Positions 1-5,688 of a stretch of 5,688 bases of DNA are shown here, one piece after another. The stretch spans positions 1 to 5,688 of the IMG/VR virus record IMGVR_UViG_2681813269_000003. One strand, written 5' to 3'. Both the position numbers and the translations under genes were made by a program. Under the pieces are notes generated by a model. It was given only the letters and a program-made list of their open reading frames with translations. It was not told the origin of the DNA and made no database searches. Source of the stretch: a virus (taxonomy: Duplodnaviria; Heunggongvirae; Uroviricota; Caudoviricetes). Numbering within the stretch: position 1 is the first letter of the stretch; the number at the start of each line of letters is the position of its first letter.

Positions 1-22
1 TCCTGTGCCGTTTTTCAGGTAT

Positions 23-44
23 AAAAAAACCCGCATAAAGCGGG
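23..44 (-). terminator. Rho-independent terminator downstream of Q (tR'-like)
   Basis: All-GC 5-bp stem cccgc (30-34) / gcggg (40-44) with 5-nt loop ataaa. On the minus strand it is followed directly by a run of 7 U (plus-strand A-run 23-29). It lies about 80 nt downstream of the Q stop codon at 124-126. Confidence 0.5.
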
Positions 45-123
45 CTCTTTCAAATGTCCATGTCTGCTATTCGCCTCGCGGTACAGCTTTGCGAAGCGTA
101 CAAGAATTGAAGCAGTTTTTACG

Positions 124-678
124 TCAAAAAGCAATAACTTTTTTCTCTATACCAAAAGCCATAACCATTGGTTTGTACAAAATAAATTCTGCCACCTTTA
201 GCCAATGCTCAATGCGTCTTTCACAGGTTCTTAAACTCCATTTCGGGTGTGCATCATTCAGCAGTTCAGCCATTTTGCGTTTGGTCATCCCCCGCCCCTC
301 ATACCGTTGCCGAAGGACGCTAATCAATCCTGGATGCTCTGCCAGCACCTCACTTATGACCCGATCAATACATAACGCCTCTGCATCAGTACAATGCGCC
401 AGCCAGCTCTTTTGCTTACCGTTAATCATATCCCGCAAAAAAGCCTCAAGTTCAGACTTGTTCAGACCTGCTTTTTTCATCCTCCGGAGCGCCTCGTTAA
501 TTGCCGTTTTTGTCAGCTTTTTAGAGGTCAACATCAGGTTAAACATATTCCCCGTCTTACCGCCACCAATATACGACCAGCGCCCCCACATACGTAGTTT
601 TCCCTGAATCCAGACACTTTCCAGCGTGGTGAGACGAAGGTGTTCTCCGCTTTTTCCTGTATTCGTTGGGTAAATCAT
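124..678 (-). CDS. Phage late-gene antitermination protein Q (Q82/QuuD-type, Phage_antitermQ-like)
   Basis: 184-aa ORF starting at the ATG at 676-678, preceded by SD GGAGGGA (revcomp of 685-691); the ATG overlaps the upstream gene's TGA as ATGA. N-terminal region carries a W-G-x-W motif (LRMWGRW) as I recall from QuuD-type Q proteins; C-terminus (MTKRKMAELLNDAHPKWSLRTCERRIEHWL) looks like a sigma region-4-type HTH. Position after the nin-like genes and before a terminator matches lambdoid Q. The track's longer 224-aa start at 798 is rejected because it overlaps the upstream gene and lacks an RBS. Confidence 0.6.
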   Translation of the reverse strand: MIYPTNTGKSGEHLRLTTLESVWIQGKLRMWGRWSYIGGGKTGNMFNLMLTSKKLTKTAINEALRRMKKAGLNKSELEAFLRDMINGKQKSWLAHCTDAEALCIDRVISEVLAEHPGLISVLRQRYEGRGMTKRKMAELLNDAHPKWSLRTCERRIEHWLKVAEFILYKPMVMAFGIEKKVIAF

Positions 679-965
679 AAATATCCCTCCTTTCTCCAGA
701 TTTCTTGTGTGCGAAAAACACCTTCTGCATGCATCAGGCGTAATTCTTCTTTGGTGTAATCGCTGGTTTTTACCCGCCCGTCGATTAAATCGTGGCACGA
801 GCTACAGGCAATCGCTGCCTGCATATCGTGTGGCTTTATCGCTGTTCCGCACGTTCCCGCCAGTCGGTAATGCGCCAGCACAGACGTTTCCGGATCGTGA
901 TTGCAGTAGCCAGGAATTCTGACGGTGCACATCTGCCCCCGCGCCGCTTTACGTAAATCCACCAT
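675..965 (-). CDS. DUF1364 family protein (YbcO-like putative nuclease, nin region)
   Basis: 96-aa ORF, ATG at 963-965 with SD GGAG about 10 nt upstream. Conserved pattern DLRKAARG..C.VRIPG.CN..PETSVLAH.RL.G.CG...KP.D..A.IACS.CHD.ID.R matches my recollection of E. coli DLP12 YbcO (also 96 aa). Its start overlaps the upstream stop (TAATG) and its stop overlaps the Q start (ATGA). Confidence 0.75.
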   Translation of the reverse strand: MVDLRKAARGQMCTVRIPGYCNHDPETSVLAHYRLAGTCGTAIKPHDMQAAIACSSCHDLIDGRVKTSDYTKEELRLMHAEGVFRTQEIWRKEGYL

Positions 966-1564
966 TACGCAAACTCCAGCAGCTGCGCGGCCACATTTTC
1001 GACTTGTTCCGGAGAGGAAAATTTACGGAACAGAATCCAGTTCCACAGCACATTCAGAACAGATTTATAAACCTGCTGAAACTCGGTTTCGTCCATATTC
1101 GCAAAAGCGATGGATTTTGCCCGACGCCCGCGGCTACCGTCCGGATAAAAATGTTCGGTGTAAAATCCAGCCTGAATGGTTACCCACTCGCGAAAAGCCT
1201 CAAACGACTTTAGCAATGCCGTATCCCGGGTTCTGCGTGTCGCAACTGTATTCAGATATTGCTCTGCGGCTTCGCTCAGAGCTGGCGTATGTTCCCGACC
1301 TACTGATTCGCACAGGTAATCAACGAAACCAGACAGCAGTTCTCGTTCGCGAGGCGTGATCGCCCCACCGACCGGAGTCCAGTAATCGAAACCCAGTTGC
1401 AGGAGTTTGAAAAAACGCTTGTGGAATGCGTAGTTACACACACGCTTAAAGTCTGCGTGTATCCACTCACCTATTTTGATTTGATGCAGAAAATCGCAAC
1501 TCTCCGGCGTCGCCGGGAGAAGTAATCCGGAAGAGGTTTGTTTGACCAGTTGTATATGTGCCAT
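965..1564 (-). CDS. Phage nin-region hypothetical protein (DUF1367-like, tentative)
   Basis: 199-aa ORF from the ATG at 1562-1564 (MAHIQLVKQ...), with SD GGAGA 6 nt upstream. The track's longer form begins at a TTG at 1604-1606 that overlaps the upstream stop and is not favoured. Translationally coupled to the downstream DUF1364 gene. Family name is from memory of gene neighbourhoods, not a verified match. Confidence 0.6.
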   Translation of the reverse strand: MAHIQLVKQTSSGLLLPATPESCDFLHQIKIGEWIHADFKRVCNYAFHKRFFKLLQLGFDYWTPVGGAITPRERELLSGFVDYLCESVGREHTPALSEAAEQYLNTVATRRTRDTALLKSFEAFREWVTIQAGFYTEHFYPDGSRGRRAKSIAFANMDETEFQQVYKSVLNVLWNWILFRKFSSPEQVENVAAQLLEFA

Positions 1565-1602
1565 CGGCTTTCTCCGGTGGCACGGTGTTACACAGCAGGA
1601 GT

Positions 1603-1890
1603 TCAATCCTGCTCAAGATTGTAGATGAGTTTATTCTTCAGCAAAAGCAGAAAACCAGCCTTAAAACCAATCTCTTTCAAAACCCGTAATGATGTGACAA
1701 ATTCGTCCTCACGCAAAATAAAACCGTCCGTCAGAAGTCCATTACAAAAATAAAATAACACAGCACCGCTCTTCCTTTGTTGAGATTGCAAACATCTAAT
1801 GCGGCAATGGCTGACAATCGCTCCATTCTCAACGCGCACAGCATAGAGGCCATTTTCACTAAAAATTTCACGCAATTCTTCGATTTTCAT
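1603..1890 (-). CDS. Hypothetical protein, 95 aa (AT-rich moron; positional equivalent of rem in the Qin prophage)
   Basis: ATG at 1888-1890 with SD GGAAGG 8-9 nt upstream; single clean ORF. Visibly AT-rich relative to flanking genes. Sits between hok and the nin-like genes, where K-12 Qin carries rem, but I cannot verify sequence homology. Confidence 0.5.
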   Translation of the reverse strand: MKIEELREIFSENGLYAVRVENGAIVSHCRIRCLQSQQRKSGAVLFYFCNGLLTDGFILREDEFVTSLRVLKEIGFKAGFLLLLKNKLIYNLEQD

Positions 1891-1971
1891 CTTCAGAATC
1901 CTTCCAGATAAATAGCTCTCCCCTGTTCGGGGTCCATCCCTCTTCTCCCTGCGCGCTACTTAAGTGAGTCG

Positions 1972-1999
1972 ATTCTATCTGCGAAGGTGCGCGAATCAA
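1972..1999 (-). promoter_or_regulatory. Putative sigma70 promoter for the 95-aa ORF and downstream nin/Q genes
   Basis: On the minus strand: -35 TTGATT (plus 1994-1999), 16-nt spacer, -10 TAGAAT (plus 1972-1977). The same hexamer pair occurs in the putative hok promoter. Confidence 0.3.
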
Positions 2000-2016
2000 A
2001 TTCACCGGAAATAAAC

Positions 2017-2064
2017 AACAAAAAACCCGCCGAAACGCTGAGAGATCACAGCGATGGGCGGGTT
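2017..2064 (-). terminator. Putative intrinsic terminator at the 3' end of the hok mRNA
   Basis: 8-bp stem 2023-2030 (aacccgcc) / 2057-2064 (ggcgggtt) followed on the minus strand by a U-rich run (plus A-run 2017-2024). The loop is large (26 nt), so this is only moderately convincing. An additional strong 8-bp GC hairpin lies at 2105-2130, immediately 3' of the hok stop. Confidence 0.4.
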
Positions 2065-2139
2065 AAGTGCGGGTGCGTTGAGGATGCCTGACACATCAGA
2101 GGTGGGCGGGGATGGGATCAGCTCCCCGCCCGGTCACTC

Positions 2140-2295
2140 TTACTTCCTGGATTCGTAGTCTACGAAGACAGCGACCTCCGTCTGGCCGGTTCGGATTCGT
2201 ACCTCACAGAGGTCTTTCCTCGTTACCAGTGCCGTCACTATGACGGTTAAACAGATGACGATCAGGGCGATTAACATCGCCTTTTGCTGCTTCAT
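2140..2295 (-). CDS. hokD: Hok-family type I toxin (HokD/RelF-like small membrane protein)
   Basis: 51-aa ORF MKQQKAMLIALIVICLTVIVTALVTRKDLCEVRIRTGQTEVAVFVDYESRK, matching my recollection of E. coli HokD/RelF except for the last few residues. ATG at 2293-2295 with SD AAGGAG 9 nt upstream. Confidence 0.85.
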   Translation of the reverse strand: MKQQKAMLIALIVICLTVIVTALVTRKDLCEVRIRTGQTEVAVFVDYESRK

Positions 2296-2352
2296 AGCCT
2301 GCTTCTCCTTGCCTTTCGGCATGTAAGAGGCTAACCTACATGTGCAAAGCAT
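2140..2352 (-). CDS. mok: Mok-like leader ORF (in-frame N-terminal extension of hok, modulator of killing)
   Basis: In-frame ATG at 2350-2352 with its own SD GAGG about 8 nt upstream gives a 70-aa product MLCTCRLASYMPKGKEKQAM + Hok. This resembles my recollection of K-12 MokC (ML.TCR...KEK.AMKQ..., 69 aa, in frame with HokC). Confidence 0.55.
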   Translation of the reverse strand: MLCTCRLASYMPKGKEKQAMKQQKAMLIALIVICLTVIVTALVTRKDLCEVRIRTGQTEVAVFVDYESRK

Positions 2353-2471
2353 GAAATTGGCCTCAGATTAATGTTAAGCGTCTTGCCGGACGCGTAATGT
2401 TAACTGGGGCTTTTCTCTATCTGCCTTTTGGTGTTCATGCCTGAAGCAGATAGCCTCAAGCACCCGCAGTC

Positions 2472-2501
2472 ATTCTACTTACCTCGCCAATATGAAATCA
2501 A
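2472..2501 (-). promoter_or_regulatory. Putative hok/mok mRNA promoter
   Basis: On the minus strand: -35 TTGATT (plus 2496-2501), 18-nt spacer, -10 TAGAAT (plus 2472-2477). The predicted start near 2466 coincides with the 5' element that is complementary to the mRNA 3' end (2454-2467 versus 2069-2083). Confidence 0.4.
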
Positions 2502-2522
2502 TCAGAAAGGTGCCCCATAAAA

Positions 2523-3209
2523 TCACTCCTTCTCTTCTTTACCGTAGTGGAGTTGACCAATTTTGATAAGAGGGCGTCCCTGAGATTTGCGGTGTAGATT
2601 GGTATCGCGCAGAGAATACACACAGCCACAATATTCCTGCTGATAGAATTTTTCGCGCTTGCTGATTTCAATCATACGGGACGAGCCGCCCTGCTTGCGC
2701 CAGTTATAATCCCAGTACACCATGCCCGGATAATGCGCGACGGCTCGCCGCCCACAGTCGTTAACCTGCTGCATATTTTTCCAGCGTGAAATGCCCAGTG
2801 AACTGCTGATCACACTGAAACCATTTTCAGCGGCGTACAGCGCTGTCCGCTCAAAACGCATGTCAAAACACATGGTGCAACGGATCCCTCGTTCGGGCTC
2901 CCATTCCATTCCTTTGGCTCGTTCAAACCAGTTGTCTGTGTCGTAATCAGCATCAATAAACGGCACGCCGTGTTGTTCAGCAAAGCGAATATTCTCATCC
3001 TTACGAATTAAATACTCTTTCTGAGGATGAATGTTCGGGTTGTAGAAAAAGATGGTGTAGTCGATTCCCGAGGCCTGAAGCGCCTCCATCACCTCACCGG
3101 AACATGGAGCACAGCAAGAGTGCAGTAGTAGTTTGTTTGCCCCGTTTGGGAGCTCCAATTTGGGCCGTTTGAAATCAGCAACTGTCATAAATATGTTTAT
3201 TGGGGTCAT
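2523..3209 (-). CDS. queH: QueH-like epoxyqueuosine reductase (DUF208 family)
   Basis: 228-aa ORF with the Cys-rich motifs I associate with QueH: [12 protein letters not shown] near the N-terminus, [11 protein letters not shown] centrally, and [12 protein letters not shown] near the C-terminus. Start codon is uncertain: ATG at 3207-3209 or the ATG at 3186-3188, neither with a good SD. Confidence 0.7.
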
Positions 3210-3356
3210 AAAAATATCAAAGAGTGTAGCATTAGAACGGGGCTATCGGAAACAGATGTGTGACTGCTCCCCGCCCTTTCGGGTGGTCTCCTGATGATTT
3301 GAGGGTGCAGAAATCCCTCCGGTTAAGGATTAAATTTTTAACAGTGCTAAATTTAA

Positions 3357-3770
3357 TTATTCAGTTCTGGATTTTGTCGCCCTGCGTATCCGCGCTTTCG
3401 CGTTACGCTCAATCTGTATCAGCTTTTCTATATTTCTCCGCCTTTCCTGTTCCTCCTGGCGCAATAGCCTTACATCATCTGCCAGTCTGGTTTCTCTTTT
3501 TGCCACAGAGAGCATCCAGTCAAACGGCTCCACAACCGCACCGCAGATTTTACAGCGGACCTGACGCTCTTTTTCGTCAACCCGTACAGAGGCGTGATGG
3601 CAATATGGTCTTTCCGATGGCTCATAAAGAAAATTAACCTGATTACGAGGGTCATCCTCTTTTACCGGAAATAAAACGATATTGCTTAACTCATCTTGGT
3701 GATGCTGCCAACTTACTGATTTAGTGTATGAGAATGCCAGCGGTAATTGAAGCCTGATAGCTAATTTCAT
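3357..3770 (-). CDS. Hypothetical phage protein with putative zinc ribbon (C-H-H ... C-x-x-C) and basic coiled-coil C-terminus
   Basis: 137-aa ORF with ATG at 3768-3770 immediately after the upstream stop (TGAATG) and a strong SD AGGAGG about 11 nt upstream. Contains YCHH...(15 aa)...CKICG, followed by a Glu/Arg-rich tail (LLRQEEQERRRNIEKLIQIERNAKARIRR). Confidence 0.55.
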   Translation of the reverse strand: MKLAIRLQLPLAFSYTKSVSWQHHQDELSNIVLFPVKEDDPRNQVNFLYEPSERPYCHHASVRVDEKERQVRCKICGAVVEPFDWMLSVAKRETRLADDVRLLRQEEQERRRNIEKLIQIERNAKARIRRATKSRTE

Positions 3771-4193
3771 TCACAGTATCGCCTCCTGAAAATTACCCTG
3801 ATAGAAAGCCAGTACACGCTGCATAGCTTCGCTCTTCCGGCACTCGCGACAGATTATATTCAGGCGCCTGTCGTAGCGGCGTATTTCTCCGTCAGGTAAT
3901 GACCAGATAAGGTCCGGATCAACAACAACCGGTTTCCTCACCTTTACTCTCGAGAGTTTTTTGCGGGCGCTTTGCCAGTCCTTGCGAGCCTGTTCAGACG
4001 GGAATAAGCCGTAGCCAGAATTATATACATCACCACTTGCGACCAGTTCTATGCATAAGCGACCGACAGACGCACGACTGATACCTGTTTCATCTGACAA
4101 CTGCCGAATCGTGACCCGACCGTCCTGATGCACGAGTTCCACAATTCGCGTCTTCAGTTCTTCCCGCTGTTCGGGAGTAAAAGGTTTCGCCAT
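3771..4193 (-). CDS. Hypothetical winged-helix (HTH) DNA-binding phage protein
   Basis: 140-aa ORF with ATG at 4191-4193 and SD GGAGGA (revcomp of 4197-4202). N-terminal segment IVELVHQDGRVTIRQLSDETGISRASVGRLCIELVASGDV has the pattern of a DeoR/MarR-like winged helix. Translationally coupled to the downstream zinc-ribbon ORF. Confidence 0.65.
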   Translation of the reverse strand: MAKPFTPEQREELKTRIVELVHQDGRVTIRQLSDETGISRASVGRLCIELVASGDVYNSGYGLFPSEQARKDWQSARKKLSRVKVRKPVVVDPDLIWSLPDGEIRRYDRRLNIICRECRKSEAMQRVLAFYQGNFQEAIL

Positions 4194-4207
4194 AAATCCT
4201 CCTGAAA

Positions 4208-4954
4208 CTACTTAACAACCCTCGAATGGCTAACATTCGGACGCCAGCTCTCCCAGTTAAAATTCACCCAGCGCCCGCCGTTCATGACCATGCGATCCAT
4301 CACCCGCTCGCCGAGCAATGTTTTCATCACCTCATAGTTCAGGTTTGTCAGCATCCCCACGCTGCGCATCGACGCTGTCCGGCGATCAACAATCTGGTGC
4401 AGCACCACCTGCTCGTTTTTCGTCTCGCGCTGAATGCCAATTTCATCAAGAACCAGCAGATCCACTTCGCACAGCTCCCGCAAAAATTTTTCGCCTGACT
4501 GCCCGTCGTCATAGCTGGCGTGCAGGGCGCTCATAACATCAGCCACGGTAACCACAATCACTGTCTGACCGTCTTTCAGCAGGCGATTCCCGATAGCTGC
4601 CGCTAAGTGATTCTTCCCGGTACCAGGTTTTCCGCTGAACGCAAAATTTGTACACCCGGTCATCAGTTCATCGGCGATGGATTTCGCCTGGCTTAACGCG
4701 TATCGCTGGCCGTCGTTCTGCACCTGGTAATTCGCAAACGAGCATTTACGGTGCAACGGCTGGATGCCTGAGCGATTCAGAATTTTTTCCACCCGCAACT
4801 GGCGATTCAGGCGGTTGATCTCCTCGCTACGTTTCTGGCCTTCAGCAAGTTGCCACTCGCGCCACTCCGCTACCGTTCTGAATGGGGCGGTTACATGTGG
4901 CGGGGTCAGTCGGCGGATGCGTTCCAGAACGCCGCCTGTCGCAATATTTTTCAT
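4208..4954 (-). CDS. DnaC-family replicative helicase loader (phage replication protein, AAA+ ATPase)
   Basis: 248-aa ORF collinear with E. coli DnaC as I recall it (for example NRSGI.PLH..CSF.NY and MLTN.N.E.M..LLGERVMDRM). Walker A FSGKPGTGKNHLAAAI and Walker B DLLVLDEIG are present. ATG at 4952-4954 with a G-rich SD. It diverges from host DnaC, so it is a prophage paralogue. Confidence 0.9.
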   Translation of the reverse strand: MKNIATGGVLERIRRLTPPHVTAPFRTVAEWREWQLAEGQKRSEEINRLNRQLRVEKILNRSGIQPLHRKCSFANYQVQNDGQRYALSQAKSIADELMTGCTNFAFSGKPGTGKNHLAAAIGNRLLKDGQTVIVVTVADVMSALHASYDDGQSGEKFLRELCEVDLLVLDEIGIQRETKNEQVVLHQIVDRRTASMRSVGMLTNLNYEVMKTLLGERVMDRMVMNGGRWVNFNWESWRPNVSHSRVVK

Positions 4955-4960
4955 GGTCCG

Positions 4961-5296
4961 TTACCCCCTGAAGCCTGGCGGGATCGCACTGTCCGGCAAC
5001 GAGACGGTGTTAACCTGTCGGAGCAACGTCTCAGGCCGAACACCTTTCGGCGCGAACAGGCCCTGGTATTCATTGGCGATGCTGTGTCGAATCACCTGCT
5101 CAGGTGTAAAACCCTGCTGACGGAATTTTTCCAGTTCCCGTATCGCCCCGTTAGCGCCCTGCTCCGTTCGAATCGGTTTTCGCAATGCCTGTCTGAACCG
5201 GACCCACTCATGCCAGAGTGTTTCCGGCAACCAATCGGGCAGCTCAATAGCCTCCGGCTCGAATTTTTTAGACGCTCGTTTTTGGCGAGGGGGAGA
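4961..5296 (-). CDS. DnaT-like primosomal protein C-terminal domain (3' segment of a frame-disrupted replication initiator gene)
   Basis: Open frame from the stop at 5297-5299 down to the TAA at 4961-4963. It ends ...RQVNTVSLPDSAIPPGFRG, matching the E. coli DnaT C-terminus (...NTVSEPDSQIPPGFRG) as I recall it; KKFEPEAIELPDW parallels DnaT KFAMYPDWQPDADF. There is no ATG or GTG in this frame before the TTG at 5228-5230, so translation probably continues from upstream segments. Lies immediately upstream of the dnaC-like gene, as in the host dnaT-dnaC operon. Confidence 0.6.
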   Translation of the reverse strand, partial: SPPRQKRASKKFEPEAIELPDWLPETLWHEWVRFRQALRKPIRTEQGANGAIRELEKFRQQGFTPEQVIRHSIANEYQGLFAPKGVRPETLLRQVNTVSLPDSAIPPGFRG

Positions 5297-5308
5297 TCAG
5301 TATTTAGA

Positions 5309-5347
5309 TCTTCCTCTTCCTCTTCCTCTTCCTCTTCCTCTTCCTCT
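5309..5347. repeat. Hexanucleotide tandem repeat (TCTTCC) x 6.5
   Basis: Directly visible: six full tcttcc units plus tct. On the minus strand one frame encodes 12 consecutive Glu (GAG/GAA alternating). Confidence 0.9.
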
Positions 5348-5417
5348 GGTAACGCTTTTTGATCCGTTTGTGTAACGCTGGCAGCGTTACCTTTTCGTTT
5401 CAGTTCGCGTATTTTTG

Positions 5418-5688
5418 TTACTCGCTCGTTTGTAACCGCCCGTTTTTTTTAGAGCTTTTTCCGTTATGACGTTCAAAGTTAGGTAGAGAAAGCCCTCCGT
5501 CATTTTCGACCAGCCATCCAACCTGAATTAACGCATCAGCAAAACCAGACATAAAAGTGATGCGATCTATTGCACTTTTTGTAACGCCGCGAGCGTTACA
5601 ATCTGCATTACCGTCTATCATTTGTTGATCCGCCCATGCCCAGAAGCGAATAACCTGAGGTAGCCTGAGTTTAACGGACACTCCTTCC
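5418..5688 (-). CDS. Replication initiator N-terminal segment (partial; 5' end probably beyond the window edge)
   Basis: Minus-strand frame open from the window edge to the TAA at 5418-5420 (...GVTKSAIDRITFMSGFADALIQVGWLVENDGGLSLPNFERHNGKSSKKNGRLQTSE). The GTG at 5679-5681 has GGAAGGA immediately adjacent with no spacer, so the true start is probably upstream of the window. It ends just after an A8 homopolymer at 5443-5450. Confidence 0.45.
   Translation of the reverse strand, partial: EGVSVKLRLPQVIRFWAWADQQMIDGNADCNARGVTKSAIDRITFMSGFADALIQVGWLVENDGGLSLPNFERHNGKSSKKNGRLQTSE

Follow-up and report, generated by a model that had tools for sequence, protein, structure and literature searches.

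A probable hokW-sokW type toxin-antitoxin cassette in the nin region of a lambdoid Escherichia coli prophage

The nearest characterised homologue of the locus described here is hokW-sokW of phage Sp5, whose HokW protein is toxic, is located in the inner membrane and is neutralised by sokW (PMC8621323). Upon treatment with mitomycin C, sokW RNA is lost and HokW appears in a RecA-dependent manner, and smaller hokW RNA species were seen by Takada et al. (2021; PMC8621323). [quoted passage not shown]

The window, i.e. the whole analysed stretch of 5,688 nucleotides, carries at positions 2017-2501, with hok on the minus strand, what is by its sequence a complete hok/mok/sok type I toxin-antitoxin locus. 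Every element of the R1 paradigm could be placed in it, from the -10 box through the terminator. In BLAST searches it showed ~92% identity to hokW/mokW/sokW of phage 933W/Sp5 over 417-425 nt, and nucleotide identity was high across the transcribed core with its long Sok hairpin, as expected of the hokW-sokW subtype. The sense hok leader model of Rfam (RF01794) matched over its full length (positions 1-157 of 157) at 2465-2290 on the minus strand, with 117 bits where the gathering score is 59. The cassette is flanked by a queH-like gene on one side and by nin-region genes upstream of Q on the other, and it is, with high confidence, an intact hokW-sokW ("intact hokD") type cassette that a lambdoid E. 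coli prophage carries as a moron in its nin region.

Prophage copies with 100% identity are present in two RefSeq genomes, where the gene is annotated "hokD" and neither mok nor Sok is annotated. That name rests on protein similarity only and, in the absence of the two other annotations, invites the wrong inference of an inactive remnant of the K-12 type. The locus does not fit the sok-less hokD of K-12, since the upstream leader, mok and sok elements are all present. It is complete and, judging from these elements, probably active, as the preliminary description had suggested: the features listed there were all recovered, at or within a few bases of its coordinates, every regulatory element was placed, and the sok promoter block is conserved in the family. 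The kind of cassette is already known and ordinary, and the main value of the analysis is a correct annotation, with little beyond it. Matches to hok/sok occur at a median of 2 and at up to 9 places per E. coli genome.

Elements of the hok/mok transcript

The TTGATT-18-TAGAAT promoter read previously was recovered by a promoter scanner, being among 2 sites found in the region against 0.5 expected. It consists of a candidate -35 box TTGATT (2496-2501, minus strand), an 18-nt spacer and a -10 box TAGAAT (2472-2477, minus strand). A -10-like hexamer (TAGAAT, TATAAT, TATATT or TAGTAT) lies 6 nt from a conserved +1 G in all clades examined, whereas no positional conservation of the -35 box was found among the relatives, which makes the latter the weakest element of the locus. 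The start of the hok mRNA was placed at G2465, where the RF01794 model begins, and the first 12 nt form the tac element GGGUGCUUGAGG (2454-2465, minus strand), which pairs with fbi in the minimum free energy (MFE) structure and is invariant in 66 hokW-type sequences. In the nascent transcript tac is predicted to be sequestered in a metastable 5' hairpin (2437-2463, minus strand; nt 3-13 with 19-29), which is the MFE structure of the first 30-50 nt in in silico folding (-16.9 kcal/mol) and is the counterpart of the metastable structure known from R1 (PMC9841398).

Folding of the full-length transcript, which had been proposed as a check, gave a structure of -191 kcal/mol (z = -8) that holds the tac-fbi helix, the pairing of ucb with the mok Shine-Dalgarno (SD) sequence and a buried hok start. 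The fbi element, CCUCAA(C)GCACCC (2071-2083, minus strand), was defined by the MFE pairing and by per-locus duplex mapping; 2465-2454 pairs with 2083-2071, leaving one bulged C (2077). Of the complementarity between the 5' and 3' ends claimed in the preliminary description, the pairing itself and the single bulge were thus retained, the helix being part of the MFE structure and covarying. Its length was reduced from 14-15 nt to 12 bp plus the bulge, as G2467 and C2466 lie upstream of the family-conserved +1 and have a complement that other clades do not conserve.

The energy of the tac-fbi duplex alone is marginal, 58 of 2000 dinucleotide shuffles being as good (p ~0.03), and it was therefore dropped as proof; the pairing is argued instead from conservation of position and from covariation. 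In 35 leader-bearing relatives from six genera the 5' 12 nt find their best partner 45-56 nt past the hok stop. Among these relatives tac and fbi form 18 distinct combinations, with compensatory changes at positions 4, 7, 11 and 12, and none of 10,000 partner permutations was as good. The covariation was taken from the per-locus duplex mapping because MAFFT sets bulged and unbulged fbi in different registers, so that per-pair counts for tac positions 7-12 understate the pairing. The helix is 89% paired in the 34-sequence alignment. In the 66 hokW-type sequences fbi is nearly invariant, and a few viral copies carry a degraded fbi or terminator. The covariation found here is an independent re-derivation from present-day genomes.

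The fold as a whole appears to be shared by the family. When it was projected on 34 family members, 82.5% of cells paired, compared with 37-44% in slid controls, and pairs with double changes numbered 45, compared with 17-29. A further helix of the MFE structure, between the mok AUG region (2352-2340) and the region preceding fbi (2096-2084), was rejected as a conserved feature: it is only 55-77% paired across the family (helices 7-9), no covariation was detected within the hokW clade, and 9850 of 10,000 permutations were as good.

The ucb, or anti-SD, element GAAAAGCCCC (2406-2415, minus strand) is nearly invariant in the family and has two predicted alternative partners, the mok SD in the closed form and tac in the open form. 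In the full-length MFE structure its C57-C60 pair with the SD at G102-G105, the tac-ucb stem being the MFE structure at transcript lengths of 60-70 nt and also part of the Rfam consensus structure. Unconstrained folding of 3'-truncated mRNAs did not recover the open form as the MFE structure. In the 3'-processed mRNA the metastable hairpin beats the tac-ucb stem by 1.9 kcal/mol (ViennaRNA), so the activation switch is supported by the presence of its elements and not by prediction.

The mok SD GAGG (2361-2364, minus strand), which the sequence shows 8 nt ahead of the ATG, does not vary among the 34 aligned sequences. It precedes a mok frame of 70 aa (2140-2352, minus strand), which starts with ATG at 2352, runs in frame through the hok start and ends on the hok stop, encoding a 19-aa N-terminal extension of Hok; the in-frame leader with its own SD proposed earlier is therefore real. 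Mok is in frame also in mokW, mokC and the Photorhabdus loci, but out of frame in R1 and hokB. The hok SD AAGGAG (2305-2310, minus strand) overlaps the sok -35 box on the opposite strand, and the hok start region lies inside a conserved long-range helix that is 91% paired across the family.

The hok gene (2140-2295, minus strand) is predicted to encode a 51-aa membrane toxin, MKQQKAMLIALIVICLTVIVTALVTRKDLCEVRIRTGQTEVAVFVDYESRK, of the HOK_GEF family (PF01848); the full Pfam profile (1-42) was covered, with 81.1 bits for hok and 80-81 bits for hok/mok against a cut-off of 22. Compared with 933W it shows only synonymous changes and one C-terminal replacement. Of 64 hokW-type viral loci, 63 retain an intact open reading frame, and the pN/pS is 0.48. 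Hok of the window has Tyr47 (TAC, 2157-2155) at the position of the second Cys of HokB-like toxins, a residue that is reported to matter in these toxins (bioRxiv 10.1101/2025.08.07.668861). Given this substitution, the protein may need TadA editing for full toxicity.

Just past the hok stop a GC-rich stem-loop (2104-2131, minus strand), with a GGCGGGG..CCCCGCC stem conserved in the family, is predicted, by analogy with R1 (PMC9841398), to form the protective 3' end of the processed mRNA. The transcript ends at an intrinsic terminator (2020-2064, minus strand) with a stem at 2064-2057/2031-2024 and U6 at 2025-2020, in agreement with the preliminary description. A 23-nt insertion (2057-2035) makes an extra hairpin inside the terminator loop. 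The resulting loop, long (>8 nt) and structured, caused the consensus scanner to miss the terminator, and BLAST matches stop at ~2058-2061 because the insertion breaks the alignments. That the relatives have no terminator was considered and rejected, as the closest chromosomal ones carry the same stem with a TTCG loop. This common form, ACCCGC-TTCG-GCGGGT, is present in 47 of 66 sequences and the form with the insertion is rare; the insertion could change the kinetics of 3' processing.

The Sok RNA and its variable tail

A putative sok promoter, TTGCCT-17-TAACCT (2309-2337, plus strand), has its -35 box at 2309-2314 and its -10 box at 2332-2337. Throughout the family the block CTCCTTGCC..GTAAGAGGCTAACCT is conserved, and it is identical to that of Sp5/933W sokW, in which replacement of the -10 box TAACCT (primer YO-421) abolished the antitoxin activity (PMC8621323). 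Sok, an antisense RNA of ~71 nt (2344-2414, plus strand), was mapped from the annotated sokW feature of 933W and is composed of a start at G2344, a 15-nt 5' tail (2344-2358), a terminator hairpin (2359-2411) and UUUU. Its fold has an energy of -28.6 kcal/mol (z = -4.7), and it is complementary to nt 52-122 of the hok mRNA, spanning ucb, the mok SD and the mok AUG. The locus thus appears to contain a candidate cis-encoded Sok with its own promoter and terminator over the mok initiation region, within the plus-strand interval of about 2330-2420 where it had been expected. The small hairpin noticed at 2378-2393 is the tip of the Sok terminator hairpin. It had been argued that the lack of a conserved sok promoter on alignment to known loci would point to a sok-less locus; the alignment gave the opposite result.

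The 5' tail of Sok falls into a hypervariable segment (2338-2359), one strand of which provides the recognition tail and the other the mok start and codons 2-5. Diversity of this segment is 0.31, compared with 0.00-0.12 over the rest of the transcript, and 16 alleles occur in 80 viral loci; that of the Sok hairpin body within the hokW clade is 0.02. The allele of the window is rare (2 of 80 viral loci) and is not shared with 933W sokW, from which it differs at 7 of the first 16 tail/target positions. Duplexes between the window and 933W are predicted to be weak (-8.8 and -11.0 kcal/mol) in comparison with cognate ones (-22 to -26 kcal/mol). These differences and the weak non-cognate duplexes make the window a distinct allele of the hokW-sokW subtype. 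One genome carries both the window allele (locus L006) and a second intact hokW-type locus (L009); with the target of L009 the window tail gave -3.5 vs -22.3 kcal/mol and is predicted not to pair.

That the Sok tail is hypervariable in prophage copies which are conserved elsewhere is the only mildly new result of this analysis, and this variability is a possible determinant of cross-talk among the many hok/sok copies of E. coli. Tentatively, the 22-nt segment might be seen as a specificity cassette kept diverse by selection, each Sok neutralising only its own hok mRNA. If this were true, co-resident or superinfecting lambdoid phages with near-identical cassettes would be insulated from each other, or would compete via addiction modules that do not cross-protect. 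Alternatively, the diversity may reflect neutral drift of an unconstrained segment.

Proposed mechanism and biological role

The conserved anatomy of the locus and the R1 model (PMC9841398) suggest how it may operate, from the synthesis of the mRNA to the action of Sok. A weak constitutive promoter (-10 box at 2477-2472) would give an mRNA of ~445 nt from G2465, in which the metastable hairpin would hold tac during synthesis. In the finished mRNA tac (2465-2454) would be paired with fbi (2083-2071), the CCCC of ucb would hide the mok SD and the hok start would be buried in the long-range helix. Owing to these three closures the full-length RNA is proposed to be stable, untranslated and unbound by Sok. 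Slow 3' exonucleolytic trimming would then strip the terminator and fbi, allowing tac to move to ucb and thereby freeing the mok SD. The 15-nt single-stranded 5' tail of Sok might pair across the mok AUG and SD region, blocking mok and hence the translationally coupled hok, with the duplex open to RNase III. Should the supply of Sok fail because the element is lost, transcription is shut off or the prophage is induced, the pool of processed mRNA would be translated and the 51-aa Hok would damage the inner membrane. Toxicity and neutralisation are proposed for the window allele by analogy with Sp5 hokW-sokW, the Hok proteins being 1 aa apart.

If the cassette is active, the timing of lysis, the phage yield or the retention of the prophage by the lysogen would be affected. 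Following the Sp5 system, its most likely role is to speed up, to a modest extent, the lysis of induced cells and the release of phage.

Plausibly, the cassette might instead stabilise the prophage in an addiction-like manner. A post-segregational killing module of this kind, which like R1 hok/sok would be lethal to cells from which the prophage is lost or excised without phage production, is possible, but we consider it rather improbable. The anatomy of the window matches that of the R1 system, the 933W record labels its locus 'prophage maintenance', and hok genes are ~4-fold enriched in prophages according to the preprint (bioRxiv 10.1101/2025.08.07.668861). The same source, however, reports intact chromosomal hokA/B/C without post-segregational killing or activation by rifampicin, the uninduced deletion strain of Takada et al. 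had no growth phenotype (PMC8621323), and a single-copy chromosomal element is seldom lost by segregation.

It is unlikely that the cassette serves abortive infection or phage exclusion, in which the shut-off of transcription by a lytic phage would deplete Sok and Hok would kill the cell before progeny mature. A system made up of a stable mRNA and a labile antisense RNA suits the sensing of such a shut-off, and R1 hok/sok on a high-copy plasmid cut the plating efficiency and plaque size of T4 (cited in PMC8621323 and in bioRxiv 10.1101/2025.08.07.668861). That effect, though, was dependent on high copy number, the slow 3' processing might not be fast enough with only one copy of the locus, and a section heading of the preprint states that hok is not enriched near defence systems (bioRxiv 10.1101/2025.08.07.668861).

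Least of all is the locus expected to be a structurally intact but silent passenger of the nin-region mosaic heading to the state of K-12 hokD, for although inactivation is seen in many chromosomal hok loci (fbi is gone from K-12 hokC, and everything upstream of 2309 from K-12 hokD), a few viral copies are degraded in fbi or the terminator and toxicity may depend on editing at Tyr47, every regulatory element is intact in the window, tac and fbi are invariant and nearly so, the reading frame is maintained with the pN/pS given above, and the nearest homologue, Sp5 hokW-sokW, is active.

Comparison with known systems

The hok/mok/sok locus of plasmid R1 (examined in the copy from p1658/97) has the same order of elements as the window. 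Both share the alternative pairings, i.e. tac-fbi, tac-ucb, ucb-mok SD and the metastable hairpin, and in both the sok promoter overlaps the hok SD and a terminator hairpin follows fbi. The two differ in that mok and hok are in different frames in R1 but share one in the window, the tac of R1 is one nt shorter and its fbi is in a different register, the Sok hairpin is longer in the window (~71 nt), and R1 Hok is only 44% identical to HokW (PMC8621323). R1 is plasmid-borne and its post-segregational killing has been demonstrated.

The chromosomal hokC/mokC/sokC (gef) shares with the window an in-frame mok (69 aa), an identical tac and the same promoter layout, and the bulged type of fbi is found in intact hokC copies of other Escherichia species. 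It differs in a shorter Sok hairpin, another sequence where the sok -10 box would lie and a chromosomal instead of a prophage location. In K-12, IS186 interrupts hokC, which has no fbi partner.

The hokD (relF) gene of the K-12 Qin prophage occupies the same neighbourhood, between replication/nin genes and Q, and its Hok is 90% identical to that of the window. Homology extends over 2309-1900 (81%), covering the hok SD and reading frame, fbi, the terminator and the downstream flank, whereas the hok promoter, tac, ucb, the mok start, the sok -10 box and Sok are missing and relBE lies upstream instead. As the homology begins only at 2309, K-12 hokD is, on this alignment, a truncated form of the window cassette, which bears out its earlier use as a sok-less contrast.

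The closest likeness is to hokW/mokW/sokW of the Stx2 phages 933W and Sp5 (VT2-Sakai) (AF125520; PMC8621323), the DNA between the -10 box and fbi being ~92% identical. The loci differ in the upstream -35 region, by a 26-nt indel, and in the terminator hairpin after fbi, which is present in the window and absent from 933W, so that the experimentally studied copy is without the terminator that most relatives have. The position in the genome is also different, the window cassette lying in the nin region between queH and Q-proximal genes and that of 933W beyond the tail-fibre genes, close to the right end. The Hok proteins are distinguished by a single residue, R50 in the window and E50 in 933W, and the two loci have in common a 70-aa in-frame Mok and identical tac, ucb, SD sequences, sok promoter, Sok hairpin and fbi.

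Gene content and neighbourhood of the cassette

Read on the minus strand, the 5688-nt window corresponds to the early-right/nin region of an E. coli prophage of the lambdoid type. A prophage in E. coli FDAARGOS_943 matches it at 98.7% identity, and positions 2000-2520 are 100% identical in both FDAARGOS_943 and FDAARGOS_944. The order annotated in FDAARGOS_943 is Cro/CI-like, YdaT-like, hypothetical, ydaV (ATP-binding protein), DUF977, hypothetical, QueH, "hokD", 95-aa hypothetical, DUF1367, DUF1364 and DUF1133, followed by tRNAs and lysis genes. The cassette is flanked by a 95-aa ORF (1603-1890) and, directly upstream of the hok promoter, by the gene of a full-length homologue of the epoxyqueuosine reductase QueH (2523-3209, minus strand; Pfam QueH, 220 bits).

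Three further features of the region were recorded. The 95-aa ORF, which has no Pfam match, is preceded by a second promoter-like site with the hexamers of the hok promoter (TTGATT-16-TAGAAT, 1972-1999, minus strand), located directly downstream of the hok terminator. Positions 3698-3731, within a 137-aa minus-strand ORF (3357-3770), contain a perfect 34-bp terminal inverted repeat of IS1 (GGTGATGCTGCCAACTTACTGATTTAGTGTATGA) but no IS1 body; the sequence of the FDAARGOS_943 prophage is different here, and its complete IS1 instead sits at a position matching window ~72-81. A perfect hexanucleotide repeat, (TCTTCC) x 6.5, occupies 5309-5347 in the gene that lies upstream of the ydaV homologue; in FDAARGOS_943 the repeat has another number of copies and other flanks, and 29 of the 72 window-wide differences cluster there.

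The hok ORF and the mok-like leader ORF with its own Shine-Dalgarno (SD) sequence, both noted in the preliminary description, were located on the minus strand in a mechanical ORF list. The mok ORF encodes 70 aa (2352-2140), the last 51 codons of which constitute Hok (2295-2140), and each product scores ~80 bits on Pfam HOK_GEF (cut-off 22). The mok SD (GAGG, 2364-2361) stands 8 nt before the mok ATG and the hok SD (AAGGAG, 2310-2305) 9 nt before the hok ATG, while the TTGATT-18-TAGAAT promoter was also reported by a promoter scanner (2501-2472, minus strand). Rfam RF01794 matches 2465-2290 on the minus strand over the whole model length (117 bits, gathering score 59) and gives G2465 as an objective mRNA 5' end. 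This family is named "sok" (sok antitoxin), yet its model has the orientation of the hok mRNA leader, with a consensus ending at the hok AUG; it describes the tac-ucb open form of that leader, not the antisense RNA, so a strand call from RF01794 would misplace Sok on the wrong strand.

The Hok Tyr47 codon TAC and the following G (2154-2157, minus strand) form the TACG motif of TadA A-to-I editing (Tyr to Cys), and the family alignment shows hardly any variation in TACGAA. According to a preprint, the matching codon in hokC/D/E mRNAs is edited to Cys, so the window's Hok may depend on editing for its full toxicity.

Folding of the hok mRNA

The RNA 2465-2018 folds with -191 kcal/mol (z = -8 versus shuffles), and its fold contains the expected pairing of tac, the 5' end element, with fbi, its 3' partner: nt 1-12 (2465-2454) pair with 2083-2071, C2077 being bulged. 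In the same fold the mok SD is base-paired to the CCCC of the anti-SD element ucb (nt 57-60), and the region around the hok start pairs with the 3' end of the coding sequence. By energy alone the tac-fbi helix is barely above chance, an equally good partner for the 5' 14-mer occurring in 58 of 2000 dinucleotide shuffles of the remaining transcript. Relatives comprised 47 chromosomal loci (one genome per species), the K-12 loci, 933W and an authentic R1-type plasmid copy, leaders being found with the Rfam model. For almost all loci with a leader, the 5' 12 nt find their best partner 45-56 nt past the hok stop. The 18 distinct tac/fbi combinations include compensatory changes at tac positions 4 (U-A to C-G with U-G intermediates, several clades), 12 (G-C to A-U, several clades), 7 (U-A to C-G, hokB) and 11 (G-C to A-U, Citrobacter), and none of 10,000 partner permutations was as good as the real pairing. 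Projection of the window's minimum free energy (MFE) structure on a 34-sequence alignment, from one sequence of which the structure itself was derived, gave 82.5% paired cells (37-44% in slid controls) and 45 double-change pairs (17-29 in slid controls). Position and compensatory changes decide the matter, and argue that the pairing exceeds chance. The helix thus supported is 12 bp with a bulge rather than the 14-15 nt originally proposed, since G2467 and C2466 precede the conserved +1, and other clades do not conserve the bases after fbi that are complementary to them. Many hok/sok loci are present in Photorhabdus genomes, some of them as tandem copies ~630 nt apart (556-703 and 1185-1333 in L033; also L044), and in these loci tac and fbi form a perfect 12-bp helix that lacks the Escherichia bulge.

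According to the R1 model, tac must be able to pair in three ways, with a metastable partner a short way downstream, with ucb and with fbi (summarised in PMC9841398), and by folding the window encodes all three. In the first 30-50 nt the MFE structure pairs nt 3-13 with 19-29 (-16.9 kcal/mol); at 60-70 nt it is the tac-ucb stem together with a 13-22/40-49 hairpin; in full-length RNA tac-fbi prevails. In 3'-truncated RNAs the unconstrained MFE retains the metastable hairpin, and the tac-ucb form, when imposed, is only 1.9 kcal/mol less favourable and leaves the SD free. A switch of tac to ucb after 3' truncation is thus plausible in these models, not predicted outright.

The terminator previously noted is present as a stem (2064-2057/2031-2024, minus strand) followed by U6. 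It is the ACCCGC-TTCG-GCGGGT(U6) form, found in 47/66 sequences and so common among hokW-type loci (those like hokW/mokW/sokW of phages 933W and Sp5), with a rare 23-nt loop insertion. A GC-rich stem-loop at 2131-2104 (minus strand) appears to match the protective 3' stem-loop of processed R1 mRNA. The insertion (CCATCGCTGTGATCTCTCAGCGT; 2035-2057, minus strand) folds into its own small hairpin in the terminator loop, is shared by the window, one E. coli locus (L006, one mismatch) and one viral contig, and raises the predicted stability of the 3' structure from -9.2 to -20.2 kcal/mol; it could slow 3' processing. The experimentally studied 933W/Sp5 hokW (L001, ~2905-2965) differs in having no terminator hairpin after fbi. 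Its homology to other hokW-type loci stops a few bases past fbi and the next gene is ~55 nt on, so the mRNA 3' end must arise differently there.

The Sok antisense RNA and its variable tail

The antisense RNA, expected on the plus strand around 2330-2420, was placed through the 933W record, in which sokW is annotated as a 71-nt antisense RNA; carried over by pairwise alignment, Sok occupies 2344-2414. A promoter precedes it (TTGCCT, 2309-2314; 17 nt; TAACCT, 2332-2337; plus strand), G2344 lying seven nt past the -10 box, and was missed by the scanner because TAACCT fits only 3/6 consensus positions. The family conserves the entire block CTCCTTGCC..GTAAGAGGCTAACCT, with -10 variants TAACCT, TAATCT, TATCCT and TACCTT. 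In the "pro-less" construct of Takada et al. 2021 (PMC8621323), primer YO-421 changes the hok-sense TAGGTTAG (complement of CTAACCTA) to CCGGCTCG, whereby protection was lost and then partly restored by sokW in trans; the window is identical to sokW at the replaced bases. A locus lacking a conserved sok promoter had been held to be probably inactive; here the block is conserved and the -10 box identical to the one mutated in sokW. In the predicted fold of Sok a single-stranded 5' tail of 15 nt is followed by a long hairpin, the tip of which is the small hairpin seen earlier at 2378-2393, and by UUUU (-28.6 kcal/mol, z = -4.7). Sok is complementary to mRNA nt 52-122, covering ucb, the mok SD and the mok AUG.

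The 22-nt segment 2359-2338 encodes the 5' recognition tail of Sok on one strand and the mok ATG with codons 2-5 on the other. No other part of hokW-type transcripts is hypervariable among the viral loci (L054-L133): within the hokW clade the nucleotide diversity of the segment (0.31) equals that of untranscribed upstream DNA, the remaining transcript showing 0.00-0.12. Sixteen alleles occur in 80 loci, the window's in two, and no covariation of the segment with its MFE pairing region was found in this clade. Predicted tail-target duplexes reach -22 to -26 kcal/mol for cognate and -3 to -16 for non-cognate pairs; by prediction, the tails are orthogonal to one another. Two intact hokW-type loci that differ in their tails are present together in E. 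coli ECMA0423, L006 with the window's allele and L009, on whose target the window's tail is predicted to reach -3.5 kcal/mol. The hypervariability could reflect either selection for antidotes that do not cross-react or a relaxed constraint.

Maintenance, possible roles and relation to known loci

In 80 hokW-type loci from viral contigs (66 unique sequences) tac is invariant, fbi is identical in 53 of the 66, and the Hok ORF is 51 aa long in 63/64, with pN/pS of 0.48 and replacements mostly in the last five residues. The preprint 10.1101/2025.08.07.668861 reports hok genes to be ~4-fold enriched in prophages and most tested homologues to be toxic. The molecular mechanism of the window's cassette can be inferred by analogy, from its conserved anatomy and the experiments on R1 and Sp5. 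For the biological role of the hokW subtype the only direct data come from Sp5: after RecA-dependent induction sokW RNA vanishes and HokW appears, and in a deletion of the locus growth arrest comes later and phage release falls by half (PMC8621323). Abortive infection is a possible role. Post-segregational stabilisation of the prophage is another, although intact chromosomal hok loci are reported not to mediate post-segregational killing (10.1101/2025.08.07.668861).

The earlier observation is confirmed, and its interpretation as a complete hok/mok/sok locus is supported. In Erwinia sp. CGal63 and Kalamiella sp. (L046, 250-397; L049, 362-389) CRISPR-DR4 repeats precede the hok mRNA leaders by ~95-240 nt, so there the hok/sok locus adjoins a CRISPR array. 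The mok ORF is in frame with hok in the window, mokW, mokC and the Photorhabdus loci, but out of frame in R1 and hokB. K-12 hokC has IS186 directly downstream and has lost the fbi partner of tac. The alignment of K-12 hokD (Qin prophage) with the window is confined to 2309-1900, beginning at the hok SD and taking in the ORF, fbi, the terminator and the flank downstream; on this alignment K-12 hokD is the 5'-truncated form of the window's cassette at the equivalent prophage position, the window having the intact form. The transcribed core of 933W differs from that of the window mainly in the Sok-tail/mok-start segment, and otherwise by synonymous changes and one C-terminal replacement in Hok. 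The cassette is of a known kind and a known subtype, its toxin gene being already annotated in RefSeq.

Follow-up and report, generated by a model that had tools for sequence, protein, structure and literature searches.

Why would a prophage bring a terminal queuosine (Q) biosynthesis enzyme into a host that already has one? The gene that raises this question lies in the window, by which we mean the whole 5,688-nt stretch of DNA analysed here. Q34 is made from epoxyqueuosine (oQ34) on tRNA-Asp, -Asn, -His and -Tyr, and E. coli has QueG for this conversion. An earlier note on this DNA had proposed that a DUF208/QueH-type enzyme is encoded in the prophage while QueG is the native E. coli enzyme. 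The second half of this proposal held without exception, as queG is found in 5426/5426 complete E. coli genomes; prophage QueH is therefore always a second isozyme. We asked whether the prophage gene encodes a QueH, how it came to be there, and what it could contribute.

The ORF called in the window occupies exactly 2523..3209 on the minus strand and encodes 228 aa. It matched the Pfam QueH profile (PF02677) with an E-value of 1.9e-65 and 220.6 bits compared to a cut-off of 23.5, a score far beyond chance, and the match was full-length, covering positions 1-174 of the 175 in the profile. A phmmer comparison with Thermotoga maritima QueH (TmQueH, PDB 7lc5) gave an E-value of 5e-22, and the RefSeq CDS WP_012421537.1, which maps to 2523-3188, encodes an identical protein named 'epoxyqueuosine reductase QueH'. 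No NCBIfam model matched the window protein, although RefSeq gives it the QueH name, and PHROGs assigns the ORF to phrog_3217 with the label 'unknown function'. An AlphaFold model built from a 59-sequence alignment had a pLDDT of 94.1 and a pTM of 0.90. The top five PDB matches to this model in a Foldseek search were all TmQueH (target-normalised TM 0.90-0.92, rmsd 1.2-1.9 Å), with the best superposition at TM 0.92 and 1.2 Å; the next fold after the TmQueH entries was TtuA, at E ~3e-5.

The residues expected of a QueH also are present. C32, C33, C111, C114, C194 and C196 of the window protein align with the six T. maritima cysteines (C9, C10 and the pairs of the CxxC and CGC motifs), which, going by the titles of mutant PDB entries such as that for C9S, we take to hold an Fe-S cluster and an extra iron. 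All six are invariant in the 59-sequence alignment and, depending on the position, are kept in at least 84/86 and up to 117/117 informative representatives. The window copy and T. maritima QueH (7LC5, 7LC7, 9DEU) therefore have in common a full-length profile match, the fold and six equivalent cysteines (CC...CxxC...CGC). They differ in sequence, with 31% identity, and in location, as the window copy resides in a temperate phage and not among chromosomal genes. With profile, fold and conserved cysteines in agreement, we are close to certain that the window ORF is a full-length QueH, as proposed in the earlier note.

The earlier note had also proposed a check for conserved Cys and Asp ligands, and here the cysteines were all kept but the Asp was not. 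Asp13 of T. maritima, a residue probed by the depositors of the D13N structure 9DCO, according to the PDB title, aligns with Cys36 of the window copy (CCAPD versus CCAPC). Among 150 representatives of 50%-identity clusters, 118 were informative at this site; 115/118 (~97%) have Cys and 3/118 have Asp. A set of close relatives has Cys without exception (120/120). The crystallised enzyme thus is the minority type and the window protein has the consensus site; judged from these alignments, Cys36 in place of Asp13 does not refute QueH membership. The same substitution relative to the crystallised enzyme might be taken to indicate an enzyme with the QueH fold but a different substrate, for example another epoxide or nucleic-acid modification. 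This is very improbable, given that Cys is the family norm, that many Enterobacterales have a single chromosomal QueH with 77-92% identity to the window protein, and that the surrounding genes offer no hint of a different pathway. PADLOC had no family matching QueH at E-values up to 0.01, and a defence-system reading of the gene was dropped as well.

The extent of the gene required one correction. While 2523-3209, the extent given in the earlier note, is exact for the ORF, the conserved start is 3188 rather than 3209. In an alignment of the 5´ regions, the second ATG (3188-3186) was the one used by RefSeq, giving a protein of 221 aa, and was invariant across the phage, chromosomal and E. albertii/Shigella copies. 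The ATG at 3209-3207 is in frame and extends the protein to 228 aa, but is found only in Escherichia/Shigella phage copies; it was rejected as the start codon since it is missing from the chromosomal homologues. Neither candidate ATG (3209 or 3188) is preceded by a Shine-Dalgarno (SD) sequence, in line with the earlier description. An SD sequence is also absent from the closest chromosomal copies (Enterobacter, Kluyvera), and the Erwinia copies have GGAG.

All genes around queH are on the same strand, in a lambdoid/Rac-like early-right region (Table 1). The gene order is a DnaC-like loader, a DUF977/Ren-like gene, a Zn-ribbon ORF, queH, hok, a small PHROG-340 ORF and a DUF1367/NinB-like gene, followed further downstream by YbcO and a DUF1133/Q-like antiterminator. 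This places queH between the replication region, represented by the loader, and the nin-like region, represented by the NinB-like, YbcO and Q-like genes, as had been proposed. The gene also is directly upstream of the hok promoter, again as described, given that the hok -35 lies ~20 nt past the queH stop codon. The Rfam sok/hok model, which starts ~7 nt after the hok -10, was matched over its full length (1-157) with 117 bits (gathering score 59) and an E-value of 4.9e-27. For hokD, a longer in-frame ORF reaches 2352. In a genome with an identical queH, the same block is found in a complete prophage, with genes from integrase to tail, next to ybhA/modC. The prophage in the window seems, from its sequence, to be decaying: compared with the intact homologue, a homopolymer in its replication-initiator-like gene is changed by +2 and 10 nt of this gene are deleted. 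queH is intact.

Table 1. Coordinates of queH, its cassette and putative promoter, and the neighbouring features in the window
Feature	Position	Strand	Evidence or remark
DnaC-like helicase loader	4208-4954	-	Pfam/PHROGs
DUF977/Ren-like gene	3771..4193	-	Pfam DUF977 E 1.1e-33, PHROG 142; near-constant upstream flank
Zn-ribbon-like ORF, upstream neighbour	3357..3770	-	PHROG 1621, unknown function
Minimal mobile queH cassette	2517..3259	-	Block common to phage HannyBb (pairwise BLAST)
Weak candidate -35 TTCCGA (3/6)	3246..3251	-	Read from sequence, 17 nt upstream of TACACT
Conserved non-coding element AATGCTACACT	3223..3233	-	Near-invariant columns in otherwise diverged upstream DNA
Candidate -10 TACACT	3228-3223	-	Comparative alignment; promoter function inferred
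queH CDS from conserved start	2523..3188	-	221 aa + stop; Pfam, PDB match, RefSeq, alignment, AlphaFold
hok promoter-like site TTGATT-18 nt-TAGAAT	2472..2501	-	Consensus scan; -35 2501-2496, -10 2477-2472
hok mRNA leader and sok antisense target	2290..2465	-	Rfam RF01794
hokD toxin CDS	2140..2295	-	Pfam HOK_GEF E 9.8e-23; RefSeq hokD (L001), same coordinates

Comparisons with related DNA delimited the segment that has moved. Relative to phage vB_EcoS-640R1, which lacks queH and has both hok and DUF977, the breaks fall at 2484/2485 and 3270/3271, such that segment 2485-3270 is replaced; in that phage different small genes fill the slot between DUF977 and hok. DNA homology between the window and the chromosomal copy of Enterobacter hormaechei covers 2516-3252. 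Taken with the block common to HannyBb, these break-points indicate a mobile unit of ~745-785 bp, consisting of a leader of roughly 45-60 nt and the queH ORF. We also surveyed the neighbourhood of queH in 80 IMG/VR loci. Nearly all of them had the DUF977 gene upstream, directly adjoining queH in 54, and most had hok 174-199 nt downstream. The Zn-ribbon ORF was found between DUF977 and queH in only 13 of the 72 loci that were informative for it. The arrangement at 2140-4193, which includes this ORF, reached at least 80% query coverage in only two complete E. coli genomes; the common form is DUF977-queH-hokD, and CFT073 and similar strains have other cargo in the slot.

The designation of queH as a moron was partly upheld by these comparisons. 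Like the morons and other cargo of the lambdoid ren-nin region, for example hok/sok, queH is a discrete insertion when compared with sister phages, at a site where other phages have different cargo, and it has a conserved -10-like element. In contrast to strict morons, it has no terminator, as no terminator-like site was detected on either side of queH in a scan of 1900-3800, and no distinct composition, with a GC content of 0.46-0.51 across queH versus 0.43-0.53 in the flanks. Its putative promoter also is proposed from conservation. The label therefore is wrong in the strict sense, and applies in the loose sense of inserted cargo, probably with its own promoter.

The evidence for this putative promoter comes from the DNA upstream of the conserved start. 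The element AATGCTACACT (3233-3223) is identical in 86/86 phage-context copies, with variation in the flanking bases, and GCTACAMT is found at a fixed distance from the CDS in 13 related copies. Upstream of queH, the Kluyvera copy has TTTACA-16 nt-TACAAT, another copy (L020) has GTGACA-17 nt-TACACT, and the Erwinia copies have a -10-like hexamer at a similar distance together with a good -35. Since TACACT is kept amid diverged DNA and has counterparts in the related copies, we interpret this hexamer as the -10 of a native queH promoter, which would have been carried along with the cassette. The chromosomal QueH genes of Enterobacterales have the same conserved start as the phage copy and an equally spaced -10-like TACAMT, and differ in the Erwinia case by a good -35 and an SD sequence; in the phage copy the -35 is weak, an SD sequence is lacking and the flanks are of phage origin. 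A sigma-70 consensus scan with a threshold of 9/12 detected no promoter upstream of queH on the coding strand, and the candidate matches the consensus at 7/12 positions. With no promoter found by the scan, a 7/12 candidate and no SD sequence, a lysogen might express queH at a very low level; we consider the chances that queH is expressed in the lysogen to be even. An Rfam scan of the whole window detected only the sok/hok element, and no preQ1 or cobalamin riboswitch near queH.

These features raise the possibility that QueH is a lytic-phase auxiliary, made solely from the early-right transcript upon induction or infection, to complete Q on host tRNAs for the decoding of NAU/NAC-rich phage mRNAs, without a role in the lysogen. 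The orientation of queH within the early-right operon, its position between the replication genes and Q, the lack of terminators and an own promoter that is weak at best all are compatible with such a role. However, the -10-like element, which has its origin in a chromosomal promoter, would not be expected to be invariant in 86/86 phage-context copies, and the window prophage has retained an intact queH despite its disrupted replication gene. Moreover, queH is also found on conjugative plasmids and at integrase-flanked chromosomal spots, neither of which has a lytic programme, and a lytic cycle leaves little time to remodel tRNAs, which form a stable pool. We thus consider a purely lytic function unlikely.

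We next consider how widely queH is distributed. The gene is present in 995/5426 complete E. coli genomes (~18%), almost always once; E. coli 042 and APEC O1 are among the carriers. At least 187 viral contigs in IMG/VR carry it, and the best 80 of these matches are 99-100% identical. The isolated Escherichia phage HannyBb, for which a complete genome is deposited, has queH at 96.5% identity, annotated as hypothetical. The gene also is found on 302 plasmids (Klebsiella 99, Escherichia 67, others), 136 of which are conjugative; in one example it is beside repA of an IncF plasmid. Carriage by prophages, an isolated phage and plasmids identifies QueH as recurrent mobile-element cargo in Enterobacteriaceae. 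In a scan of one genome per species, only E. albertii and Shigella flexneri had the same phage neighbours. Copies with 77-92% identity are found among ordinary chromosomal genes, in neighbourhoods that differ between genera, in Enterobacter, Scandinavium, Kluyvera, Erwinia, Serratia, Pectobacterium, Proteus, Providencia and others. Identity to the window copy is 92% for E. hormaechei, 91% for Scandinavium and Kluyvera, and 79-86% for Erwinia, Serratia, Proteus and Providencia. The closest of these, the E. hormaechei copy, adjoins a phage-integrase-family fragment. We suggest that a ~750-bp cassette, comprising the native -10 region and the ORF without a terminator, moved from an Enterobacteriaceae chromosome into lambdoid Escherichia/Shigella phages and settled in the variable cargo site of their early-right operon, flanked by the DUF977/Ren-like gene on one side and hok/sok on the other.

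The frequent proximity of queH to an addiction module suggests a further explanation, namely that the gene is a neutral hitch-hiker, kept by hok/sok and by successful prophages while providing nothing useful. Most copies are near hok, no phenotype is known and E. coli already has QueG. Selection on the gene argues otherwise. All 84 phage-context queH copies examined are intact. The dN/dS values were 0.054 compared to HannyBb, 0.025 compared to E. albertii, and 0.025-0.039 compared to the chromosomal Enterobacter, Scandinavium and Kluyvera copies, and among 20 phage-context alleles, 44 polymorphic codons were synonymous-only and 8 were amino-acid-changing. By these measures of sequence divergence, queH is under strong purifying selection. 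A hitch-hiker with nothing to offer would not be expected to have dN/dS values of 0.025-0.054 and no disrupted copies, nor to be captured independently by plasmids. In addition, hok is widespread where queH is missing, with CFT073 and phage 640R1 as examples, and the linkage between hok and queH is thus not obligatory. Together, these observations leave only a small chance that queH is neutral.

What, then, is being selected? QueH acts on the epoxide that QueA makes on tRNA-bound preQ1, and, to our knowledge, oQ occurs only in tRNA, with no oQ or Q known in DNA. The earlier note had pointed to 7-deazaguanine chemistry, such that QueH would be part of a phage DNA-modification pathway directed against restriction. 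QueH does belong to the queuosine pathway, whose early genes are used by many phages on DNA (PMC6884629). The phage preQ0/G+ clusters (DpdA with FolE, QueC, QueD and QueE) likewise are phage-carried queuosine-pathway genes, but they combine the early pathway with a DNA transglycosylase and do not include QueA, QueG or QueH, none of which was detected in the viruses surveyed (PMC6884629), whereas here the last, tRNA-specific step is present by itself. Neither the complete host prophage nor HannyBb has tgt/dpdA, folE, queC, queD or queE annotated, and no other que or dpd gene is annotated alongside queH. The link to 7-deazaguanine in DNA consequently is not supported, and we regard a role in DNA modification as barely credible.

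We instead favour a role in tRNA modification in the lysogen. E. coli is unable to make cobamides de novo, and the conversion of oQ to Q in this organism was reportedly found to be cobamide-dependent, to go by the title of a 1988 report by Frey et al. QueG is a cobalamin/[4Fe-4S] enzyme (PMC5175355), and E. coli takes up cobamides via BtuB (PMC11841063). QueH is iron-dependent where QueG is cobalamin-dependent (PMC13443448). E. coli QueG and the prophage QueH, which are both present in every queH-positive E. coli, have the same predicted reaction (oQ-tRNA to Q-tRNA) and are unrelated in fold and cofactor; QueG is core (5426/5426), whereas QueH is accessory (995/5426). A similar redundancy exists in Staphylococcus aureus, which has both QueG and QueH with different expression profiles, read as an adjustment to cofactor availability (PMC13443448). 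In S. aureus, the two last-step enzymes with different cofactors both belong to the organism's own gene set, while in E. coli the second arrives on prophages and plasmids.

Given that every E. coli has QueG and that this enzyme needs imported cobalamin, lysogenic conversion is the most likely benefit. We propose that the prophage gene encodes a functional, cobalamin-independent Fe-S QueH that would convert oQ34 to Q34 on the four tRNAs. In lytic growth the phage early promoter could drive transcription; in the lysogen the gene's own promoter could do so, probably weakly. Lysogens could thereby mature their Q-tRNA independently of the B12 supply and the BtuB route, which would keep the cassette under selection. 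We consider that this proposal as a whole, a functional mobile QueH that serves as a cobalamin-independent backup for QueG in lysogens, is somewhat better than an even bet. Its parts differ in strength. QueH is likely to be active in E. coli, and it is reasonable to expect, as the earlier note did, that a phage QueH could affect the Q-tRNA status of the host. That B12-independence is the selected benefit is a more tentative suggestion, for which we would put the chances slightly short of even. We know of no established phenotype that separates oQ-tRNA from Q-tRNA, and the selective benefit accordingly is conjecture.

It also is possible, though we would lean against it, that mobile QueH is a widespread 'B12-independence' module, with which phages and plasmids shift QueG-dependent Enterobacteriaceae from oQ to Q when cobalamin or BtuB uptake is lacking. 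If so, this would be the first lysogenic conversion known to target the last stage of a tRNA modification of the host, and the purifying selection on queH would be evidence from nature for a functional difference between Q and oQ. That a gene redundant with QueG is frequent and tightly selected argues that the completion of oQ to Q is important in natural settings. Comparing lysogens that have or lack queH, in the presence or absence of B12, provides a genetic handle on the old question of whether oQ and Q differ in function.

Since RefSeq already names the identical protein QueH, the enzyme itself is already known, and the prophage QueH is a correct annotation-level observation rather than a new kind of system. 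In the searchable literature, we found no paper describing a phage- or prophage-borne QueH. A survey of viruses in 2019 reported no QueH homologues in those analysed (PMC6884629), a statement that is now qualified by the phage-borne queH. The value of the observation is in the vehicle and the frequency: a last-step queuosine enzyme is carried on temperate phages in ~18% of complete E. coli genomes, and on plasmids as well. Two resources also can be corrected, as both PHROG 3217, listed with an 'unknown function', and the 'hypothetical' gene of HannyBb correspond to QueH.

QueH, the epoxyqueuosine reductase family protein of the window, is encoded on many conjugative plasmids as well as on prophages. 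Its gene is found on a Klebsiella pneumoniae plasmid, about 1.2 kb downstream of repA, and QueH is present on 301 other plasmids; the carriers include many conjugative plasmids of Klebsiella and E. coli, with QueH at about 92% identity. Given this distribution, the queH cassette is cargo of mobile elements generally, and phages are not its sole carriers. Directly before the closest queH outside Escherichia, in Enterobacter hormaechei, lies a Phage_integrase-family fragment of 234 aa, which hints that this chromosomal queH copy also resides on an integrated element.

Coordinates of the features discussed (window positions unless a locus is named)
Feature	Position	Strand	Description
Replication-initiator-like gene, broken	4961-5688	minus	compared with its counterpart in L001, a related complete prophage
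GC-rich stem, GAAA loop	3271-3286	minus-strand reading CCACCC-GAAA-GGGCGG	between Zn-ribbon ORF and queH cassette boundary
Zn-ribbon ORF, 137 aa	3357-3770	minus	PHROG 1621, labelled function unknown
Plasmid queH	L166 7010-7678		K. pneumoniae IncF plasmid NZ_CP040995.1; about 92% identity
Phage_integrase-family fragment next to the closest non-Escherichia queH	L007 5181-5885		E. hormaechei chromosome; the queH has 92% aa identity

The surroundings of the cassette were also compared. An additional segment of ~370 bp separates queH from the hok locus in the isolated phage HannyBb (L002 6466-6837) and is absent from the window; the junction of the queH and hok modules is itself variable. On the other side, only a minority of prophages carry the Zn-ribbon ORF ahead of queH; the match of this ORF to the TFIIB-type zinc ribbon is weak and falls under the Pfam cut-off. 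The GC-rich stem is part of this Zn-ribbon module, outside the queH cassette. Pairing is perfect in the Shigella flexneri copy (CCGCCC); the stem was rejected as a canonical terminator because no U-run follows it.

The window protein (2523-3209) belongs to phrog_3217, a family that carries the label "unknown function." The phrog_3217 profile begins only past the CCAPC motif, at residue 41, suggesting that the family was built largely from gene calls truncated at the N-terminus; it could be relabelled as QueH.

Just past the window's left end, downstream of a Q-like antiterminator, L001 carries four tRNA genes (Gly, Thr, Arg, and Ile; L001 17102-17412), none of which encodes a queuosine-bearing tRNA (Asp, Asn, His, or Tyr).

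The intact L001 counterpart of the replication-initiator-like gene is a 262-aa CDS, relative to which the window copy has indels near 5287/5288 and 5443-5450, including a 10-nt deletion and a T8 run in place of T6. The window prophage may be replication-defective; alternatively, the longer T run may have arisen from an error in sequencing. A poly-Glu-encoding hexamer, (TCTTCC)n at 5309-5347, has also expanded, in frame, with 6.5 copies in the window versus about 3.5 in L001.

Follow-up and report, generated by a model that had tools for sequence, protein, structure and literature searches.

A Ren-like DUF977 gene and an IS1-altered PHROG 1621 gene side by side in a degenerate lambdoid prophage

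The window analysed here is a 5,688-nt stretch of DNA in which two small ORFs, gene A and gene B, lie directly 3' of the replication genes of a prophage (Table 1). The sizes and positions given for them in the initial annotation, 140 and 137 aa, are correct. Both are encoded on the minus strand, a detail that annotation had left out. Gene A starts 15 nt past the end of a ydaV-like helicase-loader gene, the location that defines the "ren slot", and gene B follows at the start of the nin region, between the DUF977 gene and QueH. At the A/B junction the sequence reads CTG TGA ATG AAA, with the TGA at 3773-3771 and the ATG at 3770-3768. The profile matches described below (DUF977 at 1e-33 and PHROG 1621 at 9e-54) identify both as real genes rather than chance ORFs. 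The contig is a decayed prophage riddled with IS sequences: its initiator gene is frameshifted and truncated by an IS, and the contig ends in 32-33 nt of another repeated IS-like end. It most probably represents a decayed lambdoid prophage with a Rac/ydaV-type replication module in a Shigella/E. coli draft contig (CXNR01000194.1). A scan of positions 3100-4300 gave no promoter or terminator signal over the shuffled expectation.

Table 1. Features of the gene A/gene B locus, in window coordinates.
Feature	Position	Strand	Basis
Gene A, 140-aa DUF977 / "Ren-like" ORF	3771..4193	-	ORF list; Pfam and PHROG matches
Gene B ORF as read in the window, 137 aa	3357..3770	-	ORF list
GGAGGA, Shine-Dalgarno-like	4197..4202	-	3 nt 5' of the gene A ATG; from sequence
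AGGAGG in the end codons of gene A (CAG GAG GCG = Q-E-A)	3782..3787	-	From sequence
Spacer-derived 13 codons (MKLAIRLQLPLAF), 5' end of the chimeric gene B ORF	3732..3770	-	Alignment with intact relatives
IS1 outermost 34 nt, left inverted repeat GGTGATGCTGCCAACTTACTGATTTAGTGTATGA	3698..3731	+	34/34 match to IS1
Gene B conserved core, ..DELSNIVLFP to stop	3357..3697	-	PHROG 1621 match
Gene B zinc-ribbon ligands C57, H59, C73, C76	about 3543-3602	-	Cross-genus alignments
Gene B long helix, end = IEKLIQIERNAKARIRR	about 3363-3527	-	AF2 model
YdaV/DnaC-like helicase-loader gene	4208..4954	-	NCBIfam PRK12377 8e-154; PHROG 50

Gene A is a full-length DUF977 protein in which a linker joins a MarR-type winged helix to a C-terminal motif. 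It matches Pfam DUF977 (PF06163) at 1.1e-33 with 116.5 bits (cut-off 22.1), its residues 1-136 covering positions 1-134 of the 134-position profile, and it matches PHROG 142, "Ren-like exclusion protein", at 2.7e-44, a match that spans 1-115 of the 116 profile positions. The winged helix-turn-helix (wHTH) that the initial annotation had seen at the N-terminus is supported by three approaches. Pfam reports HTH_24 (7e-6), HTH_IclR (6e-5) and also MarR_2; the AF2 model has a pLDDT of about 90 over residues 7-65 and of 86-93 over residues 11-70; and Foldseek pairs this model with MntR, IclR, GntR and MarR regulators at probability 1.0 and E about 2e-3. A comparison with PDB sequences gave weak wHTH matches, the best at E = 0.09. 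The conserved motif at the C-terminus is NIICRECRKSEAMQRVLAFY.

Within DUF977, gene A is an ordinary member with no structural difference from the family. It has a 99%-identical cluster from Shigella sonnei/E. coli (P0118), and PGAP labels a 99%-identical gene "DUF977 family protein". At 90% identity the family forms more than 848 clusters, most of them from E. coli and Shigella, and 4,437 of 5,426 E. coli genomes carry it. Phage records label the same gene "LygF", a name that originates from the Sdr I region of Salmonella Enteritidis (PMC4490851). Followed up as a lead on function, the label yields a gene name in Salmonella Sdr I with no function attached.

Gene A and lambda Ren share profile, architecture and position. 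Both match PHROG 142 full-length (Ren at 1.6e-41 over profile positions 11-110 of 116), and both place a MarR-like wHTH at the N-terminus. At the C-terminus they have in common the motif N-h-h-x-x-E-C-R-x-S-x-A-M-x-R-V-L-A-x-Y, in which 12 of 20 residues are identical. Direct pairwise similarity is confined to these C-terminal 20-23 residues, whether by BLASTP (E = 3e-7) or by hhalign with a shallow profile (probability 88.6%); outside the motif neither program detected any. The gene order in lambda is P-ren-ninB, and gene A likewise directly follows a helicase-loader gene in the pR operon, although the loader is DnaC-like (YdaV) here and P in lambda. The proteins also differ in length, 96 aa for Ren and 140 aa for gene A, the latter having about 45 additional residues that separate its wHTH from its C-terminal motif, and lambda Ren itself, unlike gene A, falls short of the Pfam DUF977 model. 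As judged from these comparisons, gene A is homologous to Ren at the family level.

The function that defines Ren is to let the phage escape Rex-dependent exclusion. Lambda Ren is non-essential (PMC10695390), and a preprint reports an interaction with Rex proteins and a presumed link to replication (bioRxiv 10.1101/2021.04.19.439022). Gene A is encoded exactly in the lambda ren position and carries the ECRxSxAMxRVLAxY motif that lambda Ren also has. By analogy with Ren it may be a dispensable factor, binding either DNA or protein, with a part in modulating replication or in countering exclusion of the Rex type. The window contains no Rex system. DUF977 is found in most E. coli genomes, and its connection with lambda Ren, made through profile, motif and synteny, suggests concrete assays for the family.

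A second protein of the same slot is YdaW from the Rac prophage of E. coli K-12, which also follows ydaV and, like gene A, has an N-terminal wHTH. YdaW belongs to a different family: it matches PHROG 630 at 2e-71 and PHROG 142 at only 2e-4, and its BLASTP comparison with gene A gives E = 0.054. A preprint reports that YdaW, when overexpressed, is a "blocker" of the toxicity of RcaT from retron-Sen2 (bioRxiv 10.1101/2020.06.22.160242). Because YdaW is a PHROG 630 protein and not a DUF977 protein, that result is not transferable to gene A, and we rejected the lead.

Gene B is, by profile and alignment, a member of a widespread, catalogued and uncharacterised phage family. It matches PHROG 1621 at 9.4e-54 from residue 24 of the 137-aa ORF onwards; PHROGs 8538 and 4865 are relatives of this profile, and the family extends to 1,469 representative clusters (50% identity) at E <= 1e-3. 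The statement in the initial annotation that neither protein could be placed in a named family is thus superseded, with gene A in DUF977/PHROG 142 and gene B in PHROG 1621. Homologues from Klebsiella, Kluyvera, Erwinia, Yersinia, Serratia and other genera have in common with gene B a CxH...CxxC ribbon, a DPFD motif and an ERNAKARIRR helix. The initial annotation had described the ribbon as C-H-H...C-x-x-C; C57, H59, C73 and C76 (137-aa numbering) are indeed invariant or near-invariant across genera, but the second histidine, H58, is not conserved. In native numbering, the cross-genus alignment has C38, H40, C54 and C57 invariant together with E102, N104, A105, K106, R108 and R110, and the ribbon ligands and the ERNAKARIRR helix are kept in distant family members. 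The AF2 model, again in native numbering, has the ribbon at 38-62 and a single long helix at 63-117, which agrees with the charged helical tail noted earlier, and the N-terminus is predicted to be disordered.

Profile and structure searches connect gene B to no characterised protein family. A Pfam scan of 48 diverse relatives assigned no family, the gene B profile found zero matches among PDB sequences, and the best Foldseek hits to the model had E values of 0.09 (PDB, 1pft) and 0.2 (BFVD), with none below 1e-3. The best resemblance in both sequence and structure is that of the roughly 25-residue ribbon to the TFIIB zinc ribbon (PF08271), matched by gene B at E = 2.2e-4 with 21.2 bits, under the gathering cut-off of 29, and by 3 of the 48 relatives at E <= 1e-3. 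Gene B differs from TFIIB in having a histidine as one ligand and in lacking the cyclin-like domains. This resemblance is generic to zinc ribbons and is uninformative on RNA polymerase binding. The basic ERNAKARIRR segment also loosely resembles bZIP or N-protein sequences, a reading for which we make no claim.

The genomic position of the family is nearly constant outside Escherichia. In 13 loci from non-Escherichia species, gene B is the closing gene of the nin region: NinG, RusA, YbcO or NinH precedes it and Q follows. Of ten ORFs scanned on the 5' side of gene B, six were NinG and one each YbcO, RusA and NinH, the remaining one having no Pfam match; of ten scanned on its 3' side, nine were Q. 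The usual place of gene B is the last nin slot, between a junction-resolvase gene (NinG, RusA or YbcO) or NinH and the antiterminator gene Q, typically with an ATGA overlap with the gene 5' of it. The window copy departs from the PHROG 1621 norm both in lying at the start of the nin region and not the end, and in having lost its own Shine-Dalgarno (SD) sequence and ATG to IS1. The native protein has a disordered N-terminus carrying ELSNVVxFP, a CxH...CxxC ribbon and a helix of about 55 residues, at the end of which stands the near-invariant ERNAKARIRR. Such a protein could be a zinc-stabilised, probably dimeric coiled-coil protein whose target, late in early transcription, may be nucleic acid or a conserved partner. 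Widespread and without a Pfam model, the family holds so constant a pre-Q slot outside Escherichia that it is a reasonable target for a functional study of late-gene timing. We give little credence to the specific proposal that this conserved family acts as an early-to-late switch factor of temperate phages at the Q, RNA polymerase or resolvase step and that its repeated adjacency to Ren-like genes in Escherichia marks a true partnership and not mosaic chance.

The initial annotation described genes A and B as fused stop-to-start through TGAATG. The junction sequence is present as described, but it is not where gene B natively begins. In intact relatives (FDAARGOS_944, phage 640R1; 72 loci), gene B has its own invariant AAGGAGAGGAGC-ATG, 57 nt past the gene A stop. 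Homologues in other genera use the equivalent start, with an N-terminus of the form M-x-TETE-x-ELSN, and in an intact relative PGAP chooses the internal ATG, giving a gene B of 118 aa. By these alignments, the stop-start ATG at 3770 is not the native start of gene B.

One could instead suppose that the long, 137-aa gene B is genuine in Escherichia, reached by termination-reinitiation, and that the window ORF is expressed and functional despite its IS1 patch. The 57-nt spacer between the genes is open and in frame at every locus, and the triplet after the gene A stop is a potential start in 71 of the 72 related loci (ATG in 32, GTG in 39). Some gene callers give forms of 136-143 aa (P0001, P0003), and 137 aa is annotated in phage 640R1. 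Both SD-like motifs reported earlier, GGAGGA and AGGAGG, are present, and the latter sits 11 nt before the junction ATG; this spacing is long, and the motif falls within the coding sequence of gene A. Against these points, the triplet is GTA, which is no start codon, in one locus, and a 19-codon frame would by our own estimate remain open by chance in ~40% of cases. The N-terminal extension is absent in all other genera, the PHROG 1621 match leaves out the first 23 residues of the ORF, the N-terminus of gene B is predicted to be disordered, and PGAP favours the internal start. We consider a genuine long form unlikely.

The window lacks the native start because of an IS1 fragment. Positions 3698-3731 are identical in 34 of 34 nt to the annotated left end of IS1A, with 0 such matches expected by chance, and a 55-nt query spanning the fragment has 67,418 hits in E. 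coli genomes. These 34 nt of IS1 stand in place of as many native bases, which in intact relatives carry the SD and ATG of gene B, and the 137-aa ORF is therefore a chimera; the apparent stop-to-start fusion of the two genes arises because this fragment replaced the start of gene B. In the chimeric ORF, 13 codons of spacer and about 11 derived from IS1 precede the gene B core, so that residues 1-25 are spacer and IS1 inverted-repeat sequence. If expressed at all, the protein would be N-terminally altered and possibly crippled.

IS1 is represented in the window by these 34 nt alone, with no full 768-bp element, transposase genes or target-site duplication. Related loci show larger arrangements at the same place: a complete IS1 lies at the same junction, with a AAGATGAGTT duplication, in two loci (L010 and L012), and a third (L011) has the order geneA-geneB(1-129)-IS1-geneB(26-137). 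Partial proteins of Shigella sonnei (P0043, P0050) are read in a frame that runs from the IS1 interior into gene B. These observations bear on the question whether the fragment is a genuine scar or an assembly mis-join, in which case the true genome would carry either the 768-bp IS1 in gene B codons 8-10 or a duplication like that of L011. A mis-join would account for the exchange of 34 nt for exactly 34 nt, with no change in length, and for a piece that is precisely the outermost end of the element. Three other contigs have the IS1/AAGATGAG junction together with a full IS1, the junction recurs in the S. sonnei partial proteins, and at its own end the contig carries another repeated IS-like terminus, about 33 nt long. 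Contig ends of this repeated kind are typical of de Bruijn graph assemblies. Set against a mis-join, an identical contig was obtained from two samples, and we could reconstruct no assembler path that produces the GGCATTC/TCATACAC junction without reads containing that junction. An illegitimate 778-bp deletion with a 2-nt microhomology offers an alternative source for the fragment. We rate an assembly mis-join at slightly below even odds. The 34-nt piece, viewed as a k-1 overhang, compares with 32-33 nt for the IS-like contig end, a correspondence that is suggestive and not exact.

The locus also illustrates a pitfall for the annotation of IS-rich draft assemblies, in which a few dozen IS bases can make a plausible "coupled" ORF. 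The window itself carries little weight, holding an ordinary DUF977/Ren-like gene and an IS1-damaged, catalogued phage gene in a decaying prophage.

The initial annotation had combined the two ORFs into a candidate translationally coupled two-component accessory module, possibly regulatory, exclusion or anti-defence in role; in such a module the two products would act together. It had named homology to Ren and lack of co-occurrence beforehand as evidence that would speak against this. The stop-start junction (TGAATG here, TGAGTG elsewhere) would fit such a module. Adjacency is also frequent: the A-B junction is found in 967 of the 1,679 complete E. coli genomes with gene B and in 72 of 85 IMG/VR loci, a sample biased to that context, and near-identical gene B copies stand beside DUF977 alleles of 54-100% identity. 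But gene A proved to be a family-level homologue of Ren (PHROG 142 at 2.7e-44) in the ren slot, and co-occurrence breaks down outside Escherichia, where 0 of the 13 gene B loci have a DUF977 or Ren gene at a distance of up to 3 kb. Gene B without DUF977 is likewise carried by ArgO145 and Stx2a phages, a Klebsiella phage and Serratia phage Parlo. Complete E. coli genomes hold DUF977 at ~8,671 places and gene B at 2,141, an about fourfold difference, and no fewer than 75% of the DUF977 genes in E. coli are unaccompanied by gene B. In two loci (L048 and L050), two to five ORFs separate the genes. The native start of gene B lies 57 nt downstream of gene A with its own SD, and the overlap of gene B with whichever gene precedes it (NinG, YbcO, RusA or NinH) is generic operon packing. 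PADLOC assigned neither gene to a defence-system family: gene B had no match, and gene A had weak wHTH matches alone, the best at E = 0.0017. The module proposal thus fails on Ren homology, on co-occurrence and on the start site, and we regard it as very improbable.

What stands from the earlier description is that both genes are small and accessory, and that they belong to a lambdoid prophage. Genes A and B are independent, already catalogued lambdoid accessory genes, because gene B occurs without DUF977 elsewhere, the E. coli counts are unequal and other ORFs can intervene. Our preferred reading, to which we assign a probability of roughly 0.8, is that the locus holds two unrelated, non-essential, delayed-early accessory genes, gene A being Ren-like and gene B a PHROG 1621 member with an IS1-replaced start. 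In Escherichia and Shigella, mosaic recombination has probably put gene B after DUF977 or Ea22-like genes. The A-B linkage persists, however, with DUF977 alleles that range from 54-100% identity, and selection for linkage, instead of a shared recombination junction, could be the cause. The final ~25 nt of gene A accompany gene B even where no gene A is adjacent.

The window is the entire contig CXNR01000194.1 (5,688 bp) of GCA_001256515.1, is 98.9% identical to the prophage adjoining ybhA-modC in E. coli FDAARGOS_944, and carries every one of its genes on the minus strand. The Pfam scan run in this analysis gave no match for the 95-aa ORF. QueH is a tRNA-modification gene and is unusual for a nin region; hokD and sok form a type I toxin-antitoxin cassette within the nin region.

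Features of the window, with database matches and place in transcription order.
Feature	Positions	Strand	Match	Place
YdaU/O-like initiator remnant	4961-5681	-		first
DnaC-like loader ydaV	4208-4954	-	NCBIfam PRK12377, 8e-154	second
Gene A	3771-4193	-		third, after ydaV
Gene B	3357-3770	-		fourth, after gene A
IS1 end	3698-3731	+		inside gene B ORF
QueH	2523-3209	-	epoxyqueuosine reductase homologue, Pfam 1.9e-65; PHROG 3217 (unknown function)	directly downstream of gene B
hokD-type Hok/Gef toxin ORF and sok RNA	2140-2465	-	Pfam 9.8e-23 (toxin ORF)	
sok antitoxin RNA	2290-2465		Rfam RF01794, full length, 117 bits	
95-aa Rem-family ORF	1603-1890	-	PF27490 'Rem' in source contig's precomputed hits; PHROG 340 (unknown function)	
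DUF1367 (matches NinB/Orf PHROG), YbcO, DUF1133 Q-like antiterminator		-		last three genes

Gene A (140 aa) and gene B (137 aa) had been described in the initial annotation as a translationally coupled winged helix-turn-helix (wHTH) plus zinc-ribbon pair, assigned to no named family, and as a candidate two-component accessory module. The gene anatomy is real, because the TGAATG junction (CTG TGA ATG AAA), the GGAGGA and AGGAGG motifs, the wHTH and the zinc ribbon were each seen, on the minus strand. GGAGGA lies 3 nt before the gene A ATG; AGGAGG lies 11 nt before the downstream ATG and falls within the last codons of gene A.

Gene A is a typical DUF977/Ren-like family protein and occupies the ren slot. 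The wHTH at its N-terminus was recovered by Pfam (HTH_24, HTH_IclR and MarR_2), by an AF2 model with a pLDDT of about 90 over residues 7-65, and by Foldseek matches to MntR, IclR, GntR and MarR regulators. The protein does have a named family: Pfam DUF977 covers it end to end (116.5 bits; cut-off 22.1), and PHROG 142, 'Ren-like exclusion protein', matches it at 2.7e-44 and lambda Ren, with the same profile, at 1.6e-41. A MarR-like wHTH opens both proteins, and gene A, like lambda ren, lies directly 3' of the helicase-loader gene. Direct alignment of the two is confined to a C-terminal motif, NIICRECRKSEAMQRVLAFY against NLVFKECRQSAAMKRVLAVY, with 12 of 20 residues identical (E = 3e-7; hhalign probability 88.6%). 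Clear homology to Ren had been named beforehand as evidence against an accessory module, and at family level the profile and the motif provide it. DUF977 is abundant: clustering at 90% identity leaves more than 848 clusters, and complete E. coli has about 8,671 places, spread over 4,437 of 5,426 genomes (distant-mode blastn). Ren is non-essential (PMC10695390); an interaction with Rex proteins has been reported, and a link to replication is suspected (bioRxiv 10.1101/2021.04.19.439022). Gene A is probably a Ren-type accessory factor that binds DNA or protein. The post-loader slot varies, with a DUF1627 protein there in other E. coli prophages. K-12 YdaW occupies the same slot as gene A but belongs to PHROG 630, and for this reason we rejected transfer to gene A of the retron-blocking activity reported for YdaW.

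Gene B belongs to a phage family that is catalogued yet uncharacterised and whose usual place is before Q; the copy in the window has been damaged by IS1. The family is PHROG 1621 (unknown function; 9.4e-54, beginning at residue 24). When 1.84 billion representative proteins were searched with a profile, relatives fell in 1,469 clusters (E <= 1e-3), 216 of them at E <= 1e-10, and the family consensus is M..D...VIxFP...CxH....VDE..R...C..CG...DPFD...L..E...LKR.ERNAKARIR. C57, H59, C73 and C76, the zinc-ribbon ligands, show cross-genus conservation, and a single helix of ~55 residues follows them. Pfam scans gave no family for gene B, a sequence search no PDB relative, and structure searches no significant neighbour. 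It is probably a zinc-stabilised coiled coil that binds nucleic acid or a conserved partner near the early-late boundary. The interest of the window itself is low, and the one part that merits follow-up is the entire gene B family.

The native start of gene B is an internal ATG. All intact IMG/VR loci, as well as FDAARGOS_944 and phage vB_EcoS-640R1, have AAGGAGAGGAGC ATG GAA ATA AAA 57 nt past the gene A stop; PGAP calls a 118-aa protein from this ATG, and in other genera the homologues begin at the corresponding site, whereas the triplet abutting the gene A stop varies: ATG (32 loci), GTG (39) or GTA (1). The in-frame start upstream of it is in all likelihood incidental, and translational coupling through TGAATG is not borne out.

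In the window, the 34 bases carrying the native Shine-Dalgarno sequence and ATG are swapped base for base for GGTGATGCTGCCAACTTACTGATTTAGTGTATGA, the exact outer (left) end, or inverted repeat, of IS1, which stands there alone. The 137-aa ORF therefore consists of MKLAIRLQLPLAF (spacer), SYTKSVSWQHH(Q) (IS1 inverted repeat) and the gene B core. A 55-nt query over the IS1 piece found 67,418 places in E. coli genomes. Two loci, L010 and L012, carry a complete IS1 with the same junction as the window and a 10-bp target duplication, AAGATGAGTT; in a third, L011, gene B is duplicated around IS1, in the order geneA-geneB(1-129)-IS1-geneB(26-137), and Shigella sonnei has partial proteins whose reading frame runs out of the interior of IS1 and on into gene B. 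The 34-nt remnant may be a mis-join in short-read assembly, given that the replacement is length-neutral and that the contig end itself has ~33 nt of another repeated IS-like end, or it may be a real scar, the identical contig having come from two samples.

Outside Escherichia, species representatives (L095-L108; genera include Kluyvera, Erwinia, Symbiopectobacterium, Pantoea, Yersinia, Phytobacter, Entomohabitans, Enterobacter and Leclercia) carry gene B at the end of the nin region. Among 10 upstream ORFs scanned, six were NinG, one each YbcO, RusA and NinH, and one had no Pfam match; in the 10 loci in which an upstream ORF was seen to abut gene B, the two overlap by ATGA. Downstream, nine of 10 scanned ORFs were antiterminator Q, from two different Pfam families. 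The slot is near-constant: NinG, RusA, YbcO or NinH, then gene B, then Q. A Klebsiella phage has the order NinG-geneB-YlcG-Q, and a distant member lies just before a putative terminase and portal gene in a phage with a Mu-type portal. Gene B in the window is a displaced nin-region gene.

Gene A and gene B are not an obligate pair, contrary to the two-component reading. In none of the 13 loci from outside Escherichia does a relative of DUF977 or Ren lie within 3 kb, and an Ea22-like gene precedes gene B in the ArgO145 phage, Stx2a phages and an O91:H21 genome. In complete E. coli, 1,679 genomes have the gene B core, at 2,141 places in all, against the roughly 8,671 DUF977 places; 967 genomes cover at least 80% of the A-B junction query, so that about 58% of gene B genomes carry the junction. 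Gene B adjoins no more than a quarter of DUF977 genes, and the likelier figure is about one in nine. Two to five ORFs separate the genes in some IMG/VR loci. Where DUF977 is not adjacent (L048, L050, L061), the last ~25 nt of its gene (..AATTTTCAGGAGGCGGTACTGTGA) still stand upstream of gene B, which places one mosaic boundary inside the 3' end of gene A. These sequence arrangements point to recombination with varying boundaries rather than a fixed unit. Rare chimeras fuse gene B to DUF977, Ea22 or DUF1133 sequence (proteins P0005, P0024, P0042).

The prophage is decaying, its genome is rich in IS elements, and its replication module is a pseudogene. Compared with FDAARGOS_944, the initiator gene has, within 5231-5417 (minus strand), a (GAGGAA)n repeat grown by 18 nt and a frameshifting 10-nt deletion, TCCCCCTAAA, between direct TCCCCCT repeats, and its 5' end is truncated at 5656 by IS-like sequence. 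The final ~33 nt of the contig (5656-5688, TGAGGTAGCCTGAGTTTAACGGACACTCCTTCC) depart from the otherwise 99%-identical FDAARGOS_944 prophage and resemble an IS3-family end, possibly IS600. The first 26 nt of TGAGGTAGCCTGAGTTTAACGGACACTCCTTCC are also present in seven other retrieved loci, with two copies in L014; in L011, the sole locus compared, their distance upstream of gene A is similar.

Follow-up and report, generated by a model that had tools for sequence, protein, structure and literature searches.

A probable decayed Rac-like replication module with an intact DnaC paralogue beside a disrupted O-like initiator gene

The window, by which we mean the whole 5,688-nt stretch of DNA analysed here, very probably carries the early-right/nin replication module of a decayed Rac-like lambdoid prophage, in which an intact ydaV gene for a DnaC paralogue lies next to the dead gene of an O-like replication initiator. 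The ydaU-ydaV module of Rac-type prophages is already known, its copy in the window is decayed and non-functional, and the feature as such is unremarkable. A first-pass annotation had recognized a DnaC-family loader preceded by a gene that ends like host DnaT, and had read the two as a phage counterpart of the dnaT-dnaC operon; we confirmed that observation in part, and its interpretation is partly supported. The analysis sets the real part of this "DnaT-likeness" (a short tail) apart from the unreal part (a DNA-binding core), points out possible origin sequences of Rac-type prophages, illustrates prophage erosion by IS600 and small indels that left the DnaC paralogue intact, and offers, through the tail, a cheap and direct test of loader recruitment by initiators and possibly by DnaT.

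Gene order and prophage setting

The minus strand carries all long open reading frames of the window, in the order given here.

4961-5655, minus strand: remnant of a ydaU-family (O-like) replication initiator gene, a pseudogene lying in three different frames
4208-4954, minus strand: ydaV-like gene for a DnaC-paralogue AAA+ helicase loader, intact, 248 aa
3771-4193, minus strand: DUF977 protein gene, intact, placed by PHROGs in the class of Ren-like exclusion proteins
3357-3770, minus strand: Zn-ribbon open reading frame
2523-3209, minus strand: epoxyqueuosine reductase QueH gene (Pfam, 1.9e-65)
2140-2352, minus strand: HokD-type toxin open reading frame, intact
1603-1890, minus strand: Rem-like open reading frame
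Last in the minus-strand order: DUF1367, YbcO and DUF1133/Q-like genes

The nearest complete Escherichia coli genomes match the region at 97-98% identity, and the pair is annotated there as 'hypothetical protein' or 'phage replication initiator YdaU family protein' together with 'ydaV: ATP-binding protein', with cro-like and ydaT genes as neighbours, comparable to prophage Rac. The Rac ydaU-ydaV pair of E. coli K-12 (b1359-b1360) has the same order and neighbours (cro/ydaS-like, ydaT, ydaU, ydaV, DUF977), but the initiator copy in the window is a pseudogene, unlike K-12 ydaU. Proteins identical to the YdaV of the window occur in many assemblies under the names Shigella sonnei or E. coli, and fragments of the upstream protein carry the names S. 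sonnei, S. flexneri or E. coli. Unlike its closest relatives, the window retains the DUF1367, YbcO and Q-like genes and so captures the same prophage in another state of decay. In L004, L007, L008, L010 and L011, past position ~9700, a second IS3-family copy interrupts the sequence after the Rem-like gene and is followed by a phage integrase fragment. The QueH gene of the window is placed in the prophage nin region with the replication genes on one side and hokD on the other.

Lesions of the initiator gene

Changes in the initiator gene were mapped against an intact 789-bp homologue (L001:4398-5186) that encodes 262 aa.

5656-5688, plus strand: terminal 33 nt of IS600 (IS3 family), inserted in the initiator gene, the element running past the window
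5443-5450, minus strand: run of eight A (A8; A6 in intact relatives), a +2 change causing a frameshift
5311-5346, minus strand: (GAGGAA)x6 tract coding for a poly-Glu linker, an in-frame 18-nt expansion relative to the intact homologue
5294-5295, minus strand: junction of a 10-nt deletion, TCCCCCTAAA having been lost between TCCCCCT direct repeats, causing a frameshift

The intact homologue matches the 'replication initiation protein' family phrog_2509 over residues 1-262 (1.2e-89), has the RefSeq name 'phage replication initiator YdaU family protein', belongs in its N-terminal 130 residues to the phage initiator families phrog_2509/9474, and is matched by an HMM of the YdaU-type core at E=1.8e-32; labels on its relatives in PHROGs and GenBank are 'primosomal protein' or 'replication protein O'. 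In the alignment to this protein, the IS600 end substitutes for the first ~34 initiator codons and the frame then switches twice, leaving three pieces in three frames. The window copy lacks the uninterrupted frame of a YdaU-family initiator owing to the IS600 truncation, the +2 frameshift and the 10-nt deletion, and with the initiator destroyed by these three lesions the module cannot initiate replication. The open frame at 4964-5296 on the minus strand, previously taken for the gene preceding the loader, contains no ATG and offers as its sole start-like codon a TTG at 5230, without a ribosome-binding site. Rather than a gene, this frame is the 3′ end of the ydaU-family initiator gene, out of frame, and the DnaT-like stretch in the window is an untranslatable relic.

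One of the lesions falls in an A-run, a typical error site, and the frameshifts might on that account be homopolymer errors of sequencing or assembly, in which case the initiator would be unbroken except perhaps at the IS junction. The 10-nt deletion does not fall into this class of error, however, and it was present in every one of the seven independent public assemblies that we compared, each of which also has an altered A-run (+2 in six, +3 in one, L009); the IS600 junction is common to five of the seven, and L009, which has no IS, still carries the deletion. Lesions that recur across independent assemblies are real mutations of a lineage, and we regard sequencing error as a barely credible account of them. 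Downstream of the deletion, positions 4961-5294 are still identical to intact copies, which points to recent decay. The same lesions might instead reflect domestication rather than neutral loss if ydaV were kept for host use, for instance as a reserve DnaB loader, as a rival to the host's own, or for phage exclusion. Consistent with such a role, ydaV is intact while both of its neighbours are decaying, the exact 248-aa protein is present in 5731 blocks of an assembly collection, and ydaV is reported in >85% of the E. coli strains examined in an earlier study (PMC5700373). Yet the ydaU lesions may simply be recent, given the unchanged DNA downstream of the deletion, and IS600 stands between ydaV and the early promoter region. 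We consider retention for the host unlikely, and our preferred reading is a decayed Rac-like module with a surviving ydaV and a dead initiator.

YdaV, a DnaC-like loader

The earlier identification of a DnaC-family loader was upheld. The product of 4208-4954 matched Pfam IstB_IS21 (1e-19) and, over residues 1-248 of 248, the NCBIfam model PRK12377 at 510.4 bits (cutoff 389), while its 306 bits against the DnaC equivalog NF005931 remained under the cutoff of 357; from these two scores together, the protein is a paralogue and not DnaC proper. In phmmer searches, residues 2-242 aligned with residues 2-241 of E. coli DnaC (6QEL) at 50% identity (E=8e-75), and the first part of the protein (residues 2-57) aligned both with the N-terminal DnaB-binding fragment of DnaC in 6KZA (E=6.9e-5) and with residues 2-55 of 6QEL; identity to K-12 YdaV is 92.7%. 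Walker A (GKPGTGKNH at 108), Walker B (LLVLDEIG at 166), the sensor (MLTN at 201) and the arginine-finger region (GERVMDRM at 215) all align to the corresponding E. coli DnaC motifs. The gene is not of the Phage_lambda_P type (PF06992), its Pfam match being to IstB_IS21/DnaA-type AAA+ proteins. With its DnaB-binding N-terminus and AAA+ motifs both conserved, YdaV is most naturally read as a putative loader of host DnaB. Replication through DnaB loading by a DnaC paralogue, as the first-pass annotation had proposed, is therefore plausible for this type of loader, but the module cannot work in the window, where the initiator is a pseudogene.

Repeats within the initiator gene

The heptamer GCGTTAC is found six times in the window, where 0.6 occurrences would be expected. 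Five of the six lie inside the initiator gene, which contains the following elements.

5372-5390, no strand assigned: linker palindrome GTAACGCTGCCAGCGTTAC, a candidate initiator-binding (origin) site
5348-5357, no strand assigned: half-site AAGCGTTACC, a candidate initiator-binding (origin) site
5581-5599, no strand assigned: second copy of the palindrome, GTAACGCTCGCGGCGTTAC, within the region coding for the N-domain

Intact copies of the gene contain three 19-nt palindromes (GTAACGC-N5-GCGTTAC, that is, TGTAACGC-N5-GCGTTACA) at spacings of 192 and 207 bp, and a half-site adjoining the GAGGAA tract, whose strand is purine-rich and which itself adjoins the palindromes; two palindromes and the half-site are left in the window. 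A Klebsiella phage, whose initiator shows only 51% identity, has kept two palindromes and the half-site in the same places (L012:2149-2167, 2358-2376 and 2381-2389). Its linker palindrome is translated in another reading frame (KVTLAALQ rather than GNAASVTQ); the nucleotide sequence has thus been preserved without the peptide, a sign that selection acts on the DNA. Where the N-domain is of another type, the same part of the linker harbours different repeats: five copies of AGATGTTCAAACA, one of them inverted, in K-12 ydaU (L003:2472-2578; NC_000913 about 1421471-1421577), lambda-like 18-nt iterons in the Gifsy-2 initiator, and clusters of GTCCGCAT in BUCT711. The K-12 repeats are a candidate for the origin of the Rac prophage; oriJ was mapped genetically and is not known to have been assigned to this repeat sequence.

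The search for origin sequences in or near the DnaT-like gene, which the first-pass annotation had suggested, thus returned palindromes that are enriched in the window and kept in the Klebsiella phage. They point to a candidate lambda-style origin inside the initiator gene, and repeats in this position argue for origin-type over restart-type initiation, although intervals of 192 and 207 bp, wider than those between lambda iterons, count against an origin (the palindromes are ~200 bp apart, the lambda repeats ~20 bp). Both types of initiation had been envisaged; the former now has candidate sites and the latter found no support. Among otherwise near-identical strains, the copy number of the GAGGAA repeat beside the candidate sites ranges from 3 to 8, in the manner of a VNTR.

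Extent of the likeness to DnaT

Two features of the C-terminal coding region bear on the relationship to DnaT.

4964-5020, minus strand: codons of a DnaT-type C-terminal tail, RQVNTVSLPDSAIPPGFRG, with 16 of 19 residues as in E. coli DnaT 161-179
5045-5269, minus strand: YdaU-type three-helix core, a C-terminal domain (KKFEPE...QGLFAPK) widespread in phage initiators

The DnaT-like ending that had been noticed is real, even though the gene to which it was assigned is not. The frame at 4964-5296 ends in RQVNTVSLPDSAIPPGFRG and DnaT in RDVNTVSEPDSQIPPGFRG, the tail fits the conserved DnaT motif D(V/I)NxxSxPDxxIPxGFRG, the same tail is carried by Buchnera DnaT, and a phmmer search of the PDB with the upstream frame reached the C-terminal domain of DnaT (2RU8, E=9.5e-5). 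Against the NCBIfam model for DnaT, NF002770, the score was 16-18 bits (cutoff 201), through model positions 161-179 only (E=0.002-0.006), and Pfam and NCBIfam searches with the 89-aa and 102-aa fragments yielded no domain match except this tail. The Pfam DnaT domain PF17948, which matches E. coli DnaT at residues 89-154 (3.7e-21), did not match the intact homologue or the fragment at E<=10. DnaT was likewise not matched by a profile built from 118 tail-less cores and not retrieved in fold searches, hhalign gave a probability of 0.3% for the tail-less core alignment against the DnaT core alignment, and the N-terminus of the intact homologue does not align to that of DnaT, with its oligomerisation domain and PriB-binding linker. 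Homologue searches started from the C-terminal fragment or from the C-terminal domain of DnaT brought up only short and closely related proteins, which added little to the sampled diversity; the search with the DnaT domain did supply members of the DnaT family.

We found no Pfam family that covers the YdaU-type core. A HMMER scan of 1.84 billion representatives with the tail-less core recovered 3010 clusters at E<=1e-3, in nearly all of which the core forms the C-terminus of proteins of 240-370 aa; their N-termini are HTH_36, DUF1376 or Phage_rep_O domains, which identifies the core-bearing proteins as phage initiators. With a matching tail and a core that is unrelated by profile, the upstream protein is a predicted O-like initiator that shares with DnaT the conserved tail and little else. 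Of the profile matches that had been anticipated, AAA+ DnaC was recovered and the DnaT C-terminal ssDNA-binding domain was not, and the description of the upstream protein as DnaT-like as a whole fails on its phrog_2509/9474 N-terminus as well as on its core.

These results bear directly on the proposal of a working phage dnaT-dnaC primosome pair, in which a DnaC paralogue would act together with an ssDNA-binding protein resembling DnaT in restart-type (PriA-like) or origin initiation. Gene order and tail do recall dnaT-dnaC, and the initiators of some phages, SPN1S among them, have a genuine C-terminal domain of the DnaT type. Against such a pair stand the three breaks in the upstream gene, the negative PF17948, hhalign and fold searches, an N-terminus that is an initiator domain rather than the DnaT N-domain, and repeats within the gene that indicate initiation of the origin type; we judge it very improbable. 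In the decayed Rac-like module that we favour instead, the two-domain YdaU-family initiator, when intact, would bind the repeated palindromes inside its own gene as in a lambda-style origin, its C-terminal part (the three-helix core and the DnaT-type tail) would bring in YdaV, and YdaV would capture host DnaB and load it onto the opened origin.

Comparison with known replication modules

K-12 YdaU has only its C-terminal 119 aa in common with the intact homologue (85% identity, with an identical tail). The N-domain is DUF1376 in K-12 and of the phrog_2509/9474 type, which has no Pfam model, in the window, and the repeats within the gene differ accordingly. The lambda O-P arrangement is similar in its N-terminal origin-binding domain, in the repeats of its linker-coding part and in a C-terminal part matched to the loader downstream, but that loader is P, whereas a DnaC-type AAA+ protein follows here. 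The tail of lambda O (LDLTNTDWIYGVDL) is of the P-associated type LDxNNTDWxxxV, in contrast to the DnaT type of YdaU-like proteins. The C-terminal core of lambda O was also considered as the same domain as the YdaU-type core and was ruled out by profile search, the YdaU-type core profile giving no match to it.

Gifsy-2-type modules combine a YdaU-type core (E=1e-27), a DnaT-type tail (RDVNHISAPDKTIPTGFRG), a 249-aa DnaC paralogue downstream and linker iterons, and differ in their Phage_rep_O/HTH_36 N-domain, in 18-nt iterons at 22-nt spacing and in having intact genes; notes in the Gifsy-2-type record cite phi80 gp15 and phiP27 DnaC. With host dnaT-dnaC, the module shares the ~19-residue tail before the loader (present even in Buchnera DnaT) and a loader that is a full-length homologue, but the DnaT N-domain, PriB-binding linker and PF17948 ssDNA-binding core are all missing. 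DnaT acts at PriA-bound forks, not at an origin. The first-pass annotation had preferred the dnaT-dnaC arrangement to that of lambda O/P. The module instead follows O/P logic, because an origin-binding N-domain, repeats within the gene and a C-terminal domain are succeeded by the loader, and that loader and the last ~19 residues of the initiator are of the DnaC/DnaT type.

In the DopC-DopE pair of Cellvibrionales/Oceanospirillales, an O-like C-terminus resembles DnaT_C (HHpred against 2RU8) and the loader gene is adjacent (Brezellec et al. 2017, PMC5509034); that loader is P-like, however, and the pair is chromosomal, domesticated and without iterons (PMC5509034). Epsilon15-like phages that share an initiator N-domain carry either a YdaU-type core, as in Klebsiella phage BUCT711 (L013 2001-2762), or a true DnaT-type core, as in SPN1S (L014 2001-2816). 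Both have the same terminal tail, and neither has an adjoining loader gene. By eye, the core of Salmonella phage SPN1S is very close to that of host DnaT.

Correspondence between tail and loader

From phage records and four IMG/VR scans we assembled 344 loci and recorded for each which residues follow the core and which gene comes next. The first IMG/VR scan, made with the core alignment, returned near-identical Rac-like loci only, and the later scans used other first sequences; DopC/DopE is outside the sample.

DnaT-type tail (PDxxIPxGF[RK]G and the variant PMNHIPEGFTG), followed by a YdaV/Gifsy-2-type DnaC paralogue: 212 loci, about 80 distinct sequences
KDYGxTExPxW tail, followed by a second, 282-303-aa type of DnaC-like loader: 82 loci, 41 distinct sequences
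HWNxxxxWE or LDxNNTDWxxxV tail, followed by a Phage_lambda_P loader: about 35 loci, about 30 distinct sequences

Across about 340 loci, which are related to one another and not phylogenetically independent, tail type agreed with loader type and zero 'wrong' pairings occurred, the four tail types (PDxxIPxGF(R/K)G, KDYGxTExPxW, HWNxxxxWE and LDxNNTDWxxxV) corresponding one-to-one with loader types. About eight loci have a DnaT-type tail without an adjacent loader (among them L012, L013, L101, L148 and L180). The DNA of L213 and L258 is 91% identical up to the last codon of the core, and beyond this point tail and loader are both unrelated. This break, together with the agreement across loci, indicates that the tail is inherited with the loader and not with the rest of the initiator; the tail codons abut the loader gene, and linkage therefore contributes to the association.

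We suggest tentatively, as a possibility that we rate somewhat below even, that phage O-like initiators may end, over their last ~15-30 residues, in portable docking peptides specific for their loaders. Host DnaT bears the DnaC-associated tail and is encoded beside dnaC, and its residues ~161-179 would on this suggestion recruit DnaC or DnaB-DnaC to the PriA-PriB-DnaT preprimosome. DnaT residues 154-179 are unassigned in structures (PMC4132743), and a 2026 structural paper calls the recruitment of DnaB-DnaC to the preprimosome unknown and tentatively gives it to the DnaT N-domain (PMC13377028).

In two of the IMG/VR phages with a DnaT-type tail (L148:2818-4952 and L180:2818-4937), the tail is followed, in place of a loader, by an 85-aa open reading frame and a ~650-aa open reading frame containing a C-5 cytosine methylase. 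The last residues of lambda O (L016, 87-986), KPKLDLTNTDWIYGVDL, recur as the tail in the L210-L239 loci, whose initiators have a core unrelated to that of lambda O, yet a P-type loader downstream.

Follow-up and report, generated by a model that had tools for sequence, protein, structure and literature searches.

The window analysed here, a stretch of 5,688 nucleotides from a Caudoviricetes virus record (IMGVR_UViG_2681813269_000003), raises the question of why something resembling a single gene is spread over three reading frames. On the minus strand of 5688-4961, six-frame translation and the ORF list revealed three consecutive coding-looking segments, each in a different frame. The N-terminal segment ends at a premature stop, TAA 5420-5418 (its frame reads ...VIRFWAWADQQMIDGNADCNARG...FERHNGKSSKKNGRLQTSE). 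The middle segment, which contains 12 Glu, has no stop between 5448 and TGA 5094-5092 (reading KKRAVTNERVTKIRELKRKGNAASVTQTDQKALP-E12-DLNTDLPLAKNERL...). Behind TGA 5299-5297, the frame of the C-terminal segment opens at 5296 and runs to TAA 4963-4961 (reading SPPRQKRASKKFEPEAIELPDWLPETLWHEW...IPPGFRG). An A8 run is located at 5450-5443 and a C5 run at 5293-5289 of the same strand. An earlier note on this DNA had described the layout as a replication initiator gene split by two frame changes, and all of its coordinates were reproduced exactly. The repair that it proposed, one A added to the A-run and one C to the C-run, did join the three pieces into a single ORF when computed.

An intact version of the gene, ydaU, is present in close relatives of the window. 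Window positions 1-5656 are 98.9% identical to E. coli FDAARGOS_944 and 98.7% identical to FDAARGOS_943, collinear and with the same gene order, and ydaU is intact in both. Within ydaU five differences from FDAARGOS_944 were observed: one synonymous base, A8 for A6, the loss of 10 bp, six GAGGAA units versus three, and unrelated sequence beyond 5656. When two A were removed and the 10 bp restored, the translation corresponded to residues 36-262 of the FDAARGOS_944 protein, with 227 of 227 residues identical, plus six extra Glu. The three-segment layout is therefore not a product of chance, and the idea of one gene lying in three frames is borne out. Not a single nonsynonymous substitution was found across the 227 codons. 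This gives no sign of long-term neutral decay and would agree with a gene that was inactivated only very recently, in a young clone; a fragment with some remaining activity would also be compatible with it.

Alignment to the intact genes divides the remains of ydaU, all on the minus strand, into three fragments and two lesions. Fragment 1 (5418..5655) holds codons 36-113 of the N-terminal domain, followed by an out-of-frame tail up to the premature TAA. Lesion 1 is the A8 run (5443..5450), which is A6 (Lys-Lys) in every examined intact homologue, and it amounts to a +2 frameshift. Fragment 2 (5295..5442) encodes a basic linker and the poly-Glu stretch in the second frame and contains no ATG, GTG or TTG; the ORF list places none in the middle segment before 5247. 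The 12 Glu are encoded by an in-frame tandem repeat, (GAGGAA)6 (5311..5346). The number of units differs between strains: E. coli relatives have 2-4, and otherwise identical assemblies bearing the insertion sequence IS600 have 3, 6 or 7. Lesion 2 is a single TCCCCCT (5288..5294), the remnant of a 10-bp deletion with a net frame change of -1. Fragment 3 (4961..5287) encodes the DnaT-like C-terminal domain, ends in ...VNTVSLPDSAIPPGFRG, and retains the native stop, TAA 4963-4961.

At the second site the intact genes read GATC-TCCCCCT-AAA-TCCCCCT-CGCC (Leu-Pro-Leu-Asn-Pro-Pro), whereas the window reads GATC-TCCCCCT-CGCC; the intact reading at this lesion is TCCCCCTAAATCCCCCT, and the extra 10 bp in the homologues are TCCCCCTAAA. 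Lesion 2 is the loss of one copy of a 7-bp direct repeat together with the 3-bp spacer. This is the classic signature of a slipped-strand or short-homology deletion, which is the probable mechanism. The earlier note had anticipated A9 and C6 in the homologues; these are indeed single ORFs, but with A6 and the additional 10 bp. Likewise, its placement of both breaks on homopolymers holds for the first, a slip in the A-run, but not for the second, a deletion between direct repeats rather than a change from C6 to C5. Its arithmetic of +1 and +1 is correct modulo 3, although the actual events are +2 and -10. Neither lesion was found among matching E. coli genomes. The 10-bp deletion was seen in 0 of 580, all of which fell below 95% identity over the 101-nt stretch, with the listed matches spanning 110-111 nt. 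For A8, 0 of 162 were identical across the site, the best match covering 99 nt of the 101-nt query.

The intact relative was matched end to end (residues 1-262) by phrog_2509 'replication initiation protein' in PHROGs, with E=1.2e-89. The 'primosomal protein' family phrog_6451 also matched (E=1.7e-39), as did phrog_678 'replication initiation O-like' over residues 77-236. In phmmer searches the C-terminal domain (residues 170-262) matched the DnaT C-domain (PDB 2RU8, E=9.5e-5) and DnaT (9ZBT, E=3.2e-4). The alignment to DnaT runs to the last residue, and the tail VNTVS-PDS-IPPGFRG is identical. With E. coli DnaT (PDB 2RU8, 9ZBT, 6AEP) the C-terminal ~93 residues of the initiator align with DnaT residues 92-179, but this domain is all that the two have in common, the N-terminal domain and the poly-Glu linker of the initiator being phage-specific. 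The NCBIfam DnaT model gave a tail-only match of 16 bits against a cutoff of 201, and membership of DnaT was rejected on that ground. Pfam returned no match at E<=0.1 for the intact protein or for the fragments. Judged by these similarities, the labels 'replication initiator' and 'DnaT-like C-terminal segment' given to the gene in the earlier note are justified, and the protein is not DnaT itself.

Once the indels are reverted, the window gene is homologous over its remaining length to the YdaU family of Rac-like lambdoid prophages (PHROG 2509; WP_001737256.1; ydaU of Escherichia phage Rac, MN652886). It shares with this family the operon slot, after ydaT and before ydaV, and the DnaT-like C-terminus. 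Unlike the family members, the window copy is a pseudogene with the +2 and -10 changes and an IS600, and is not a single uninterrupted ORF. In five annotated E. coli examples the intact gene is a single CDS of 262-264 aa between ydaT and ydaV, annotated as 'hypothetical protein', 'phage replication initiator YdaU family protein' or ydaU. The YdaU of the E. coli K-12 Rac prophage presumably has a different N-terminal domain, DUF1376; proteins of 285 aa with DUF1376 are separate genes in four of the related loci read here (L019 and L021-L023). A near-full-length copy of the gene was present in 681 complete E. coli genomes (megablast), and the phage collection gave four near-full-length matches with 91-92% identity, all intact.

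The order ydaT-ydaU-ydaV is retained in relatives and in the loci L010, L015 and L017, where ydaT lies upstream of the insertion sequence. In the window ydaV (4208..4954, minus strand, 248 aa) is intact and starts 7 nt past the ydaU stop. It encodes a DnaC-like AAA+ helicase-loader homologue, labelled 'ydaV: ATP-binding protein' in relatives, with precomputed Pfam matches to IstB_IS21 and Bac_DnaA. In phage lambda the initiator gene O is followed by the helicase-loader gene P, and repeated dyad-symmetric sites lie within or beside the initiator gene. The window region likewise has an initiator and a loader, with palindromes in or next to the initiator gene; on the other hand, its loader is DnaC-like and not of the lambda P type, and an origin role of the palindromes is only a candidate one. 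The palindrome GTAACGC-N5-GCGTTAC has two matches in the window with zero expected by chance, one in the linker (5372..5390) and one in the N-terminal-domain coding part (5581..5599), both candidate protein-binding sites. A third copy was seen outside the window, 32-33 nt upstream of the ydaU ATG, in L010, L005 and L003. Relative to the ATG the three copies keep the conserved positions -32, +160 and +367, and phage Rac, at 92% identity, shares this spacing. By analogy with lambda O, they may be candidate binding sites for the initiator or a regulator, perhaps with an origin inside the initiator gene.

The right-hand end of the window has a different origin. Homologues from E. coli stop aligning to the window at 5656, and the terminal 33 nt (5656..5688, plus strand, TGAGGTAGCCTGAGTTTAACGGACACTCCTTCC) are the end of an IS600 element of the IS3 family, which continues beyond the window. 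A 37-mer of this end and four flanking bases occurs in 3143 E. coli genomes with up to 43 copies per genome, and many matches to Stx2a phages in the phage collection comprise the IS600 end only. In L010 the same junction closes a 1264-bp element with IS3-family transposase ORFs of 100 aa and 272 aa, flanked by a GGT/GGT target duplication and with ydaU codons 1-35 on its far side. This element is 99.5-99.8% identical to those annotated by PGAP as 'IS3-like element IS600 family transposase'. The window carries the right-hand IS600 junction at 5655/5656. We conclude that IS600 has simply inserted into ydaU, splitting it after codon 35, and the 35 promoter-proximal native codons are cut off from the rest of the gene by 1.26 kb of IS600. 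Since 5656-5688 belong to IS600, an element that went unnoticed in the earlier note, the frame that stays open up to the window edge, with its GTG 'start' at 5681, does not represent the native N-terminus.

In several draft assemblies (L019 and L021-L024, positions 1-2462) the far side of IS600 is not occupied by ydaU codons 1-35. In L019 and L021-L023 it holds the 285-aa DUF1376 YdaU and a loader-sized gene from another prophage, for which Pfam gave a DnaC-like match in L019 only. In L024 it holds ydaT and an unannotated 292-aa ORF. This arrangement indicates either an IS600-mediated rearrangement between prophages or mis-joining of contigs at the repeat.

Related loci were collected by exact-protein look-ups of two fragment ORFs in a public assembly collection. 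The look-up of the 89-aa C-terminal ORF returned seven places. The 87-aa ORF, which extends from the IS junction to the A8-induced stop, is indexed in 481 blocks, and 24 contigs were read for it, with at least 10 places returned. One locus (L012) was left out of lesion scoring on account of runs of N inside the gene. The 10-bp deletion was present in all 14 scorable clone-related loci, 13 of them with A8 and one with A9. Every locus with the IS600 junction (13 loci) also had A8 and the 10-bp deletion, together with 3, 6 or 7 GAGGAA units. Locus L013 has A8 and the deletion without IS600.

Over window positions 5688-2918 the window and L017 are identical by blastn except for one 34-nt block outside ydaU. 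L010 is CP010829, S. sonnei FORC_011, the sole confirmed organism name among the fetched assemblies; the CXB accession series has been attributed to S. sonnei (PMC5447701). The joint recurrence of A8 and the deletion in independent assemblies excludes sequencing error as their source. On this comparative evidence the lesions are genuine and inherited within a Shigella sonnei-type clone, in which ydaU is a lineage-fixed pseudogene. According to the earlier note, the same three-frame layout in other genomes would have spoken against a split gene. The layout does recur, but it amounts to such an objection in form only, those genomes being clonal relatives with identical inherited lesions.

Two further loci differ in the state of the gene. 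L008 (GCA_000281815.1; 3768) has A9 and the 10-bp deletion without IS600, and as read from these sequences the A-run length has changed more than once in its related lineage. L009 (GCA_900448305.1), of a different lineage, has A6 and the intact 10 bp, with an independent +1 G frameshift at about nt 494 of ydaU and the same 89-aa C-terminal ORF call.

How well do other readings of the locus stand up to these data? That the gene is in fact intact and its two breaks arose in sequencing or assembly could be suspected from the position of one of them in a homopolymer and from a suspicious equal-length 34-nt substitution by an IS1 end at 3698-3731, a possible assembly artefact. However, the same A8 and 10-bp deletion were found in 13 other assemblies from different projects, complete chromosomes included, the junction ORF is indexed in hundreds of blocks, the loss of 10 bp between direct repeats is untypical of base-calling error, and the gene is interrupted by IS600 and its target duplication whatever the status of the two breaks; we regard this reading as very improbable. 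Even less credit can be given to two programmed -1 ribosomal frameshifts, at A_AAA_AAC and then at the C-run, that would rebuild the full-length initiator. The heptamer A_AAA_AAC pointed out in the earlier note is in register with the upstream frame, both needed shifts are -1, and programmed -1 frameshifting at A_AAA_AAG is known from dnaX and from orfA-orfB of the IS3 family. The window resembles these systems in having an in-register A-rich heptamer at its first break. It differs from them in that homologues do not share the arrangement, the ancestral A6 is in frame, a second heptamer is lacking (CTC_CCC_CTC does not conform to X_XXY_YYZ) and the gene is disrupted by an IS. Intact homologues, in which A6 keeps the frame and the second site is 10 bases longer, do not need the shifts; the arrangement is limited to one clone without divergence that could reveal selection; IS600 has removed the native start, the ribosome-binding site and the first 35 codons; and the A9 of one related assembly shows the supposed slippery site itself to be unstable. 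The note's reluctance to invoke programmed shifts is supported by the absence of the arrangement from diverged homologues and of a heptamer at the second site.

It is also very improbable that the fragments are expressed separately and that one of them has kept or gained a function, such as an N-fragment that binds the origin palindromes and interferes with related phages, or a DnaT-like domain translated from TTG 5230. Gene callers do predict the 87-aa and 89-aa ORFs in many assemblies, the residues are perfectly conserved and candidate binding palindromes are present. Against this, the 87-aa ORF begins at a GTG inside the IS600 end, where a Shine-Dalgarno-like AAGGAG abuts without spacer, the middle piece lacks a start codon before 5247, and the GGAGG nearest to TTG 5230, the sole possible C-terminal start, lies ~18 nt upstream of it. 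Conservation is moreover accounted for by clonality and recency, and the A-run (A8/A9) and the repeat number vary with no sign of constraint. A slim chance may be granted to a related conjecture. The N-terminal fragment, or a separately initiated DnaT-like C-domain, would be expressed from an IS600-borne outward promoter, bind the palindromes or the host primosome, and modulate incoming Rac-like phages or host replication restart, with the A-run and (GAGGAA)n tuning the product.

A phase-variable (contingency) locus was also considered and rejected. The A-run does vary (A6, A8, A9), but each member of the clone has the 10-bp deletion and hence no ON state, and the carriers of A6 belong to a different, intact lineage.

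The locus is thus almost certainly a pseudogene of a YdaU-type lambdoid-prophage initiator, with a 10-bp deletion, an A6 to A8 expansion, an in-frame repeat expansion and an IS600, carried by a degenerate Rac-like prophage in a genome of the Shigella sonnei type. Of the options left by the earlier note, a genuinely decaying gene is the one that agrees with the lesions being shared by the clone and absent from intact homologues. The intact initiator combines an N-terminal domain and a DnaT-like C-terminal domain with a basic, poly-Glu-bearing linker between them, and its usual partner is the DnaC-like YdaV encoded downstream. The 10 bp were presumably lost by slippage or recombination between the two 7-bp TCCCCCT repeats, the A6 run has grown by two to A8, and the (GAGGAA) repeat has expanded in frame. 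IS600 has inserted after codon 35 with a 3-bp GGT target duplication. The distribution of the lesions suggests that the deletion came first, followed by the change in the A-run and finally by IS600. A full-length initiator can no longer be made, the three-frame appearance is the footprint of the two indels, and the prophage would be unable to start its own replication. On the other side, ydaV next to it and the genes farther downstream have stayed intact.

Pseudogenisation of this kind is already known from Shigella. IS600 is among the five IS that have expanded in every Shigella, and pseudogenes make up no less than 5% of the CDS; of those in S. sonnei, 50% are caused by IS and another 12% combine an IS with a second inactivating mutation (PMC7373316). 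The window belongs to the same class of events as the IS-driven pseudogenisation described by Hawkey et al. 2020 (PMC7373316), with an IS600 insertion and frameshift indels combined in a single CDS, a state that is fixed inside a lineage but variable from one lineage to the next. There is no substantive difference, the affected gene being prophage cargo here and not a metabolic gene, and the case is one further example of IS-plus-indel decay of Shigella genomes. It has little significance beyond the right annotation, which is a single IS600-interrupted, doubly frameshifted ydaU pseudogene instead of two or three small hypothetical ORFs, in a Rac-like prophage without the means to make its replication initiator. 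The IS600 junction together with A8 and the 10-bp deletion forms a clone-specific marker. As a small variable-number repeat with 3, 6 or 7 units in the clone, the (GAGGAA)n tract could also lend itself to subtyping.

Some further features were noted elsewhere in the window. Positions 3698-3731 are identical to the first 34 nt of an IS1 terminal repeat (GGTGATGCTGCCAACTTACTGATTTAGTGTATGA), and this copy replaces, base for base, the native 34 nt GCATCAAAGGAGAGGAGCATGGAAATAAAACCAG of FORC_011, FDAARGOS_944 and L013. The native block holds the ribosome-binding site and ATG of a 118-aa gene, and the swap creates a longer ORF of 137 aa (3357-3770). This is the sole block in which the window departs from L017 in the blastn comparison, and its equal length suggests either an IS1 scar or a genuine IS1 junction at which the consensus or the assembly went wrong. 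Many E. coli relatives have the DUF1627 gene ydaW between ydaV and the DUF977 gene (L001 and L002, 2962-3727), but this prophage type lacks it. The DUF977 gene (3771-4193) directly follows ydaV (gap 4194-4207), as in FDAARGOS_944 and FDAARGOS_943. A hokD-type toxin gene (2140-2295) and a gene for the epoxyqueuosine reductase QueH (2523-3209) are apparently intact, and are so annotated in FDAARGOS_944.

Follow-up and report, generated by a model that had tools for sequence, protein, structure and literature searches.

A hexanucleotide repeat in an inactivated Rac-type replication-initiator gene, probably lengthened by neutral slippage after the gene had died

The stretch of DNA analysed here, hereafter the window, is 5,688 nucleotides long and comprises positions 1 to 5,688 of a Caudoviricetes record in IMG/VR (IMGVR_UViG_2681813269_000003). 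It carries a perfect (TCTTCC)6.5 array at positions 5309-5347, in a part where all genes are on the minus strand. Tandem Repeats Finder (TRF) called the array with a period of 6, 100% matches, no indels and a score of 78, and the raw letters agree, confirming the tract as described in the initial annotation. The TRF call takes in partial units at both ends; the glutamate codons proper, (GAGGAA)6 or 12 Glu codons in the ancestral ydaU-family frame according to sequence, TRF and alignment, occupy 5311-5346 on the minus strand, which reads CCA (GAG GAA)x6 GAT. The longest perfect period-6 run in the window measures 39 nt, against a mean of 12 and a maximum of 15 in 500 dinucleotide-preserving shuffles, and an analytic estimate puts the chance probability of a 39-nt run at approximately 1.5e-16.

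The tract lies within the remnant of a replication-initiator gene of the YdaU family (4961-5656, minus strand, stop codon at 4961-4963), recognised by alignment, three-frame translation, PHROG matches and RefSeq name as a Rac-type prophage pseudogene extending over three frames. The remnant shows 96-97% DNA identity to a gene carried by 681 out of 5426 complete E. coli genomes, and on the grounds of whole-protein homology and synteny we assign 4961-5656 to the YdaU-family initiator module of Rac-type prophages. The neighbouring ydaV (4208-4954, minus strand), which starts 6 nt after the ydaU stop codon, is an intact homologue of DnaC/IstB-like AAA+ helicase loaders, as judged from synteny and from Pfam matches of its product to IstB_IS21 (1.1e-19) and Bac_DnaA (2.5e-8). 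This YdaV protein is identical to one encoded on HE616528.1, which we take to be Shigella sonnei 53G, and on several other chromosomes. Upstream of the initiator gene, relatives carry a ydaT/cro-like module; in the window that part is replaced by IS600.

Three lesions in the initiator gene were seen in alignments both with three intact E. coli genes and with a multi-locus panel of relatives. The first is the insertion sequence itself: the terminal 32 nt of IS600 (IS3 family; 5657-5688), identified by homology and by the junction, stand in place of the promoter and of the gene's initial ~102 nt (34 codons), and the ydaU homology ends at query position 33. In an independent complete chromosome, L133 (CP104423.1), the same junction runs on into a gene for a 385-aa transposase (HTH_Tnp_1+rve) within an element 99.8% identical to copies annotated as 'IS3-like element IS600 family transposase'. 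The identical junction is found in loci L035, L039, L091, L107, L133, L137, L139 and L140 as well as in the window, and therefore marks a single clade. The second lesion is an A8 homopolymer (5443-5450, minus strand), A6 in intact genes, which shifts the frame by +2 between N-terminal domain and linker; some relatives, e.g. L138, L055 and L100, have A9. This A-run is a second slippage-prone tract in the same pseudogene, and its Lys codon is AAA in every genus compared. The third lesion, again a frameshift, is a 10-bp deletion 8 codons downstream of the tract, the junction of which (5288-5294, minus strand) lies between two TCCCCCTAAA/TCCCCCT direct repeats; in alignments with intact genes the missing 10 bp are flanked by TCCCCCT(AAA) direct repeats.

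The IS600 truncation, the +2 shift and the 10-bp deletion leave no intact open reading frame (ORF) for the initiator in the window, and because of these lesions the remnant of the N-terminal domain, the tract and the C-terminal domain stand in three different frames (1, 0 and 2, respectively, by three-frame translation, with the Glu frame set as 0). The Glu frame has no ATG, GTG or TTG upstream of the tract, the first start codon in its open stretch being a TTG at 5247, and the ORF list of the window holds no ATG-, GTG- or TTG-initiated ORF covering the tract on the coding strand. The initial annotation had called the tract poly-Glu-encoding, which is true of the ancestral frame and of intact homologues and fails for the window, where the Glu frame is without an upstream start and differs from the frames of both domain remnants. 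We also inspected the sequence for an internal translation start behind the Shine-Dalgarno-like GAGGA repeats and rejected it: downstream of the tract there is no start codon in frame.

On the plus strand, a TTG-initiated ORF of 170 aa (4850-5362) spans the tract and would read it as poly-Ser. That the tract belongs to a gene of this strand has practically nothing to recommend it: the ORF runs antisense to both ydaU and the beginning of ydaV, homology is confined to the minus strand, and the open frame, 196 codons here, measures only 43-96 codons in intact homologues and other genera. We rejected it as a gene since its open length is not conserved.

Draft assemblies can miscount repeats, and the copy number in the window might thus be a sequencing or assembly artefact. 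We regard this as most improbable. The tract is, at 39 nt, shorter than any read, two further loci (L100 and L106) also have 6 units, and the complete chromosome L133 carries the same 6-unit allele in an identical context with the same IS junction, which argues that the copy number in the window is no accident of assembly. The 4.4-kb overlap of L133 with the window is identical save for an IS-end segment and five substitutions clustered within 45 nt at 1298-1342, in a DUF1367-like ORF at 965-1606.

Intact genes of the family are located in Rac-like prophages between ydaT and ydaV, and RefSeq names their products 'hypothetical protein' or 'phage replication initiator YdaU family protein'. Upstream of the DnaC-like ydaV, they read the tract as poly-Glu. 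The intact protein of E. coli strain COL60J has 262 aa. An intact homologue matches PHROG 2509, 'replication initiation protein', at 3.9e-89, and its C-terminal half matches PHROG 6451, 'primosomal protein' (residues 118-262, 1.8e-39), and PHROG 678, 'replication initiation O-like'. Alignment, PHROG and RefSeq thus bear out the earlier proposals that the tract sits in a phage replication-initiator gene and is translated as poly-Glu in intact homologues. Searched against Pfam at thresholds as loose as E<=10, the intact initiator matched no family. The family is widespread, and no functional or origin study of it was found. A common variant in E. coli and Salmonella (P0011-P0058, 376-380 aa) carries an insertion of ~114 aa six codons after the Glu run (THPKPF...GRIDIVVTD...); that these homologues have a different C-terminus was ruled out by alignment, which shows the insertion.

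In an AlphaFold2 model built with 18 homologues, two regions are confident (residues 11-96 and 161-235), and the segment between them (97-160), with pLDDT of 30-43, contains a predicted helix of basic character and, after it, the Glu run (138-143). When intact, the gene thus uses the tract to encode poly-Glu in what is predicted to be a disordered inter-domain linker. A Foldseek search of the model against the PDB gave nothing significant (best E 0.43); the top matches, to proteins containing winged helices, are only a hint. The initial annotation had placed the run in an acidic linker between the N-terminal and 'DnaT-like' domains: its position between two domains agrees with the AlphaFold2 model, and the likeness of the C-terminal part to DnaT proved weak. 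The NCBIfam DnaT model matches an intact homologue with 16.2 bits (E=0.006) over the last 19 residues only, corresponding to an IPPGFRG tail, and PDB chains of DnaT match at E=0.13-0.45. The tail, the weak C-terminal profile matches and the adjacent DnaC-like gene recall DnaT/DnaC, where dnaT is followed by dnaC in an operon; however, the matches are far below family thresholds (16 bits vs 201) and the N-terminal domain is unrelated to that of DnaT. Because of this weakness a 'DnaT-like domain' is a reasonable lead rather than a demonstrated membership.

Copy numbers were compared across related prophages with a gapped-pattern scan of IMG/VR, which returned 104 loci with 81 intact and 17 broken genes. 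The intact genes have 2, 3 or 4 units (9, 59 and 13 loci, respectively; 73% have 3), whereas the broken ones span 2-7 units, and every allele of at least 5 units in the IMG/VR set is in a broken gene. Within this set the association of long alleles with broken genes gives a Fisher p of 9e-5, and the variance of unit number is 0.27 in intact and 2.3 in broken genes (Levene p=6e-6); these p-values overstate the association, because the loci derive from few lineages and are not phylogenetically independent. The long alleles behind this association trace to two lineages of Shigella type (A and B) and to a single strain of E. coli. Systematic sampling of the 681 E. coli genomes that have the gene yielded 28 full-length rows, of which 22 carry 3 units, 4 carry 4 and one carries 5. 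Five units occur in a few intact genes of E. coli, among them that of O55:H7 strain DEC5E, and proteins with 10 Glu exist (P0048 and P0053). At least 10 O157:H7 genomes and seven related chicken isolates (Z1323CEC) have 3 units throughout.

Alleles of 6-8 units were met only in broken genes, namely in the Shigella-type lineages and in one frameshifted E. coli gene; as BLAST splits the alignments of an 8-unit query with E. coli and does not sort them by tract length, E. coli alleles of 6-7 units may exist. The allele of the window was absent from the 5426 complete E. coli genomes searched, which, taken with the identity of its YdaV protein to that on HE616528.1, makes a genome of Shigella type the most likely source of the window. 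The longest allele found, 8 units (16 Glu), belongs to E. coli 2013C-4974 (L141; NZ_CP027587.1, 498-1315), the gene of which is annotated as frameshifted, one C having been lost from a C5 run 17 nt after the tract. In that strain the inactivating lesion adjoins the expanded tract, as does the 10-bp deletion of the window.

The lineage with the 10-bp deletion of the window displays 3, 4, 5, 6 and 7 units, combined with A8 or A9 runs, in flanks that differ by 0-2 substitutions per kb. Within the IS600-truncated clade of single origin, L035, L039, L091, L107, L137, L139 and L140 have 3 units, as against 6 in the window and in L133. Another lineage of pseudogenes comes from Shigella flexneri and has GTG as first codon, an 11-bp deletion and 2-5 units. 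As copy number differs between prophages, the tract is truly polymorphic. The expectation that gain or loss of units occurs and preserves the frame was correct, with alleles of 2-8 units found, and identical copy number in all related prophages, named beforehand as the result that would speak against it, is not what the comparison returned.

The alleles behave like those of an ordinary microsatellite: in intact genes the array is short and stable, and in broken ones it is longer and varies far more than point substitutions do. We propose that (GAGGAA)n is an in-frame hexanucleotide microsatellite that would change its length by replication slippage. In intact Rac-type prophages it would encode the conserved acidic run (LP-EEEE...-D) in the disordered linker of a two-domain YdaU-family initiator, which presumably works with the DnaC-like YdaV, and in functional genes it appears to be kept at 2-5 units and to be stable over clonal time scales. 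In the window, where the initiator has been inactivated three times over, the tract would be an untranslated relic, and its unusual length (6 units, with 3-7 in the same pseudogene lineage) would reflect unconstrained, length-dependent slippage after the death of the gene. We consider it likely that the tract of the window is a neutral, slippage-prone microsatellite which lengthened after the initiator gene had died, and that it is not a contingency switch; relaxed selection would then lie behind the long alleles of broken genes. Another possible explanation is that causality runs the other way, since the 10-bp deletion and the loss of one C both occurred within 30 nt of long tracts: an expanded tract might provoke errors nearby or be selected against.

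The initial annotation had suggested a contingency tract, in which in-frame changes of length would tune an acidic linker, and with it the interactions of the replication protein, as an adaptive and rapidly reversible switch. Several of the observations above speak for such a switch: copy number is polymorphic (2-8 units), the run lies in a predicted disordered linker between two domains, and an acidic run is conserved in the family, so that its length could matter. The tract also shares with the contingency loci of Haemophilus and Neisseria perfect short tandem repeats in a coding region, with length changed by slippage. Unlike those loci, however, it has a unit that is a multiple of 3, a range of 2-8 units only and a common allele that is clonally stable, and it is linked with no surface or restriction function, in a gene that is inactive here. 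With a 6-nt unit no on/off switching of the frame is possible, and promoter switching likewise falls away, as a search of the tract and its surroundings in the intact gene gave no sigma-70-like site; an internal promoter made by the tract was rejected for that reason. The only terminator-like match is palindrome 3 (described below) on the antisense strand, within chance expectation.

A contingency locus should be a functional gene with a selectable phenotype; in the window the gene is a pseudogene and, being dead, offers the tract nothing to tune. Nor does the gene determine surface properties or interaction with the host. Clonal groups show no variation in their 3-unit allele, which is also the one found in 73% of intact genes, and variability is greatest where no protein can be made. 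The suggestion of a tract that tunes replication was thus not upheld, intact alleles being short and stable and the long, variable ones being confined to pseudogenes, and we hold it to be very unlikely. The tract is of low importance for the window itself, where a dead gene in a decayed prophage of Shigella type carries it as a drifting repeat. More generally, the locus provides a clean natural case of a coding microsatellite that is held short in the working gene and expands in the broken one.

Neutral behaviour may hold for the dead copies only. In homologues down to 42-69% identity (Klebsiella, Salmonella, Citrobacter, Yersinia, Serratia, Erwinia, Pantoea, Mixta and Samsonia among them) an acidic run is kept after an invariant Leu-Pro, and many homologues from other genera also keep the alternation of GAG and GAA codons. 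The run falls in the gene's strongest patch of synonymous-site conservation, and this patch stops within the first repeat units. Identity at third positions is highest at codons 133-140 (0.93, against a gene mean of 0.58), and in columns of conserved amino acids codon identity is 0.88 at codons 127-142 and 0.60 elsewhere (Mann-Whitney p=5e-4). The 24-mer CAA AAA GCG TTA CCA GAG GAA GAG is nearly invariant at synonymous sites among proteins that are 42-69% identical; Leu136 is always encoded by the rare codon TTA, and Pro137 always by CCA. Since the acidic run and the GAG-GAA alternation are conserved across genera amid such strong synonymous-site conservation, the sequence in intact phages is not 'just a linker'.

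The Ala-Leu-Pro codons (GCG TTA CCA) contain a GCGTTAC half-site (5349-5355, minus strand) that directly abuts the tract, and sequence comparison shows its synonymous positions to be invariant across genera. The motif recurs in three palindromes of 19-23 bp with the form GTAACGC-N(1-7)-GCGTTAC, at about nucleotides -40, +160 and +370 of the gene, with additional half-sites. Two of them were located by sequence comparison in the window: site 2, GTAACGC-TCGCG-GCGTTAC, in the coding region of the N-terminal domain (5581-5599), and site 3, GTAACGCTG-C-CAGCGTTAC (5372-5390), 44 nt upstream of the start of the tract in the direction of the gene. Site 1, which is non-coding and lies ~40 nt before the start codon, was lost in the window to the IS600 insertion. 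In locus L001 the palindromes are at 2865-2885, 3056-3078 and 3265-3283. The window has 6 copies of GCGTTAC against 0.61 expected, an approximately 10-fold enrichment reached in none of 200 shuffles, and L001 has 8 copies, 7 of them within 440 bp. Arms and positions of the palindromes are retained in at least nine enterobacterial genera, the majority of those compared (among them E. coli, Mixta, Erwinia, Yersinia, Serratia, Samsonia, Rahnella, Pantoea and Pectobacterium), and the non-coding copy upstream of the start codon is likewise conserved across genera. In the 45 nt following Leu-Pro the purine fraction is 0.60-0.93 (0.56-0.60 in the whole gene) and the AT fraction 0.53-0.73, less AT-rich than lambda (0.78), and the DNA encoding the linker has a strong A-skew.

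These features could indicate that the tract acts at the DNA level, as part of a lambda-like replication origin or operator inside the initiator gene. The palindromes would be candidate binding sites of the initiator, and the purine-rich (GAGGAA)n with the A/T-rich codons that follow would provide adjacent DNA that opens easily or serves as a spacer; on this view the Glu codons would partly be a by-product of a requirement of the DNA, and the number of units could affect the origin in intact phages. The enrichment of GCGTTAC in the window and in L001 fits this proposal, as do the conservation of three palindromes in position and arms across genera, including a copy outside the coding sequence, the near-invariance of synonymous sites in the 24-mer beside and into the tract with its third-position peak, and the purine-rich, AT-enriched and A-skewed DNA after Leu-Pro.

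Lambda has the same layout: four palindromic iterons at codons 117-145 of O are followed by a purine-rich (0.75) and AT-rich (0.78) stretch that encodes a charged linker. Like lambda O at ori-lambda, the present family has a two-domain initiator with a flexible charged linker (predicted here), initiator-type palindromes in linker-coding DNA with purine-rich and, less markedly than in lambda, A/T-rich DNA behind them, an N-terminal module of domain and sites that can be exchanged against different C-terminal modules, and a helicase-loader gene immediately downstream; several dyad-symmetric sites in or next to the initiator gene, as expected of an origin of the lambda type, are present. Unlike the four tandem iterons of lambda, however, the sites are dispersed at about -40, +160 and +370; no similarity to lambda O in sequence or fold was detected (no Pfam family, best Foldseek E=0.43), and the partner of the initiator is a DnaC/IstB-like AAA+ protein and not one of the lambda P kind. 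Lambda, for its part, is without a homopolymeric Glu run or microsatellite.

The Rac prophage of E. coli K-12 offers another comparison. The gene order ydaT-ydaU-ydaV-DUF1627 is the same, and so is the C-terminal domain ending in ...NTVSLPDSAIPPGFRG, whereas the K-12 YdaU has a different N-terminal domain and lacks both the Glu run and the GCGTTAC sites. RefSeq labels some K-12-type homologues 'DUF1376 domain-containing protein'. Nucleotide homology to the K-12 ydaU begins only after the tract and the 376-aa variant has its insertion after the tract, and therefore the palindromes, the N-terminal domain and the acidic run behave as one exchangeable module. That palindromes and Glu run are missing together from a YdaU with a different N-terminal domain also speaks for a role in an origin.

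Against such a role, the sites are ~200 bp apart and not in tandem. Intact genes tolerate 2, 3, 4 and 5 units, each unit shifting the downstream DNA by 0.57 helical turn, and because single steps of 6 bp are tolerated, no spacing of critical phase can cross the tract. Almost every codon of the run is for Glu, with no mixture of purine-rich codons such as those for Lys, Arg and Gly; in some genera Leu or Val codons stand within it (EEELEEE, EVEVELEEE), so that the acidity persists although the stretch of purines is broken; and slippage alone would preserve the GAG-GAA unit. The Rac prophage is described as having an active origin, oriJ (PMC3945230), and a plasmid study of oriJ is cited in PMC11014345. 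The literature found on ydaU, oriJ and the repeat contains no description of the tract or of an origin in this type of initiator, and nothing in it places an origin here. On balance we think it unlikely, though worth considering, that the tract is an element of an intragenic origin. In the window any such function would have been lost, because site 1 and the initiator are gone.

A stronger form of this idea, which we regard as doubtful, is that (GAGGAA)n together with the GCGTTAC half-site would be a working part of a lambda-like origin, doubly constrained as acidic linker and as purine-rich flank, with the number of units capping the function of origin or initiator. If there were such a cap, it would explain why alleles of at least 6 units were seen only in inactivated genes. 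The palindromes and the synonymous constraint amount to a testable prediction of where the origin lies in Rac-like prophages with this type of initiator.

Returning to neutral slippage as the preferred reading of the tract in the window, we compared it with repeats used for typing. The marker STTR6 has a repeat unit of 6 bp. It is located on the prophage Gifsy-1 of Salmonella Typhimurium (PMC3901673). Like STTR6, the tract is a short-unit repeat of a lambdoid prophage with a copy number that differs between close strains; unlike typing repeats of prophages, it has a narrow range of alleles except in the pseudogene lineages. The tract is thus a slippage-prone, in-frame prophage VNTR comparable to typing markers such as STTR6. 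With 3-7 units among near-identical flanks, it could serve as a fast typing marker itself; it is not among the repeats of the Shigella MLVA papers examined.

Some other features of the window were recorded. No Rfam family or tRNA was found near the tract, the only Rfam match being sok (RF01794, 117 bits) at 2290-2465, which together with a Hok-like ORF at 2140-2352 (minus strand) makes up a toxin-antitoxin locus of the hok/sok type. A homologue of QueH (epoxyqueuosine reductase, PF02677) is encoded at 2523-3209, in the late-early region of the prophage; its gene contains a 12-nt unit twice (TCAAAACACATG, 91% match) at 2851-2874, probably by chance. Finally, a 34-nt segment at 3698-3731 (GGTGATGCTGCCAACTTACTGATTTAGTGTATGA) stands in place of 36 nt of the otherwise identical L133. 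E. coli genomes contain this segment 67,198 times (median 9 per genome), and it is presumably the terminal inverted repeat of IS1, present here as a solo IS end within the ORF at 3357-3770.
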